64,000 bases of DNA from Alphaproteobacteria bacterium (GTDB taxonomy: Bacteria > Pseudomonadota > Alphaproteobacteria > SP197): the NCBI GenBank assembly GCA_965228895.1, contig OZ245842.1, positions 4,416,001 to 4,480,000 of the forward strand, given 5' to 3'. A program made the position numbers and the translations under genes. Positions 1-64,000 of the stretch are shown in pieces; the first letter of the stretch is position 1; every line of letters starts with the position of its first letter. The notes below the pieces were generated by a model. It saw only the letters and a list, made by a program, of their open reading frames with translations. It was not told where the DNA came from and did no database searches.

Positions 1-347
1 TGAGCCAAGGTAGCGTGATCGACCCTCAGTGTCTGGGCTTCCTCCTCCGAGCGGCGCAGCTTCTTGCGCGCAAAGATGCCAAGGACGCCCATGACGATCA
101 GGATAACGCCGCCGACCAGACGTACGGTGTTCTGGTGATCGGTCAGGAAGGTCTGGACGAAGGCGACCGAGAACATGGCGAGCGCGCCGAATACCGTATC
201 GGCAATCGCCGCGCCGAGACCCGTGACATAACCCGTCAGGCGGCCATCGGTCAGGGTTCGCTGAATACAAAGGACGGCGACCGGCCCGACCGGCGCCGCC
301 ACAAGAAATCCGATTACAGCGCCCATAACAACGGCGGAAAAATCCAT
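1..347 (-). CDS. LysE/RhtB family translocator (partial, runs off window start)
   Basis: Not in the ORF track. Manual minus-strand translation from ATG at 347 gives MDFSAVVMGAVIGFLVAAPVGPVAVLCIQRTLTDGRLTGYVTGLGAAIADTVFG..., with the LysE N-terminal APVGP...G...G.G.A.AD pattern. Confidence 0.85.
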   Translation of the reverse strand, partial: MDFSAVVMGAVIGFLVAAPVGPVAVLCIQRTLTDGRLTGYVTGLGAAIADTVFGALAMFSVAFVQTFLTDHQNTVRLVGGVILIVMGVLGIFARKKLRRSEEEAQTLRVDHATLA

Positions 348-431
348 CAAAACGCCCCGAACATGCCCGCCGGCCAGCCCCCAACGTGTACAGGCTGAGG
401 CCGCAGCTTGCAAACCCGGCGGCATCCTGCC

Positions 432-445
432 TTGCTCTACATCAA
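432..445. promoter_or_regulatory. Putative FNR/FixK-type box upstream of usp
   Basis: TTGCT-CTAC-ATCAA, one mismatch to TTGAT-N4-ATCAA. A -10-like TATGAT lies at 473-478. USP genes are frequent FixK/Fnr targets in Alphaproteobacteria. Confidence 0.45.
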
Positions 446-509
446 TGCGTCATGGTGAAGACAATTGCACGTTATGATAATGCGTGACGTGGGATAGAAG
501 GAGAACACC

Positions 510-1337
510 ATGACCCTGCGCAACATCCTGGTCCATGTGGCCGAAGACGAACGCTGCGGCGAACGCGTCGCTCTGGCGTGTGATCTGGCGGCAAAAAACG
601 ACGGTATGGTGACCGGGCTGTTCGTCAGGCCGTACCCGATTATTGTGCCGGCGATGCCGCCGGGCGGAGCGGTGACCGTGGTCGAGGACCTGGTCGAGGT
701 CTATGACGCCTCGTCGAAGCGCACAAAGAAGGCTTTTGACGAGCTGACATCGGCTAAGGGCGTCCGGGCGCAATGGCACAGTGACCAGGGCGAGACCGAT
801 GAATGCTTGGCGTTTCACGCCCGCTACAGTGATCTTGTCGTGGTCGGCCAATGGTCGCCGGACGACCCTGCCGAGGCCGGGACGGTCGATCTGGGCGGCG
901 CTGTGGCGCTTGGCGCCGGCCGGCCGGTGCTTATCGTGCCTTATGCCGGCAAGTTCACGGCCGACTGGAAACGCATCATGGTGGCGTGGGATTCCAGCCG
1001 TGCCGCGACCCGCGCGGTCCACGACGCGCTCGACTTCATGAAGGCGGCCGAACAGGTCGACATCGTGTGTGTCGACGCCGATCAATCGGAAGACCGCGAT
1101 CCCGGCGCCGACATCGCCGCCCATCTGGCCCAGCACGGGATCAAGGCCAAGGCCCATCATGTGACCCGCGGCAGCCTGACCACCGCCGAGACGCTGAACT
1201 CAACGGCGTCCGACATGGATAGCGACCTGCTGGTCATGGGCGCCTATGGCCACACGCGCCTGACCGAGATCGTCTTCGGCGGCGTCAGCCGGAACCTGCT
1301 GCAGCACATGACACTGCCGATCTTGATGTCCCACTAG
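510..1337 (+). CDS. Universal stress protein (tandem USP domains)
   Basis: N-terminal RNILVHV, internal SDLVVVGQ...GRPVLIVP, RIMVAWDSSRAATRAVHDA, C-terminal DLLVMGAYGHTRLTEIVFGGVSRNLL...PILMSH. RBS AAGGAG. Confidence 0.95.
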   Translation: MTLRNILVHVAEDERCGERVALACDLAAKNDGMVTGLFVRPYPIIVPAMPPGGAVTVVEDLVEVYDASSKRTKKAFDELTSAKGVRAQWHSDQGETDECLAFHARYSDLVVVGQWSPDDPAEAGTVDLGGAVALGAGRPVLIVPYAGKFTADWKRIMVAWDSSRAATRAVHDALDFMKAAEQVDIVCVDADQSEDRDPGADIAAHLAQHGIKAKAHHVTRGSLTTAETLNSTASDMDSDLLVMGAYGHTRLTEIVFGGVSRNLLQHMTLPILMSH

Positions 1338-1350
1338 GGCGTTATTCGTT

Positions 1351-1467
1351 TAGACGATCTCGGCACCAGCCCACTCCCCCCGCCCGGCCACCCATGGCAG
1401 CATCCTCGGGGTGACCTCGGCGAAAACGCCTGTTGGCGTTTTGCCCCGGAGGTGGGGGAGTCTGGCG
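1351..1467. repeat. REP-like palindromic element, family A copy 1 (with an inserted hairpin)
   Basis: CCAGCCCACTCCCCCCGCCCGGCCACCCATGGCAGCATCCTCGGGGTGACC...GGTGGGGGAG matches the reverse complement of 4160-4241. It lies between convergent genes and carries an extra hairpin GGCGAAAACGCC-TGTT-GGCGTTTTGCC at 1419-1445. Confidence 0.8.
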
Positions 1468-1511
1468 TTGCCAGTTGACCAGATTGTGCCCGAGACACGA
1501 TCGGAGATAAG

Positions 1512-2252
1512 TCACGCGATCAGGCGTCGGCGCCACAGGGAGCGATAGGGACCCCGGCAGGCCTCGGCGATGGCTTCCAGATCGTCAGGCAGGTCGATGG
1601 TCTTGGGTTCGTAGGGCCGAAAACCCGTTGATGCCTCGACACTGGCGTACCAATGCGCCGACCAGACACCGTCGCTCGGGCGCGGCCCCTGGGGCCAGGA
1701 CAGCATGGCGTCGTCGAACGGGACCTCGAGCGCATCACAAAGCGCCCTGAGCATCGCCTCGGGATTGCGCAGTACGTCGGCCGCATCGATGACCGGCGGC
1801 GTCTGACCTGTGCGTTCGACCACCTCGTCATAGAGCTCGGCCTGCAGCGCGGCGCCCAGGTCTGCGGGTGTCACGCTGGCACGCTTGGCCGCATAGGAGG
1901 CCAGCATTTCGCTGGGATCGCGGATCAGGAAGGCGTGTTTGACATGGCGGAACCAGTCCCGGTCGACCTCCGGGATCATGTGGTGGGTCATGTGTTTCTG
2001 GTACCAGATGTCCACGCCACCGGGCCCGGGTCCGACGATATCGGCCACAACCTCCCCCCAGTTGTTGGGCTGGGAGGCGATCACTTCGTCGCGCATGGGA
2101 TGCTCGATACCGGTGGTCTTCAGATAGTGGGCGTAGAACGGCTCATCGATGACCTTCGTATCGGCCCGGTTCTCCCACGACCGCATCATCGCCGTCGAGA
2201 TGTTCCGTGGTCCCGACCACATGGCGATGCGAACCGTCACGACGCCGGGCAC
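1512..2252 (-). CDS. Sulfotransferase-like (P-loop) protein associated with class IV aminotransferase
   Basis: RIAMWSGPRNISTAMMRSW, DEPFYA.YL, YQKHMTHH, FLIRDP, MLSWP.GPR..DGVW..HWY motifs. Overlaps the upstream aminotransferase. Confidence 0.85.
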   Translation of the reverse strand: MPGVVTVRIAMWSGPRNISTAMMRSWENRADTKVIDEPFYAHYLKTTGIEHPMRDEVIASQPNNWGEVVADIVGPGPGGVDIWYQKHMTHHMIPEVDRDWFRHVKHAFLIRDPSEMLASYAAKRASVTPADLGAALQAELYDEVVERTGQTPPVIDAADVLRNPEAMLRALCDALEVPFDDAMLSWPQGPRPSDGVWSAHWYASVEASTGFRPYEPKTIDLPDDLEAIAEACRGPYRSLWRRRLIA

Positions 2253-3157
2253 TCCCGTTCGATCAGGTCGCCATAGAGCGCACGCAGGCGCGTCGTCACC
2301 GCACCGGGCATGGCGCCCTGGCCAATGCTGCGGCCGTCGACCGATGCGACCGGCGTCAGGCCCGCGAAGGTACCGGTGATGAAGGCCTCGTCGGCGTCAT
2401 AAACCTCGGTCAGGCTAAAGTCTTTTTCGAAGGCCTTGATGCCGTTCTCCGCACACAAGTCGAGCACGTTCCGCCGTGTGATGCCGTGCAGGCAGTAGCG
2501 GCCTGTCGAGGTCCAGACTTCGCCGCCGCGCACGACAAAAAAATGCGTGGAGTTGCAGGTCGCCACGAAACCGTGGGGGTCCAGCATCAACGCCTCGTCG
2601 GCGCCGGCCTTGGCAGCCTGGATGCACGCGGTGATGCAGTTGAGCTTGCTGTGGCTGTTCAGCATGGGGTCCTGGACGTCCGGCGCGCCGCGCCGCACGT
2701 GGACGGTGAACAGGCTGACACCGCCCTCGCGTTCGGCGGCTTCCTTGTATTCGGGGATCATGACGATGGTCGCGCCGCCGATATTGACGCGCGGATCCTG
2801 ATAAGGCGTCGCCTTCAGACCCCGGGTCACCATTAGCCGGATGTGCACGCCAGACGTCATGCCGTTTGCGTTGACCGTCTTGTCGATCTCGCCTGCCAGT
2901 TGGTCCGGCGTCATGCCGATGTCGAGATCGATGGCCTTGGCGCCCTGGTAGAGCCGTCGGAGATGCTGGTCGAGAAATGCCACCTTGCCGTTGTGCAAGC
3001 GCAAACCTTCCCAGACGCCGTCGCCCAGGATGAAGCCGGAATCAAACACGCTGACCCGCGCCTCGTCACGCGGCACGATGTCGCCGTTGACGTAGATCTG
3101 GATGTCCGCATTGCGCGGATCGTCGACATAGTGATGGGTTCCGCGATCAGCGGTCAT
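2237..3157 (-). CDS. Class IV PLP aminotransferase (BCAT/D-amino acid aminotransferase-like)
   Basis: SVFDSGFILGDGVWEGLR, NSHSKLN (PLP Lys), CLHGITR, ADEAFITGTFAG. Confidence 0.93.
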   Translation of the reverse strand: MTADRGTHHYVDDPRNADIQIYVNGDIVPRDEARVSVFDSGFILGDGVWEGLRLHNGKVAFLDQHLRRLYQGAKAIDLDIGMTPDQLAGEIDKTVNANGMTSGVHIRLMVTRGLKATPYQDPRVNIGGATIVMIPEYKEAAEREGGVSLFTVHVRRGAPDVQDPMLNSHSKLNCITACIQAAKAGADEALMLDPHGFVATCNSTHFFVVRGGEVWTSTGRYCLHGITRRNVLDLCAENGIKAFEKDFSLTEVYDADEAFITGTFAGLTPVASVDGRSIGQGAMPGAVTTRLRALYGDLIERECPAS

Positions 3158-3250
3158 TATCCTTCCCCGGCATTGCCCAACCGACCACGGTCAGAATAGG
3201 CTCTAGATTGTACCGCCGGGTCAAGACGCTTGGCGAGAAAGCGGGGGACC

Positions 3251-4135
3251 ATGACATCTGTCGAATGCGTGCTCGATGCCAAGGCGGTGCTTGGCGAGTG
3301 CCCGATGTGGCACGACGGCGAGCAGAAGCTCTACTGGGTCGATGCCGAGCGCGGAGAATTACACCGTTTCGACCCTGCCAGCGGCGCAGACGAACACCGC
3401 AAGTTGGCCGACCACATCGGCAGTTTCGCGTTTCGCGAACAGGGTGGCCTGGTGGCCGCGCTCGACAACAGCTTCGCCTATGTCGACTTCGACACCGGTA
3501 CGATCACGCCGATCGCGGACGTCGAGGCGGACAATTCCGGCACCACGTTCAACGACGGCCGCGCCGCGCCCGGCGGCCAGTTCTTCGCCGGCACCATGGG
3601 CGTGCCGATGACGCCGGGCGAGACGCCGGGCGGGTTCTACCGGCTGGACCCCGACGGCTCGGTGACGAAAATCTGCGGCGGCATGGGCACATCGAACGGC
3701 CTTGCCTTCAGCCCGGATGGCCGGACGCTCTATCATTCCGACAGCCTGCCCAGCGTTCAGACCATCTGGGCCTGGGATCACGACCCCGCGACCGGCACTG
3801 TGGAAAATCGCCGGGTGTTCGCCACCACCCACGACCTGCCCGGCAGGCCGGACGGCGGCACGATCGACGCCGAGGGTTTCTATTGGTCGGCCAATGTGGA
3901 CGGTTGGCAGATCATCCGGTTCGCACCCGACGGCTCGGTTGACCGCACCATCGCCATGCCGGTGCAGAAACCGTCCATGCCCTGCTTCGGCGGTCCCGAC
4001 CTCGACATCCTCTATGTGACGTCGATCAGCGACGGCGGCTACGCGCCGATGGCGCCCGACCAGCCCCTAGCGGGCGGTCTCTTCGCCTGCCGGCCGGGCG
4101 TCAAGGGACTGCCGACGGCACGCTTCGCCGGTTAA
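3251..4135 (+). CDS. SMP-30/gluconolactonase/LRE family protein
   Basis: LGECPMW, FNDGR, SNGLAFSPDG, GRPDGGTIDAEG, PCFGGPDLD.LYVTS. ATG at 3251 follows a GGGGG RBS-like run. Confidence 0.93.
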   Translation: MTSVECVLDAKAVLGECPMWHDGEQKLYWVDAERGELHRFDPASGADEHRKLADHIGSFAFREQGGLVAALDNSFAYVDFDTGTITPIADVEADNSGTTFNDGRAAPGGQFFAGTMGVPMTPGETPGGFYRLDPDGSVTKICGGMGTSNGLAFSPDGRTLYHSDSLPSVQTIWAWDHDPATGTVENRRVFATTHDLPGRPDGGTIDAEGFYWSANVDGWQIIRFAPDGSVDRTIAMPVQKPSMPCFGGPDLDILYVTSISDGGYAPMAPDQPLAGGLFACRPGVKGLPTARFAG

Positions 4136-4159
4136 GACCTCTTTGAGCGCGGTCGCCTG

Positions 4160-4241
4160 GCCGGCCCGCTCCCCCACCCGGCCACCCCAAGGATGCTGCC
4201 ATGGGTGGCCGGGTGGGGGAGCGGGCTGGCGATGCCGTCTA
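4160..4241. repeat. REP-like palindromic element, family A copy 2
   Basis: Long stem GCCCGCTCCCCCACCCGGCCACCC...GGGTGGCCGGGTGGGGGAGCGGGC between convergent genes. Homologous to 1351-1467. Confidence 0.8.
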
Positions 4242-4245
4242 CAGA

Positions 4246-5142
4246 CTAAGCAGCCTTGGCGATCAGCGTGTGCAGCCGGGCAATGTGCTCGGGCATGGTG
4301 CCGCAGCAACCGCCGACAATACGCGCGCCCTTAGCGATCCATTTCGCGACGTGCGCGGCATAGGCTTTGGCGTCCATGTCGTCACGGTGGGCGATGTTCT
4401 TGGCATTCGGGTCGATGGGATGGAACGTGTTCGCGTAGCCGCCGGTTGGCGTTCCCAAAGCCAGCAGCGCCGGCAGGCCGCGCGTGACCGCCTCCGGCGA
4501 ACAGCAATTGGCAAGGAAGACGGAGACCGCGCCGCCCTCGACGGAAGCCGCGGCGTCATTAATCGGCGTGCCGTCCTTCAGGCAGCCATCCTTTGCCTCG
4601 TGCAGCGACCAGCCGATCCAGACCGGTTTGCCGGTCGCCCCGGCGGCCGCCGCAACGGCGCGGGTCTCGGCGATGGTCGTCAGGGTTTCGCCGATGAAGA
4701 AATCGACAAAGGGTGCCAGCAGCGCGGCCTGCTCGGCATAGAGCTCTGTCAGCCGCGTCTCGGCACCGACCATTGCGGGATCATAGCTCGATGACAGCGG
4801 CGGCAGGGAACCGGCAATCAGGATGCCGCGGCCTTGGGCATCACGCGCGGCGACCGCCAGTTCGCCGGCGATCCGGTTGAGATCGCCGAACCGTTCCTCG
4901 TTGCCGATCTCGGCCATGAAGGAACGCACGACGCCATAGGTATTGGTGATGATGGCGTCGGCGCCCGCGTCAATGAACGCTTCGTGCAGTTCCTGCACAA
5001 CATCCGGCGCCTCGATCAGCGCCCGGCCCGACCAGAACGGCGAGCCCTTCTGATTCAACTGACGTTTGGCGATGGCCTCGCCCATGCCGCCGTCCAACAG
5101 GAAGGGACGATCGGCGGGCAGACGAACAGTCGGCATGGTCAT
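4246..5142 (-). CDS. Homocysteine S-methyltransferase family protein
   Basis: LLDGGMG, H.AFIDAGA.AIITNTY, IAGSLPPL..SY, ANCC, GGYAN, GGCCG Zn ligands. Start at 5142 chosen after GGAG/AGGA. Confidence 0.92.
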   Translation of the reverse strand: MTMPTVRLPADRPFLLDGGMGEAIAKRQLNQKGSPFWSGRALIEAPDVVQELHEAFIDAGADAIITNTYGVVRSFMAEIGNEERFGDLNRIAGELAVAARDAQGRGILIAGSLPPLSSSYDPAMVGAETRLTELYAEQAALLAPFVDFFIGETLTTIAETRAVAAAAGATGKPVWIGWSLHEAKDGCLKDGTPINDAAASVEGGAVSVFLANCCSPEAVTRGLPALLALGTPTGGYANTFHPIDPNAKNIAHRDDMDAKAYAAHVAKWIAKGARIVGGCCGTMPEHIARLHTLIAKAA

Positions 5143-5254
5143 GGTGTTCCTGCTCTCCGCGATATCGGCGCGCCAAGCCATAGCCGATAAGCCGTTGGTT
5201 GGCATCCCCCGACCATGCCATCATGTGGTCAACCAGAACGGGAGGGACACCACG

Positions 5255-6019
5255 ATGGCGCGCGCCGCGACAACCAGGTCACGCAAACAAAAGAACATTC
5301 ATGCGCTGTGGCTGGCCACCGCGAACACCGCCGCTGTCGAACTCGCCAAGCTGCACGGCTATGACGGCATCTGCCTGGATCTCGAACACGGCGCGTTCAA
5401 CCGCGCGGATGTCGACCTCATGTTCGCCATGACGCGCGGCATGCGGTTGAAGTCCTTCGCGCGCGTCGCTGCGCCGGAACGGATCGAGATCCAGCAGACA
5501 CTGGACTCCGGCGCCGACGGCGTCATCATCCCCCACATCGATAACCTCGAGCACGCGGCGCTCGTGACCGGCTATGCGAAGTACCCGCCGCTCGGCGACC
5601 GCAGCGTCGGCGGCGGGCGCACCTGGGACTGGGGCGATCCGCCCAAGGGCTGGGTCGCCAAGGAAAATCGCCGCGTGATGTGCATGCCGATGATCGAGAC
5701 GGCGGGCGCCTTGGCCGATGTCAAAGAGATCCTGGACCTGCCGACAACCGACGGCCTGTTCCTGGGACCGTTCGACCTGCATATGGCGCGCCGGCCCAAG
5801 GAGCCGTTGGGCAGCCCGGGCGACCTGAAAGACCGCGACCGGGTCGCGCGCGCCGCCAACAAGGCCGGCAAGATTTGGGGCATGAACGTCTATTCCGAGG
5901 ACGACATGAAAGCTGCCAACCGCCTCGGCCTCGGTTTCGCTGCCCTGGTCGACGACATCGCCGCGCTCTCGATGAGCCTGGAGCGCGTGATCGCGGACTC
6001 ACGCCGGATCATCGGCTGA
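5255..6019 (+). CDS. HpcH/HpaI aldolase family protein
   Basis: GYDGICLDLEHG, LDSGADGVIIPHI, KYPPLGDRS, MIET, DGLFLGPFDL. RBS GGAGG before ATG 5255. Confidence 0.92.
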   Translation: MARAATTRSRKQKNIHALWLATANTAAVELAKLHGYDGICLDLEHGAFNRADVDLMFAMTRGMRLKSFARVAAPERIEIQQTLDSGADGVIIPHIDNLEHAALVTGYAKYPPLGDRSVGGGRTWDWGDPPKGWVAKENRRVMCMPMIETAGALADVKEILDLPTTDGLFLGPFDLHMARRPKEPLGSPGDLKDRDRVARAANKAGKIWGMNVYSEDDMKAANRLGLGFAALVDDIAALSMSLERVIADSRRIIG

Positions 6020-6291
6020 TGGCCCTCTTCGACATGGCCCGCCACGTGCAGGTCAAGGCGCTCTTGGAGAAGCTCGCCGAGGTCGAGGACAGCCTGACGT
6101 TCAATGAGCTGGAGATGGTGCGCCATCTGAAGGCGAAGTACGACGATCCCGGCCCCAATGACTTCGACGACACCACGGTGCTGGAGGTCATCCTGCGCAA
6201 TGTCGAGATCCGCAAGGGTTTCGACATGGACGTCAAGACCGATCCCGGCCGCGTCATCCCGGTCGAACCGCGAAAGAAGGATGAGGACTAA
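6019..6291 (+). CDS. Hypothetical protein, 90 aa (MALFDMARHVQVKALL...)
   Basis: ATG overlaps the aldolase stop (TGATG). Host-like codon usage. No family recognised. Confidence 0.75.
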   Translation: MALFDMARHVQVKALLEKLAEVEDSLTFNELEMVRHLKAKYDDPGPNDFDDTTVLEVILRNVEIRKGFDMDVKTDPGRVIPVEPRKKDED

Positions 6292-6397
6292 ATTGTGACT
6301 AACTCCTACTTGGCACTGACACTGAGCATGTCACTTCAAGTGCAAAAGTCAGCGAGAAGAACTATATTTGGTTGAAGATGTACACGGGAGAGGTCGG

Positions 6398-6622
6398 ATG
6401 ACGAAGAAGGGTCAGCATGTTGTGCCAAGTGGCGGGAAATGGAGCGTTCGAAGCGCCGGGGCCAAGCGAGCTAGTGGTACTTTCAACACACAGAAGGAAG
6501 CGATCGACAATGCCCGAGAGAAGGCGCAGAAGCAGGGCACAGAACTGTACATTCACGGTCGCGATGGACGAATACGTGAGCGCAGTTCATTTGGAAATGA
6601 TCCGCATCCACCGAAGGGATAG
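6398..6622 (+). CDS. DUF2188 domain protein
   Basis: QHVVP..GKWSV...GA.RAS..F.TQKEAI..AR..A.....EL.IHGRDGRIRER.SFGNDP.PPKG matches the family pattern. RBS GGAGAGG. Confidence 0.9.
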   Translation: MTKKGQHVVPSGGKWSVRSAGAKRASGTFNTQKEAIDNAREKAQKQGTELYIHGRDGRIRERSSFGNDPHPPKG

Positions 6623-6625
6623 TCG

Positions 6626-7270
6626 GTGTCTGACCGTCCGTTCGAGCGGTCTGTCTTCGTAAACTGCCCATTCGACAGCGAGTATGCTCCACTTCTTGAA
6701 GCTGCGTTGTTCTGCGTAATCTATTTTGGCTACTCGCCTAGACTTGCTAACGAGCGACTTGAAGCTGGAGAAAACCGCCTCGACAAAATTTGCAAAATGC
6801 TGAGAGAGTCAAAGTACTCCATACATGATCTATCCAGATGCAAAGCTCGAAAGGAGAACGATTCCTTCAGAATGAACATGCCGTTCGAGTTCGGAATCGA
6901 TGTAGGTCTAAGACGCAGTGGAGTTCGACGCTTTCGCGACAAGAAGTTCCTCGTACTTGAGGAAAAACGGTTCGACTTGAAGAGTTCTCTTTCTGACATC
7001 GCGGGGCAGGATGTCGAGTTTCATGGCCGTGACTTTGAGCTTGTGATTAAGAGGGTAAGAGACTTCTTTCGTGTTGAGGCCAATGTCTCCGCGCCGGGTC
7101 GAAAGCGGCTTCTATCTGACTATGTAACCTTTCAGGGCTGGATGACTGAAAAGAAGATCTATGAGGGTCATTCTGAGAGTGATGCCGTGAATCTTCCAAC
7201 ACGCGAACGCCTTGACGAAATGCAGGAATGGGTTGCTTTAGGCAAACCCGAAGACTTTAGACCCATCTAA
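6626..7270 (+). CDS. Uncharacterised protein with an NDT/TIR-like (flavodoxin-like) fold signature, low GC
   Basis: VFVNCPFD...GYSPRLA...RLDKI...SKYSIHDLSR...MNMPFEFG resembles the F...PF / I.D.S / N...ELG pattern of nucleoside 2-deoxyribosyltransferase-like proteins. The fold call is inference. Confidence 0.7.
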   Translation: MSDRPFERSVFVNCPFDSEYAPLLEAALFCVIYFGYSPRLANERLEAGENRLDKICKMLRESKYSIHDLSRCKARKENDSFRMNMPFEFGIDVGLRRSGVRRFRDKKFLVLEEKRFDLKSSLSDIAGQDVEFHGRDFELVIKRVRDFFRVEANVSAPGRKRLLSDYVTFQGWMTEKKIYEGHSESDAVNLPTRERLDEMQEWVALGKPEDFRPI

Positions 7271-7322
7271 CAGACCTAAGGCGCTTCCTAACCCGCTTGC
7301 CTTGTGTAGTTCATGTTTGCCG

Positions 7323-7571
7323 TCAGCCGCCTCTGAGCGGCACCAGGATGGCGAGTTCGTCGCCGTTCTCCAGCGCCTTGGTGGCGCGCTCGGCTTTCGG
7401 CACGGCGGTGCCGTTGACGCTGATCAGATAGGCGCCATCGGGAAAGCCGAGTTTGCTCATGACAAGCTGCGGCGTCGCGCCGTCATCGACGTCGATCTCG
7501 GCCCGGTTGTCCTGGCCGCCGCCCGGCAGGTACTTGGCGTAGGCGCCGGAGACCCTCAATCGCACGATCAT
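7323..7571 (-). CDS. MoaD/ThiS family sulfur-carrier protein
   Basis: 82 aa, ISVNG, C-terminal GG (PLRGG). Last gene of the AOR operon. Confidence 0.92.
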   Translation of the reverse strand: MIVRLRVSGAYAKYLPGGGQDNRAEIDVDDGATPQLVMSKLGFPDGAYLISVNGTAVPKAERATKALENGDELAILVPLRGG

Positions 7572-8824
7572 GGGTGCTGCAGAACCCCCTGGGTACGTTC
7601 CAGATAGGCGTGCATGATGAGGTGCGGGTCTTCCATCAGGCGATCCTTCCAGGTGCCCAAGGGAACCTCGGTCTGGATCAGGCCGCGCAGCACGCCGACA
7701 TGCTGGGTCAGGCCCAGCGACAGCGAGCCCACCAGCTTGTCGTCCTTGAAGTTCAAACGCAGATAGGTGGAGCGCGCGGAGTCGACGGCGATCGACTCAT
7801 CGCCGCCTTCGGCGCCATCCCACAGGCCGTAGGAGCTTGAGATCAGGCCCAAGGTGTTCAGCACGTTCATGACCAGGCTGCCGCGGTAAGGCGTCTTGTG
7901 GCCGGTCATGTTGCGCGCGGCGATGCGGCCATGCTCGCTTGCCGTCGGCTGGATCGCGTGCACGTCGTAACCGCCGGTCGAGAAGTCCGGACCTTCGGCG
8001 ACGTCGCCGGCGGCATAGACGTTGGCGACAGAGGTCTCCATGAAATGGTTCACCTTGATGCCCGTCGACGTCTCGATGCCGGAGCCGTCCAGGAATGCGA
8101 TGTTGGGCTTGACGCCGGTAGCGCAGACGACGAGGTCCGCGTCCAGGCCCTTGTCGTCGTTGTTGAGCGTCAGGTGCAGACCGTTGGCGCCCTGCTCGAC
8201 CGCATCGACACGGGTCGACGTCAGGACCTTGACGCCCTTGTCTTCACACCAGGCCTTGATGATGTCGCCGCCGGTCTTGTCCATCATGCGCGCGACCATG
8301 CGATCTTCCATTTCGATGACCGTCAGCTCGACACCGCGCGCGACGAGCGCTTCAAGAATAATGCAGCCGATGAAGCCGGCGCCCATCAGGACGACCTTGT
8401 CGCCCTTCTTGGTTTTGCTGACGATGTGGCGGGCGTCTTCCAGCGTCCAACAGGACTCCACGTTGTCGAGATCCATGCCGGGGATCGGCGGCCGCACGGG
8501 GTGCGAACCGGTGGCCAACAGGAGTTTGTCGAAGTTGAGCGAACCGCCGTCTTCAAGCGTGACTTCGCCCTTGTCGGCAGCAACGGAAGCGACGCGGCCA
8601 TGGCGCACGTCGATATTGAGGTTGTCGAAATGGCCGGCGCCGTGGCGCAGATGGGTGCCCTCCTCGACGATGTTCTCGGCCAGAAGATAGGGGATCGCCA
8701 TGCGCGAATAAGGCGCTTCCGGCTCTTCGCCGATCAGCGTGATGCCAGCCGAACGGTCGAGCTTTCTCAGGTTTTCCGCAGCAATCACACCGGCAGGTCC
8801 GGCGCCGACAACGACATGGTTCAT
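7568..8824 (-). CDS. aorC: FAD/NAD(P)-dependent oxidoreductase, AOR flavoprotein subunit (AorC-like)
   Basis: VVVGAGPAG, LLLATGS, MGAGFIG, TS...VYAAGD. Operon position matches the Aromatoleum-type aorABC arrangement. Confidence 0.85.
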   Translation of the reverse strand: MNHVVVGAGPAGVIAAENLRKLDRSAGITLIGEEPEAPYSRMAIPYLLAENIVEEGTHLRHGAGHFDNLNIDVRHGRVASVAADKGEVTLEDGGSLNFDKLLLATGSHPVRPPIPGMDLDNVESCWTLEDARHIVSKTKKGDKVVLMGAGFIGCIILEALVARGVELTVIEMEDRMVARMMDKTGGDIIKAWCEDKGVKVLTSTRVDAVEQGANGLHLTLNNDDKGLDADLVVCATGVKPNIAFLDGSGIETSTGIKVNHFMETSVANVYAAGDVAEGPDFSTGGYDVHAIQPTASEHGRIAARNMTGHKTPYRGSLVMNVLNTLGLISSSYGLWDGAEGGDESIAVDSARSTYLRLNFKDDKLVGSLSLGLTQHVGVLRGLIQTEVPLGTWKDRLMEDPHLIMHAYLERTQGVLQHP

Positions 8825-8853
8825 GACAGTCCCCTCAACATAATCACGCCCGT

Positions 8854-8886
8854 CCGACCGCCCCGTCTAGTGATCGAGGCGGTCGG
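8854..8886. other. Intra-operon stem-loop between aorB and aorC
   Basis: CCGACCGCC (8854-8862) pairs perfectly with GGCGGTCGG (8878-8886). No U-tract follows. Confidence 0.5.
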
Positions 8887-8918
8887 CGGTACGCCGTTTC
8901 TTAGCGGCCGTGCGAGCT

Positions 8919-10739
8919 CTAAAGACCGAGACGCGACAACGTCTCGTTGCTCGGCACACCATCCTCTGTCCAGCCGCGGAACTGGTAATATTCCGGCAGC
9001 ATCTTATCGAGTTCGGCAACCTTGCCCTTGGCGTTGCCGGTCGGCGCCGGCGTTTCCAGCATGCGCTTGGGCAAGGTGTCGTCGGCCTTGGTCAGACCGG
9101 CGCCCAGGTTGAACATGCGCTCCAGGTTGAAGGTCCGCTCGCCGCATTCGGTGATGCGCTCCAGCGTCCAGTCGCCCTCGCACGCCGCGTCGATCTGGGC
9201 GGCGAAGTCCTCGGGACCCCAGGCCGCCGTGGTGAAGAGGCAGAGCCCAGTCGAATCGATCATGGCAACGACGTCCTGGCTCTTCTTCACCGGTTCGGCT
9301 TTGCCGTTGCCCGAAACGTCTTCCATGTCCTCGGCGAAGACATCGTGCTTCAGATGGCAGGCGCCGCGGTTCGACGTGGCGTAGCCCAGACCCATGCCCT
9401 GCAAGGCACGGCTGTCGTAACCCGCGAACTCCTGGCCCTTGACGCCCATGAAGAACTCGGGATGGCCGTACTTCTCGGTGAGCCGCTTGGAGCCGAGCGC
9501 CAGTTCCTTGCCGAAACCCTCGCCCTTGCCGGTCTTCTCGGCCATCACCGCAAGCGCCTCGGCATTGCCGAACTTGAGCTCGATGCCGTCGGTCTGCTCT
9601 TTGGTCAGCGCGCCGACTTCATAGAGCTCCATGGCCGCGGCAAGCGTCACGCCGAACGAGATCGGGTCCATGCCGTGCTCGTTCATCATGAAGTTGGCGA
9701 AGGTCAGCGCGTCGATATCGTCGACGCCGACCACCGGACCGAAGGCATAGGCCGTCTCGTACTCCAGCCCGCCGGAAGCGTGCTGGTATTGCGGCCGGTT
9801 GACGACGGTGAAGTGCTCCTTGTCGATATGCGCGATGCGCCCGCACGCGATGGTGCAGCCGAAGCAGGCCTTGTTGGTGATCAGGTTGACGTGGCCGTGC
9901 TCGTTCTTGGTGATCGCGAAGTTCGGATTGATCTTGCCGGTGCCTTCGAACTGCACCTCGTTGAAGTTGCGGGTCGGCAGGCCGCCCCACTCCTCCATGG
10001 CGTCGATCATCGCCAGCGTGCCTTCCTGGGTCAGGCCCTTGCGACCTTCGCTCTCGGCAAGCTTGGCGTGGGTATCCTTGATCACCTCCATGAACGTCTT
10101 GGGATCGTGAACGGTGACGCCCTTGGTGCCGTGGCAGGCGATCGCCTTCAGGTTCTTCGACCCCATGACGGCGCCGACGCCGGAGCGCCCGGCGGCACGA
10201 TGCAGATCGTTGACGACGCAGGCGTAGTAGACGCCGTTCTCGCCGGCCTCACCGATCGAGGCGACCTTCAACAACGGGTTCTGGTGACGCGCCTTGATCC
10301 ACTCTTCGGTGTGCCAGACGCCGGTGCCCCACAGCTCGTCGGCCGGCAGGATCTCGACGGTGTCGTCGACGATGTGCAGATAGACCGGGCTTTTTGCCCT
10401 GCCTTCCAGAATGATCAGGTCGTAGCCCGCATACTTCATCTCCGCGCCGAACTTGCCGCCGGAGTTCGAGCACGCGATGGCGTTGGTCAGCGGACCCTTG
10501 CACAGCACGGCATATCGCCCGCTGGTCGACGACATCGTGCCGGTCAGCGGTCCCGTCGCGAAGATCAGGACATTGTCCGGGCTCATCGGATCGGCCTTGG
10601 GGTCCATGTTCTCGTAGAGATACTTGGTGCCCAGGCCGCGCTCGCCCATATAGGCCTCGGCCCACTCCATGTTGAGCGGCTCGGACTTGGCCGTGCCCTC
10701 GGTCAGATTGACGCGAAGAACGTTTTTCTGCCATCCCAT
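8919..10739 (-). CDS. aorB: Aldehyde ferredoxin oxidoreductase family (W-bis-pterin) catalytic subunit
   Basis: SNSGG.FG.E.K.AGYD, SIG.AGEN.V, AAGRSG.GAVMGSKNLKAI, CFGCTIACGR, G.EYET, RGACHL, DTLPKR, YY..RGW..DG.P motifs of the AOR family. Confidence 0.95.
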   Translation of the reverse strand: MGWQKNVLRVNLTEGTAKSEPLNMEWAEAYMGERGLGTKYLYENMDPKADPMSPDNVLIFATGPLTGTMSSTSGRYAVLCKGPLTNAIACSNSGGKFGAEMKYAGYDLIILEGRAKSPVYLHIVDDTVEILPADELWGTGVWHTEEWIKARHQNPLLKVASIGEAGENGVYYACVVNDLHRAAGRSGVGAVMGSKNLKAIACHGTKGVTVHDPKTFMEVIKDTHAKLAESEGRKGLTQEGTLAMIDAMEEWGGLPTRNFNEVQFEGTGKINPNFAITKNEHGHVNLITNKACFGCTIACGRIAHIDKEHFTVVNRPQYQHASGGLEYETAYAFGPVVGVDDIDALTFANFMMNEHGMDPISFGVTLAAAMELYEVGALTKEQTDGIELKFGNAEALAVMAEKTGKGEGFGKELALGSKRLTEKYGHPEFFMGVKGQEFAGYDSRALQGMGLGYATSNRGACHLKHDVFAEDMEDVSGNGKAEPVKKSQDVVAMIDSTGLCLFTTAAWGPEDFAAQIDAACEGDWTLERITECGERTFNLERMFNLGAGLTKADDTLPKRMLETPAPTGNAKGKVAELDKMLPEYYQFRGWTEDGVPSNETLSRLGL

Positions 10740-10751
10740 GATCGTTCTCCC

Positions 10752-11225
10752 TCAAGCCGCCGGCTGGTTGTCGGTTTTGACGGCCCAGGCCTGCATCCGT
10801 TCGTAACCGGTCCAGGCTGAGTCGACATAGGTGATGGCGTCGGTCGGACAGGCCTCGGCGCATTTCGGATCGCCGTGGCACAGGTCGCATTTGATGACCT
10901 TGCCGGTGTCGGGGTTGTAGTTCACCGTGCCGAACGGACAGGCGATGGTGCAGACCTTGCAGCCCACGCAGACGTCATCGAGCACCTCGACTGCGCCGGT
11001 TTCCGGGCTCCTGACCAGGGCCTCGACGGGGCAGGCATGCAGACACCAGGCTTCCGCGCACTGGGTGCAGGTATAGGGCACGGCGCGCCGGCCGTGCTCG
11101 AATTCGAAGATCTTGATCCGCGACCGCGCCGGATTGAACGTGCCTTCGTGCTCGAACGAACACGCCATCTCACACTGCAAGCAGCTCGTGCACTTTTCCG
11201 GATCGATCAGAAGCGATTTCTGCAT
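10752..11225 (-). CDS. aorA: 4x[4Fe-4S] ferredoxin subunit (AorA/CooF-like)
   Basis: CTSCLQCEMAC, CTQC...CLHACP, CVGCKVCTIACP, CDLC...CAEACP. Confidence 0.93.
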   Translation of the reverse strand: MQKSLLIDPEKCTSCLQCEMACSFEHEGTFNPARSRIKIFEFEHGRRAVPYTCTQCAEAWCLHACPVEALVRSPETGAVEVLDDVCVGCKVCTIACPFGTVNYNPDTGKVIKCDLCHGDPKCAEACPTDAITYVDSAWTGYERMQAWAVKTDNQPAA

Positions 11226-11369
11226 GGTGGACCCCTTGTTCAACGCATGACATCGACCCCCTGGCCGGCATCCTGAAACCCGCCGAGGGCCTTCCTCACC
11301 ATCTTAGACCGGTTTGATCGCGTCTGTGTAGAGCCGGCATGTCGATTACCCTGACAATTCAGGGGCCTT

Positions 11370-11636
11370 TCAGCGATAGATGGCCGCACCGAGTTCGCGC
11401 TTCTTCGCGGCCCACGCCTCAGGGTTGAGCATGACAATGCCGTAGCGCGCGACCAGCGCCTCGATCGCACCGTCGCGGATCTGATGGTACTGGGTGAGCT
11501 GGCCGGGCTCGGCGACGACGATGAAATCGGGACCGGCATCGATGTGACCGGCGACCGCCCTGGCGCCATCCGGGCTCATCACCGTCACAAGCCGGCCCCA
11601 CCCGTGGGTGATCCCTCTGAGACCATAAAGCTCCAT
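11370..11636 (-). CDS. Hypothetical protein, 88 aa, paralogue of 33866..34135
   Basis: MELYGLRGITHGWGRLVTVMSPDGARAVAGHI...QYHQ...LVARYGI...WAAKK.ELG.AIYR aligns end to end with the ORF at 33866-34135. That alignment supports both the ORF and the ATG at 11636. Confidence 0.8.
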   Translation of the reverse strand: MELYGLRGITHGWGRLVTVMSPDGARAVAGHIDAGPDFIVVAEPGQLTQYHQIRDGAIEALVARYGIVMLNPEAWAAKKRELGAAIYR

Positions 11637-11781
11637 CGCGTGATCAGTTCGTTTCCCAAAAAGTTGCCTCTCGACAAACAGAGCATGGCGAGGGCCTGAT
11701 GGACCAGTTTGGCGGGGGCGCCTTACCGGAATGTGAAGGTGGTGTGCGGCCTCGTCCAGTACCACGGCGAGAACTCTGCGT

Positions 11782-12954
11782 ATGAAACCGTTGCCCGCTC
11801 TGATCGCCGTCCTGCTCGTCACCACGAGCCTGGGGTCGATCCACGCGTTCAGCGTGATCGTCGCGCCGCTCGAGGCGCGATTCGGCGCCAGCCGGGGCGA
11901 TGTCAGCCTGGCCTATTCGCTCGCCCTGATCAGCCTGACCGTCGCCGTCTTGTTCGGTCACAAGATCTATCACCGCCTGACGCCGGCACTGATTGGCGGC
12001 GGCGCCTGTCTTCTCGCCGCCACAGGCCTGGTCGTGTCCGCCGTCGCGCCGGCCCTGATCTTGGTCTACCTCGCCTACGGCATCCTGTTCGGTTTCGCCA
12101 ATGGCGTCGGTTACGGCTTTTCGCTGATCGCGTCGGCGCGCGCCTTTCCGCAGCGCCAAGGCATGGCCATGGGCCTGGTGACAGCGTGTTATGCGGTCGG
12201 CGCGATCGTCTTCGCCCAGGTGCTGAAGCTCGTCTACGACCCCATGGGCCTGACCGCCGCGCTGATCGTGAATGCCGGCGCGATCGCCGCCTGCGGCGTG
12301 GTCGCCGCCATCTTGCTGCAACGATCGGGCCTGCGCATGGGTCATGCCGCCACGACAGCGGCAGCCGGCATCCAGGGCGATATCAAGCCCGTCGCTCTGC
12401 TGTGGCTGGGTTTCGGTTTCGGCTGCACGGCCGGGGTCGTGGCGATCAGCCATGCCGCCGGTGTGGTCACCGAGCTCGGCGGCAGCGACCATCTGGCCGT
12501 TCTGGGTGTCATGCTGATCGGCTTCGGCAACGCCGTGGGCGGCCTGCTGATTGCCGGTCTGGCCGACCGTCTGCCATTGCGGCTCCTCCTGGTTGGCCTG
12601 CCCAGCCTCTCGACGGCCGGCTTGCTCGCGCTCGCTGCACTCAACGCACCGGTGCCAGCTGTCGTGTGCCTCGCCGTCATTGGTCTGGCCTATGGCGGGA
12701 TCGCGGCGATCTATCCGGTCGCCACGACACGGCGGTTCGGTATCGACCGCACGCCCAGGATCTATGGCCTGATCTTCACGGCCTGGGGCGTCGCCGGATT
12801 TGTCGGCCCTTGGCTCGCGGGCGTGATCTACGACGTCGAGGGCGGATACCAAACCGCCTTGGTGCTGGCAGCGGTCGCGGCAGTTATCTCAGCGGGTGCG
12901 ACTACGTGTCTGCGTCTTTCCCGGCAGGATCAATCGGAGACACTCAAAACCTAG
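11782..12954 (+). CDS. MFS transporter (OFA-like)
   Basis: About 12 hydrophobic segments, GSIHAFSV, FPQRQGMAMG, G.ADRL, RIYG.IFTAWG.AG. Confidence 0.9.
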   Translation: MKPLPALIAVLLVTTSLGSIHAFSVIVAPLEARFGASRGDVSLAYSLALISLTVAVLFGHKIYHRLTPALIGGGACLLAATGLVVSAVAPALILVYLAYGILFGFANGVGYGFSLIASARAFPQRQGMAMGLVTACYAVGAIVFAQVLKLVYDPMGLTAALIVNAGAIAACGVVAAILLQRSGLRMGHAATTAAAGIQGDIKPVALLWLGFGFGCTAGVVAISHAAGVVTELGGSDHLAVLGVMLIGFGNAVGGLLIAGLADRLPLRLLLVGLPSLSTAGLLALAALNAPVPAVVCLAVIGLAYGGIAAIYPVATTRRFGIDRTPRIYGLIFTAWGVAGFVGPWLAGVIYDVEGGYQTALVLAAVAAVISAGATTCLRLSRQDQSETLKT

Positions 12955-12959
12955 CTCCG

Positions 12960-14264
12960 TCAGGAGTCGCGGCCGGCAAAGAGCTCCGCCTTGGCGATCT
13001 CCAACCGGGCGCCGATGCCGGTCAACCAACGCGGCGGTAGGCGAACCGGCTCGTCGAACTTCAGCATGTCACTGACGATCTCCGAATCCTCGCCGACCGC
13101 CAGTTCGGCGACAGCGCGCCCTTGGATCGTGCCCTTGGCCGCGCCGACGCCGTTCTGGCACACTGCCGACCAGACGCCGTCGTCAAGCACGCCGAACTTC
13201 GGCGCGTGGTTGCGCGTCATGCACATGGCGCCGCCCCAGCTGTGCTCGAACGTGACGTCCGGCAGCATGGGGAAACGTTCGCGGAAGGTCTTGATGTGAC
13301 CACGATAGACGCCGCGGCGCTGGGCATCATGGCTGTAGCAATCCGGCGTGTAACGAACGCCCTTGCGAATCAACAGGCGCTTGTCCTGGGTATAGCGCAT
13401 GGTCGTTCCGCCCATGGTGGCGGGGATGACGCCCCAGTCGCCCTCGCCGCCGAGGTCAGCCTGCTCGGCCTCGGTCAGCGGGCGGGTCAGGCTGGCATAG
13501 GTGAAGATGACGATGAAATGGTTGGTGAAGTAACCGAATGCCGGCGTCCAGCCATTGGTCGCCAGGATGACATGGGGGGTCTTGAGCGATCCGTGCGCGG
13601 TCGTCAGCGTCTTGGTTGGTCCTTTGTCGAACGCTTCGACGGGCGAGTCTTCGTAGACCGTGACGTTCTCCGGCATGGTCGCCGCCAGACCACGCACCAA
13701 GGCCGCCGGCTGCATCAAGATGTTCTCAGGCGTCCAGACCGCATCGTGGAAGTGAGCGGTGCCCAAGTATTGCGTCGCACGCTCCGCGTTCCACCGCTCG
13801 TAGCTTTCGCCGAGCATATCCAGACCTTGACAATACGCGTCCAGCGCCACGACCCCGTTCGCCGTCGCCGCCGCGTGCACCTTGCCGCGCACGCTCCACT
13901 GACACTGGATCTGGTGGTTCTGCACGATGTCCGACAACCAGGCGATGGCCGTGCGGTTCAAACGCATCTGGCGGAAGTCGCGCTCGGGATCGTCCATCTC
14001 GATGTTGTGCGGGAGATCGATGATGAAACCGGAGTTGCGGCCCGACGCGTTGCGGCCGATCCGCTGCGCCTCGACCAACGCGACCTTGTCGTTGGGGCGC
14101 AGTTCGCCCAGACGGCGCGCCGCGCCAAGCCCGGCGAAACCGGCGCCGACGACGACCCAATCGGCCTGTTGGTCGCCGGTCAACACATTGGGCGCACCGT
14201 GATCCGGCAGGATCTCGTACCAGCCGTTGGTTTTGTCATCACGCGGCAGATTGGTGACCCGCAT
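12960..14264 (-). CDS. FAD-dependent oxidoreductase, DAO family (PuuB/OrdL-like)
   Basis: VVVGAGFAGL, ASGRNSGF, LMQPAALVRGLA, VYEDSPV, ILATNG, CQNGVG.AKGT. Confidence 0.9.
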   Translation of the reverse strand: MRVTNLPRDDKTNGWYEILPDHGAPNVLTGDQQADWVVVGAGFAGLGAARRLGELRPNDKVALVEAQRIGRNASGRNSGFIIDLPHNIEMDDPERDFRQMRLNRTAIAWLSDIVQNHQIQCQWSVRGKVHAAATANGVVALDAYCQGLDMLGESYERWNAERATQYLGTAHFHDAVWTPENILMQPAALVRGLAATMPENVTVYEDSPVEAFDKGPTKTLTTAHGSLKTPHVILATNGWTPAFGYFTNHFIVIFTYASLTRPLTEAEQADLGGEGDWGVIPATMGGTTMRYTQDKRLLIRKGVRYTPDCYSHDAQRRGVYRGHIKTFRERFPMLPDVTFEHSWGGAMCMTRNHAPKFGVLDDGVWSAVCQNGVGAAKGTIQGRAVAELAVGEDSEIVSDMLKFDEPVRLPPRWLTGIGARLEIAKAELFAGRDS

Positions 14265-14375
14265 CGTTCGACTCCTGGACTACGCCCGGAAGAGAGTTAG
14301 TCACCGGGAGCGTCGGGGGTCAAACAGGAAGTTGTCGCCTCTGGATCGTTCGCCGGCGCAATGAGAAGGCGAGGC

Positions 14376-14921
14376 TTAGAGGCTGCTTTGAATCGCCGCG
14401 ATGACCTCTTCGGGTTTCGGGTTGGTGACGCCGGAATCACGAACATGGATAAAGTGCAGCGACGACGCACCGTCGCGGTCGAAGACAAGCACGGTCGGTA
14501 TGCGCGCGACATTGCCAAAGGCTTCCGCGACCGCATCGTTACCGGCGACGACGGAGAACGCGGGATCGTATGTGGCAATGAACTCCTGCAACCGTTCGCC
14601 GCCATCCTCGAACCGGCCCGCCTGTTCAAAGCGGTTGATGGCGATGATCTCGACACCCTGGTCATGATACGCCTCGTAGAGCTCATTCAGGTGCATGAAC
14701 TCGGTATGGCAGGGCGGGCACCAGCTGGCAAAGAACGTCACGACAACAACCTTCCCGTTGAGGCCTTCCTGGGTGACCGGCGGACCACTGATCGCATCGA
14801 GCGAGGCGACAAGCTGCTTGGTGTCGTCCGACAAGGCAACCGGCTCGTCGGCGGCTAGCGCCATCGGCGGAAGCAAGGCCGCGGCAAGGAGAACGACAAG
14901 GTTTCGAAACGACGTCACCAT
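14376..14921 (-). CDS. TlpA-family thiol-disulfide oxidoreductase, exported
   Basis: Signal peptide, GKVVVVTFFASWCPPCH.E, and cis-Pro motif RIPT. Confidence 0.9.
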   Translation of the reverse strand: MVTSFRNLVVLLAAALLPPMALAADEPVALSDDTKQLVASLDAISGPPVTQEGLNGKVVVVTFFASWCPPCHTEFMHLNELYEAYHDQGVEIIAINRFEQAGRFEDGGERLQEFIATYDPAFSVVAGNDAVAEAFGNVARIPTVLVFDRDGASSLHFIHVRDSGVTNPKPEEVIAAIQSSL

Positions 14922-15003
14922 GACATTAAGATAATGATCTCAGCGCCCGGCGTCGTGGTTCCACGCGGTATCGACACGACAATGTGAAGGCATGTCAACG
15001 GGC

Positions 15004-15384
15004 TCACAAAGCGCGATGATCAGTGCCCTCTCCCGGTGTGATGAAAACGAGATCGCCGGGTTTGCGCATCACGATTCGGTGCCACACACCTTGAGGCACG
15101 ATAAAGGCTTGGCCAGCGTCAAGCGGCACGCGCCGCTCGCCCTCCGGCTGATCGAGGACGACATCGACCGCGCCGGACAACAACACCAACACCTCGCCGC
15201 CGGCCGGATGCCGCTCCCAATGCTCGATGTCACCGCTGATGTGCGATGCGGTGATCATGCGGCCATCATAGACGCGCTCACCCGCCATCAGCTCCCGCCA
15301 GAAGGTGTCGGTGACCGGGACCGGGTGCGCGCCGTCGCGGCTATCCAGATGCACAAAGGTGGTGAAGAGATCGAAGGTCGACAT
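15004..15384 (-). CDS. Cupin domain protein
   Basis: WERHPAGGEVLVLLSG...G.AFIVPQGVWHR cupin motifs. Confidence 0.88.
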   Translation of the reverse strand: MSTFDLFTTFVHLDSRDGAHPVPVTDTFWRELMAGERVYDGRMITASHISGDIEHWERHPAGGEVLVLLSGAVDVVLDQPEGERRVPLDAGQAFIVPQGVWHRIVMRKPGDLVFITPGEGTDHRAL

Positions 15385-15396
15385 GGCGAGCCGGGC

Positions 15397-15780
15397 CTAC
15401 GTCTTTTTGCGCGGCGTGACTGTCGGATGCTCGTCGGTCTTGCTGCCCGACGGTGAATTGGCGGCCGGGGCGACGGCAAAGAAGAAGGTCGCCTTCGCAT
15501 CGGCTTCGTAAGTCAACTCGGTGCCTTCGGGCAGCCACATGATGTCGCCCGGTCCCATCTCGTGCACATCATCTCCGACGACGATCCGCATGGTTCCGTC
15601 GATGCCGAACAGCATTTCGTCATAGGTGACGGTCCAGGGGATGCTGCAGTTCTCGAACACGCCGATGCCGCCGCCCAGCTTTTGGCTCACCGCGCCGTTG
15701 ACGGTCGCGATCACGTTGCCGCCGCCTTCGCCCGGTGTCAGGTCGAAATCGAAACCACGGAACATCTTGGCTTCACTCAT
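15397..15780 (-). CDS. EutQ-like cupin
   Basis: LGGG...FEN.SIPWTVTYDE...MGPGDIMWLPEGT. Confidence 0.85.
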   Translation of the reverse strand: MSEAKMFRGFDFDLTPGEGGGNVIATVNGAVSQKLGGGIGVFENCSIPWTVTYDEMLFGIDGTMRIVVGDDVHEMGPGDIMWLPEGTELTYEADAKATFFFAVAPAANSPSGSKTDEHPTVTPRKKT

Positions 15781-15783
15781 GAG

Positions 15784-17169
15784 TTATGCGTCCCCCTCTG
15801 GTCGATCGCCCGAGACTACCACACGCTCCGACGGCCGGCTGAACCACGCCAATGCAACAAGGCCTATCACCAGACACGTCGCCGCCGTGACACCAAATAC
15901 AAGCTGATAGTCATTCGTCATGACAAGGATGATGCCCAGGATCGTCATGCCGATGGTGCCGCCAAGCAACTGACTGGTCAGCATGACGCCACCGGCCTGG
16001 CCTTGCTTTTCGATGGGCAGCGCGTTGGCAACCGCGCGCATGGGCGGCACGAAGAGAACGGGTTGGGTCAACCCGATCAGGAGGAGACCCGGCACCATGA
16101 TCATCAGGCCGGCGCCGTCCGCGGTCGCCGCGAGCCAGACGAAACTGATGAAGATGGCGGCGAGGCCGATGAGGGCCGGCCGGCGCTCGGCGAAGCGGTC
16201 GGTGATCGGACCAATGAAAAAAGCCGAGAACGGTAACGGCACGACCGCCCACAGCATGGCGAGGCCCGCCTCGATCGCGCTCATGCCGAGTGTGTGCTGG
16301 AAGTAGACGGCGCCAAAGATGAAAATCGACGTTTTCGAGAACTGACCCATGAAGATGATCAGATTGGCCGACGACATCGTTCGGTTCGCGAACAGATCGA
16401 TTTCGATCAGCGGCGCGCGGGCCTTGAACTCGGCCACGACGAACGCGACGAGCGACAAGACGCCGACCACGATCAGCGCAAGCACGGGAAGGCTGATCCA
16501 ACCCCAGTCCGGCCCCTGCATCAGACCCATCACCAGCAGACCCACACCGGCGACCAGCGTTATCAGGCCGGGTTTATCGACGCGCGGTGCGTCACCCTGA
16601 CGCGGCGGATCGCGCCAGAAAGCGAGCACGAGAGCGGCAATCGCAACGACGAGGAACGGGTTGACCCAGAAGATCCAACGCCATGAAAGATACTCGGTGA
16701 AAGCACCGCCCAAGAGTGGTCCGCAGGCAAGGAAGATCGTGCCCGTGGTGCCGTAGATGCCAAGCGCCAGACCCCGTTGCTCAGGCGGGAAGACGATCAT
16801 CATCATGGCCATGGAGCCCGGCAATACGATGGCCGCGCCGATACCTTGCAGGGCACGCGCTACGATGATCCACGTCTCGTTCTGCGCGAAACCCGCAGCG
16901 ATCGAGGTCACGCCAAAAATGATGAGACCCAGGATGAAAAATCGCCTGAGTCCGACCATGTCGCCGAACTTGCCCATGGCGGCCGCGAGCGCGGCAAAGA
17001 CGACCAAATAAGCATTGACGACCCAATGGGAGCCGGTTTCGCTCAAGCCGAGATCGCGGCGCATGGTCGGCAGGGCGACACCGACGATGGTCTCGTCGAG
17101 CACCATGAGGCCGAGGGAAGCACCCATGGCGATAAGAATGACCCACTTGTGGCTCTTACTTTCGGCCAT
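15784..17169 (-). CDS. MFS transporter, DHA2 (EmrB/QacA) type
   Basis: LDETIVGVALP, WVVNAYL, GKFGDMVGLRR, RALQGIGAA, GPLLGG, WRWIFWVN. ATG 17169 follows GAGGGG. Confidence 0.92.
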   Translation of the reverse strand: MAESKSHKWVILIAMGASLGLMVLDETIVGVALPTMRRDLGLSETGSHWVVNAYLVVFAALAAAMGKFGDMVGLRRFFILGLIIFGVTSIAAGFAQNETWIIVARALQGIGAAIVLPGSMAMMMIVFPPEQRGLALGIYGTTGTIFLACGPLLGGAFTEYLSWRWIFWVNPFLVVAIAALVLAFWRDPPRQGDAPRVDKPGLITLVAGVGLLVMGLMQGPDWGWISLPVLALIVVGVLSLVAFVVAEFKARAPLIEIDLFANRTMSSANLIIFMGQFSKTSIFIFGAVYFQHTLGMSAIEAGLAMLWAVVPLPFSAFFIGPITDRFAERRPALIGLAAIFISFVWLAATADGAGLMIMVPGLLLIGLTQPVLFVPPMRAVANALPIEKQGQAGGVMLTSQLLGGTIGMTILGIILVMTNDYQLVFGVTAATCLVIGLVALAWFSRPSERVVVSGDRPEGDA

Positions 17170-17193
17170 GCCCCTCAACTGCCTCAACGCGCC

Positions 17194-17332
17194 TAGAGCG
17201 GATCATGGTTAAGGGGAAGTCCTGCGCGCTTCCCCTTAACCATGTGAATCCGCTCGCCATCTACGAATAGAGCAGATTCACCCGTTTCAATGGCATCGCC
17301 AAGCGATCCCATCAAAAACAGGATCTACTCTA
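17194..17332 (-). repeat. Double-hairpin TAGAGC...GCTCTA repeat, family B copy 1
   Basis: The reverse complement aligns with 24395-24532 and 50465-50602. Its first 3 nt are the TAG stop of the gene at 17330..18910. Confidence 0.9.
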
Positions 17333-18910
17333 GTATCTACCCACGAGCATCTTACCAAGAAGACGTCCCGGTCCAGCACCGGTGCCGACGCCGGGCCAAG
17401 TGGCGGCACCGCACATGTACAGCCGCTTGATCGGCGTCTTGTAGTGCGACCAACCGGGAAACGGCCGCATGACGAAATTCTGCATCGGCTGCATGCTGCC
17501 ACAGGTGATTTCGCCGCCGACCAGATTGGGGTTGTAGCGCTCCAGATCGGCCGGCGACAAAACAGTGCAGGCCAAGATCCGTTCGCGAATACCGGGCGCG
17601 TAGTCGTTGATCTTGTCGAAGATGCGCTCGGCGAACGCCTGCTTGGCCTCATCCCAGTTTGTTGCCTCGATTTCGCCCGCCGCATCGCCACGAATTCTGT
17701 TCGGCAGCAAGTTCGCCATGATCCAGAGAATGTGTCGACCGTCCGGTGCCCGTGACGGATCGACAACCGTCGGCTGACCGACGACCAGGATCGGGCTTTC
17801 CGGCAAAAGACCAGCCTGCGCGCGCTGATAGGACAGCGCCATGTCGTCCAGATAAGGACCGATGTGGACATAGAAGAGGTCGCGCAAATGCCGGCCGGCG
17901 CGCCAGTCCGGCAGATCCGACATCGCCAGATGGATCGTCATCGTGGCGTTGCCGTACTGGTAACGATCGAGCTTTTGCTGAAAGTCCTCGGGCAGCTCCT
18001 CGCTGACCAGTTCACCGAACAGTTTGGTCGGCGCCAGGTTCGCGAGCACGGCCCGCTTGCAGGCGATTGTTTCGCCGTCCTCCAACACCACGCCCTTCGC
18101 TTGCCCCTTCTCGATCGTTACCTCGGCAACGGGCGCGCCGCACCGCAGCGTTCCCCCGTGATCTTCCAGCACCGTGACCATCGCCTCGATCAAACGCGCG
18201 GCACCGCCTTCGGCGATGTAGGCGCCGTTAAGCTGTTCGCCCGCGGATTCGATCCAGCTCAATAGCGTACCGCCTGCGATGTCAGGCCCGAAGTCGGCAT
18301 GGCTGCCCCAGGCGCCGCACAGCGCGTGTACCTTGTCGCTTTCGAAACGCGACGTCAGAAACGATCGCGATGACTGCAGCAACACCTGCATGATCTCTTG
18401 GGGCCAGGCCTTGCCGAGTTTGACGACACCGCCGAGCGCTGCGCGCAGGTCAGTGATGGACGGTAGCGGCGAACCGAGAACCGGGAACATGTGCGGCGCC
18501 CATTGAGCGAACTCGTCGATCATGACTTGCCATGCCCGGGCATCGGCCGCAGATACTCTCGCGATATCGGCTTTGGTGGCTTCGATGTCGGTCGACACGG
18601 CCAGGGAATCGCCGTCGGGAAAGACCGACGAAAACGGTTTGTCGGCACGCAGAAACTTGAGACCGGCCGCCGTCAGTTCGTCTTTGTGTTCGGCGTAAAA
18701 CGGCGAGTTACGGAAGTAAGAGAGATTGCCGGCAAAGAGGTCGTGACGGAAGCCGGGCAGCGTCACCTCTTCCGTCCTGACCGCACCGCCCGGCGCGTCG
18801 TTGCGTTCCAGAACCAGCACGCGCCAGCCGGCCTTGGCCAGAATAATTGCCGCGGCCAGGCCGTTGTGTCCGGCGCCGATGACGATCGCGTCCCATGGAT
18901 CCGTCGTCAT
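17330..18910 (-). CDS. Phytoene desaturase-like NAD(P)/FAD oxidoreductase (PYROXD2-like)
   Basis: DAIVIGAGHNGL, VLVLER...PGGA..TEE...PGF.HD, PTVVDPSRAP.G.H, SPADLE..NPNL.GG, LYMCGAATWPG.G. Confidence 0.9.
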   Translation of the reverse strand: MTTDPWDAIVIGAGHNGLAAAIILAKAGWRVLVLERNDAPGGAVRTEEVTLPGFRHDLFAGNLSYFRNSPFYAEHKDELTAAGLKFLRADKPFSSVFPDGDSLAVSTDIEATKADIARVSAADARAWQVMIDEFAQWAPHMFPVLGSPLPSITDLRAALGGVVKLGKAWPQEIMQVLLQSSRSFLTSRFESDKVHALCGAWGSHADFGPDIAGGTLLSWIESAGEQLNGAYIAEGGAARLIEAMVTVLEDHGGTLRCGAPVAEVTIEKGQAKGVVLEDGETIACKRAVLANLAPTKLFGELVSEELPEDFQQKLDRYQYGNATMTIHLAMSDLPDWRAGRHLRDLFYVHIGPYLDDMALSYQRAQAGLLPESPILVVGQPTVVDPSRAPDGRHILWIMANLLPNRIRGDAAGEIEATNWDEAKQAFAERIFDKINDYAPGIRERILACTVLSPADLERYNPNLVGGEITCGSMQPMQNFVMRPFPGWSHYKTPIKRLYMCGAATWPGVGTGAGPGRLLGKMLVGRY

Positions 18911-19018
18911 CGCACCTCTCGAGCCAGTCTGGTGTCTTGCCGGGCCTGCGCACGAACCATGCCGACGCCGGCAGCGCAATCACAGCATTCCACCCGGTGG
19001 TTGCCGCAAAGACAAGGT

Positions 19019-19100
19019 GAAAGTCCCCGTCTTGATCAGCACAATGCCCAAGGCGGTCACACCCATGGTGCCGCCCAACAGCCGGCCAGCCAGATGGCTA
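19019..19100 (-). pseudogene. Remnant of a DHA2 MFS gene (C-terminal helix)
   Basis: Translates LAGRLLGGTMGVTALGIVLIKTGTF versus LTSQLLGGTIGMTILGIILVMTNDY in the MFS at 15784..17169. No start codon lies upstream of the matching segment before an in-frame TGA. Confidence 0.6.
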
Positions 19101-19147
19101 AGGGATTTCGTCAGATAACGCCGGCACGCGCGTTGCTGCCGTCATGC

Positions 19148-20308
19148 CTATCGCAGAAGCGCGTCCTTCACCCAGGTCTGGAAAGCGTGGACGCAGTGTT
19201 CGCTGTCGCCGGGTTCTCCGTCCTTGGTGAAGAAACGGCCCTGGTAGTAGCCGCGCGACTTGATGCCGCGCTGCACGCCCTCGTTAAGCGCCGCATCTTC
19301 AGGACCCAGGTTGTTGTTGAACCATGTCTCCGAACCGCGCGTCGTCGGATCGTCGGACTCACCGGGAATGTCGAAATAGGGATTCTCGACGACACAGGTT
19401 TCCGGTCCGGTCGGGCGCATCAAGAAGGTCGAGATCATGTTGGCGTAGGGCCAGGAATAAATGATCCAGTCCGGCCACAGGTAAAGCGTGATGAAGTAGG
19501 GCGTCTGGCCGCCCTTGCCGTCTTCGGGAAACGGATAGACGCCGGTCTTGTTCTGGCCAGGCGGCGCGATGATGGCGAACCAGTTCTCGTGCACCTCAAG
19601 CTTGGTGCCCGCCATGTCGATGATGTCGCAGAGCTCGCGGTGACAGGGACCGGAGTTCGGGAAGTGATACCCCTCGATCGCGTTCTCGACGACCACCTTC
19701 CAGTTAGCCTTGATGTCGAAGTCCTTGCCACTGGCCGGGACGACACGATCGACATCGGGGAACCACGTGTAGATCGCGTCTTCCATGCCGGGCGCCCATT
19801 CGTTCATGGGTTTGGCATGCGGATCGAGGTTGACGAAGACGAAGCCGCCGAATTCCTGCACGCGCACGTGCTCCAGCGAGAAATCGGCCTTGTCGAAACC
19901 GGCGACGGCCTCGCAGTTGCGCGCGGCTCTTAGGCCGCCGTCCAGACCATAGGCCCAGGCGTGGTAGGGGCAAGTGATGACGGCCTTGACGTTGCCCTTG
20001 CCCTGAAGCAGCTCGTGCGCACGGTGCTGGCAGACATTGTGGAAGGCGCGGAGGTTGCCGTCGGCGCCGCGAATGACGAAGACGCCCTGGCCCTGCACAT
20101 CGACCGCCGCATAGTCGCCGCGGTTCGCCACCTCGCTCTTGTGACAGACGACGCGCCAGGAACGATGGAAGATCTTCTCCCGTTCCTCGGTGAAGACCTC
20201 CGGCCGAAAATACCACGGCGACGGCAGCGTGAAGGACGTGCCGGCATCGTCGGTGAAGTTCTCGGTCGCGAACGCGTTAAGGGTGGCCATGGCCAGCTCC
20301 GCAAGCAT
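19148..20308 (-). CDS. Rieske non-heme iron oxygenase alpha subunit (CntA/choline monooxygenase-like)
   Basis: NVCQHR...TCPYHAW Rieske motif, NWKVVVENAIEGYH, ED...NEGVQRG..SRGY..G. Alternative start at 20290. Confidence 0.93.
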   Translation of the reverse strand: MLAELAMATLNAFATENFTDDAGTSFTLPSPWYFRPEVFTEEREKIFHRSWRVVCHKSEVANRGDYAAVDVQGQGVFVIRGADGNLRAFHNVCQHRAHELLQGKGNVKAVITCPYHAWAYGLDGGLRAARNCEAVAGFDKADFSLEHVRVQEFGGFVFVNLDPHAKPMNEWAPGMEDAIYTWFPDVDRVVPASGKDFDIKANWKVVVENAIEGYHFPNSGPCHRELCDIIDMAGTKLEVHENWFAIIAPPGQNKTGVYPFPEDGKGGQTPYFITLYLWPDWIIYSWPYANMISTFLMRPTGPETCVVENPYFDIPGESDDPTTRGSETWFNNNLGPEDAALNEGVQRGIKSRGYYQGRFFTKDGEPGDSEHCVHAFQTWVKDALLR

Positions 20309-20314
20309 GATCGT

Positions 20315-20336
20315 TTATTGAACGAACGTACAATAA
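20315..20336. promoter_or_regulatory. 22-bp palindromic operator, TetR/BetI-like
   Basis: TTATTGAACGAACGTACAATAA (TTATTG...CAATAA arms plus ACG/CGT). AT-rich, between the divergent Rieske and MFS genes. Confidence 0.65.
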
Positions 20337-20442
20337 CCACTTCGGCTGTTCAACCTGTGCCGCAGATTGTATGGCTTAAGCACGCCAGCGGACAATTGCG
20401 CCCGATCGATGCGCGAAACCGCCGGATGGGGGCCTTTGCCGG

Positions 20443-21630
20443 ATGACGAGCGCGTCGCCATCGAAAGCCGTGTTGTGGCGGAGCCTGATTGCCGTCATCG
20501 GCGGATTGACCGTCGCGTCCATGACCGGCGGCTTCAACGCGCCGCTGTTTGCTACACGCCTTGACGAAATGGGTGTCGACGACTGGTTGATCGGGGCCAG
20601 CACCGCGGCCAACGCCATCGGCCTCTTCGTTGTCGCGCCGTTCGCACCGGCGATCATTGCGCGCTACGGGCTGGCGCCGGTCATGATCGTGACAACGCTA
20701 CTGGAGGCCGCTCTCTATCTCGCGTGCACTGTCGTGACCGGCTTCTGGGGCTGGACAATCATCCGTCTCGCCATGGGCGCCATCGGTGGCGTTCTGTGGA
20801 TTGCGGGCGAAGTCTGGATTACCCAGACGGCAACGGACGCGATCCGTGGCCGTGTGCTGGCGATCTACAATGCCTGCTTCAGCATGGGCAGCGCTGTCGG
20901 ACCAAGCGTCCTGTCGATTGTCGGTTATGCCGGGTCGACCCCGTTCATCATCGCCACCGCGATCACCGTCGCTTCGGTGGTGCCGATCATCTGGGCCCGC
21001 CGGCTGGCGCCGCAGATCGAAAACGAAAGGCACGGCGACGGGTTCTTCGGCTTGATGAAGTCGATGCTGACGCCGCTCCGCCTCGCGCCGGTGCCGATGA
21101 TGTTCAATCTCAGCTACGCGCTTGTCTTCACGGCACTATGGACGTTTCTACCGGTCTATGCGGCGGACACGGGTCTCGACGTCGATCGCGCCTTCCAGCA
21201 ACTCACCGCGTTCGCGATTGGCGGCATCGCGCTTCAATACCCGATCGGGTGGCTGTCGGACCGTGGCGACAGCCGCCTCGTCGGCGCATGCCTCATTGGC
21301 GGCAGCTTTCTGGCGCTTCTCGCGATCGACCTCTTCATCCATGTGCCGGGCCTGGACTTCGTCTATTTCTTTGTCCTGGGCGGCCTCGTTAGCGGCCTCT
21401 ATGTCGTCGCGCTCAGTTTGATCGGTGCACAGTTTCGCGGCTCATCGCTCGCAACGGCGATCACGGTCTATACCCTCATGTGGAGCGCAGCCAGCGTGTT
21501 CAGCCCGCCCTTCGTCGGCGTGGCCAACGATATCGTCGGACCCGATGGCCTGCCGCTCTCCATGGTGCTGTTTACGGCGGTGTTCCTGCCCTTCGCTATC
21601 GCGAGCTGGCTGCGTCACCGGCGACGGTGA
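20443..21630 (+). CDS. MFS transporter (YcaD-like)
   Basis: About 12 TM segments, EVWI......RGRVLAIY, LQYPIGWLSDR. Confidence 0.9.
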   Translation: MTSASPSKAVLWRSLIAVIGGLTVASMTGGFNAPLFATRLDEMGVDDWLIGASTAANAIGLFVVAPFAPAIIARYGLAPVMIVTTLLEAALYLACTVVTGFWGWTIIRLAMGAIGGVLWIAGEVWITQTATDAIRGRVLAIYNACFSMGSAVGPSVLSIVGYAGSTPFIIATAITVASVVPIIWARRLAPQIENERHGDGFFGLMKSMLTPLRLAPVPMMFNLSYALVFTALWTFLPVYAADTGLDVDRAFQQLTAFAIGGIALQYPIGWLSDRGDSRLVGACLIGGSFLALLAIDLFIHVPGLDFVYFFVLGGLVSGLYVVALSLIGAQFRGSSLATAITVYTLMWSAASVFSPPFVGVANDIVGPDGLPLSMVLFTAVFLPFAIASWLRHRRR

Positions 21631-21657
21631 TTCGTTGACCCGGCGATGGCTGAACGC

Positions 21658-22827
21658 CTATGCATGCATCGCGCGCGCAGCCCAGCGATGGAAGCAGTGG
21701 GTCGGCTGTTCCATGACCGGCGTCAAGACGCCGCCATCGAAACCGGGTGAGGCCCGACCCGCCTGCATGCCTTCGCACACGCCCTGGTCCTCGGCGAAGA
21801 TCTCGTTCCAGCCGGCGGTGACCTGACGGCGGACGTCGTCGTAGTCGGGGCCGAGCGGCACCTCGCCGACATAGTAGATATCGAAGGTCTCGCTGACCCG
21901 CCCCGCGCCGTCGGGTAAGAGGCGGACCGCATAGAAATGATCGAAGTGGATCCCGAACAGAACGTTGGGGAACAGCGCGACGTATTCGGCCCGGGTCGCC
22001 CATTCTTCCGGCAGGTTGGGAAACAGCGGCAGGTCGGGTCCGCTACGTTCGGGGCTATAGACCAGGCTGCCCTGCCCGGCGAACCGGTTGTCGACGACGA
22101 TGTCGTAGTGGTCTTCCAGCCGGGAATAACTGTTCAGGCCGGGATGCACCATCGGCAGGTGATAGGCCTCGCAGTAGTTCTCGACCGCCAGCTTCCAGTT
22201 GCAGTCCAGGTCGAATCCGATCACCGAATCCGCACCGCCATGGCGCATCACGCTTTGGTCGAACATCGACCAGCGTTCGTCGAGCGGACGAATGAAATCC
22301 TCGAACGGAGCGCCGTCGCCCGACAGGTTGACGAAGATCTGGTCGAACCAGACCGCGCTTTTGACCTGCTTCAGACCGAACCGGCCGGTATCGAAACCCG
22401 GGCAGGTGTGGATGCCCGAGCCGCCGACATGGGGTGTCGTCCTGAGCGATCCGTCGAAGCCATAAGCCCAGTTGTGATAGGGGCACGTCAGGACGGCGCC
22501 GGCGTGACCGGCTTCGGTCACCAGGGTCATGCCGCGATGGCGACAGACATTGTGGAAGACGTTGACCGCGCCGTCGCGTGCGCGGACAAAAAACAGCGGC
22601 ATGCCGAGCAGATCGACCGGCCTGACATCGCCGGCTTCCGGCACCTGGGAAGCCCGGCCGATCGCGACCCAGGAGCGCGCCCACATCCGGTCGCGCTCCA
22701 GGTCCAGATAAGCATCGGAGGTATAGGCCCGGTTGGGCAGGCCGCGCGCCTCGCCCAACGGCGCTTCGATGGCCGCCAGATCCGGCAGTTCAAGAGTCGG
22801 GTTATCGGTTGCAGGCAAGACGGACAT
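21658..22827 (-). CDS. Rieske oxygenase alpha subunit (choline monooxygenase-like)
   Basis: GLPN.AY, NVCRHRG...TCPYHNW, NWKLAVENYCEAYHLPMVHPGLNSYSRLEDH, EDQGVCEGMQAGRASP. Confidence 0.93.
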   Translation of the reverse strand: MSVLPATDNPTLELPDLAAIEAPLGEARGLPNRAYTSDAYLDLERDRMWARSWVAIGRASQVPEAGDVRPVDLLGMPLFFVRARDGAVNVFHNVCRHRGMTLVTEAGHAGAVLTCPYHNWAYGFDGSLRTTPHVGGSGIHTCPGFDTGRFGLKQVKSAVWFDQIFVNLSGDGAPFEDFIRPLDERWSMFDQSVMRHGGADSVIGFDLDCNWKLAVENYCEAYHLPMVHPGLNSYSRLEDHYDIVVDNRFAGQGSLVYSPERSGPDLPLFPNLPEEWATRAEYVALFPNVLFGIHFDHFYAVRLLPDGAGRVSETFDIYYVGEVPLGPDYDDVRRQVTAGWNEIFAEDQGVCEGMQAGRASPGFDGGVLTPVMEQPTHCFHRWAARAMHA

Positions 22828-22928
22828 CGCGCGTTCCAAGGTGAAGCCCTAACAGAGATCATGATTAGGAACCAAATTGCGATCCGGAAAAACTTCACAA
22901 ATTCTCAGCATAACCATACGCTCACATT

Positions 22929-23879
22929 ATGGATAGCCTGCGCCGCAACCTTCCCTCGCCGACCGGTCTGGTGACGTTCGAAGCGGCCGCACGGCACCTG
23001 AACTTCACGCGGGCCGCCGAAGAGCTGAGCGTCTCCCAGGCTGCCGTAAGCCGCCAGATCAAGGCGCTAGAGGACAATCTGAGCGTATTGTTGTTTCACC
23101 GGGCCGCGCGCCGGGTACGCCTGACCCGCGAAGGCGAGCGCCTGCGCGACGCGGTCGCCACCGGCCTGGGCCACATCGCGACCGTGGCCACCGACTTGAG
23201 GCGCCAGGGCGACAGCGCCGGCGTCGCGGTCGCCACCAGCACCGCCTTCATGTCGATGTGGATGATGCCCCGGGTCGGCCTGTTCCGTACCGCGCAGCCG
23301 GATGTGGCGCTGCGGCTGGTGGCGGCCGATCCCTATGTCGACCCGCAGACCGCGAGCGTCGACCTCGCGGTGCGGTTCGGCGACGGCGCCTGGCCCGGGC
23401 TGGATTCCGTGCGCCTGTTCGACGACATCATCATGCCGGTCTGCAGCCCGGGTTATCTCGCCGGGCGCAAGCCGCCGGCGGGTCCCCAGGATCTGGTTCG
23501 CGAAACGCTCCTGCATCAAGACGAGATCGACCCCGACTGGGTGCCGTGGCGGACATGGTTGGCGCCCTTCGGCGTTTCGCCACCGCCGGCGCGCGGCGGC
23601 CTGAGCTTCAACAACTACGCCAACGTCATTCAGGCCGCGTTGGACGGCCAGGGCATCGCGCTGGGCTGGACCCGCCTGATCGAGGGGTCGCTCCGGCGCG
23701 GCGCCTTGGTGCGCGCCATCGAGACGACAACGCGCTCGAGCCAGGCGCACTACCTGGTGACACCACGCGACCGGCCGCTGGCGCCACAAGCCCTTCAGTT
23801 TCGCGACTGGCTGATCGCGACGGCGGCAAGTGAGCCGGATCCCGAAGACGACCTTCCCGATGTCTACGGCAGGCCTTAG
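22929..23879 (+). CDS. LysR family regulator (GcvA-like), divergent from the Rieske gene
   Basis: LPS...L.TFEAAARHLNFTRAAEEL.VSQAAVSRQIK.LE HTH, DLAVRFGDG.WPG, GQGIALGW. Confidence 0.95.
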   Translation: MDSLRRNLPSPTGLVTFEAAARHLNFTRAAEELSVSQAAVSRQIKALEDNLSVLLFHRAARRVRLTREGERLRDAVATGLGHIATVATDLRRQGDSAGVAVATSTAFMSMWMMPRVGLFRTAQPDVALRLVAADPYVDPQTASVDLAVRFGDGAWPGLDSVRLFDDIIMPVCSPGYLAGRKPPAGPQDLVRETLLHQDEIDPDWVPWRTWLAPFGVSPPPARGGLSFNNYANVIQAALDGQGIALGWTRLIEGSLRRGALVRAIETTTRSSQAHYLVTPRDRPLAPQALQFRDWLIATAASEPDPEDDLPDVYGRP

Positions 23880-24262
23880 CTCGCCAAGGCAGCGATCAAA
23901 GACGCGATCGCCGCGACGCCAATCACCGCCAGCGTCAGGATCATGCCGCCGACACGCGCCGCCGGGCGGCGGGTCAGTGTCGAGAGCGCGAAGCCGTGCA
24001 TCAGCCGGCCGAGGATGAGCGCCGCGCCCAACAGATAGATCAGGAACGACGGCGCACCGCCGAGCTCGGCGAATGCCATCAAGATGAGCGCAATCGGGAC
24101 GTATTCGGCAAAGTTGCCGTGAGCCCGTATCCGGCGTGTCAGCAGTTCGTCACCACCATCGCCCAGATTGACCGAGGCCGCGCGGCGCGTGCGGATCACG
24201 TTGGCCGTCAACAGAATGTACCCGAGCCCGAGCAGGCCGGCGAAGAACGCGGTGATCATCAT
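23876..24262 (-). CDS. MAPEG family membrane protein (YecN-like)
   Basis: LGDGGD..L.RRIRAHGNFAEYVP, GRLMH, GMILT. Confidence 0.92.
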   Translation of the reverse strand: MMITAFFAGLLGLGYILLTANVIRTRRAASVNLGDGGDELLTRRIRAHGNFAEYVPIALILMAFAELGGAPSFLIYLLGAALILGRLMHGFALSTLTRRPAARVGGMILTLAVIGVAAIASLIAALAS

Positions 24263-24394
24263 GGCAAACGGGTATCCCTCGTCCAAAGGTTGGCAACGGC
24301 CTAAGCTGGCCCAAGCAACAAAGAAAGCAGCACCTTGTGTCCTGATGTTACGAGTGGGATAGCCCGAGCGATCAATCACCGTTACGAAGCGGCT

Positions 24395-24532
24395 AAGAGC
24401 AGATCCCGGATTGATGGAATCGCCTTGCGATGCCATCAATCCGGGTGAATCTGCTCTAATCATGGATAAAGAGCGGATTCACGTGGTTAGGTGGAACCGT
24501 TCATCGGTTCCACCTAACCACGACCCGCTCTG
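24395..24532 (+). repeat. Double-hairpin repeat, family B copy 2
   Basis: AAGAGCAGATC-stem-GTGAATCTGCTCTA, linker, AAGAGCGGATTCAC-stem-GACCCGCTCTG. Confidence 0.9.
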
Positions 24533-24576
24533 GTCGGTCCCAGCAGACCCTGTCATAGCAAATAAGGGAGGCCGCC

Positions 24577-25374
24577 ATGTTTCGCCCGCCACGTATCGCC
24601 GCCGTTGGTGTTGTCCTGATGTTGGGGTTGCTCGCCGCTCCGATACAGGCGGCGGACATCCAGTGGTTCGGTCAATCAGCGCTCAAGATCACCACACCTG
24701 GCGGCAAGGTCATCATGGTCGATCCGTTCATCATGCAGAACCCGGTGACCCCCGATGCGATGAAGGACTTGGCCGCGCTGGGTCCGGTTGATCTGATCCT
24801 TGTCACCCACGGCCATGGCGATCACATCGGCGATACGGTCGAACTGGCGGTGATGACCGGCGCCAAGGTCGGCATGAACGCGGATATGGGCCATACCTTC
24901 CGCCTGCTGGGCCTGGTGCCGGGTGACCGGTTGATCCGCTTTAACAAACACGGCCCGATCCAGCCGATCGGCGACGAGGTCACCATCACCATGGTGCGCG
25001 CCGAACACAGTTCCGAGGTCGTGCACGAGGACATGATCTATCCAGGCGGCGAACCGGCGGGCTACATCATCGCGATCGATGGCGACACGACGATCTACCA
25101 TGCGGGCGATACCGGCGTGTTCCACGATATGGCGCTGATCCCGGAGCTTTATGCGCCCGATGTTGCCTTCCTGCCGATTGGCGGCCATTTCACCATGGAT
25201 CCCGAGCACGCGGCCTATGCGGTGAAGACGTTTCTGAACACCCCTGTGGTCGTGCCGATCCACTACGGCACCTTCCCGCCGCTCAAGGGCACGCCAGAGC
25301 AACTCATCGAGGCGCTTGGCGACTGGGACGGCGAGGTCGTTGTCATGCAGCCGGGCGAAAGCCGCGCGTTCTAG
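24577..25374 (+). CDS. Metallo-beta-lactamase-fold hydrolase (UPF0173-like) with signal peptide
   Basis: VDPF, THGHGDH, AEHSS, YHAGDTG.F.DM, LPIGG.FTM, PIHYGTFP. N-terminal hydrophobic stretch ending in IQA. Confidence 0.92.
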   Translation: MFRPPRIAAVGVVLMLGLLAAPIQAADIQWFGQSALKITTPGGKVIMVDPFIMQNPVTPDAMKDLAALGPVDLILVTHGHGDHIGDTVELAVMTGAKVGMNADMGHTFRLLGLVPGDRLIRFNKHGPIQPIGDEVTITMVRAEHSSEVVHEDMIYPGGEPAGYIIAIDGDTTIYHAGDTGVFHDMALIPELYAPDVAFLPIGGHFTMDPEHAAYAVKTFLNTPVVVPIHYGTFPPLKGTPEQLIEALGDWDGEVVVMQPGESRAF

Positions 25375-25401
25375 ATACGGCTGTTCGCGGGGTCCTGATG
25401 C

Positions 25402-26763
25402 TTAGGGCCCTGTGATCTCACCGCGGATCAGCCACACATGGCTCGCCTCGTCCTGTTTGAACGTGCTGTTGACGACGGCGACCGTGTTGCCGTCGACCGC
25501 GAGCTTGCGCATCAGCAGGCCCTGCAAGCTGCCGTTGACGCCTAGGTCGAGGTCCGCGGTGCCTGGAACGATAGCCGGCTCGGAGAAGCTGTCACCGCCC
25601 TCCTGCAACAGGGTGTAGCCCAGACCCAGCGGCCGCTCACCATGGCGCGGATAACGTTCCCACGTGATCATCACTGTCCCATTGGCACTCAGCGCGAGAG
25701 ACGGAAATGCCGCGCTTGCGATGGCGCCGTCGAAGGGTTTCGGCACGCTGCGCGGCACCTCAAAACCTTGCCCGCCATCCGTCGACCGGGCGTAGACAAT
25801 TCTGTAACGCCCATACATACCACCGGCGCTCTCGGCGAATGCCAAATGCAGAACGCCGTCGCTATCGAAGGCGAGCTTCGGCGCGTCCGAATGGCCGGCC
25901 GTGTCGCCCGCTGTTATTGGCGTACCGAATGTGTCGCCACCATCCGTCGAGGTCGCGATACGAATGTCGGCGCTGTCGTCTTCGCCCACGGTCCAGGCCA
26001 GTGCGATCGTGCCATCCTGCGCTACCGCCAGCGACGGGCCGCGCGCAGGGCCGCCGTCATCGATCGTCGCGATCACCAACGCATCGGCAAAGGTCAACCC
26101 GCGGTCGTCGGACCGCGTGAACCACAGGTTGCCCTCGTACGCGGTCCAGGCCGCGTAAAGCGCGCCGTCGGGACCAAGCGCCAGATCCAGGCTGCCGTTG
26201 TTCCAGTGGCGCGGCGTCAGCCGACCTTTGCCCTCGCCGGCCAGACTGTCGGTCAGGTTGACCGGGTTGTCGAAGGTCGCGCCGCCATCGCCGGAGCGCG
26301 CGAAGAAGATATCACCGCCGTGGGAGCCGCCGGAAAAAACGATCTCCTGCCACAGCACGTAGACGTCGTCCGTGCCGTCATTAGCGAACGCGACCCGCGG
26401 CAGCCACGAAAAGATGTCGGGGCTCCTGGAGACATCGACCGGTGTTTCGAAACGCAGCGCACCTTCAGGCTCATAAATCTGGAAAAGTACGCTGTGGCGG
26501 GTCTGGTCGACCCAGACCACGCCGATTTCGCCATTGGGACCAATTGCCGGTGATGGATCGTCGACATAGCGGAAGTCGGAGTCGTTCTGTCGCCACGGCC
26601 CCTTATGGCCCTTGCCCGACGCGACCTCGATCGGGTCTTGCCAGGTCACCGCCAACGTTTCGGCGAAGCCCGGCGACATGCCGCCCACCACACCGGCAAT
26701 GACCACCCCACCCATCGCCATCAGAATCAACCAGGCAGATTTCATCATCACATCACCATCCAT
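25402..26763 (-). CDS. Secreted BNR/Asp-box (sialidase-like) beta-propeller protein
   Basis: Asp boxes SGDGGATF, SDDRGLTF, STDGGDTF, STDGGQGF and a signal peptide. The start may be 26748 or 26745. Confidence 0.85.
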   Translation of the reverse strand: MDGDVMMKSAWLILMAMGGVVIAGVVGGMSPGFAETLAVTWQDPIEVASGKGHKGPWRQNDSDFRYVDDPSPAIGPNGEIGVVWVDQTRHSVLFQIYEPEGALRFETPVDVSRSPDIFSWLPRVAFANDGTDDVYVLWQEIVFSGGSHGGDIFFARSGDGGATFDNPVNLTDSLAGEGKGRLTPRHWNNGSLDLALGPDGALYAAWTAYEGNLWFTRSDDRGLTFADALVIATIDDGGPARGPSLAVAQDGTIALAWTVGEDDSADIRIATSTDGGDTFGTPITAGDTAGHSDAPKLAFDSDGVLHLAFAESAGGMYGRYRIVYARSTDGGQGFEVPRSVPKPFDGAIASAAFPSLALSANGTVMITWERYPRHGERPLGLGYTLLQEGGDSFSEPAIVPGTADLDLGVNGSLQGLLMRKLAVDGNTVAVVNSTFKQDEASHVWLIRGEITGP

Positions 26764-26908
26764 CCGCCCCCTCGCCGCGTATCATAACCACACCTGGCGC
26801 CGCTCACGCGGCTTTGTTTGCGACTTGATCAGCCCAAACGTTGTCCGCCGCGCCGCCCTCATTACGTCTTGGCTCAGAAGCTGTTTTCTCCCTGGGGACC
26901 CCGCCGTC

Positions 26909-27679
26909 ATGAATCGTACCGCCGTTGCCATCTATCGAGAGACCGCCGGGTTCGGCCCGCACATTCGGCTGGGTCTGTTGTCGTTCCTGACGGTGATCGC
27001 AGTCCTCGTCTCTCTCGCCGCCCAGGCGAGTTCACAAAACGACGACATCGACGTAGCGTCGGCGCTGCCCGAAGACCTGACCGATATGGGTTGGTCGTTG
27101 CTGGAGGTCCCCGGCAAGCAGACCGCCGAGTTCAGCTATAGCGGCGCCGGCACGATCGATATCCGCGCCGACAACGCCGTCGCCTTTCTCTACCGTCCGG
27201 TGGACGCGGACGCGGCAAGTAAGAGCCGGCTCGGCTGGACCTGGCGGGTGGACGACGCCGTACCGCCGACTGATCTTTCGCGCGATAGCGGCGACGACCG
27301 CTCGCTCGCCGTGCACATCGTTTTTCCCGCCGATCATGACGCCCTGTCGTTTTGGGAAAGTCTCGAGAACTCCTTGACCGAACTGGTCGCGCCGCCGCTG
27401 GCGGGCAAGGTGCTGACCTATGTCTGGGGCGGCAGCCAGCCTCAAGGCACCGTCCTGGAAAACCCGCACTTCGGCGAGCAGGGAACGATCATCGTCCTGC
27501 GCAGCGGACGGGAACCGACCGGGCGCTGGATGATGGAAGAGATCGATTTCGAAGCCGATTTCCAGGCGGCCTTCGGTTACGCGCCGCCGGCCCCCGTCTT
27601 TGTTGCGATCTCCGCCGATAGCGACGACACAGGCAGTCGAACGGCCGGCGCCGTTGCGGATCTGACCTTCAAGGAATGA
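26909..27679 (+). CDS. DUF3047 domain protein
   Basis: L.WTWRVD, GDDRSLAV, LTYVWGG, ENPH, VLRSG, W..E..D...DFQAAFG, AISADSDDT. N-terminal hydrophobic or signal segment. Start uncertain. Confidence 0.85.
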   Translation: MNRTAVAIYRETAGFGPHIRLGLLSFLTVIAVLVSLAAQASSQNDDIDVASALPEDLTDMGWSLLEVPGKQTAEFSYSGAGTIDIRADNAVAFLYRPVDADAASKSRLGWTWRVDDAVPPTDLSRDSGDDRSLAVHIVFPADHDALSFWESLENSLTELVAPPLAGKVLTYVWGGSQPQGTVLENPHFGEQGTIIVLRSGREPTGRWMMEEIDFEADFQAAFGYAPPAPVFVAISADSDDTGSRTAGAVADLTFKE

Positions 27680-28461
27680 CCTTGGTCACGAGCCCTCTGT
27701 CGGCCCGCCAAACACCTGACGATCGACGACGACTGAGACACCTGACGGCCAACGCAACGGCGCATCAATGGGATGCCGACTCCGCCATCGCCTGGGAGCG
27801 GGGCCCGCGGTTGCCGTTCTGGGTTTCGCGCGACAAGGCGTGTGATGCAGTCAGTCAGCTTTATCACGGTGAAGTCGCGACCAGCCGCATGTGCCGGACG
27901 CTGCTGCACGACATCAACGACGACGCGATACGCCATTGCCTCGGCTTTCAGTTGAGGGACGAGCGGCGCCACGCTGCCGTCTATGCGCGTTACCTCAACG
28001 GTCTCGGCCGCATCGCGCCGATGAATGACGACCTCCGACGCGCCCTGACCGCGGCCCATGATGGACCGCTTCACCCGGTCAGCACGATCCTTGCCTTCCA
28101 CGTCATCGTCGAAGGTGAGGTGTTGCGCCAGCAGGAGATGCTCGCGCGGCTGCTGCCCTGTCCCCTGCTGCGTCAAATCAACCGCCTCGTCGCACGCGAC
28201 GAAGCGCGCCACGTGGCGTTCGGCAAGATCTACCTGCAGGCTGCCCTTGCCGATGTTCCGCGCGAGACACGCGCCGAGCTATACACATGGCTCCACGGGA
28301 TCTGGCGCCAGGCAACAGCCTTCGCCGAAAACGACCGGCCACGCCGCAACGCCCTGGAACACGCGGCCCTTGTCCGGCTGCGCGGCGGTTGGCGACACCA
28401 TGACATCGCCCTGCGCCGGATCGGGATCAGCCCAAGTTCGGCGTGGAAGGCGGCCGCATGA
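27676..28461 (+). CDS. Ferritin-like di-iron protein
   Basis: Di-iron ligand pattern GE...DERRH...VE...DEARH. ATGA overlaps with both neighbours. Confidence 0.82.
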   Translation: MTLVTSPLSARQTPDDRRRLRHLTANATAHQWDADSAIAWERGPRLPFWVSRDKACDAVSQLYHGEVATSRMCRTLLHDINDDAIRHCLGFQLRDERRHAAVYARYLNGLGRIAPMNDDLRRALTAAHDGPLHPVSTILAFHVIVEGEVLRQQEMLARLLPCPLLRQINRLVARDEARHVAFGKIYLQAALADVPRETRAELYTWLHGIWRQATAFAENDRPRRNALEHAALVRLRGGWRHHDIALRRIGISPSSAWKAAA

Positions 28462-29186
28462 TCTCCGTCATCATTCCAACACTGAACGAGGCCGCGCGCC
28501 TTCCCGCGCTGCTGGCGCGCATGGCCGGCGAACCGACGGATCACGAAATCATCGTTGTCGATGGCGGCAGCGACGACGCCACCCCAGCCATCGCACGTTC
28601 GGCCGGCGCCACACTGCTCCAGACCGACCCGGGCCGGGGACGCCAGTTGGCCGAGGGCGCCCAAGCCGCGACAGGCGACGTTCTGCTGTTCCTGCATGCG
28701 GACTCGCGGTTTCCCGCGCAGGGCCTGCGCGCCATCGACCAGGCCCTGGAAAACGACATCACTTGCGTCGGCGGCAATTTCCGCCTCGTCTTCGACGGCG
28801 ACACCTCCTTTGCACAATGGCTTACGGGCTTCTATGCCTGGTTTCGCGCACGCGGTCTCTACTACGGCGATTCCGGCATTTTCGTCAGGCGGCGCGTCTA
28901 TCAGGCAATCGGCGGCATCCCTGCCATCGACCTCATGGAGGACTATGACTTCAGCCGGCGCCTGCAGCGATCCGGCCCGACATGCTGCTTGGATGAGCCG
29001 CCCCTGGTGACGTCATCGCGGCGTTTTGACGGTCGCTCGCCGTCAGCCATCGTCATCGGCTGGCTTGTGATCCATGGGCTTTATCACGCGCGCGTCTCAC
29101 CACGCCTGCTCGCCCGATACTACGCATGGCATTCCAGGCGTCAGCACACATTCATCGCAGCACAACATGGCGTGGAGGAAGCATGA
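28458..29186 (+). CDS. GT2 glycosyltransferase (TIGR04283-like)
   Basis: ISVIIPTLNEA, VVDGGSDD.T, GRG.QL..GA, LLFLHAD, YGD.GIFVRR, LMED, TSSRRF. Confidence 0.9.
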   Translation: MISVIIPTLNEAARLPALLARMAGEPTDHEIIVVDGGSDDATPAIARSAGATLLQTDPGRGRQLAEGAQAATGDVLLFLHADSRFPAQGLRAIDQALENDITCVGGNFRLVFDGDTSFAQWLTGFYAWFRARGLYYGDSGIFVRRRVYQAIGGIPAIDLMEDYDFSRRLQRSGPTCCLDEPPLVTSSRRFDGRSPSAIVIGWLVIHGLYHARVSPRLLARYYAWHSRRQHTFIAAQHGVEEA

Positions 29187-30070
29187 CTTTGACCCGTCGA
29201 AACGTTCTCACGCGCGGCGCACGCGCTGCCGGAATAGTCGCGCTCGGTCTGCCTCTGGCCGGCATCGCATCCTTCGAAGCGCTGTTTGCGCCGAAGGCTG
29301 ATCTCTGGCCGCGCTGGCAGGCTCACGACTCCGCGTCGACAGAGACGATCGATCACACAGCCTGGGACCGCCTGCTCGCGGCCTATCTGCATGACGACGG
29401 AGAAGGGCTCAACACGTTCGACTATGGCGGCGTCTCGGCATCCGACCGAGCGGCGCTCGACACCTACATCCAGGATCTCGCCGGCGTTCGGATCGACGGC
29501 TACAATCGCGACGAGCAGGTCGCCTATTGGGTCAATCTTTACAATGCGCTGACGGTTCAGGTGGTGCTCGACGCCTACCCCGTCGACAGCATACGCGACA
29601 TCGATATCTCACCCGGTCTGTTCGCCGACGGCCCATGGGACAAGACTCTGGCGACGGTCGAAGGCGAGGCCATCACGCTCAACGATATCGAGCACCGAAT
29701 CCTGCGGCCGATCTGGCGCGACCCCCGCATTCACTACGCCGTCAACTGCGCGGCGATCGGCTGCCCCAACCTGCAGCCGGTGGCGTTCACCGGCGCGAAC
29801 ACCGAACGTCTTCTCGACGACGGTGCGCGCGACTACGTTAATTCGCCACGCGGCGTGCGCCGTGGCGACAGGGGTTTGATCGTCTCCAGCATCTATGCCT
29901 GGTTCGAGGAGGATTTCGGCAGCGGCGACGCCGACATCATCGCCCACATAAAGCCCTTTGCCGGCCCGGCGCTCACCGCCACGCTGGAGGAGACCGACAT
30001 GATCTCCGGCTACGATTACGACTGGTCGCTCAACGATTATCGGCGTGAAGCCACACAGACCGGCAGCTAA
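29183..30070 (+). CDS. DUF547 domain protein with Tat signal
   Basis: TRRNVL twin-Arg signal, AYWVNLYNALT, LNDIEHRILR, DPRIHYAVNCAAIGCPNL, SSIY.WF.EDF, YDYDWSLN. Confidence 0.92.
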   Translation: MTLTRRNVLTRGARAAGIVALGLPLAGIASFEALFAPKADLWPRWQAHDSASTETIDHTAWDRLLAAYLHDDGEGLNTFDYGGVSASDRAALDTYIQDLAGVRIDGYNRDEQVAYWVNLYNALTVQVVLDAYPVDSIRDIDISPGLFADGPWDKTLATVEGEAITLNDIEHRILRPIWRDPRIHYAVNCAAIGCPNLQPVAFTGANTERLLDDGARDYVNSPRGVRRGDRGLIVSSIYAWFEEDFGSGDADIIAHIKPFAGPALTATLEETDMISGYDYDWSLNDYRREATQTGS

Positions 30071-31380
30071 CGCTCCCGGCCGGCCTTGCGCTGTTCCCAG
30101 TTGACCATGAAGGTCGCGGCGAGGTCGAGGAAGGGGCGCAGCGGGTTCTTTTGCGGTTTCGGAAACGCCAGCATGTCATCGAGCAGACCCGACGACGCGC
30201 CGACGATCATGTCGGCCAACAGTCGCCCGCCGATCGTGCCCTTCGCGACGCCGACGCCGTTCTGACAGACATGGGCCCAGACGTTGTCGGCAAGCTTGCC
30301 GAAATAGGGCGCGGCGTTGCGCGAGATGCAGATGTTGCCGCCCCAGGTGAACTCGAAGTCGACCTTGGGCAACATGGGAAAACGCGCACGGAACGCCTTT
30401 TCGTGCCAGACCTTCATTTTGTCGCGCTCGGCTTGCGTCATATACATTTTGGTGTTGTAGACGAAGGTGTTGCGCACGAAGATCCGGTGATCCTGGGTAT
30501 AGCGTAGGGTCGAGCCCATCTTGTCACCGGCGATGATGCCCCAGTCGCCTTCACCGCCGAGCGCCGCCTGCTCTTCCTCATCAAGCGGACGGGTCATCGA
30601 GCCCGACGCGAAGATCGGCAGGAGTTCGTTATCGAGAAACCCCAAGCCGCGGGTAAATCCGTTGGTCGCCAGCACCAGGTTGGGTGTGCGTAAACGTCCA
30701 CCCTTTGTCGTCAGCGTCACGGTCGGACCATACTCGATCTCGGTCACCGGCGAGTTCTCGATCAACTCGACGCTGTTGGGCAGCCATTGCGCCAGCCCGC
30801 GCGCGAGCGCTGCCGGCTGCATAAGAATGTTGCCCGGCGTGTGTACGCCTTCGCGGTAATAGGACGTGCCGATACGCGCGGCGAGCGCGGAGGCGTCCAG
30901 CTCCGTATAGGGTTCGTCGAGCGCGTCGAGGCCGCGCTTGAATTTCTGCAACTCCTCGATGCCTTTGTCTTCGATCGCGCAATGGAACTTGCCGCGCTCG
31001 CTCCACTGGCAATCGATGTTGTGGCTCTGGACGAGGTCGCGCAGCCAGTCGATCGCGGCGTGGTTCAGCCGGCGCGTGCGGTGGTTGACGGTCTGGTCCT
31101 CGATGTCGGTCGAGTCGACGTGATGCGGCAGGTCGATGATAAATCCGGCATTGCGGCCCGATGCGCCCTGCCCGGCCCGCTGCGCGTCAATCAGCACGAT
31201 GTGCTTGTCCGGCAGGTGGCTTGCCAACTGCCGCGCGACTGCCATGCCGGTGAAGCCGGCGCCCAGGATGACCCAGTCGGCGTCCTTGTCGCCCTGAAGC
31301 GGCGTCGCGGGATCAAGCGGCGACAGCGTGTTGATCCAACCGCAATCCGTATCGTCGTTGGGCAGTACGCTCACGCGCAT
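30067..31380 (-). CDS. FAD-dependent oxidoreductase, DAO family (PuuB/OrdL-like), paralogue of 12960..14264
   Basis: GAGFTG, ASGRNAGFIIDLPH, LMQPAALARGLA, CQNGVGVAKGT. Confidence 0.9.
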   Translation of the reverse strand: MRVSVLPNDDTDCGWINTLSPLDPATPLQGDKDADWVILGAGFTGMAVARQLASHLPDKHIVLIDAQRAGQGASGRNAGFIIDLPHHVDSTDIEDQTVNHRTRRLNHAAIDWLRDLVQSHNIDCQWSERGKFHCAIEDKGIEELQKFKRGLDALDEPYTELDASALAARIGTSYYREGVHTPGNILMQPAALARGLAQWLPNSVELIENSPVTEIEYGPTVTLTTKGGRLRTPNLVLATNGFTRGLGFLDNELLPIFASGSMTRPLDEEEQAALGGEGDWGIIAGDKMGSTLRYTQDHRIFVRNTFVYNTKMYMTQAERDKMKVWHEKAFRARFPMLPKVDFEFTWGGNICISRNAAPYFGKLADNVWAHVCQNGVGVAKGTIGGRLLADMIVGASSGLLDDMLAFPKPQKNPLRPFLDLAATFMVNWEQRKAGRER

Positions 31381-31428
31381 GGCTCACCCCCTTTATGCCA
31401 GGGTCAGACTTTCGGTCCGAAGGCCCGG

Positions 31429-32649
31429 TCAGTCAATCAGCGCTTGGTTGACCAACACGCGCAGCTCGCGGCGCACCGGATAGGCCGATGACGGGATGAG
31501 CTGAGTCAGAAAGATCACCGTCATGTCTTCCTTAGGATCGACCCAGAACGCGGTCGATGCCATGCCGCCCCAGGCGTGTTCGCCCTTCGACGCCATGACC
31601 TGCGCCTTGGCCGGATCGATGACGACGGAGACGCCGAGCCCAAAGCCGATGCCCTCGAAGGTCGTCTCGTTCCAGGTCGCCTGACCCATCTCGGTGAGAT
31701 CACCCGGCAGATGGTTCATCGCCATGTAGTCGACGGTGCGCGAACCCAGGACACGTTCGCCGCCCAGCTCGCCACGCCGGCGCAGCATCTCCGCGAACCG
31801 GTGATAGTCGTTCAGCGTCGACAGGAGCCCACCACCGCCGGAAAAGCAGGTGACATCCTTCGCAAAGACACTGTCCTCAATGCCGTCGACGCGGCGGAAG
31901 CCTTCGTCCTCCTGTTCGTAACACGGCAGGTAGCGCGACAGTTTGTCATCGGGCACCTGGAAAAACGTGTCGTGCATGGCAAGCGGTTCGAACAGACGTT
32001 CGCGCAAGAACACGTCAAATGTCTTGCCCGACAAGACCTCGACCAGGTGGCCGAGCACATCGTTCGAGACGCCATAGGTCCATCGCGCGCCCGGGTGGTG
32101 ATCGAGCGGCACGTCGGCAAGGCGCGCGACGACCTCGGCGAGCGGCCCGTCCTGGGGCTCGAAGTCGACATGGCGCTCCAGGTAGAGCCGGGTCAACGCC
32201 TCACCGCCGGAGAACCCATAGGTGAAACCGGCGGTGTGCATGAAGAGATCGCGCACGGTGATTGCGCGGGCGGCTGGTTCGGTGTCGATGCTGTGTTCGT
32301 CGGACCCGGTCCTGACCTCCATCTCGGCCAAGGCCGGGATAAAGGCGCCGACCGGATCGTCCATCTGGTAGAGACCTTCTTCATAAAGCATCAGCGCCGC
32401 GACAGCGGTGACCGGTTTCGACATGGAATAGAAGCGCAGGATCGCGTCGTGCGTGATCGGCTTGGCGGCCTCGACATCGCCCATGCCAGCCGCGTCGACA
32501 TAGACGATGTTGCCGCCGCGCGCGACCAGCGTCATTGCCCACGGCAGCTTGCCGGCATCGACATAGGACCGCATCCACGGGCCGATGCGCGCCAAGCGTT
32601 CCGCCGACATGCCGACGTTCTCGGGCCGGGTCGTTATCTCAAGAGACAT
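31429..32649 (-). CDS. Serine hydrolase, beta-lactamase/esterase family VIII
   Basis: YSMSKP (SxxK), LFMHTAGFTY, PG..WTY, SGGGGLLST, WGGMAST.FWVDP. Confidence 0.92.
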   Translation of the reverse strand: MSLEITTRPENVGMSAERLARIGPWMRSYVDAGKLPWAMTLVARGGNIVYVDAAGMGDVEAAKPITHDAILRFYSMSKPVTAVAALMLYEEGLYQMDDPVGAFIPALAEMEVRTGSDEHSIDTEPAARAITVRDLFMHTAGFTYGFSGGEALTRLYLERHVDFEPQDGPLAEVVARLADVPLDHHPGARWTYGVSNDVLGHLVEVLSGKTFDVFLRERLFEPLAMHDTFFQVPDDKLSRYLPCYEQEDEGFRRVDGIEDSVFAKDVTCFSGGGGLLSTLNDYHRFAEMLRRRGELGGERVLGSRTVDYMAMNHLPGDLTEMGQATWNETTFEGIGFGLGVSVVIDPAKAQVMASKGEHAWGGMASTAFWVDPKEDMTVIFLTQLIPSSAYPVRRELRVLVNQALID

Positions 32650-32654
32650 CGCCG

Positions 32655-33803
32655 TTAGACCTGCTCGTTGCTGAGACCGCGCGGGATCAGCTTTTCGGCG
32701 TCATAGAACGGCAGCGTCACGACCTCGCCGGCATGCTCCGCACCGTCGGGCAGACGCACGGTTACCTTTTCGCCAGGTCCGGAACCCGGGCGATCGAAAC
32801 GCACGTAACCGACGCCAAACTCAAGGTAGGGCGACCAGGCGCCGGTCGTCGTCCAACCGGCGGGTTTGCCGTCGACCAGGACCTGGCTGCCGCGCACCGG
32901 CGCTGCACCCGGCACCTTCAGGCCGTAGAAAAGGCAGGTCCTGTCTGCCTTTTCCAGCGCCGCCCGGCCAATGAAGTCGTCCTTATTGAGATCGACGAAC
33001 TTGCCGAGCCCGGCCTGGAACGGGGTCATCGACCTGTCCATGTCCGTGCCGTTATCCAGAATACCGCCTTCGATACGGCGGATGCCCATGGAATCGAGGC
33101 CGGTGCCGATCACGCTGTGGGGTTCGCCAGCCGCCATCAGGTCGTTCCAGAGTTTCGGTCCGTCGACATCGCCGAGGGTATAGAGCTCGAAGCCCATCTC
33201 GTTGGTCCAGCCGGTGCGCGAGACGACGAGATCCTGACCGCCGATGCGGCAGAAGGCGGTGTCGAAATAGCGGAAGGGATCAGGCAGGCCGCCCTCGGCG
33301 GCATCGGCCAGAATGTCGAGCGACTTCGGACCCTGTACCTGCAGCACCCAGGAGTTGGGATCCCTGACCGTCACGTCCATGCCGATGGCGTGCGCCATCA
33401 GCCAACCCATGAAGTCGCCGTCGGCCTGGACATAGAAGAAGCGATCTTGGGCAAGCCTTAAGAGAACGCCGTCCATCAGGATGCCGCCATCGGCCAGACA
33501 GGCGAGACCATAGCTGGCGCGCCCGACCTTCACCTTGCCGATGTCGCGGGTCAGCACCCGGTTCAGCAGACGCTCGGCATCCGGCCCGACGATCTCCAAT
33601 GGCGTCTCCGGCACGTCGTACATTGCGGCCGCCCGGCGCAGCGTCCAATAGTTGGCAACGACGTCGTCGCCCAAATGCCAGGGGTAGAGACGACGGTTAT
33701 AGACGCCGACCAGCGTGCCCGGCTTGGCATAGGCGTCATAGAACGGCGAAACCCGAAAACGGTGGGCTCGGATGTCGTAAGGCTGTTCGGCGGCGACGGG
33801 CAT
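32655..33803 (-). CDS. Aminomethyltransferase (GcvT) family protein, DmdA-like
   Basis: SPFY...VYNRR, GPDAERLL, LQVQGPKS, SRTGWTNEMGFELY, RRIEGGIL. ATG 33803 follows AGGA; the ORF-track start would overlap the upstream gene. Confidence 0.88.
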   Translation of the reverse strand: MPVAAEQPYDIRAHRFRVSPFYDAYAKPGTLVGVYNRRLYPWHLGDDVVANYWTLRRAAAMYDVPETPLEIVGPDAERLLNRVLTRDIGKVKVGRASYGLACLADGGILMDGVLLRLAQDRFFYVQADGDFMGWLMAHAIGMDVTVRDPNSWVLQVQGPKSLDILADAAEGGLPDPFRYFDTAFCRIGGQDLVVSRTGWTNEMGFELYTLGDVDGPKLWNDLMAAGEPHSVIGTGLDSMGIRRIEGGILDNGTDMDRSMTPFQAGLGKFVDLNKDDFIGRAALEKADRTCLFYGLKVPGAAPVRGSQVLVDGKPAGWTTTGAWSPYLEFGVGYVRFDRPGSGPGEKVTVRLPDGAEHAGEVVTLPFYDAEKLIPRGLSNEQV

Positions 33804-33865
33804 GACAATGTCCTGGAGTAGCGAAGCCAGCGACGCTAGCGCCAGCGCCCCGGAGAATCCAGCGA

Positions 33866-34135
33866 TCAGCGGTAGACGGCGTCGCCAAATTCCGTCTTCT
33901 TGGCTGTCCACGTATGGAAGTCGAGGACCTTGATGTCATAGCGCGTGACCAGATCGGCAAGACCGCCGGCGACCATCTCGTGGTACTGCGGCAGGCCGGT
34001 TTCATAGACAACGGTATGAACCTTGGCGGGGTCGGGCACTATATGACCGAGAACCGCCTTGCGGCCGTCAGGGCTCATTACGGTCATGAGATAGGCGCCG
34101 CCGTGACTGCCACCCATCAGGCCAAAAAGCTCCAT
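33866..34135 (-). CDS. Hypothetical protein, 89 aa, paralogue of 11370..11636
   Basis: MELFGLMGGSHG...TVMSPDGRKAVLGHI...QYHE...LVTRYDI...WTAKK.EFG.AVYR. Starts 10 bp after the prfC stop. Confidence 0.82.
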   Translation of the reverse strand: MELFGLMGGSHGGAYLMTVMSPDGRKAVLGHIVPDPAKVHTVVYETGLPQYHEMVAGGLADLVTRYDIKVLDFHTWTAKKTEFGDAVYR

Positions 34136-34145
34136 CGCGGCCAGA

Positions 34146-35756
<1,611 letters not shown>

Positions 35757-36163
35757 GGTCTTAATCCGTTGTCTGGCGGGAACGATGTGGCGCCCACCGG
35801 TGTCTCGCGGCGTCTATGTCGTCTCTCCGGAGCGATTTGTCCAGTCGGCCGTCCCCGGCAACGTCGCGTTCTCAAGGCCGTTCGAACACCACTCCATTGC
35901 ATGCCAGATCGGAAGAGATCCCTAAAAACCATCCGCAGCCCAACGGACACGGCAGGCCGGGTGGATCCAGGTAACGTCTCCCACGGCGTCGGTCCGGCGA
36001 CACGCTTTGGCCAAGTTTCCTTGCCAAATCAACACATTACGTGTTCGCAAGCGGCTCTAACCGGGCCTCAACCCATTGTGAGTTTCCCAGATGAGGCGAT
36101 CGCGCGATATGTGGGTGGTCGTCACTGCAGAATTTGCCCCCAATCTGCTACGTTAGAGGCGAA

Positions 36164-36622
36164 ATGAAGCTGAATCGCACCTTTGCCGCCCTGGCGATCG
36201 CCACCGGCCTGATACTGTCTGGCCCTTCAGTGGCCTATGACGTCACCAGTATCGCTTCGCCCGGTGGCATGCAGGTGGAAGCCTGGATCGAGGGCGATAA
36301 TCGCCTGGTGATCGGCCTGATCCCCGGTGACGGCACCAAGCTGAACGGTCAGTTGGGTGTCGCGATCAGCGGCAAGGCATCGGATGCCTGGGACCAAGAG
36401 TTGCCGCTCGTGGTCACGGAAGAAGGCGATTACTTCGAGTTCCCCTTCAGCGAGACCGTCTCATTCGATCCCACCGCATTGAACGAACCCTCGACCCTGT
36501 CGGTCGAGTACGGCACCTGTCAGCTTGCCGCGGCGATCTGCATCTTCGAAGAGACGGAAATCGTCGTCCATCCCGCCGAAGACGGCGCGCCCTGGGTATC
36601 GCTCACGAATGTGATGCCCTAA
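36164..36622 (+). CDS. Exported hypothetical protein with a Cys pair (DsbD N-terminal-like)
   Basis: Signal peptide MKLNRTFAALAIA...SVA. C-terminal VEYGTCQLAAAICIF resembles the Y..C....C motif of DsbD-alpha domains (inference). Confidence 0.7.
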   Translation: MKLNRTFAALAIATGLILSGPSVAYDVTSIASPGGMQVEAWIEGDNRLVIGLIPGDGTKLNGQLGVAISGKASDAWDQELPLVVTEEGDYFEFPFSETVSFDPTALNEPSTLSVEYGTCQLAAAICIFEETEIVVHPAEDGAPWVSLTNVMP

Positions 36623-36667
36623 GCCGGTCGTCTCCCAAACGGTACGGCCCTTGACCGACGCTCTCAG

Positions 36668-38407
36668 CTAGCTTCCAGCACCAACTTTCTTTCGACCGCT
36701 TTTGCGAACCCGGCGTGTTGCCGCGTGGTCTGGCTTGCCGTCATTTCGAATGACGACGCCATAAGCGGTCCGGGCGGACTTCCTGCTTAAGAGACCGGCC
36801 GCAACATCACGCTGCACGTCCTCAGGCGGCCGTTCGAACGGGTCGCCGTATCCACCACCACCCGGCGTTTGAAAGATCAGACGTTCACCAGCTGGGATCT
36901 GCTGCTGGCCCTTGCCGCTGAACACGCGACCCGATGCCAATGCGATGTGGCCGGGTGCACCGCTTGCCCCACCGTCACGCCCGAGCGCCGGATACTTGAC
37001 CCGGTCGACCGAGGCGAACAGGGAGAACGGGGCGCCTTCCCGGTTCTCGACTTCGATGATCTGACCCAAACCACCGCGTGTTCGACCCGGGCCGCCTGAA
37101 TCCTCGCGCAGCTCGCGCCGGCGGATCAGCAGAGGCGTGATGCTTTCGCTGATCTCCACCTGGGACCCATAAACGCCGCTCGGGAACCCGGTGGCGGAGA
37201 GGCCATCCTTGGCCGGCCGCGCGCCGGTGCCGCCGTTATGGGTGAGTTCAATGGCGAAGGGTGTCGCGTTGCCGCGGCCGCCCGCGTCGAAGCCGCCACG
37301 AATTGGCAGGTCGTACATGCACGATGCGCCCTCGGCGGGGATCTGGCCCGGCAGGGCCTGGTGCAGGCAACCAAAGACAAGGTCGGGCATGATCTGGCCG
37401 ATGATGTGGCGCTGTGCCACCGGCGCCGGCCGCTGGGCATTGAGGATACAGCCTTCCGGCCCGGTCACGCGGAACGGCGCCAGCGAGCCCGCGTTGTTGG
37501 GCACCTCCGGCGCGACGATGCAGCGCAGCCCGAACACCGTATAGGCGGTCGCATAGTTCAGCGGCACGTTGATGCCGTAGCGCGAGCACGGCGAACTGCC
37601 ATCGAAGTCGACGACCATGTGGTCATCGTGGACACTAAGGCTGGCGACCAACTCGATCTCGAAATCGTAACCGTCCAGCATCATCGTGTTGCGGTAGACG
37701 CCGTTGGGGATGTCGCGAATGGCCTCGATGGTGACCGCGGACGACCGCTCAATGATGTAACCGGCCAGGGCATCCAGGCGGTCGATGGCGAACTCGTTCA
37801 TCATCGCCGCAAGGCGATCGGACGCGACGTCACAGCACGCGATCAGCGCATAGATATCGCCCTCGTTCTGCGACGGCGAACGGGAGTTCGACTTGATGAG
37901 GGTGAGCAATGTCTCGTTGATCTTGCCGGCATCGACCAGCTTGATCAGCGGGATCAACAGACCCTCGTCAAAGACGTCGCTGCCGTCGGGGCCCATGCCC
38001 AGACCGCCGAGGTCGACAAGATGCGATGTGCACGACACCAGCCCGACCAGTTGGCGGCCTTTGAACGAAGGCTGCACCAGTACGAAATCGTTCAAGTGGC
38101 CTGATCCCAGCCACGGATCGTTGGTCAGATAGGTGTCGCCAGGCTGCATGGTCTCAAGCGGGAAGGCCTCGATGAAGTACTTCACCGACTCCGCCATGGT
38201 GTTGATGTGGCCGGGCGTGCCGGTGACCGCCTGGGCCAGCATGTTGCCCTTAAGATCAAAAACGCCGGCGGAGATGTCGCCGCTCTCGCGCACGATTGGG
38301 CTGAATGCTGCGCGCATCAGCGTTTCCGACTGTTCGTTGACCACGGACAACAGCCGGTTCCACATCACCTGAAGGTCGATCGCGGCGGCTTGCGAGATTT
38401 TTTTCAC
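36668..38407 (-). CDS. Hydantoinase B/oxoprolinase family protein
   Basis: WNRLLSVV, AFSPIVRESGD, TGTPGH, NDPWLGSGHLND, H.VD.GG, DSGGPG..RGGLG, TPGGGGYGDP. GTG 38407 follows GAGGAG. Confidence 0.93.
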   Translation of the reverse strand: MKKISQAAAIDLQVMWNRLLSVVNEQSETLMRAAFSPIVRESGDISAGVFDLKGNMLAQAVTGTPGHINTMAESVKYFIEAFPLETMQPGDTYLTNDPWLGSGHLNDFVLVQPSFKGRQLVGLVSCTSHLVDLGGLGMGPDGSDVFDEGLLIPLIKLVDAGKINETLLTLIKSNSRSPSQNEGDIYALIACCDVASDRLAAMMNEFAIDRLDALAGYIIERSSAVTIEAIRDIPNGVYRNTMMLDGYDFEIELVASLSVHDDHMVVDFDGSSPCSRYGINVPLNYATAYTVFGLRCIVAPEVPNNAGSLAPFRVTGPEGCILNAQRPAPVAQRHIIGQIMPDLVFGCLHQALPGQIPAEGASCMYDLPIRGGFDAGGRGNATPFAIELTHNGGTGARPAKDGLSATGFPSGVYGSQVEISESITPLLIRRRELREDSGGPGRTRGGLGQIIEVENREGAPFSLFASVDRVKYPALGRDGGASGAPGHIALASGRVFSGKGQQQIPAGERLIFQTPGGGGYGDPFERPPEDVQRDVAAGLLSRKSARTAYGVVIRNDGKPDHAATRRVRKSGRKKVGAGS

Positions 38408-38422
38408 GGTTCGACTCCTCAC

Positions 38423-40504
38423 CTAAGCCTGCCGGTTCATGACGATGTTGCCGCCGCGGTCGATCACCGCGTTGAAACGGGGACCGACCAGGGTCGTCGT
38501 CTGCGGTTCGACGATCAGCGCCGGTCCCTCGATACGGTCGCCGACCTTGAGGTTGTCGCGGTCAAAGGATGGCACTTTGGCCGCCCGCTTGGCGCCGCCA
38601 AGATAGACCGAGACGCTGCCGTTGGCGGCCGGCTTCGATGTCTTGCCGGGTTTTCTGAGTTTCGGAGCGGCGGTTTCTTCGGTCGAAACCGTGACCGCCC
38701 AATTCAGAATCTCAATGTCCACGTTGGGCACCGTCCGCCCGAACAGCTTCAGATAGAGTTCGGTGTAGGTAGCGAGCAGGATCCCGGCGGTTCTCGCGGT
38801 GACGCGGCCATTGGGGACAGGCACCTCGATCTCGTGGCCCTGGCCCATGTAGCGCATGAAGGCGACACGGTTCTTCTGAAGCGTGCCCTTGGACGCGCCG
38901 GCACGCACCACGCCCGTGGCCTTTTTCTCCATCGCCGCAAACAGGCGGCTGACCGCAGCAGCATTGAACGTTTCGATGGTCATGTAGAGGCTACGAATAA
39001 TCTCGAACGAGATCGGCGCACTCAAAAAGCCAACCGCCGAACCAACGCCCGGGTCCCTCGGGATGATGATCTGGGAGACGCCAATTTTGTCAGCCACGCG
39101 CGTCGCATGCAGAGGACCATTGCCGCCGAACGCAATCAGCGATCGCGTCGTCAGTTCTTTGGCATGTTCGACCGCGTGAACGCGCGCCGCGTTCGCCATG
39201 TTTTCGTCGACCATCTGCGAGATTCCATAGGCGGCGGTCGCGCTGGCGATGCCAAGCTGGCTGCCAACCTGTTCGTCGACAGCTGCCTTTGCCGCCCTGG
39301 TGTCGAGCGTCACGCGCCCTTCGGCAAATCGTTTGGGGTCGATCAAACCCAGGGCGACGTCGCTGTCGGTGACCGTCGGCGCGTCGCCGCCTCGGCCATA
39401 ACAGGCCGGGCCCGGATCGGCTCCAGCGCTTTCGGGTCCGACCGCGATACGGCCAAGCGAATCAACGGTCGCGACCGAACCGCCGCCGGCGCCGATTTCG
39501 ATCATCTCGATCACCGGGATGCGCACCGGCAGGCCGCTGCCTTTCATAAAGCGCGCGGCCCTGGCGATCTCGAACTCGCGCGACTTCTGCGGCTTGGCGT
39601 CATCGATCAGGCAGACCTTTGCCGTCGTGCCGCCCATGTCGAACGAGACGGCTTCGTGCACACCGCATTGCCGGGCGATCGTGCTGGCCAGGATGGCGCC
39701 GCCGCTCGGTCCCGATTCCACCAAGCGAATGGGGAAACGTATGGCCGTATCGACCGTCGTCATGCCGCCGCCGGAGGTCATGATGTAGAGCGGACAAGCG
39801 AACCCTTCGCGCACGAGCGCGTCTTGCAGGTCATGCAGGTAACGGCTCATCAGGGGTTTGATGTAGGCGTTCGCGATCGCCGTGCAGCAACGATCGTACT
39901 CGCGTATCTCCGGGCAGACTTTCGACGACAACGTGATTGAGATGTCAGGAAGCCGGGCACGGATGAGTTCGCGAAGCCGCTCCTCGTGCATCGAATTGGC
40001 GTAACTGTGCAGAAGACAAACCGCCAGACTTTCGACGCCGTCGGCCTTCAACCGTTCAACGACGTCGTCGATTTCCGACTCATCAAGCGGATCGACAACA
40101 TCGCCGTTCGCGTCCAAACGCTCGGCGATGGCATAGCAGCGCTCGCGCGGCACCAGCATATCCGGCTTGTCGAGATTGATGGCGTATTGGTCGTAGCGCC
40201 GCTCGTAGGCGATCTCCAGAATATCGCGAAAGCCGCGTGTGGTGATCAGACCAAGCTTCGCGCCCTTGCGTTCGATCAAGGCATTGGTTGCCAGCGTCGT
40301 GCCGTGGACAACCGACGTGACGTCGCGCGGCTCGACGCCGGAACTCGCCAGAATGGCGTGAACACCTTCCAGAACACCGTCGACCGGATGGGACGCGGTG
40401 GTCAGCGTCTTGGCCGTGGTTAGCGATCTGCCGAGCGCAAGCGCCGTATCGGTGAACGTCCCGCCGATGTCGATCGCCAGGCGGGCATTGTGTTGCGCGG
40501 CCAT
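38423..40504 (-). CDS. Hydantoinase A/oxoprolinase family protein
   Basis: AIDIGGTFTD, HGTTLATNALIERKG, SGPSGGA, FDMGGTT, EIGAGGGS, GPESAGADPGPACYG, AFGGNGPLH. Confidence 0.95.
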   Translation of the reverse strand: MAAQHNARLAIDIGGTFTDTALALGRSLTTAKTLTTASHPVDGVLEGVHAILASSGVEPRDVTSVVHGTTLATNALIERKGAKLGLITTRGFRDILEIAYERRYDQYAINLDKPDMLVPRERCYAIAERLDANGDVVDPLDESEIDDVVERLKADGVESLAVCLLHSYANSMHEERLRELIRARLPDISITLSSKVCPEIREYDRCCTAIANAYIKPLMSRYLHDLQDALVREGFACPLYIMTSGGGMTTVDTAIRFPIRLVESGPSGGAILASTIARQCGVHEAVSFDMGGTTAKVCLIDDAKPQKSREFEIARAARFMKGSGLPVRIPVIEMIEIGAGGGSVATVDSLGRIAVGPESAGADPGPACYGRGGDAPTVTDSDVALGLIDPKRFAEGRVTLDTRAAKAAVDEQVGSQLGIASATAAYGISQMVDENMANAARVHAVEHAKELTTRSLIAFGGNGPLHATRVADKIGVSQIIIPRDPGVGSAVGFLSAPISFEIIRSLYMTIETFNAAAVSRLFAAMEKKATGVVRAGASKGTLQKNRVAFMRYMGQGHEIEVPVPNGRVTARTAGILLATYTELYLKLFGRTVPNVDIEILNWAVTVSTEETAAPKLRKPGKTSKPAANGSVSVYLGGAKRAAKVPSFDRDNLKVGDRIEGPALIVEPQTTTLVGPRFNAVIDRGGNIVMNRQA

Positions 40505-40709
40505 CAGCGGCGCACGGTTTCGGCAATCAGCATGTTTTGAAACGACATGGCGTGGCCTCGGTTTCTCGACGGTGAATTCGACGACATATTTCAATCGCCG
40601 ATTCACGGTTCCAGCGACAACAATCACACGACATGCGCGGACCCGATTCCGACTCGCCGGGAACGCGTCGCAGTCAAATTCGGCCTTGGCTCGCCTGGCT
40701 TTCTCGGGC

Positions 40710-41729
40710 CTATGGACGGTCGATCGGGCGACCGTCGGAAGGCAACATAGTCGACATCGTTACGCGATCCTCGCTGGGCGGCAGACCAAACAGCCGACGA
40801 TAGCATCGGGCGAAGTACGACGTTGATTCGAAGCCACATGCCGCCGCGACCTCCAAGACCGGCATCGACGTTCCTTTCAAAAGCGTCCGCGCGCGATGCA
40901 GGCGCAGCTGCAGGTAATAGGCGCGCGGCGTGCAGTCCATGTGGCGGCGGAACAGTCGTTCGAGGTGACGCACGGAAACGTCGATCCGGCGCGCGATCTC
41001 CACCAGGCTGACCGGGACCTCCAAGTTTTCTTCCATGACCTCAACGGCGCGAACGATCGCCCGGTGCCGGATGCCCAGGCGAAACGGCAACTCCGAGCGT
41101 TGGTGTTCGCGTTCAGACCTGATCTCCTTGACGATCACCTGTTCGGCGACCTTAAGCGCCAGTTCGATACCGTGACGGGCCGCGACCATGGAGAGCAGCA
41201 TGTCCATCGCCGAGGTGCCGCCGGAGCACGTGAAGACGGAGCCATCGATCTCAAAAATCTCCGTCGAGACGTCGAGATGCGGATAGGTCTCCTGGAATGC
41301 AGCGAGATCTTCCCAGTGGATCGTGCAGCGCTTGCCGTCGAGCAGTCCGGCGCGGGCCAAGACCCAACTCCCGGTCGAGATCGCACCGATCCTGGCGCCG
41401 TGAGCATGTTGCCGGCGTAACCAGGCGCTGACACGTTCGTCACGAAACTGGTTGCCGCCAATGCCGCAGCACACGACGATCGATGATGGGCTGGGCGCGT
41501 CCACAAGCGTGTAGTCGGGAGCCACCTTGAACCCGCTGACGCTGTCGACGGTGCCCGCCTCGACGCCCACGGAAAACCAACGATAGAGCTGGCGGCCGCT
41601 GACATAGTTGGCCATGGCGAGCACGTCGGCGGCCGACGACAGGCCGACGAAGGAAAACCGCTCGATCAGCAGAAAGCCGAAGGTTTCGGTATCCAGGCTA
41701 TCGGCAAACGCTTTGGATTGAGGTGCCAT
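40710..41729 (-). CDS. GlxA/GbdR-family AraC regulator (GATase-like domain plus HTH)
   Basis: GAISTGSWVLARAGLLDG..CTIHWE, TCSGGTSA.D, ME.NLE.P, RHLERLF, ACGF.S.SYF.RCYR. Confidence 0.93.
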   Translation of the reverse strand: MAPQSKAFADSLDTETFGFLLIERFSFVGLSSAADVLAMANYVSGRQLYRWFSVGVEAGTVDSVSGFKVAPDYTLVDAPSPSSIVVCCGIGGNQFRDERVSAWLRRQHAHGARIGAISTGSWVLARAGLLDGKRCTIHWEDLAAFQETYPHLDVSTEIFEIDGSVFTCSGGTSAMDMLLSMVAARHGIELALKVAEQVIVKEIRSEREHQRSELPFRLGIRHRAIVRAVEVMEENLEVPVSLVEIARRIDVSVRHLERLFRRHMDCTPRAYYLQLRLHRARTLLKGTSMPVLEVAAACGFESTSYFARCYRRLFGLPPSEDRVTMSTMLPSDGRPIDRP

Positions 41730-41805
41730 GGCCACGTGGAGCAGTGCCGCGCCGCTCCGTGGCCGGCGGAGACAAGACCTGGCCGCGCTGACGCGGCGTC
41801 GGGAT

Positions 41806-42192
41806 CTAGTCTGCGCCCAGGTAAGCCACACAATCCATCTTAATCAGCATGTCCCATACCTGGCCCGCGCCGACGGTTAGGCGCGCCGGATAGGGTTCGC
41901 TGAAGTATTCACCATAGACCGCGTTGAACGCTTCGTAGTCAGAACTCTCCTGCAGGTAGACGCTCATCTTGACGACGTCGTCCAGGCCCGCGCCGCACGC
42001 CCTCAGGATCGCCTCGATGTTCGCCATGGTGTGGCGCGTCTGCTCGGCGACCGTGTCCCCCAGGATGGCGTGGGTTTCGGGATGCAGCGCGCCGATGCCC
42101 GACAGGAAGACGAAGTCGCCGGCCTTCACCGCAGGCGCATAGGGACCGGCGCCATAGGGCGCATCGTCGGCAATCACGGCTGTTCGCGGCAT
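41806..42192 (-). CDS. RidA family protein
   Basis: GPY.PAVKAGDFVFLSG, EQT...M.NI.AIL, VVK..VYL, FNAVY..YF...PAR. Confidence 0.92.
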   Translation of the reverse strand: MPRTAVIADDAPYGAGPYAPAVKAGDFVFLSGIGALHPETHAILGDTVAEQTRHTMANIEAILRACGAGLDDVVKMSVYLQESSDYEAFNAVYGEYFSEPYPARLTVGAGQVWDMLIKMDCVAYLGAD

Positions 42193-42261
42193 GGCGCCCG
42201 TCTCCTCAAATCGGTTGGGCGGCCATGATGCGGCACCGGCCGCGTATCGACCGGCAGACCA

Positions 42262-42288
42262 GCGACATCAAGACGCCGGCAAACGACA
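42262..42288 (-). promoter_or_regulatory. Putative GlxA/ArgR/GbdR-type direct-repeat site
   Basis: Minus strand reads TGTCGT-N15-TGTCGC (21-bp period), about 70 bp upstream of ridA and the GlxA-type regulator. Confidence 0.5.
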
Positions 42289-42309
42289 CCTTGTCTGCGA
42301 CCCCAGGCC

Positions 42310-43620
42310 CTAGCCGGGCACCTTGTGCCAAGCGCCGTCGAGACCCAGGAACTCCGCGCCATCGGCACGGTAAAACGAGGTTGCGCCGGCATCCTTCAGA
42401 ACCCGCAACATTTGCGGCAAGGGTTTGCCCTCGTCTTCCAGGCGCTCGATCACGGCAGCCGGGCCAATGACGTCCAGCATCTGGAACGGGCCGTTCTTCC
42501 ACGCGAAACCCCAGCGCATGGCGCGGTCGATATTGACGATATCGTCGGCGATCTGCGGGACCAGGTTGGCGGCATAGAGCAGCGCGCCGCCCATGAGGTC
42601 GCGGGCGAAGGCGCCCTGCACGTCTTCCGATCCCATCAGTGAGACGAGTTCGCTGTGGCCTTCGGCCAGCGCCACCTCATCGGCCAGACGCCAGTCGCCG
42701 GCATCCAGATCGAAGACTTCTTTGAGCCGCCCGCCATCCTCGGTCTTGGTGACGCGATAGAACCCGCCGCCGGTCTTGCGTCCCAACTGGCCGCGCTCCA
42801 GCATGGCCTGCTCTTCCGGCGGGAACTTGGTGTAGGCGTGGCCGGGGTCGCCCTGGGGCAGGTTGATCGCCAGGTTCTTGCCGACAAAGTCCATGACGTC
42901 GAGGCCGATCAAATCGATCAGGCCATAGAGGCCTGTCGGCGGCAGGCCGACCGGCATCGACATCAAGGCGTCGATCGTCTCCATCGAGAGGCCGGCGCCG
43001 CGCGCTTCCTTCGCCTTGTGCAGGCCCGACAGCATCCAGAAACAGCCAATGCGGTTGCCGATGAAGTTGACGGTGTCCTTGGCGTGCACGACACCCTTGC
43101 CGAGTTTTTCCGCGCCGAAGGTCGCCATCGCCTGAATGACGTCCGGCGTCGTCTCCTCGCCCGGCACCACCTCGAGCAGCTTCATCACCTTCACGGGATT
43201 GAAGAAGTGGGTGACCACGATGTCACGGCGCAGCCGTTCGGGCATGCCTTCGGTGATGGCGCTGAGCGGGATGCCCGACGTGTTGGTGCTGACGACCGAG
43301 CCTTCGTCCCGTGCGGCTTCCAGCTTCTCGAACAGGTCGCGTTTGGTGGCGAGGTCCTCGATCACGGCTTCGCAGATCCAGTCGTAACCCGCGATGCGGT
43401 CCAATTCATCAAAGGTGCCGGTTTCGATCAGCTCGGCCTTGGCGGGATCGTCCAGCGCCGGCGCGCGGCCGCCGGTGATGCGTTCCATCGACTTGTCGAC
43501 GGCCTCCTGATTGATATCCAGCAGCAGCACCTTGCAGTCGGCCATGGCGCACGCACCGGCAATGCCGGCGCCCATGGTACCGCCGCCCAGAACGGCAATC
43601 GAGGTGATCTCGCGGGTCAT
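42310..43620 (-). CDS. 3-hydroxyacyl-CoA dehydrogenase (FadN N-terminal-like, no hydratase domain)
   Basis: VLGGGTMGAGIA, EAVIEDL..K, STNTSGIP, HFFNPV, KDT.NFIGNRIG, LGRKTGGGFY, AMRWGF.W..GPF. Confidence 0.92.
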   Translation of the reverse strand: MTREITSIAVLGGGTMGAGIAGACAMADCKVLLLDINQEAVDKSMERITGGRAPALDDPAKAELIETGTFDELDRIAGYDWICEAVIEDLATKRDLFEKLEAARDEGSVVSTNTSGIPLSAITEGMPERLRRDIVVTHFFNPVKVMKLLEVVPGEETTPDVIQAMATFGAEKLGKGVVHAKDTVNFIGNRIGCFWMLSGLHKAKEARGAGLSMETIDALMSMPVGLPPTGLYGLIDLIGLDVMDFVGKNLAINLPQGDPGHAYTKFPPEEQAMLERGQLGRKTGGGFYRVTKTEDGGRLKEVFDLDAGDWRLADEVALAEGHSELVSLMGSEDVQGAFARDLMGGALLYAANLVPQIADDIVNIDRAMRWGFAWKNGPFQMLDVIGPAAVIERLEDEGKPLPQMLRVLKDAGATSFYRADGAEFLGLDGAWHKVPG

Positions 43621-43767
43621 GATGGTCGCTCCCCAAAACACTATCGGGCGTTACCTAACCCATATTCCGCCGACTTGGAAACGCCACCTGATCGTGATGA
43701 CCTTCGCGCCTGGACCGCTGGTCACAGGGCGTTTAGGGTCGCCGCCGACAGCTCCAGGAGGCCGCCG

Positions 43768-45078
43768 ATGGCACTACCCAATTATCCCGGTTTCGACACG
43801 CTGACGCTGCATGCCGGTCAGCAGCCCGATCCCACGACCGGCGCGCGCGCCGTGCCGATCTACCAGACGACATCCTATGTCTTCCGCGACGTTGATCAGG
43901 CCGCCGCTCTCTTCAACCTGGAGCGGCCGGGCCATATCTATTCGCGCATCTCCAACCCGACCGTCGCGGTGCTGGAGGAACGGGTCGCGGCGCTCGAGGG
44001 CGGCGTCGGCGCGGTGTGCACGGCAAGCGGCCAGGCGGCGCTCCATCTGGCGATTGTCACCTTGATGGACCAGGGCAGCCACATCGTGGCGTCCGGCTCG
44101 ATCTATGGCGGCAGCCACAACATGTTCAACTACACCCTGCCGCGCTTCGGCATCGAGACGACCTTCGTCAACCCGCGTGACACCAAAGCGATCAAGAACG
44201 CGATCCGGCCGGAGACCCGCCTGATCTTCGGCGAAACCCTAGGCAACCCGGGCCTGGAGGTCATGGACATTCCGGTGGTCTCGACGATTGCCCACGATCA
44301 CGGTATTCCGCTGATGATCGACAACACCTTCGCCTCGCCGGCGCTGGCCCAGCCGCTCACCATGGGCGCCGACATCGTCATGCATTCGGCAACCAAGTTC
44401 ATGGGCGGTCATGGCGTTGCCATCGGCGGTGTCATTGTCGACCGCGGCGCCTTCGATTGGGAGGCCTCCGGCAAATTCCCGACCCTGACAGAACCTTACG
44501 CCGGTTATCACGGCATCGACTTCGCCGAGGAGTTCGGCCCCAACGCCATGCTGATGCGCGCCCGCGCCGAGGGCGTGCGCGACTTCGGCGCCTGCATGAG
44601 CCCGACCAACGCGTTCTATATCCTGCAGGGCGTCGAGACGTTGCCGCTGCGCATGGCGCGCCATGTCGAGAACACGCGGAAGATCGTCGCCTTTCTGGAC
44701 GGCCATGATGCCATCGAGTCTGTCGGCTACCCCGAGCTTGAAAGCCATCCCGATCATGCGCTCGCCAAGAAGCTGCTGCCGCACGGCTGCGGCGCCATCT
44801 TCAGCTTTGTCCTGAAGGGCGGCCGGCCGGCCGGCGCCAAGTTCATCGAGGCGCTGCAGCTCTTCTCCCATCTCGCCAATGTCGGCGATGCGAAGTCGCT
44901 GGTTATTCATCCGGCCAGCACGACGCACCAGCAGATGGACGCCGCCGCGCTTGAAGCCGCCGGCATCTCGGAAGGCCTGGTCCGGCTTTCGGTCGGGCTC
45001 GAGGATGCCAATGATCTGATCGAGGATCTCGAACGCGGCCTGCGCGCCGCCAAAAAGGCTTCAACCCATGGCGCTTGA
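43768..45078 (+). CDS. metY: O-acetylhomoserine aminocarboxypropyltransferase (sulfhydrylase)
   Basis: LHAGQQPDPTTGARAVPIYQTTSY, YSRISNPT, DNTFA, HSATKF (PLP Lys), HLANVGDAKSLVIHPASTTH. ATG 43768 follows AGGAGG. Confidence 0.93.
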   Translation: MALPNYPGFDTLTLHAGQQPDPTTGARAVPIYQTTSYVFRDVDQAAALFNLERPGHIYSRISNPTVAVLEERVAALEGGVGAVCTASGQAALHLAIVTLMDQGSHIVASGSIYGGSHNMFNYTLPRFGIETTFVNPRDTKAIKNAIRPETRLIFGETLGNPGLEVMDIPVVSTIAHDHGIPLMIDNTFASPALAQPLTMGADIVMHSATKFMGGHGVAIGGVIVDRGAFDWEASGKFPTLTEPYAGYHGIDFAEEFGPNAMLMRARAEGVRDFGACMSPTNAFYILQGVETLPLRMARHVENTRKIVAFLDGHDAIESVGYPELESHPDHALAKKLLPHGCGAIFSFVLKGGRPAGAKFIEALQLFSHLANVGDAKSLVIHPASTTHQQMDAAALEAAGISEGLVRLSVGLEDANDLIEDLERGLRAAKKASTHGA

Positions 45079-45868
45079 TCTCACAGTCGATGGCAAAAAG
45101 GTCTTTGCGGCAACCGGCGGCAAGGTCTTCGATCCCGCGCTCCCGGTCATGATGTTCGTCCACGGCGCCAGCATGAACCGCACGGTCTGGGCGCTGCCGG
45201 CGCGTTACTTCGCCCATCACGGTTACGCGGTGATGGCGGTCGACCTGCCCGGCCACGGCAACTCCGAAGGCCCGCCGTTGCCGACGATCAACGCCATCGG
45301 CGACTGGCTTGTCGCAACGCTGGATGCCGCCGGTGTCGAGCGCGCCACCCTTGTCGGCCACTCCATGGGCACGCTGCCCTTGATCGATGCCGCCGCACGA
45401 CATGGCGACCGCATCGAGCGTGTCGTTCTGCTCGGCACGTCGGTGCCGATGCCGGTGGCCGACGCGCTGCTCGACAACGCCGAGGCCAACAACCACGCGG
45501 CGTTCGACATGGTGACGCTCTGGGGCTTCAGCAAAAAAGCGCAGATCGGCGGCAACCGGGCGCCGGGTACCTGGGTGACCGAAACCGGGCTGCGCCTTCT
45601 TGAACGTGGCGCGCCCGGCGTGCTGCATAACGACATGAAGGCGTGCAACGACTATCAGTCAGGCCTGGAGGATGCCGCCAAGATCGCGTGTCCGGCGGTG
45701 CTTATCCTGGGCGACCGCGACATGATGACACCGCCGCGCAACGCCAAGAGCCTGATGGAGGCCTTGCCGAACGGCCGCATGATTGTTCTGAAAGGCTGCG
45801 GCCACATGATGATGGCCGAGCAGCCCGACGAGACCCTGGACGCCATGATTGAGGCGATGGCAGCCTAA
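45068..45868 (+). CDS. Alpha/beta-fold hydrolase
   Basis: FVHGA, DLPGHG.S, GHSMG nucleophile elbow, G..D.MTPP, GHMMMAEQP. Overlaps the end of metY. Confidence 0.92.
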   Translation: MALDLTVDGKKVFAATGGKVFDPALPVMMFVHGASMNRTVWALPARYFAHHGYAVMAVDLPGHGNSEGPPLPTINAIGDWLVATLDAAGVERATLVGHSMGTLPLIDAAARHGDRIERVVLLGTSVPMPVADALLDNAEANNHAAFDMVTLWGFSKKAQIGGNRAPGTWVTETGLRLLERGAPGVLHNDMKACNDYQSGLEDAAKIACPAVLILGDRDMMTPPRNAKSLMEALPNGRMIVLKGCGHMMMAEQPDETLDAMIEAMAA

Positions 45869-45932
45869 AATCGGCCTGTCCCAAATTGCGACGCACATAG
45901 CCGGATCGATCCAGTTTTAGCGCCGGATGGGC

Positions 45933-46046
45933 TAGAGCCCGATCGCCTCGCCTTGGATCGAGGAGAGGCGTGAATCGGTCTCTGATTCATAGACTAGAGC
46001 AAGAGTCACGCTTCGGACGAGCCAAGTCCGAAACGATCTTGCTCTA
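45933..46046 (+). repeat. Double-hairpin repeat, family B diverged copy 3
   Basis: TAGAGCCCGATC-stem-GTGAATCGGTCTCTG, linker, TAGAGCAAGAGTCAC-stem-GATCTTGCTCTA. Same frame as the other copies with different inner stems. Confidence 0.7.
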
Positions 46047-46082
46047 TGGCCTCCGGCGCTTTTGCTGTTCGCCACAATTTCG

Positions 46083-46110
46083 CTTGATTTGTCTCCAAAA
46101 TCCCCCATGT
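46083..46110 (+). promoter_or_regulatory. Putative RpoH (sigma-32) promoter
   Basis: CTTGATT-N13-CCCCATGT versus the consensus CTTGAAA-N13-17-CCCCATNT, 50 bp upstream of the first gene of the pspA operon. Confidence 0.7.
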
Positions 46111-46127
46111 GTATACAAATGTAAACA
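46110..46127 (+). promoter_or_regulatory. Putative operator: tandem TGTAWACA boxes
   Basis: TGTATACA (46110-46117) and TGTAAACA (46120-46127), 10-bp period, directly after the -10 element. Confidence 0.55.
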
Positions 46128-46159
46128 TTCGCTGACATAAGCTTGGAGGCTTCAGCCCC

Positions 46160-46690
46160 GTGCCCAACAAGACCGTGCCCTTGAGCGTCCGTATCTCGGA
46201 GGCGGACGCCGATTTTCTCAATGGCCTCGCCATACCCGGCGCCACCACACACAGCGAAAAGCTGCGCGCCTTGATTGCCGAGGCCCGGCGCAGACGGTCA
46301 GGAAACCGCAGTTATGCGGATGTTTTGGCCGTTTTGCAGGATATCGAAGCACCGGCCGAGCGCCGGTTGCGCGATGCGGAGGGCCGCGTGAAGCAGCACT
46401 CCGAACTGCTGGCCCAGGCTGCGTCCTGGCTGCCAGACACCATGGCCTACCTGATGGGCAATCTGCCCAACGCCGATGACGACGAAGCGGCGGGCAAGCT
46501 CCAGGCGCTCGAAGACGGATTGGCCGACCGCGTATTTGTGTTTGTTGAGCGGGTCTTGCGTATGGCGGTAACGCGGCACAACCCCTGCTACGATAGCTCC
46601 GCTATCTCGCGTCGCATGGAACCCGTGGTTGAGCTTTGTGACATCATTCGTGCCCAAGTAGAGACGGAGAAAGGAAGGACCGATGGCTGA
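46160..46690 (+). CDS. Hypothetical protein with an N-terminal ribbon-helix-helix-like segment (putative regulator)
   Basis: GTG start after GGAGG. TVPLSVRISEADADFL...SEKLRALIAEA has a strand-helix-helix pattern. Overlaps pspA. Confidence 0.75.
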   Translation: MPNKTVPLSVRISEADADFLNGLAIPGATTHSEKLRALIAEARRRRSGNRSYADVLAVLQDIEAPAERRLRDAEGRVKQHSELLAQAASWLPDTMAYLMGNLPNADDDEAAGKLQALEDGLADRVFVFVERVLRMAVTRHNPCYDSSAISRRMEPVVELCDIIRAQVETEKGRTDG

Positions 46691-47360
46691 TAATCTTGGA
46701 TCACGCGTTGGCCGTTTGATCAGCGGCGCTGCAAACCAACTCATCGACGCGGCGGAGAACATGGCGCCCGAGGCGGTCATGGAACAGGCCGTGCGCGAAA
46801 TCGATAAAGGAATCGACGACGTCCGCGCCGAACTCGGCAAGGTCGTCGCGCGCAAGCACCTGGCGTCAAACCGGCTTGCCGACGAGAATGCCAAACACAA
46901 CGCGCTGTCCGAAAAGGTCCAGCTGGCGGTCAAGGAAGGCCGCGAAGACCTGGCCGAGACAGCGGTCGGCAAACTGCTCGACATCGAGGCACAGATCCCG
47001 GTGCTCGAACAGTCGATTGCCCAGGCCGGCGAAGACGAAGCCGAGATGGAAGGTTTCATCACCGCGCTTCAAGGCCGCAAGCGTGAGATGCAAGACGAAC
47101 TCGCGCAGTTCCGCAAAGCACAGAAACAGAGCGGAGCGCAAAGCGTGACCGGAGGCAGCCCCGCCGGCCCCAGTGTCGCCGAGTCAGTGAGCCGCGCCGA
47201 GAAAGCCTTCGACCGCGTGATGGAGCGTTCGGCGGGTCTTGCCCCCGGCAGCTCGACGCCTGACGCGAAGACGGCCAAAGAGCTCGCCGAGCTCGATGAC
47301 CTCTCGCGCAAGAACCGCATTCAGGAGCGGTTGAGCCAGTTCAAGTCAAGCGCGTCCTGA
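46683..47360 (+). CDS. pspA: PspA/IM30 (bacterial ESCRT-III) family protein
   Basis: N-terminal amphipathic helix, AE..APEAVMEQAVRE, A...GREDLA..A, long coiled coil, C-terminal IQERLSQFK. Confidence 0.9.
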   Translation: MADNLGSRVGRLISGAANQLIDAAENMAPEAVMEQAVREIDKGIDDVRAELGKVVARKHLASNRLADENAKHNALSEKVQLAVKEGREDLAETAVGKLLDIEAQIPVLEQSIAQAGEDEAEMEGFITALQGRKREMQDELAQFRKAQKQSGAQSVTGGSPAGPSVAESVSRAEKAFDRVMERSAGLAPGSSTPDAKTAKELAELDDLSRKNRIQERLSQFKSSAS

Positions 47361-47388
47361 TCGCGCCCGAGGAGGGATAACCACAACC

Positions 47389-48126
47389 ATGTCCAGCCTG
47401 TTGCAGCCCGAGAACGTTCTTTTCACGACGGCCATCGTCGTGATGCTCGGCATCGCCGTCCTTGAAGGCGTCGCGACACTGCTGGGCATGGGTATGTCGT
47501 CGTTCATCGACAACATGCTTCCCGACACGCCCGATGTGGACGTGGACCTGGATGTCGACCTCGATGTCGACATGGATGTCGATATGGACATGGACCTCGA
47601 TGCCGATGCGGCCATCGACGCACCGGAGCTCGGACATGCCAGCGCGCTGTCATCCCTGTTGGGGTGGTTGTGTATCGGCAAGGTGCCGGCGCTGGTCCTG
47701 CTCGTGGTCCTGCTGACCGTGTTCGGTCTGGGCGGCTTGATCGTGCAATCCCTCATCGCCGGCGTGATCGGCGGCCCGCTTACCGCGTGGATCATCGCGC
47801 CCGTGGTGTTCATCGCCAGCTTGCCGGTGGTGCGCGTGTTCGGGCTCGGCTTTTCCAAGCTCATACCGAAGGAGGAAACATCCGCGGTGACGCGCGACAG
47901 CTTTATCGGCCGCGTCGCCACCATCACCCTGGGCACCGCCAAAAAAGGCATGCCGGCCCAGGCCAAGCTCACCGACCAGCACGGCCAGACCCACTACGTC
48001 ATGGTCGAGCCGGATGTCGACGGCGACACGTTCGATGCCGGCGACCAGGTGCTCTTGGTCAGCGGCGAAAGCGCGGTCTTCCGCGTCATCGCGGCGACCG
48101 GCGGGGTGCTCGATACCGATAGCTAA
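47389..48126 (+). CDS. yqiJ: YqiJ family inner-membrane protein (NfeD-like OB fold)
   Basis: TM1, acidic (Dx)n linker, LGWL.IGKVP, IPKEETSAV, IGRVATIT.G.A..G.PAQAK..DQHGQTHYVMVEP. Confidence 0.9.
   Translation: MSSLLQPENVLFTTAIVVMLGIAVLEGVATLLGMGMSSFIDNMLPDTPDVDVDLDVDLDVDMDVDMDMDLDADAAIDAPELGHASALSSLLGWLCIGKVPALVLLVVLLTVFGLGGLIVQSLIAGVIGGPLTAWIIAPVVFIASLPVVRVFGLGFSKLIPKEETSAVTRDSFIGRVATITLGTAKKGMPAQAKLTDQHGQTHYVMVEPDVDGDTFDAGDQVLLVSGESAVFRVIAATGGVLDTDS
47534..47610 (+). repeat. In-frame 6-bp-period low-complexity repeat (Asp-x)n
   Basis: Encodes DVDVDLDVDLDVDMDVDMDMDLDADA within yqiJ. Confidence 0.8.
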
Positions 48127-48185
48127 GCCAGCGCAAGAATGGCAGCCGTTAACCCCCTGACGACCAACAGACTGGAGTAGAGACC

Positions 48186-49919
48186 ATGGCCATTATCGAC
48201 ATCCTTATCTTAGCAGGCATCGCGCTTGTCGCCCTGCTAACCATCGGGCTGATCATGGCGCGGCTCTACCAGCGCGCGACCAAGGAAATCTCGTTTGTGC
48301 GTACCGGCATGGGCGGCCAGAAGGTCGTCATGAACGGGGGCAGCCTGGTCTTCCCCGTGCTGCACGACACCATTCCCGTCAACATGAACACGCTGCGGCT
48401 GGAAGTCCGGCGCAACGACCAGCAGGCGCTGATCACGCGCGACCGCATGCGCGTCGACGTGCTGGCCGAATTCTATGTCCGCGTCCAGCCGACCGCCGAC
48501 TCGATCGCGGCCGCCGCCCAGACGCTGGGCAAGCGCACCATGCATCCGGAGTCGCTGAAGGAACTGGTCGAAGGCAAGTTCGTCGATGCCTTGCGCGCCG
48601 TCGCCGCCGAGATGGCGATGGAAGAGTTGCACGAGCAACGCGTCCAGTTCGTCCAGAAGGTGCAGACCGCGGTGTCTGAGGATCTGTTGAAGAACGGCCT
48701 GGAGCTTGAGTCCGTGTCCTTGACCGGCCTCGACCAGACCGACCGCGACTTCTTCAACCCGAACAACGCGTTCGACGCCGCCGGTCTGACCAAGCTGACC
48801 GACGAGATCGAGGACCGCCGCAAGCGGCGCAACGAGATCGAGCGCGACACGAAGGTGGCGATCGAACTGAAGGATCTGGAGACCGAACGCCAGTCGCTGC
48901 AGATCGGCCGCGACACCGAATACGCTCGTCTTGAACAGACCCGCGAGGTCGAAGTCCGCCGCGCCTCTCAGGTCGCCGAGATCGCCAGGGAACAGGCCGA
49001 ACAGGAGCGTGAGGCCGAACAGGCGCGCATCATGGCGACCCGCGATGTCGAGCAGTCGAAGATCGAGGCCGAGCGAGAGGTCGAACAGGCGCGCATCGAA
49101 AAGGATCGCGAGGTCAAGGAACGCGACATCAACCGCAACAAGGCCATTGAACTGGCCAACCAGGACCGCGAGATCGCGGTTGCTGAAAAGTCGAAGGCGC
49201 AATCCGTCGCCCAGGCCGAGGCCGACCGCGCACGCGCCGAGGCCGTGCGCGAGGAGGAGCTCGTCATCACCTCGCGTGAAACCGAGCAGGCCGAGCGTCA
49301 GAAGATCGTCGAGCTGGTCGAGGCCCGTCGGGTCGCCGAACGCGAAGCGATCAAGATCAAAGTCGCGGCCGAGGCGCAGAAGGATGCCGCCAACGACGAG
49401 GCTGACGCCATCCGCACGCTGGCCGAGGCGGCGTCTGAGAAGGTGCGCATCGAAGCCAGCGGTGAGTCGGAGGCCGAAAAGCTGAAGGCGGTGGCAGCGG
49501 AGATCCGCTATGCCGTCGAAGCTGCCGGGCGCAAGGCGCTCAACGAGGCCGACAACACGCTGACGGAAGAGATCGTCGCGATGAAGGTGAAGCTCGCCAT
49601 CATCGAGAACCTGCAGTCGATCATCCGCGAATCCGTCAAACCGATGGAGCAGATCGACGGCATCAAGATCGTTCAGGTCGACGGCCTGACCGGCAACGGC
49701 GGCAACGGCGGCGGAAACGGTGGCGCTGCGATCGAAGGCGCCGGCGCTGGCGGCGGTGCCGGCCTCGCCGACCAGGTTGTCGCCAGCGCGCTGCGTTACC
49801 GCAGCCAGGCGCCGCTGATCGATGCGCTGATGAAAGAGGTCGGCCTCAACAGCGACAACCTCGACGGCTTCGTCGACAGCTTGAAGGACGAGGTCGGCCG
49901 TAACGACGCGGGAGGATAA
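48186..49919 (+). CDS. yqiK: Flotillin / SPFH domain protein (YqiK family)
   Basis: N-terminal TM, FVRTG.GGQKVV..GG, VNMNTLRLEV, LITRDRMRVDV.AEFYVRV, NGLELESVSL, FNPNNAFDA.GL, AEA/EAE coiled coil, SALRYR.QAPL. Confidence 0.95.
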   Translation: MAIIDILILAGIALVALLTIGLIMARLYQRATKEISFVRTGMGGQKVVMNGGSLVFPVLHDTIPVNMNTLRLEVRRNDQQALITRDRMRVDVLAEFYVRVQPTADSIAAAAQTLGKRTMHPESLKELVEGKFVDALRAVAAEMAMEELHEQRVQFVQKVQTAVSEDLLKNGLELESVSLTGLDQTDRDFFNPNNAFDAAGLTKLTDEIEDRRKRRNEIERDTKVAIELKDLETERQSLQIGRDTEYARLEQTREVEVRRASQVAEIAREQAEQEREAEQARIMATRDVEQSKIEAEREVEQARIEKDREVKERDINRNKAIELANQDREIAVAEKSKAQSVAQAEADRARAEAVREEELVITSRETEQAERQKIVELVEARRVAEREAIKIKVAAEAQKDAANDEADAIRTLAEAASEKVRIEASGESEAEKLKAVAAEIRYAVEAAGRKALNEADNTLTEEIVAMKVKLAIIENLQSIIRESVKPMEQIDGIKIVQVDGLTGNGGNGGGNGGAAIEGAGAGGGAGLADQVVASALRYRSQAPLIDALMKEVGLNSDNLDGFVDSLKDEVGRNDAGG

Positions 49920-49928
49920 ACCCCCGTC

Positions 49929-49950
49929 AGGGGCGGCTTCGGCCGCCCCT
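49929..49950 (+). other. Stable stem-loop with a UUCG tetraloop after flotillin
   Basis: AGGGGCGGC-TTCG-GCCGCCCCT, a perfect 9-bp stem. No U-tract, so it may stabilise the mRNA or only partly terminate transcription. Confidence 0.65.
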
Positions 49951-49971
49951 CTAACAAAGGAGTGACGTGAC

Positions 49972-50211
49972 ATGAGTCTTCTGTTGTTCCTTGGCGTACC
50001 CCTAATCTTCTTCGGAGGCTGCCTGACCGCGGCCGGTTTCCTTGGGCCCGCCGGCAGCACGTTCGTCAGCGGCTACCGCACGTCCGGCGGGACACCGATC
50101 CAGAGCCGTGTCCACAACCAGCCCTATGACGGCGAACGCAAAAAGAAAATGCGCTGGCTGGGTCTGAAGCTAAGTGCCGTGGGCGCCGTGCTGGTTATCG
50201 TCGCGGGCTGA
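49972..50211 (+). CDS. Small two-TM membrane protein, array member 1
   Basis: RBS AAGGAG. TM1 LGVPLIFFG, TM2 LGLKLSAVG. Confidence 0.8.
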   Translation: MSLLLFLGVPLIFFGGCLTAAGFLGPAGSTFVSGYRTSGGTPIQSRVHNQPYDGERKKKMRWLGLKLSAVGAVLVIVAG

Positions 50212-50248
50212 TTGGCCGACAACACTTAACCAGGAAGGAGATGTGATC

Positions 50249-50467
50249 ATGGGTGTTATAGGACTGGTGTTGGTCTGTCTCGGCTGCCTGATTACCGGCG
50301 TCGGCATCTTCTCAGCCGCCAACCTGTTCGGCCTCATTTCAAAGGACGAACGGTATCATGGGACGACCACGGACAAGGGTGTGCATCGCACCAACCTGTG
50401 GGTCCTGCTGACCGGCCTCGGTATGCTCGCGGTTGGCTTCGGCTTCATTTTTCTAACCAGCGCTTAG
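50249..50467 (+). CDS. Small two-TM membrane protein, array member 2
   Basis: RBS AAGGAG. TM1 LGCLITGVGIFSAAN, TM2 TGLGMLAVG. Confidence 0.82.
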   Translation: MGVIGLVLVCLGCLITGVGIFSAANLFGLISKDERYHGTTTDKGVHRTNLWVLLTGLGMLAVGFGFIFLTSA

Positions 50468-50602
50468 AGCAGATCCTGTTTTGATGGAATCGCTTCGCGA
50501 TGACATCAAGACGGGTGAATCCGCTCTACTCATTGATAAAGAGCGGATTCACATGGTTAGATGGGACCGTCAAGCGGTCCCATCTAACCATGATCCGCTC
50601 TA
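50465..50602 (+). repeat. Double-hairpin repeat, family B copy 4
   Basis: TAGAGCAGATC...GTGAATCCGCTCTA, linker, AAGAGCGGATTCAC...GATCCGCTCTA. Begins at the TAG stop of the preceding ORF. Confidence 0.9.
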
Positions 50603-50633
50603 GGCGCGTGATCGACGACAGGAGATTGCGATC

Positions 50634-50855
50634 ATGGAAATTGCCGCCGTTGTCTTTCTGACCTTAGGCATTCTCGTCATCGGCTTCGGCCTGCTGTCGC
50701 TTTGCAACATTCTGAATCTGCCCCTGACCGATCACCAGGCCAAGAACGCCGACATGACGACCAGCAGGTTTCAGGTCGCCCAGGCGAGGATCATGCTGCT
50801 GGGTGCGGCCCTGCTTGCCATCGGCATCGTGCTGTTTGTCCTGACAGGGGCATAG
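50634..50855 (+). CDS. Small two-TM membrane protein, array member 3
   Basis: RBS AGGAG. TM1 LGILVIGFGLLSLCN, TM2 LGAALLAIG. Confidence 0.85.
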   Translation: MEIAAVVFLTLGILVIGFGLLSLCNILNLPLTDHQAKNADMTTSRFQVAQARIMLLGAALLAIGIVLFVLTGA

Positions 50856-50867
50856 GCGGGTGACACC

Positions 50868-51089
50868 ATGGCCATCTCCGCCATCATGTTGCTCATCCTC
50901 GGGATAGCCCTGATCTGCTTTGGCGGCCTGTCGTTCCAGAATTTCAGCAACATGCCGTTCATGGACGACGACATGGATCAAGCCCACAAGGCAGGGAAAC
51001 GTTTTGCGGCCCTACACATCAAGGTCTCGCTGATCGGTGCTATCCTGCTTGCCATCGGCGCCGCCTTGGCCTCGCTCAGCGAGGTTTGA
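50868..51089 (+). CDS. Small two-TM membrane protein, array member 4
   Basis: TM1 LGIALICFGGLSFQN, TM2 IGAILLAIG. Same length (73 aa) as member 3. Confidence 0.85.
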   Translation: MAISAIMLLILGIALICFGGLSFQNFSNMPFMDDDMDQAHKAGKRFAALHIKVSLIGAILLAIGAALASLSEV

Positions 51090-51338
51090 GTGTACTGGAC
51101 AATTGAAACCCTTAGCACGACAAGCGGCATCGGAGGCCTGATGGTGCTCATCGGACTGGTGTTTGCTGCGACAGTCTTCTTCCCAAACGGACTAACCAAA
51201 GGGCATGTCCATCACTCCTCTTACTCGCTTGACCGCGACTATCCAATCTGGCGGTGGTTCAAGATCGGCATTGCAATACTGGGAATCTGTCTGGCCATTG
51301 CGGGAACGCTGATACAGGTGTATTGGCCCGACGCATGA
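51090..51338 (+). CDS. Small two-TM membrane protein, array member 5 (most diverged)
   Basis: GTG directly after the previous TGA, with RBS GAGG. TM1 IGGLMVLIG, TM2 LGICLAIAG. Its stop overlaps the DUF1835 ATG. Confidence 0.75.
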   Translation: MYWTIETLSTTSGIGGLMVLIGLVFAATVFFPNGLTKGHVHHSSYSLDRDYPIWRWFKIGIAILGICLAIAGTLIQVYWPDA

Positions 51339-52303
51339 CCTCGACCCTTCACATTCGCTGCGGTTCGGACATTCGTGACGGCCTGGCCCAAGCCGGCATA
51401 CCCGGCGACTTCCTGGAGTTTTCCGATCCCGTTTGCAAAGGCGGCACGCCCGATGGCGACGATGACGTCTTTCATGCCGCGCGTCTGGCCTATCTGACCG
51501 GCGAGCTCGGTGTGTCGCCTGCGCCAACGGATACAGGATTGCGCGAGGCGATGAGTCGCCTCGAACAGACACGAGACTACGAGCGTCTCGTGCTGTGGTT
51601 CGAACATGATATCTACGATCAGGCGGTTCTGATCCGTTTGCTCTCCTGGTTTGCGGAACGGCCCGACCTGGAGCCGCGCCTCAACATGATCGCCATCGAC
51701 CGCTTCCCCGGCATCGACCGTTTCATCGGTCTTGGTCAGCTCGATCCAAATCAGCTGAAATCGTTATGGGGCAGCGAGCAGCCGGTAACACGGGCGCAGA
51801 TCGCGCTCGGCCAACGCGCCTGGCAGGCGTTTCGCGCGCCGGAACCCCTCTCGCTGTTCGATCTTGCCGCAGCGGGCACGCCCAATCTGCCGTTCCTGGC
51901 GCCCGCCCTGATGCGGCACCTTCAAGAGCTGCCGTGGACGACCGACGGGCTCTCGCTCACCGAACGGCTGACGCTGCGCGCTATCGCCGAAGGCGCTGCA
52001 ACGCCCGGCCAGTGTTTCCGCGACCTGCACGGCCGTCTCGAGCCGCAGCCCTTCCTGGGCGACATCATGTATTGGCCGATCGTCACCAACCTCGCCCGCG
52101 GCAAGGCGGGCGCGGTTACCGAGCCGGAGACCTGGAAGTCTCCGATCGCGCTGACGTCGTTTGGCAGAGACCTGCTCGCCGGCACGGCCGACTGGATCGA
52201 GACCAACGGCATCGACCGCTGGGTCGGCGGCGTGCACGTCACGCCCGGCAACCTCTGGCGTTGGGACGCGGCGGCCAGCCGCCCTGTAAGAGACTCGGGC
52301 TAG
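51335..52303 (+). CDS. DUF1835 domain protein
   Basis: TLHIRCGSD, F.DP.C.G, LVLWFEHD.YDQ..L, FIGLGQL, R.LQELP...DGLSLTE, FLGD, IDRWVGGV. Confidence 0.85.
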   Translation: MTSTLHIRCGSDIRDGLAQAGIPGDFLEFSDPVCKGGTPDGDDDVFHAARLAYLTGELGVSPAPTDTGLREAMSRLEQTRDYERLVLWFEHDIYDQAVLIRLLSWFAERPDLEPRLNMIAIDRFPGIDRFIGLGQLDPNQLKSLWGSEQPVTRAQIALGQRAWQAFRAPEPLSLFDLAAAGTPNLPFLAPALMRHLQELPWTTDGLSLTERLTLRAIAEGAATPGQCFRDLHGRLEPQPFLGDIMYWPIVTNLARGKAGAVTEPETWKSPIALTSFGRDLLAGTADWIETNGIDRWVGGVHVTPGNLWRWDAAASRPVRDSG

Positions 52304-54072
52304 GCGAACACCGCATCCGGCGCGTCGTGCACGGCTGCCGCGCCTTGCGTCACGATGGCGGCGAGAGCCGCAGCCTTGGGCAGTTCCTGATCCATGTAGA
52401 ACTGAGCCGTCGCTCGCTTAGCGGCCAAAAAATCGCGATCGGCGAGGTCCGATCCGTCCAGAGCGGCCAGTGCCTGACGCACCATTTGCCAGCCGCCGGC
52501 GACGGTGCCGAACAGTGCCAGATAGGTCGTTGCCGAGGCGAGCGCCAGATCGTTGTCGGTCGCGGCCGTCGCGATGACCCAGTCTGTCGCATGACGCAGA
52601 TGGCCGAGCGCGTCCGCCAATTGGTCGGCAAAACGTTCGAGGCCATTATCGCGCGCCCTACCGATGACACCGTCGATATCATCGAACAGCGCGCCGGCCA
52701 TTGCGCCGCCGTCGCGTACGATCTTGCGGCCGACAAGATCGATCGCCTGGATGCCGTTGGTGCCTTCGTAGATCGGCAGGATGCGCACGTCGCGATAGTG
52801 CTGGGCTGCGCCCGTTTCCTCGATGAAACCCATGCCCCCGTGGACCTGCAGGGCCATCGACGTTATGTCGGCGGCGTTGTCGGTACACCAGCCCTTGGTG
52901 ATCGGCGTCAGGAGGTCGAAGCGCGCGTGGGCCGCCTCGCGTACTACCGGATCGGGGTGCTTCGAGGCGCGGTCGAAAGCCGCCGCCGCGCTCAACGTTA
53001 GCCCGCGTCCCGCCTCGATGCGCGCCTTCATCGACAGCAGCATGCGCCGGACATCCGGATGCTCGATGATCGTGGCGTCGGCGCCGTTGCGCCGACCCTG
53101 CACCCGCTCCCGCGCGAAGGTCAATGCCTGCTGATAGGCGCGTTCGGCAATCGCGATGCCTTGCACGGCAACGGCGACGCGGGCGTTGTTCATCATGGTA
53201 AACATGTACTCGAGCCCGCGGTTCTCCTCACCGACCAGGAAACCGGTGGCGCCGCCGTCATCGCCATAGGCCATGACGCAGGTCGGGCTGCCGACGATGC
53301 CGAGCTTGTGCTCCAGCGATACGGCGCGCAGATCGTTGCGCGCGCCCGGCGTGCCGTCGTCCTTTGGCAGGTACTTCGGCACGATGAAAAGCGAGATGCC
53401 TTTCACGCCGGCCGGCGCGTCGGGCAGCCGGGCAAGCACCAGATGCACGATATTCTCGGTCAGCTCGTGCTCGCCATAGGTGATGAAGATCTTCTGACCC
53501 GTCACGGCGTAGATACCGTCATCGCGCCGTTCGGCGCGGGTCCGGATACGCGCGAGATCGGTGCCGGCCTGGGGCTCCGTCAGGTTCATGGTGCCCGACC
53601 AGGTGCCGGCGATCATGTTCGGCAGATAGACCGCCTTCTGCTCGGACGATCCGTGATGGCTCAGCAGTTCGACGGCGCCGCGCGTCAGCAGCGTACCGGT
53701 CGAAAACGCCATGTTGGCCGCTTCGAACATTTCCTGGACCACCAGCGACAGCGTCCACGGCAAACCCTGACCGCCGTAATCGGGATCGAAGGAGAGGCTG
53801 TTCCAACCACCTTCGACATAGGCGCGGTAGGCGGCGTGGAAACCATCCGGCAGCCGGACCACGCCGTTTTCCAGACGGGCACCTTCAAGATCGCCGGCCC
53901 GGTTGGTCGGCGCCAACACCTCGCCGGCGAGCTTGCCCGCCTCCTCCAGAAGCGCCGCCACGAGGCCGTCGTCGGCCGCCTCGAACCCGGGGAGGCTGAC
54001 CAGCTCGTCGAAACCCGCTTGGGCTAACAGGGCAAATCGAATGTCTTCTAGCGGCGCGGTGTAATCACTCAT
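52300..54072 (-). CDS. Acyl-CoA dehydrogenase (DmdC/MMPA-CoA dehydrogenase-like)
   Basis: GGQGLP, W.GTMNLTEPQAGTDL, G.KIFITYGEH, GISLFIVPK, EHKLGI.GSPTC, MFTMMNNAR, QVHGGMGFIEETGAAQ..RD, IYEGTNGIQAIDL. Confidence 0.93.
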   Translation of the reverse strand: MSDYTAPLEDIRFALLAQAGFDELVSLPGFEAADDGLVAALLEEAGKLAGEVLAPTNRAGDLEGARLENGVVRLPDGFHAAYRAYVEGGWNSLSFDPDYGGQGLPWTLSLVVQEMFEAANMAFSTGTLLTRGAVELLSHHGSSEQKAVYLPNMIAGTWSGTMNLTEPQAGTDLARIRTRAERRDDGIYAVTGQKIFITYGEHELTENIVHLVLARLPDAPAGVKGISLFIVPKYLPKDDGTPGARNDLRAVSLEHKLGIVGSPTCVMAYGDDGGATGFLVGEENRGLEYMFTMMNNARVAVAVQGIAIAERAYQQALTFARERVQGRRNGADATIIEHPDVRRMLLSMKARIEAGRGLTLSAAAAFDRASKHPDPVVREAAHARFDLLTPITKGWCTDNAADITSMALQVHGGMGFIEETGAAQHYRDVRILPIYEGTNGIQAIDLVGRKIVRDGGAMAGALFDDIDGVIGRARDNGLERFADQLADALGHLRHATDWVIATAATDNDLALASATTYLALFGTVAGGWQMVRQALAALDGSDLADRDFLAAKRATAQFYMDQELPKAAALAAIVTQGAAAVHDAPDAVFA

Positions 54073-54209
54073 CACAACAGACTTTCAAATCGATCGATCC
54101 CGCACGTTGGCATAGGTTCCACGAGTGATTCCAGTACGAGACATCCAACTGGCGGTGGGCCCAGTCATCGATTAGCCTGGACCCAGCCTCGCGGACTGGC
54201 CGTGGGGCG

Positions 54210-54353
54210 TGTTCTCAGGGCGGGGTGGAAGTCCCCACCGGCGGTGAGCACAGCCTGTGCAAGCCCGCGAGCGCCTTCCGGTGCCAGCCGGAAGGGTCAG
54301 CTGACCCGGTGCAATTCCGGGGCCGACGGTCAAAGTCCGGATGGGAGAGAACA
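54210..54353 (+). ncRNA. FMN riboswitch (RFN element)
   Basis: TCTCAGGGCGGGGTGGAAGTCCCCACCGGCGGT...AGCCCGCGAGCG...GACCCGGTGCAATTCCGGGGCCGACGGTCAAAGTCCGGATGGGAGAGA, upstream of lumazine synthase. Confidence 0.97.
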
Positions 54354-54430
54354 ATCAACGTAGCCCGGCCGTTCCGGTCCGGACTAACGCGTGATTGCAC
54401 GCCCTGATTCAGGTCAAACGGAGTGATGAC

Positions 54431-54943
54431 ATGAATCAGACCACGCAGACACACGACAACGACAACATCGCGTTCATCAAGGCGCGCTGGCACAGCGACA
54501 TCGTCGATCGCTGCGAAGAAGGGTTTTTGGATGAACTTCGCAAGCGCTCTTGGTGCGCGGGCAGGGTCGACACCTTCGCGGTGCCTGGCTCGTTGGAGAT
54601 ACCGCTATTGGCCCGCCAGCTTGCGCTGCGCGGTGACCATGCGGCGATCGTCGCATCCGGCTTTGTCGTCGACGGCGGCATTTACCGCCACGACTTCGTC
54701 GCCGCAACGGTGATCAACGCGCTCATGCAGGTTCAGTTGGAGACTGGCGTTCCCGTCTTGTCGGCGGTACTGACGCCGCATCATTTTCACGAAGGTTCGC
54801 CACATGATGTGTTCTTTGCCGAACACTTCGTGACCAAGGGCCGGGAGGCCGCCGAAGCCTGTCTGGCGACCATCGAGGGGTTGGCGCGCCTGACCCAGGT
54901 AGGCCGCGTGGACTTTCGGGCAACGGCAGCCATGACGAGCTAG
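54431..54943 (+). CDS. ribH2: 6,7-dimethyl-8-ribityllumazine synthase, type II
   Basis: ARWH.DIV, VPG.LEIPL, VVDGGIYRHDFVA, VLTPHHFHE (type II signatures). Confidence 0.93.
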   Translation: MNQTTQTHDNDNIAFIKARWHSDIVDRCEEGFLDELRKRSWCAGRVDTFAVPGSLEIPLLARQLALRGDHAAIVASGFVVDGGIYRHDFVAATVINALMQVQLETGVPVLSAVLTPHHFHEGSPHDVFFAEHFVTKGREAAEACLATIEGLARLTQVGRVDFRATAAMTS

Positions 54944-55020
54944 ACCCCGTCGTATTGCCGGGATGCCATCGCGTGAGTTTGTGCTCTAAGGTGCGCGTCC
55001 CGGCAGAACGGAGAGACACC

Positions 55021-55269
55021 ATGAGCGAAGGCGGCGGTGAACAGTCGCAACATCTCGACTTGGCCAACCGGTTCGTCGAGATCGCCAACGATATGCTGCA
55101 GTCCGGCGGCGACGCCGAGGCCATCGGCCTGGCCATGACCCACGCCGCCGCCAACTTCACGGCCTTTGCCGCCGTCCAGATGGAAGGCAGTGAGGAAGAG
55201 CTGAGGAATGTCGTCGGCGAGTTCGAACGTCTCCTCTTTGCCTATTACAAGAACCGTCAGCCGCTCTAG
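55021..55269 (+). CDS. Small helical protein (DUF3144-like)
   Basis: LANRFVEIAN...A...AAANF.AF pattern. RBS GGAGA. Confidence 0.75.
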   Translation: MSEGGGEQSQHLDLANRFVEIANDMLQSGGDAEAIGLAMTHAAANFTAFAAVQMEGSEEELRNVVGEFERLLFAYYKNRQPL

Positions 55270-55299
55270 GCGCATGCTTTCTGAAGGGTCCGCGTAATC

Positions 55300-56196
55300 A
55301 TGGCAGCGCCGTCGGCGCCGCTGCATCGCCACGCGCCGGCCCAGGCGATCCTTCTATGGTGTTTCGCCGCGCTGCTGTTCACCAGCCAAGGCGCCATCCT
55401 GAAGTGGCTGTCGGACGGCTATCACTTCTCGGAGATTCTGTTCTTCCGCTCGGTCGTGGTCGTCGCCATTCTGACGATCTTCCTGGCGCGAGGACCGGGA
55501 CTCGGTGCGCCGTTCCGCACCCGGCACGCCAAACTCCATGTTGCCCGCTTCCTGTGTTTCCTGGTGGCGCTGACCTGTTTTATCGAGGCCGTCAAACGGA
55601 TCTCGTTGAGCGACGCCATCGCCGTCACCTTCGCCGCACCGCTCTTGATGACGGCACTTGCCGTGCCACTGCTGCGCGAACGTATCGGGCCACGGCGATG
55701 GACCGCTGTTATCATTGGTCTTGGCGGCGTCCTTGTCATCGGCAACCCCAGCACCGGCATCTTCGAGGTGGCGGCATTGTGGGCTTTGGGAGCGGCACTC
55801 GGCTACGCGCTCGCGATCATCGTGACCCGCATGCTGACCGGCACCGACCCGACAGTCGTGATCGTCTGGACTCTCAACGCGCTCTACCTGGTCACGATGC
55901 CGTTCTTTATCCCCTTCACCTGGGTCGGGCCGACATGGCCAGATCTCGGTCTGATGGCCTTCGGCGGGCTGGTCGTTTTGGTCGCGCAACTGGGCGCGGT
56001 CCATGCCTGCCGGCTGGCGCCACCCCAGGTGCTGGCCCCGTTCGACTACACGGCAATGATATGGGCGGTGCTGCTCGATCTGGTCATCTGGCATGTGCTG
56101 CCATCGCTGACCGTGATTGGCGGCGCGGCAATCCTGATCGCCAGCGGTATCTATATTCTCTACCGCGAGGCCAAGGTGTCGAAGAATACGCCCTAA
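55300..56196 (+). CDS. DMT/EamA family transporter
   Basis: EILFFRS, FAAPL, L.ERIG.RRW.AV.IG..GVL.I, LAPFDY, GAAILIASGIYI..RE. Confidence 0.93.
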   Translation: MAAPSAPLHRHAPAQAILLWCFAALLFTSQGAILKWLSDGYHFSEILFFRSVVVVAILTIFLARGPGLGAPFRTRHAKLHVARFLCFLVALTCFIEAVKRISLSDAIAVTFAAPLLMTALAVPLLRERIGPRRWTAVIIGLGGVLVIGNPSTGIFEVAALWALGAALGYALAIIVTRMLTGTDPTVVIVWTLNALYLVTMPFFIPFTWVGPTWPDLGLMAFGGLVVLVAQLGAVHACRLAPPQVLAPFDYTAMIWAVLLDLVIWHVLPSLTVIGGAAILIASGIYILYREAKVSKNTP

Positions 56197-57371
56197 GGTC
56201 GCGTCAGTTCCCTGGCGATCCATCCGGCGACGTGCCGGTTGTGCGCCTCCAGGTTACTGAGCGGTGCCCGCTGCGCCCAGGCGCTCTGCAATCCCTTCTG
56301 AATAGCCGCGTTGACGACGTAGTCCTCCTCGTTGAACTGGTGAAAGAACGCAACGGCTTCAGCCAGTCTGGCGTCGAAGTCCGGCAGTTCTCTTGCGGAA
56401 GGCGGAACGAAGAAATCCACATACATCCGGATGCGGCCCGCGGCGGTCGGGAACATACGGATTTTCATCCCGTAGTCAGGCTGCAGATAGATAAAGAAGT
56501 TGGGGAGGACGTAGACCAGCATGAAGTTGATCCGCTGCCGCTCGGTCAGCCCCGGGACGGGTTCAAAATACAAGGGCACATAGTCCAGGCCGTCGGCGTG
56601 CCGGGTTCTCTTGCTTTCCCTGGCCTCGCACCACTGAATGACGGTCGGGCCCTCGCACTGGGTGACGGTGGTGCGCGCGGGAAAGTTCGCTTCGAAGGTC
56701 TCGGCGTGCGCACCGATGTGGTGGTAGCACTCGCCGTTATCCTGCATGACCTTCCAGTCCCACGGGTACTCGCCGCAATCGACCGTCTCCACGACCTCCC
56801 AGGTTTGGATGCCGAACTCGGCGATCTCCTTATCGACGCCGGTCAGTTGCGGTCCCAACGGTTCGGCGTTGCCGTCCAGGTTGATGTAGACGAAACCCTG
56901 CCAGACCTCATGACGGACAACCGGCAGCGCGACGGTCTTGGGATCGAAGCCCGGACAATCCTTCATCGCGACGGCGCCACGCAACGTGCCGTCCAACTCA
57001 TAGGTCCAGGCGTGGTAGGGACAGACAAAGGCATCGCGATTGCCCGATCCGTCGCACACTTTCATCCAGCGGTGACGGCAGACATTGGAGAGCACCCGGA
57101 CGTCACCGTTCTTGTCGCGCACCAGGACAATCGGCTCGCCGACTACGTCCAGTGCCATAAAATCACCGGGGTTGGCGACCTGATCGACCCGACCGATGCA
57201 CAGCCAGTGACGGCGGAAGATCCGGTCGACCTCCAGGGCGTGCAGCTCGGGCGAAAAATAGGCTTCCGGCGGCAGGCTCCGCCACGCGCTGTTCTCCGAT
57301 TGCGCGATCTCTCGCAGGGACTCCAGCAAACTGGCCGTCTGGCCGGACCCGAACTCTTCGGCAAGCGACAC
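56193..57371 (-). CDS. Rieske oxygenase alpha subunit
   Basis: SLPPEAY, NVCRHR...VCPYHAW, WK...DN.ECYHHIGAH, ED......IQKGL.S. Confidence 0.93.
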   Translation of the reverse strand: MSLAEEFGSGQTASLLESLREIAQSENSAWRSLPPEAYFSPELHALEVDRIFRRHWLCIGRVDQVANPGDFMALDVVGEPIVLVRDKNGDVRVLSNVCRHRWMKVCDGSGNRDAFVCPYHAWTYELDGTLRGAVAMKDCPGFDPKTVALPVVRHEVWQGFVYINLDGNAEPLGPQLTGVDKEIAEFGIQTWEVVETVDCGEYPWDWKVMQDNGECYHHIGAHAETFEANFPARTTVTQCEGPTVIQWCEARESKRTRHADGLDYVPLYFEPVPGLTERQRINFMLVYVLPNFFIYLQPDYGMKIRMFPTAAGRIRMYVDFFVPPSARELPDFDARLAEAVAFFHQFNEEDYVVNAAIQKGLQSAWAQRAPLSNLEAHNRHVAGWIARELTRP

Positions 57372-57463
57372 GTTTCTGCCTCACATCAAATTGTAACTCG
57401 ATTTGGCAAGACAGTATCGAAGCGGACCGCGGCTTTCCAGTCGCAGAATCACAACCTGTCGGG

Positions 57464-58993
57464 CTAGTCGACCAGAAGCGTGTCGTAGAACGGCCGCGCT
57501 GAATCCGTCTCGACCAGACGGCCCCGTTCGATCACGAAGAAACGGTTGGCGACATCGTCGACGAAACGCCGGTCGTGGCTGACCATGACGGCGGTCAGGT
57601 CGCGGGTCAGGATCTCGTCTTCCAGGCGCTCGCGCCCGTCGATATCCAGATGGTTGGTCGGCTCATCCAAGATCAACATGTTTGGCCGTTCGAACTTAAG
57701 GAGCAGAAACAGCAGGCGCGCGCGTTCGCCGCCGCTCAGGCTTTTGATCGCCCGGTCGTGCTCGACAAACGGAAACCCGGCGCGCACCAGTTCGGCGCGC
57801 ACGCGCGTATCGGCGACCGAGAATGTGCGCGCGAAGAACGCGAACATCGCCTGGTTGTCCGGCAGGCGCGAGAGGTCCTGATCGAAATAGCCGGCCTCGA
57901 CCTGCGGATTGAAATAAACCGGCGCGGTCTCGGCGATCCGGTCGCCGTGATCGGCGTATTCGGCCAACAGATGGCGCAGGAAGGTCGACTTGCCGGAACC
58001 GTTGATGCCCAGGATCACCGCGCGGTCGCCGCGCGCCAGCGCCAGGCGATCGATCGCGAAAAGTTCGCTGCCGTCCGGCGCATCGATCGTCAGGTTGTTA
58101 CAGCGCAGCAGGATGTTCGACTGTACCTGGCCGTCGGCGAGTTCCAGGTTGCGTCTGTCGTCGGCGGCGACCGCGGTCATCGTGTCCTTCAGCTTGTCGA
58201 TGCGCTTTTCCATGCTGCGCGCGCGCCGGGAGAACTTCTCGTTGTCGAAGACCTTACCCCAGGTCGCCAACCGCTTGGCGCTCCGTTCCAGCCGCTTGAC
58301 CTCCGCCTCCTCGGCCTCGCGCGCCCGCGCAGCGGCCAGGTCGTGCTCGGTCAAAAGCCGGCGTGCCTCTGTATAGGGTGCGGCGAAGTCATGGAGCTTG
58401 GTGTCGCGCAAAAAGAGCGTCCGCCGGGTCACCCAGTCCAGCACCTCACGGTCATGGCTGACCACGATCAGGCCGCCGCGCACCTCGTCCGCCAGCCAGC
58501 GTTCGAGATGCAGGATCTTGGCGAGGTCCAGATGGTTGGTCGGTTCGTCGAGCAGCAACAGGTCGGGCTCGTTGATCGCGGCGCGCGCGATCAGCGCCAG
58601 CCTCTGCCAGCCGCCGCTGAGCGCACCGAGCGCGCGGTCATGGAACTCATGAGGAAAGCCAAGCCCGCTCATGATGACGTCGACGCGCCACGCCTCGTCG
58701 TCCTGAAGTGTCGCCGGCAGCGCAGCCAGCACCGCGTCGCGCAATGTTACGTCTGTCAGGCTTTCGGGCAGCTCCTGCTCGGCATAACCGATGGTGAGCC
58801 CGCGTTTGAACGCCAGTTTGCCGCTATCGGCCTCGTGTTCGCCGGCCAGGACCCTTAGGAGTGTGGATTTTCCGCTGCCGTTGGCGCCGACCAAGCCCAC
58901 GCGGTCGCCATCGCCGATCGAAAAACCGGCGTTCCGAAGCACGGTCGTCGCACCATGGGCGACGCCGAGATCAGAGGCGATGACAAGCGACAT
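57464..58993 (-). CDS. ABC-F family ATP-binding protein
   Basis: Two ABC domains (GANGSGKST/LSGGW/LLLDEPTNHLD and GINGSGKST/LSGGE/LILDEPTNHLD) joined by a helical linker. No TM segments. Confidence 0.93.
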   Translation of the reverse strand: MSLVIASDLGVAHGATTVLRNAGFSIGDGDRVGLVGANGSGKSTLLRVLAGEHEADSGKLAFKRGLTIGYAEQELPESLTDVTLRDAVLAALPATLQDDEAWRVDVIMSGLGFPHEFHDRALGALSGGWQRLALIARAAINEPDLLLLDEPTNHLDLAKILHLERWLADEVRGGLIVVSHDREVLDWVTRRTLFLRDTKLHDFAAPYTEARRLLTEHDLAAARAREAEEAEVKRLERSAKRLATWGKVFDNEKFSRRARSMEKRIDKLKDTMTAVAADDRRNLELADGQVQSNILLRCNNLTIDAPDGSELFAIDRLALARGDRAVILGINGSGKSTFLRHLLAEYADHGDRIAETAPVYFNPQVEAGYFDQDLSRLPDNQAMFAFFARTFSVADTRVRAELVRAGFPFVEHDRAIKSLSGGERARLLFLLLKFERPNMLILDEPTNHLDIDGRERLEDEILTRDLTAVMVSHDRRFVDDVANRFFVIERGRLVETDSARPFYDTLLVD

Positions 58994-59180
58994 CTCACGT
59001 GGGTCTGAGCCCCGGTTCAAATCAAGAGGGCGGCCCTTTTACTGTGAGACGCGCGCAACGTCGACCCCGGAACGTGAAAAAGTCGCCCCGGGGCGATGAC
59101 GAGGGCCATGACCGTGGCGATGGCAACCCATCCACACTACATTAACCAAGACCGCTCGGACGAACGATGGAGGCTCCACC

Positions 59181-59954
59181 ATGCTTGCTGTGATTTCACC
59201 CGCCAAGGCGCTTGATTTCGAACGGCCGACCAACGGTCTGGACAAGAGCGAGCCGCTCTTTATCGACGACACGAGAAAACTCGCGAAGACCGCGCGGCAG
59301 CTCTCCAGGCGCAAGCTCTCCCAGATGATGGATATCAGCGCCGATCTGGCCGACCTCAACTGGCGCCGCTTCCAGGCCTTCGAGGCGGAGCCCCAGCCGG
59401 AAGCCGTCAAGCCCGCCGCGCTCGCCTTCAACGGCGACACTTATCGCGGTCTGGACGCACCGACGCTGAGCCACGACGACATGGACTACGCCCAGGACCA
59501 CCTGCGCATCCTATCCGGCCTCTATGGCCTCCTGCGCCCGCTCGACGTCATTCAGCCCTATCGTTTGGAGATGGGCGTAAAAATCCACACGCGCCGCGGC
59601 GAGACACTCTATGACTTCTGGGGCGATCGGATCAGCAAGGCGCTCAACAAGGCGAGCGAGGACCATGACGACCGCACGCTGATCAACCTGGCCTCGGCCG
59701 AATACTTCAAGGCGGTCAAGCCGAAGAAACTGGCCGGTCCGGTGCTGACCATGGCGTTCAAGGAAGAAAGCGGCGGCATGACAAAGATGATCGGTTTCCT
59801 CGCCAAACAGGCGCGCGGATCAATGGCCCGCTACATGGTACAGAACCGCATCGACCGGCCCGAAGGCCTCAAGGATTTCGACGGCGGCGGTTACCGCTAT
59901 CAGCCCGCCATGTCGTCAGACAAGGAATGGGTTTTCACCCGGCCGGCGGCCTGA
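59181..59954 (+). CDS. yaaA: Peroxide stress protein YaaA
   Basis: ISPAK.LDF, AFNGDTY.GLDA, LRILSGLYGLLRPLD.IQPYRLEMG, INLAS.EYFK, AKQARG.MARY. Confidence 0.96.
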   Translation: MLAVISPAKALDFERPTNGLDKSEPLFIDDTRKLAKTARQLSRRKLSQMMDISADLADLNWRRFQAFEAEPQPEAVKPAALAFNGDTYRGLDAPTLSHDDMDYAQDHLRILSGLYGLLRPLDVIQPYRLEMGVKIHTRRGETLYDFWGDRISKALNKASEDHDDRTLINLASAEYFKAVKPKKLAGPVLTMAFKEESGGMTKMIGFLAKQARGSMARYMVQNRIDRPEGLKDFDGGGYRYQPAMSSDKEWVFTRPAA

Positions 59955-59967
59955 GGAGAGATAGCCG

Positions 59968-60249
59968 ATGGTAAGGATTGTCGTGACGTCCGAGGTTGAA
60001 GACTAGGCGGCCTGGGAAAAGGCCTTCACGACCCACGGCCCGCTGCTGAAAAAGCAGGGTGTCATCAGTCCGTGCGGCTACGGCTATGCGACCGAGGGCA
60101 ACAAAGTCTCGCTTTGCTTCGAGGTCGACGACGTCGACGCCTTGAAAGAGGCGTTGAAGGACCAGTCTGCCCTCAACGCGATGGCCGAAGACGGCGTCAT
60201 ACCCGGCACCTACTCGCTGTTCGTGATCGACAAGAACCTCGACTTCTAG
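59968..60249 (+). pseudogene. 93-codon gene interrupted by an in-frame TAG at codon 13 (dimeric alpha/beta-barrel-like protein)
   Basis: RBS GAGGAG. MVRIVVTSEVED*AAWEKAFTTHG...AMAEDGV...LFVIDKNLDF with TAG at 60004-60006. Host-like codons continue after the stop. Confidence 0.75.
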
Positions 60250-60345
60250 TCGCAATCTTCGAAGCACGTCGCGACGACACGATAGACGCGCAAAGACACC
60301 CTCTATAGATCCTTGTTAGCCTTGTGCCGGACAAGGAGGTCGGAC

Positions 60346-60639
60346 ATGGCTACTTACATTCTGCTCGCCAACTGGACGGAGGCGGGTTTTCGCGAGATCA
60401 AGGATTCACCGGACCGTCTCGACGGGTTCAAGGCGGCGTGTCGGGAACACGGCGGCGAGATCCTCGGCTACTACATGACGATGGGCCCGTACGACATGGT
60501 CATCATTGTCGACGCGCCGGATGACGAGACGATCGCACTACTGGCGCTGGCCGGTGGCGCCCAAGGGCGGACGCGGACGTTGACGCTCAAGGCGTTCAAC
60601 GAGGACGAATACCGCAAGCTTGTGAGCGCGCTTCCTTAA
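60346..60639 (+). CDS. GYD domain protein
   Basis: YILLANWTE.G...IK.SP.R, Y.TMGPYD, EAPD-like DAPDD, T.TLKAF. RBS AGGAGG. Confidence 0.92.
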   Translation: MATYILLANWTEAGFREIKDSPDRLDGFKAACREHGGEILGYYMTMGPYDMVIIVDAPDDETIALLALAGGAQGRTRTLTLKAFNEDEYRKLVSALP

Positions 60640-60647
60640 CAGAGCGA

Positions 60648-60677
60648 TTTCCTCTCCCCCGGAGGGGAGAGGAAAAA
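60648..60677. terminator. Intrinsic terminator between convergent genes
   Basis: TTTCCTCTCCCC-CGGA-GGGGAGAGGAAA stem-loop between the GYD and PotD-like genes. Confidence 0.7.
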
Positions 60678-60697
60678 CGTCATGCTGATACCTGTGC

Positions 60698-61819
60698 CTA
60701 GGCGCCGGCGCGCAGTTCGTCGACCATGTTGAGGTACTTTTCGCGCCACGGTGATTCGATTGTCTCGAAGTAGACGCCGGTCGCCAGCGCCTCCTCCGGA
60801 TTGGCAATGCCGATACCTGCCAGCATTTCCTGATCGACCAGTTCGAAGGACTTGCGGTTGGCGGCGCCGAAGCCATAGGTGTTCAAGAGCGCGACGCCGG
60901 CCTCGACCGAGATCACCGCGTCCATGAAGTCATAGGCCATCTGTTCGTCGCCGGCACTGCCCTCGACCAGACAGTAGCCGTCGGTCCAGGTCAGGATGCC
61001 CTCGACCGGCACCATGTAGCCCGTCGGCACGCCGTGGTTGGCGAGCGCGGCGGCCGTCGAGTTCCAGCCATAGGCGGCGACCACCTCGCCCGACGCCATG
61101 GCCTGGGCGACATCGGTCTCGCTTTGCCAGTAGTAACGCAGCAAGGGGCGCTGTTTGACCAGGAACTCCTTGACCTCGGCAATCTCCTCGTCGGTCATGG
61201 CGAACGGGTTCTCGATGCCGAGCACCAAGGCGGCGGGAATGACGATCGAATCCATCTGGTCGTTGGTCGCCAGCCGGCCGGCATAGCGCTCGTCCCACAG
61301 GATCTTCCAGGTGTTGTTCTCGATGTATTCGGGATCGACGAGGTCGGGCCGGTAGACGACGGACGACGTGCCCCAGTCCCACGGCACGTACCAGGTTTGG
61401 TCGCCGAACACGGTGCCGTCGACGGTCTTCAAACCCTCCAGCATGTCCGGCCAATTGGACAGGCGCGAGGTATCGATCGGCTTGATGATGCCGGCGTCGT
61501 GGAACTTCTTGACCAGCGGGTTCGACGGGCAGACGAGATCGGGGCGAAAGCCCGCGTTGACCTTCTGGAAGGCCTCGTCGTTGTCGGCGTAGAAGCTGAA
61601 ATCGGGATCGGTGCCGTACTTCTCCGTGTAGGCCTCATAGAACTCGGGCAGCTCATAACCGCTCCACGTGAAGACGGAGAGATTGGCCGCCGCAGAGGCC
61701 GGCCGGCGCAGGACCGGCATGGAGACCGACGCCAAACCGACCGCCGACATGGCGGTCATGATGTCGCGCCGGCTCAGCTTGCCGTCGGTCAGGTCACGCA
61801 GAAATTGCTTGGTGTCCAT
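60698..61819 (-). CDS. Polyamine-type (PotD/PotF) ABC substrate-binding protein, Tat-exported
   Basis: LSRRDIM Tat motif, FTWSGY, PIDTSRLSNW, VPW.WG, W..LWD, EG.LTW.DG. No permease or ATPase genes adjacent. Confidence 0.92.
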   Translation of the reverse strand: MDTKQFLRDLTDGKLSRRDIMTAMSAVGLASVSMPVLRRPASAAANLSVFTWSGYELPEFYEAYTEKYGTDPDFSFYADNDEAFQKVNAGFRPDLVCPSNPLVKKFHDAGIIKPIDTSRLSNWPDMLEGLKTVDGTVFGDQTWYVPWDWGTSSVVYRPDLVDPEYIENNTWKILWDERYAGRLATNDQMDSIVIPAALVLGIENPFAMTDEEIAEVKEFLVKQRPLLRYYWQSETDVAQAMASGEVVAAYGWNSTAAALANHGVPTGYMVPVEGILTWTDGYCLVEGSAGDEQMAYDFMDAVISVEAGVALLNTYGFGAANRKSFELVDQEMLAGIGIANPEEALATGVYFETIESPWREKYLNMVDELRAGA

Positions 61820-61923
61820 GGGCGGGGTCCCCCTGCTTATTGAAGAAGTCAGTTAGACTAACAAGTTGGGGTGACACCGCAAACCACACGTTTCGGTGAC
61901 CCCGGTCACCATGGCGCGCGGCC

Positions 61924-62763
61924 TCAGTTCAGGCCGTGATCCGCCAGGAGATCGGGCCAAACGTCGACCCAGCAGCAGTTATGGGCCATGCCGTCAACGA
62001 CGACGATCTCCGTTTGGGCGTCATCCGGCATGCGCGCGAGGTAGGCTTCGGCGACAAGCGCCGGCACATTGGTGTCGTTGGCGCCGACGAAGTGGACCTG
62101 GGGCACCCGCGCGAGGTCGACGGCAACATCGGCGGCGTTCAAGGAATCCCTTAGGTGGGAGATGCCGTGAAACGAGGTCCACGTCTCGTGGTCCAGATTG
62201 GCCGCGACGGTGACGATCTGCGCGACATCATCGCGGTCGGCGGCGACAAGGGCAGCAATCACGCCGCCGCCGGAATAGCCGAACAAGCGGACCTGCCGGG
62301 TTTTGGTCCTCCTGACGAAGCCATCGATCATCAGGTCGATCGATGCCACGACCTCCGGCGCGTAACGCGCCATGAACCAGTAGTCCGGCGAACAGGCGGC
62401 GAGCGACTCGGCATCCAGAAACTGGCAGGGCCGCGCGATATACACGCGGTTGGGTGACGGATCGCGCACCGCCAGTTCGAACGTGCGCGGCACGCGCGGC
62501 GTCGGATCGGCGGGCGGTTGGGTCGGCGACGGCCATGCGGCGCCATCGCCGCCGATATAGACCGCAAGCGTCGGGTCCGTGGGATCACCGATCAGGCTAT
62601 AGGCGGTCAGCAAAAAGTCGCCGGCCTGCATCTGATGGTACTGCCAGCCATGGGTCTCGGCGAGCCGTGTTGCGGCGGTCCGTCCGTCATCGTCGGTCTC
62701 GGAGCATGACGGCGCGGCGAGCGCCAGGCAGACAAAAACAAGTTGTGCAAACAGACGGTTCAG
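61924..62763 (-). CDS. Alpha/beta hydrolase, probable lipoprotein; proposed CTG start
   Basis: DG.AW, SPNRVYIARPCQF, GYSGG, VAANLD, H.CCW. The frame stays open 44 codons above ATG 62631 with a signal-like LNRLFAQLVFVCLALAAPSC. The CTG overlaps the upstream TGA. Start uncertain. Confidence 0.8.
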   Translation of the reverse strand: MNRLFAQLVFVCLALAAPSCSETDDDGRTAATRLAETHGWQYHQMQAGDFLLTAYSLIGDPTDPTLAVYIGGDGAAWPSPTQPPADPTPRVPRTFELAVRDPSPNRVYIARPCQFLDAESLAACSPDYWFMARYAPEVVASIDLMIDGFVRRTKTRQVRLFGYSGGGVIAALVAADRDDVAQIVTVAANLDHETWTSFHGISHLRDSLNAADVAVDLARVPQVHFVGANDTNVPALVAEAYLARMPDDAQTEIVVVDGMAHNCCWVDVWPDLLADHGLN

Positions 62764-63695
62764 GATGCGCCCCGGGGCGGCACCACGCCGGTCGTCTCAA
62801 CGATCAGGCTGTAGTGCTCGGGCCGGCGATGGGCGGCGAAGTTGAAGACGCTGCTCTTGAGATAGTTGCCGGCGTCGAGATCGCAGTCAGTGACAATCAA
62901 CTCATCCTCCAGCGTCACCGCCTGGGCGGCGATCTCGCCGTTGGGCGAGACAATGGCGCTGCCGCCCATCAGATCGAAACCGTCCTCGCGACCCGCCTTG
63001 GCGATACAGGCGACCCAGGTGGCGTTCTGATAGGCGCCCGCCAGCATGGAGAGCGTGTTGTGATAGGCGCGCAGATGCGGTGGCTCGAAGACCTGGCCGT
63101 TCAGCGTCGGCGTGTTGTAGCCGATCATCACCAGCTCGACGCCCTGCAGGCCCAGCGCGCGGAAGGCTTCGGGCCAGCGGCGGTCGTTGCAGATCAGCAT
63201 GCCGAGCTTGCCGCCCATGACCTCCCAGACCGGGAAACCGAGATCACCAACCTCGAAGTAGCGTTTCTCCAGATGCTGGAAGTCACGATCGGCCTCGTAT
63301 TCCGCGTGTCCGGGCAGATGGATCTTGCGATACTTGGCGACGATCTCGCCCGCCTTATCGACCAGGATCGCCGTGTTGAACCGATGCTCACCGGCGATCT
63401 CCGCGTAACCCAAATGAAAGCCGATGCCGAGCTCCTTCGCCGTATCGAACAGTGGCTGGACATCGGCATTCGGCATGGTCGCTTCAAAGTTGGCATCGAT
63501 CTCGGCCGGGTCTTCGATCAGCCAGCGCGGAAAGAAGGTCGTCAACGCAAGCTCGGGGTAGACCACGAGGTCGCAACCGCGTCCCGCCGCCTGGCGCATC
63601 AGGTCGACCAGCCGCGCGACGGCGGAGGCTTTCGTCTCCGCGCGCTGGATCGGCCCAAGCTGCGCGCCGCCGACCGTCAGTACCCTGGATGCCAT
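62760..63695 (-). CDS. N-carbamoyl-D-amino acid hydrolase (nitrilase family)
   Basis: AQLGPI, PELALTTFFPRW, YRKIHLPGH, FQHLEKRYF, ICNDRRWPE (Glu-Lys-Cys triad), GYNTP, FAAHRRPEHY. Confidence 0.94.
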   Translation of the reverse strand: MASRVLTVGGAQLGPIQRAETKASAVARLVDLMRQAAGRGCDLVVYPELALTTFFPRWLIEDPAEIDANFEATMPNADVQPLFDTAKELGIGFHLGYAEIAGEHRFNTAILVDKAGEIVAKYRKIHLPGHAEYEADRDFQHLEKRYFEVGDLGFPVWEVMGGKLGMLICNDRRWPEAFRALGLQGVELVMIGYNTPTLNGQVFEPPHLRAYHNTLSMLAGAYQNATWVACIAKAGREDGFDLMGGSAIVSPNGEIAAQAVTLEDELIVTDCDLDAGNYLKSSVFNFAAHRRPEHYSLIVETTGVVPPRGAS

Positions 63696-63707
63696 ACGAT
63701 CGTCTCC

Positions 63708-64000
63708 TTACTGACGCGCCGCCTGCACGGCGCCGATTGCCAATGATGTCGCGGCCTGGGTCGGGTCGATGACCGGGATGCCGAGGTCACGCTCCAAGTC
63801 CGCGCGATACTGCGCCATGCCGGCACAGCCCATGACCAGGACGTCGCAGCCATAGTCGTCGCGCAGTTCGCTGCCGACTTCTGTCATGCGTCCGCGAACC
63901 TTGTCGCTCTGGTGAAGCTCCGTTACGCCAAGCTCGATGGCGATATCGCCACCCAACCGGTCGAGCAGACCGAGCGACGCGATCTGGCGGCGGTGGCGCG
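63708..64000 (-). CDS. Hydantoin racemase / Asp-Glu racemase family (partial, 3' end)
   Basis: GCDVLVMGCAGMA...LGIPVIDPTQAA. The frame runs off the window end. Confidence 0.85.
   Translation of the reverse strand, partial: RHRRQIASLGLLDRLGGDIAIELGVTELHQSDKVRGRMTEVGSELRDDYGCDVLVMGCAGMAQYRADLERDLGIPVIDPTQAATSLAIGAVQAARQ

Follow-up and report, generated by a model that had tools for sequence, protein, structure and literature searches.

The window analysed here, a stretch of 64,000 nucleotides of an alphaproteobacterial genome, contains a run of closely packed genes at 46083–52303, and the question is whether these genes form a single membrane-stress module. ORF calling on the window gave 10 co-oriented + strand ORFs spanning 46160–52303, in which neighbouring ORFs show an 8-nt overlap (46683–46690), an abutment (51089/51090), and an ATGA overlap (51335–51338); the ten same-strand genes, overlaps, and abutment described in the initial annotation of this DNA were all found. 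The features are as follows.

46083–46110, + strand: sigma-32-type promoter (−35 box CTTGATT at 46083–46089, 13-nt spacer, −10 box CCCCATGT at 46103–46110)
46110–46137, no strand assigned: candidate operator (tandem palindromic 8-mers, 10-bp period)
46160–46690, + strand: regulator, 176 aa, with a modelled RHH domain at about residues 5–48 and a C-terminal four-helix domain at 52–175
46683–47360, + strand: PspA/IM30 family protein (PF04012 [PspA_IM30], 63.5 bits, cut-off 33.9)
47389–48126, + strand: YqiJ (NfeD-like) membrane protein with a C-terminal OB domain (PF21001, PF07290; YqiJ_N 118.7 bits, YqiJ_OB 100.7 bits)
48186–49919, + strand: flotillin (YqiK-like; PF01145, PF15975; Flot 132.9 bits, Band_7 62.3 bits)
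49929–49950, + strand: GC-rich hairpin between flotillin and small gene 1
49972–50211, + strand: small 2-TM protein 1, 79 aa (dN/dS 0.13–0.41)
50249–50467, + strand: small 2-TM protein 2, 72 aa from the ATG at 50249 (a longer GTG form starts at 50174)
50468–50605, no strand assigned: copy of a ~137-bp repeat, MITE-like, between small genes 2 and 3
50634–50855, + strand: small 2-TM protein 3, 73 aa (close homologue in genome G014)
50868–51089, + strand: small 2-TM protein 4, 73 aa (ORF call, 2-TM family membership)
51090–51338, + strand: small 2-TM protein 5, 82 aa, GTG start (ORF call, 2-TM family, dN/dS)
51335–52303, + strand: DUF1835-like protein, 322 aa, its start overlapping the stop of small gene 5

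The region consists of three parts of different origin, namely a four-gene cassette, an array of small genes, and DUF1835. Our overall reading, to which we give a probability of roughly 70%, is a self-contained, RHH-autoregulated PspA–YqiJ–flotillin cassette next to a pre-existing 2-TM array and a separate DUF1835 gene.

The conserved unit comprises only the first four genes, encoding the regulator, PspA, YqiJ, and flotillin (46083–49919). A genome scan of one-genome-per-species contigs yielded 201 loci related to the cassette, 80 of which were kept. The full gene set was present in the same order in 58 of the 65 kept loci having at least 3.4 kb of downstream DNA, to which this count was limited. 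By record titles, the loci belong to Alpha-, Beta-, Gamma-, and Zetaproteobacteria, Desulfobacterota, Bacteroidota/Ignavibacteriota, Verrucomicrobiota, Spirochaetota, Bdellovibrionota, Planctomycetota, Fibrobacterota, and Myxococcota. Flotillin orthologues were found in 64 of 84 loci (E 1e-187 to 1e-228), and PspA orthologues across many phyla shared 47–57% identity with the window PspA, which is the sole PspA found in the host genome (one PF04012 match). The first loop of YqiJ contains an acidic (Asp-hydrophobic)n repeat that varies in length and is present in the compared orthologues. Flotillin consists of an N-terminal hydrophobic stretch, SPFH/Band_7, a coiled coil, and the Flot domain, and a quick tree with midpoint root placed the window flotillin away from the main alphaproteobacterial clade. 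Two loci (L044 and L080) carry the regulator, YqiJ, and flotillin without PspA, and in four genomes the regulator gene stands alone, still with the operator-like boxes in front of it. Therefore, the regulator does not strictly need this PspA.

Related operons are known. CesT/Tir–PspA–YqiJ/YuaF–flotillin(–AAA+) operons, such as that in the supplement row for Dokdonia donghaensis, have been proposed to play a role in membrane dynamics (Ravi et al. 2024, PMC11237479). Compared with the operons in those entries, the first gene here encodes an RHH plus four-helix protein with a putative operator instead of CesT/Tir (DUF2170), and no gene for a beta-propeller/AAA+ ATPase follows. In the passages and entries on PspA operons in the same source, the only RHH gene stands at the end of the spermine-synthase type of operon (PMC11237479). 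In Acidobacteriota, PspA has Band_7/FloT and NfeD neighbours together with HTH regulators (Popp et al. 2022, PMC9239133). The present cassette resembles these operons in the linkage of PspA to flotillin and NfeD and in the operon-encoded regulator, whereas the Acidobacteriota regulators are given as HTH proteins, and the passages on these operons name no operator or RHH family (PMC9239133). What is new here relative to the known operon of PspA, NfeD, and flotillin is the regulator with its putative operator.

No Pfam or NCBIfam family matched the 176-aa regulator, and Pfam RHH models had zero matches in the 23 regulator family members scanned. The relatives of the regulator form 36 clusters and, where named, are called only "hypothetical protein". 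Structure models had a pLDDT of 81 for the regulator and 82.5 for its 53-residue N-terminal domain. The top structural matches of the N-terminal model were RHH DNA-binding proteins, with NikR at Z 5.7; other matches were TacA, ParD2, PutA-RHH/DNA, AmrZ/DNA, Arc, and the omega repressor (42–52 residues aligned), and RHH proteins predominate among the 50 matches listed. The RHH Z-scores are modest (3.4–5.7), as expected for a domain of ~45 residues. The N-terminal domain thus models as an RHH fold, as in NikR, the PutA RHH domain, the omega repressor, and Arc. As in NikR, the C-terminal domain could receive a signal. In contrast to known RHH repressors, however, the regulator has no sequence-family membership, and structural comparison of its C-terminal four-helix domain gave nothing specific (best Z 7.1, within the generic helical-bundle range).

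Upstream of the regulator gene lie the boxes TGTATACA (46110–46117), TGTAAACA (46120–46127), and a degenerate CGCTGACA (46130–46137). When up to one mismatch was allowed, 100 box sites were found in the 80 upstream 150-nt regions of regulator genes and 127 in 6415 control windows, a ca. 60-fold enrichment. At this threshold, only 34 of the 80 regions had at least two boxes and 20 had none; variant boxes are used by some of the regions that fall short. Adjacent boxes were spaced by 10 bp in 29 of 40 pairs, and the tandem pair had a single match in the 5.53-Mb host genome (reversed control, 0). Of the 60 loci that have a box, 29 carry a −35-like TTGACA no more than 30 nt upstream of the first one. 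The box core varied with the beta-strand of the protein: the 73 loci with ..S-V/A-R had 48 GTATAC cores and 2 GTTAAC, and the six with Q-I/V-G-V-R had 0 GTATAC and 8 GTTAAC. The Q-I/V-G-V-R rows occupy two separate well-supported clades on the flotillin tree; with kin not independent, this covariation corresponds to about two evolutionary events. Because they are enriched, genome-unique, 10-bp phased, and covary with the protein beta-strand, we infer that the TGTATACA boxes are the putative operator of the regulator. MetJ is an RHH repressor with tandem 8-bp operator boxes, and the present boxes likewise resemble the tandem-repeat operators of RHH repressors in that they are short, recur at intervals of about one helical turn, and overlap the promoter.

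A role outside transcription, as a PspA adaptor or chaperone taking the place of the CesT/Tir-like YjfI or as an antitoxin-like protein, is very improbable for the 176-aa protein. Its gene does occupy the CesT_Tir slot before PspA–YqiJ–flotillin in the operon entries of Ravi et al. (PMC11237479), its stop overlaps the PspA start by 8 nt, and many top structural matches, among the matches listed, are antitoxins. However, its model combines an RHH with an all-helical bundle and is not of the alpha/beta type, an adjacent toxin-like gene is absent, and both the box evidence above and the persistence of the regulator gene alone with boxes in four genomes point to a DNA-binding regulator.

The sigma-32-like promoter claimed in the initial annotation is present at 46083–46110. 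The strict pattern CTTGA[AT][AT]-N12-15-CCCCAT matched only four times in the 5.53-Mb genome, both strands included, and one of the other three matches precedes an hsp20 gene. The hsp20b (CTTGAAA-N13-CCCCATAT) and hsp20c promoters of this genome are laid out in the same way. In three species of the genus, the −35 and −10 boxes are unchanged, the differences fall in the spacer, and the DNA farther upstream has diverged. These features suggest that the cassette promoter is sigma-32 dependent in this genus. That the CTTGATT...CCCCATGT match is coincidental or read by a housekeeping sigma factor is possible but rather doubtful. A sigma-70-like TTGACA stands beside the boxes at most other loci; the strict sigma-32 pattern, in a run that took in 65 upstream regions (16 loci lay outside it), matched only two, the window and L005, and is thus restricted to the genus; and two of the four genome-wide matches are without an obvious heat-shock gene downstream. 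On the other hand, TTGATT is 22 nt from the nearest TATACA, too far for sigma-70, a sigma-70 promoter scan gave no match at 46083–46110, and the shared hsp20 layout and invariant boxes also argue against a housekeeping promoter. The proposed PspA–YqiJ–flotillin membrane module with an RHH-type putative repressor and a sigma-32-type promoter is supported.

In this genus, the operator boxes adjoin the promoter, the first box beginning at the last −10 base. Regulator dimers would bind two or three tandem boxes one helical turn apart, cover the transcription start, and block RNA polymerase, setting the level of their own operon. Since the promoter is of the heat-shock type, the operon would be expressed in this genus only when sigma-32 is active and the regulator has been released. 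In most other lineages, a TTGACA −35 box precedes the boxes instead. Signals are presumably received by the C-terminal four-helix domain. From their families, flotillin and NfeD would be expected to form a membrane scaffold and the PspA polymer to seal or remodel stressed membrane. In the classical Psp response, control involves PspF and sigma-54, PspA as an anti-activator, and PspBC as sensors. As there, the PspA gene here is under dedicated local control and plausibly induced by membrane stress, but a presumed repressor would exert this control, acting on a promoter of the sigma-32/sigma-70 type. A domain search of the cassette proteins found no pspB, pspC, or pspF within the cassette.

The genes after flotillin vary between loci, often lie on the opposite strand, and are not conserved. 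Searches with the window proteins and a small-family profile gave no small-protein or DUF1835 match in any of the 79 loci from other organisms (L006–L084) or in L004; among the cassette loci, matches occurred only in L005, from the same genus as the window. The five small ORFs constitute one paralogous 2-TM family and are real genes, the frame being kept with dN/dS of 0.12–0.56 across three species. The three species of the genus carry 5, 7, and 7 copies, compared with 1–2 in genomes elsewhere in the family. Members were found in 17 related genomes of genera g2 and g4, in which a search for the regulator found none, and in six of these they lie ~14–160 bp after the hydrolase orthologue. In cassette-free G014, a close homologue of small protein 3 directly follows the hydrolase gene, and the order metY–hydrolase–acyl-CoA dehydrogenase is kept in relatives without the block. 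Small genes after the hydrolase in cassette-free relatives thus show that the cassette was inserted, in this genus, between the hydrolase gene and a resident small-membrane-protein gene. The segment 49972–51338 consists of tandem copies of a family-restricted 2-TM gene, which occupied the site before the cassette and was amplified to 5–7 copies in this genus.

The DUF1835 protein scored 20.4 bits, just below the cut-off of 21.1, and a 57%-identical homologue in G025, with which its start agrees, scored 31.6. In G025, DUF1835 and the cassette are on different contigs, with no small genes beside DUF1835. The DUF1835 gene of the window is separate and is coupled to small gene 5 at the level of translation.

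In the initial annotation, all ten genes were proposed to make up one module for membrane stress or defence, in which the small proteins would serve the flotillin/PspA machinery as exchangeable cargo or sensors and DUF1835 would be one more component. Such an extended module is unlikely. The array and DUF1835 come after flotillin in each of the three species of the genus, on its strand and separated by short gaps; the hairpin after flotillin lacks a U-tract, and a ribosome-binding site comes next; the array reaches 5–7 copies only where the cassette is present; and the small genes evolve rapidly (46–87% identity within the genus, compared with 89–99% for core genes). However, amplification and cassette coincide in a single lineage event, none of the ten proteins is matched by a PADLOC model, and the empty outside loci, the variable content after flotillin, the small family in regulator-less genomes, and the unlinked DUF1835 of G025 all speak against it. 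One of the two findings that, by the annotation's own account, would speak against the idea is that the small genes and DUF1835 never accompany pspA–yqiJK in other genomes; the gene-neighbourhood check found them absent beside the cassette outside the genus. The small genes and DUF1835 are, as judged from these comparisons, most probably local neighbours of separate origin and not parts of the cassette.

Within the genus, the array and DUF1835 may be co-transcribed with the cassette by read-through and be functionally linked to it locally, which is conceivable because the same-strand order is kept and the hairpin lacks a U-tract. The hairpin, GGGGCGGC-TTCG-GCCGCCCC, has an 8-bp stem and a TTCG loop, both identical in the three species, and was not called in a terminator scan of the window.

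The ~137-bp repeat is an insertion between small genes 2 and 3, which are only ~30 nt apart in the two sister species. It has at least 59 further copies in the genome (83–98% identity) and contains two long inverted repeats, with a predicted fold energy of −91.6 kcal/mol.

The ORF calls gave ten plus-strand genes downstream of 46083, with the coordinates and junctions described in the initial annotation, which had read them as one extended ten-gene membrane-stress module. The features are as follows.

46083-46089 and 46103-46110, +, -35 and -10 elements of a sigma-32-type promoter
46110-46117, first candidate box
46120-46127, second candidate box
46130-46137, degenerate third candidate box
46160-46690, +, regulator (176 aa)
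46683-47360, +, PspA
47389-48126, +, YqiJ
48186-49919, +, flotillin
49929-49950, hairpin
49972-51338, +, array of five small genes, each encoding a protein with two predicted transmembrane segments (2-TM)
51335-52303, +, DUF1835-like gene

Pfam bore out the identities of PspA (PspA_IM30), YqiJ (YqiJ_N and YqiJ_OB), and flotillin (Band_7 and Flot). PspA is the sole PF04012 match in the genome; it scored 63.5 bits (cut-off 33.9), and its residues 7-222 align with positions 4-216 of the 220-position profile. Because it scores far under the cut-offs of the E. coli PspA and LiaH equivalogs, it is a member of the PF04012 family and no orthologue of either protein. YqiJ matched PF21001 (118.7 bits) and PF07290 (100.7 bits), corresponding to a membrane domain and a C-terminal OB fold. 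The flotillin gene begins 60 nt downstream of the YqiJ gene, and its product has a hydrophobic N-terminus in translation and matched PF01145 (62.3 bits) and PF15975 (132.9 bits). It reached 78 bits against the 700-bit cut-off of the FloT equivalog and is therefore no FloT orthologue. The regulator and the five small proteins matched no Pfam or NCBIfam family above cut-off; weak matches to AbiEii, Tetraspanin, DUF2157, and others all lay under the cut-offs and were discarded. The DUF1835 call is borderline in the window (20.4 bits against a cut-off of 21.1), and a homologue with 57% identity in the related genome G025 scored 31.6 bits. A search of all ten proteins against the PADLOC-DB 2.0 defence models (E up to 0.001) matched no family. 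The hairpin consists of a GC stem of 8 bp capped by a TTCG loop, with no T-tract; it was considered as an intrinsic terminator and rejected, as the U-tract is absent and the terminator scan did not list it.

To define the conserved unit, we scanned one genome per species with a nine-row alignment of the regulator, which found 201 related loci, 80 of which were kept. The ten proteins of the window were then scored against all ORFs in 84 loci. The regulator was matched in 83 loci, PspA in 74, YqiJ in 70, and flotillin in 64. In 65 loci the sequence extends at least 3.4 kb past the regulator gene, and in 58 of these PspA, YqiJ, and flotillin follow in that order. The seven exceptions are four loci with the regulator alone (L031, L075, L079, and L081), two without PspA (L044 and L080), and one decayed locus (L036); L067, which has no separate regulator ORF, was excluded from this count. 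By record title, the 80 kept loci represent eight phyla or more, and the PspA orthologues of these phyla share 47-57% identity with the window PspA. The DNA 3' of the flotillin gene varies among loci and is often coded on the opposite strand. The small proteins and DUF1835 were matched in a single locus of the 84, L005, a MAG from the genus to which the window belongs, and a profile of the small family run over the loci likewise matched L005 alone. The proposed extended module is thus not supported, and what survives of the initial annotation is a membrane-stress cassette that has a dedicated ribbon-helix-helix (RHH) regulator and whose promoter, in this genus, is of the sigma-32 type. Co-orientation, however tidy, can mislead: here a mobile cassette lies beside an older, lineage-restricted array of small genes.

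The five small proteins share a common 2-TM architecture, and their genes are under purifying selection (dN/dS 0.12-0.56). Between species, the small proteins are 46-87% identical, compared with 89-99% for the four core genes; in the genus's three species, the array comprises 5, 7, and 7 copies. The family is very small: a word search recovered three clusters of it, and 17 representatives were found at E <= 0.001 among 1.84 billion proteins. Even so, among the 25 genomes of the taxonomic family, 20 encode small proteins of this kind, including 3/3 genomes of genus g2 and 14/15 of genus g4, mostly in single copy; the regulator was not found in these two genera. A small gene lies roughly 14-160 bp past the orthologue of the hydrolase gene (45068-45868 in the window) in six relatives (G014, G019, G020, G009, G015, and G003). 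Since a small gene adjoins the hydrolase gene in relatives without the cassette, it predates the cassette here, and the cassette entered between the hydrolase gene and the small gene. metY, the hydrolase gene, and a convergent acyl-CoA dehydrogenase gene lie 0.3-1.4 kb apart in three relatives (G014, G007, and G005); no acyl-CoA dehydrogenase gene was present in the stretch examined of two others (G017 and G023). Among 41 genomes, DUF1835 is confined to this genus and G025, where it lies on contig C87 and the cassette on C2, with no small genes beside DUF1835.

Several further observations were made around this junction. In genus g4, the hydrolase/small-gene junction is split by 8-92 kb in many genomes (G012, G013, G016-G018, and G021-G024), which suggests that it is a recurrent insertion site. 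Small genes 2 and 3 are separated by a MITE- or REP-like repeat of about 137 bp (50468-50605) that contains two long inverted repeats; the 5.5-Mb genome has at least 59 further copies with 83-98% identity, and the two sister species lack the repeat at this spot. The synonymous divergence from the sister genomes G001 and G002 was 0.18-0.39 for the regulator, YqiJ, and flotillin genes and 0.38-1.9 for the small genes and DUF1835, with mixed values for PspA (0.27 versus 0.52-0.57). These values hint at recombination or a later spread of the cassette inside the genus. It is possible that in this genus the amplified, fast-evolving 2-TM proteins are now clients of the newly arrived flotillin scaffold.

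The regulator family is small, with just 36 clusters in a collection of 5.8 billion proteins; all of them lack a Pfam domain, and those few with a name are called only 'hypothetical protein'. The full-length model (pLDDT 81) has short helices at residues 14-22 and 31-46 followed by four long helices at 52-175. Residues 1-53 modelled alone (pLDDT 82.5) gave an extended segment at the N-terminus, followed by helices at 14-22 and 31-46/49. An RHH domain comprises about 45 residues, with an N-terminal strand, helix A, a turn, and helix B. In VIA-align, RHH proteins dominated the 50 matches listed for residues 1-53 (Z 3.4-5.7, rmsd 2.1-5.5, 42-52 residues), among them NikR (Z 5.7), Rv0298, TacA1, ParD2, CopA, PutA-RHH with operator DNA, AmrZ with DNA, Arc, omega repressor, and ParG. 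The modest Z-scores are what a domain this small allows. The top Foldseek matches were likewise RHH proteins, but at E 0.8-9. Atlas neighbours of residues 1-50 (NikA-like, RHH_1, MobC_2, and RHH_3; scores 0.77-0.80) serve as leads only. None of the 23 members scanned matched an RHH sequence model such as PF01402 at E up to 5. Because RHH proteins dominate the structural matches but no Pfam RHH family was matched, the regulator has the fold without membership in an RHH sequence family, and the model predicts an RHH-type DNA-binding protein. The full-length model had no Foldseek match in the PDB at E <= 0.001, and VIA-align returned only generic helical bundles over residues 49-143 (best Z 7.1). 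A profile of the regulator family searched against PDB sequences hit a lysozyme repeat peptide, APH, and FtsE; these matches were weak or repeat-driven and were judged spurious.

A tandem palindrome, TGTATACA or near variants, precedes the regulator gene in nearly all loci. With at most one mismatch, 80 upstream regions of 150 nt contained 100 sites, compared with 127 in 6415 control windows taken from these loci. At least one box was present in 60 of the upstream regions, and at least two in 34. Of 40 pairs of neighbouring boxes, 29 have a 10-bp spacing. Within the 5.53-Mb genome, a tandem pair with at most two mismatches occurs at this site alone, and the reversed control gave 0. Of the 60 box-bearing loci, 29 have a TTGACA-like -35 element no more than 30 nt upstream of their first box, with offsets clustering at 2-3 and 12-15 nt; the boxes therefore cover the spacer, the -10 element, and the start region.

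The core of the boxes covaries with the beta-strand predicted at the N-terminus of the regulator. The 73 loci with a strand of the type ..S-V/A-R had 48 GTATAC and 2 GTTAAC cores, compared with 0 and 8 in the six loci with Q-I/V-G-V-R; the regulator of the window, whose strand reads LSVR, was counted in neither class owing to a coordinate offset. Five of the six Q-I/V-G-V-R loci have a flotillin row in a quick tree, where they divide between two well-supported, separate clades, one a Woeseiaceae-type group and the other L060. This split suggests that the switch in core and strand arose about two times independently. The phased palindromic boxes and the covariation with the strand give indirect support for an RHH dimer whose two-stranded antiparallel ribbon would read the major groove at repeated sites. 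The regulator would act in the manner of the omega and MetJ repressors, which bind short repeats in phase. The genomes with a lone regulator still carry boxes before its gene. Most likely, the regulator represses its own operon through the boxes. Orphan regulators with TGTATACA boxes were seen in L075, L079, and L081 (Pleionea/Kangiellaceae-type records) and in L031, and in three of these four loci the adjoining ORFs are the same. A search of the four lone-regulator genomes for the PspA subfamily of the cassette found distant PspA paralogues only (E 1e-8 to 1e-11), and none was found in G044.

The sigma-32 consensus consists of a CTTGAAA-like -35 element and a CCCCATNT-like -10 element spaced by 13-15 nt. 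The site in the window, CTTGATT-N13-CCCCATGT, has this layout, as do the heat-shock genes of the organism itself. The strict pattern CTTGA[AT][AT]-N12-15-CCCCAT has four matches genome-wide, one other of which precedes an hsp20 gene. The promoters of hsp20b (CTTGAAA-N13-CCCCATAT) and hsp20c (CTTGAAA-N13-CCCCACGT) equal the window site in layout, and those of dnaK and groES1 are looser versions. From about 46070 to the start codon, the sequence is unchanged in the three species of the genus apart from spacer differences, and it has diverged farther upstream. A scan found no sigma-70-like site at this promoter. The layout shared with the hsp20 genes, the invariance outside the spacer, and the lack of a sigma-70-like match make it plausible that this genus uses a heat-shock-type promoter under the gate of the regulator. 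Sigma-32-type matches occurred in 2 of the 65 upstream regions scanned (16 loci fell outside that scan), and as a general feature of the cassette this promoter was dismissed, since the pattern matched nothing outside the genus. Outside the window, on C1 of the genome, the DNA upstream of the groES matches ending near 1678280 and near 1531104 was also read: groES2 has a perfect CIRCE inverted repeat (TTAGCACTC-N9-GAGTGCTAA), and at groES1 a CIRCE-like variant lies downstream of a sigma-32-like site; therefore, both heat-shock control systems appear to coexist.

Published passages describe CesT/Tir-PspA-YqiJ/YuaF-flotillin-AAA+ operons (Ravi et al. 2024, PMC11237479) and Acidobacteriota PspA with Band_7/FloT, NfeD, and HTH regulators (Popp et al. 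2022, PMC9239133); therefore, the linkage of PspA, NfeD, and flotillin was already known. In the passages of Ravi et al. (PMC11237479), an RHH gene appears only as the last gene of a different type of PspA operon. The CesT/Tir class has a CesT/Tir (DUF2170) gene directly before pspA; the window gene at this position has no such Pfam match, and unlike that class, its product is modelled as an RHH domain with a helical bundle. With its regulator and candidate operator, the cassette is a new variation on a known type of operon. In the literature passages retrieved on PspA, flotillin, or YqiJ with RHH, the regulator family, the operator, and a widely shared four-gene cassette did not appear, although the supplements of these papers may bear on this point. 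Likewise, the passages retrieved on RpoH, flotillin, and YqiK contained no sigma-32-driven flotillin operon. Apparent 'PspA' matches in a preprint on flotillin-associated rhodopsins probably reflect the name 'PsPAR', as its retrieved passages contain no PspA text.

A more speculative reading, given a probability of about one in four, unites the regulator, its boxes, and the trio of membrane proteins in a portable circuit that would respond to membrane damage independently of the host. It would be the equivalent, built on a repressor, of the partner switch between PspF and PspA. Free PspA or the YqiJ/flotillin scaffold would keep the four-helix domain of the regulator on DNA, or off it. Drawing of the partner to damaged membrane would switch the operon on, freshly made protein would switch it off again, and the circuit would pass between phyla as a single unit. 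A partner switch between PspA and the regulator is attractive because their genes overlap here, and ORF coordinates suggest the same in many loci. We argue from the loci without PspA that PspA would not be an obligatory partner. The predicted complex of PspA and the regulator scored 0.00, which gives no verdict and bears neither way on binding. To our knowledge, the inducers of bacterial flotillin and non-classical PspA systems are poorly known outside a few model species. The cassette offers three handles, namely a compact four-gene unit recurring in about 200 species genomes of many phyla, a regulator family new to Pfam and NCBIfam, and a short, predictable candidate operator, so the inducing signal is directly testable. 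The regulator, the boxes, and the four-gene unit also make the cassette recognisable in genome annotation, and its remaining interest is that this variant of a known operon class is ready for experiment.

Some members of the cassette showed individual peculiarities. The first loop of YqiJ (residues 46-75 or so) carries an acidic (Asp-hydrophobic)n repeat (DVDVDLDVDLDVDMDV...) after a conserved LLPD motif; the repeat is present in cassette YqiJ orthologues with very variable length, suggesting a cation-binding or length-tuned element. The decayed cassette of L036 (8506-11850) has a truncated PspA, an unrelated insert, and no more than a fragment of flotillin. L067 (8001-10133) has one 710-aa ORF in which the RHH sequence of the regulator at the start runs into flotillin, probably through an internal deletion that fused the two outermost cassette genes, or as an assembly artefact. 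The flotillins of L047 (Reichenbachiella bin) and L052 (Fibrobacterales bin), two records with the same isolate-name prefix, are near-identical (branch lengths 0.05-0.07), which points to recent transfer or mis-binning.
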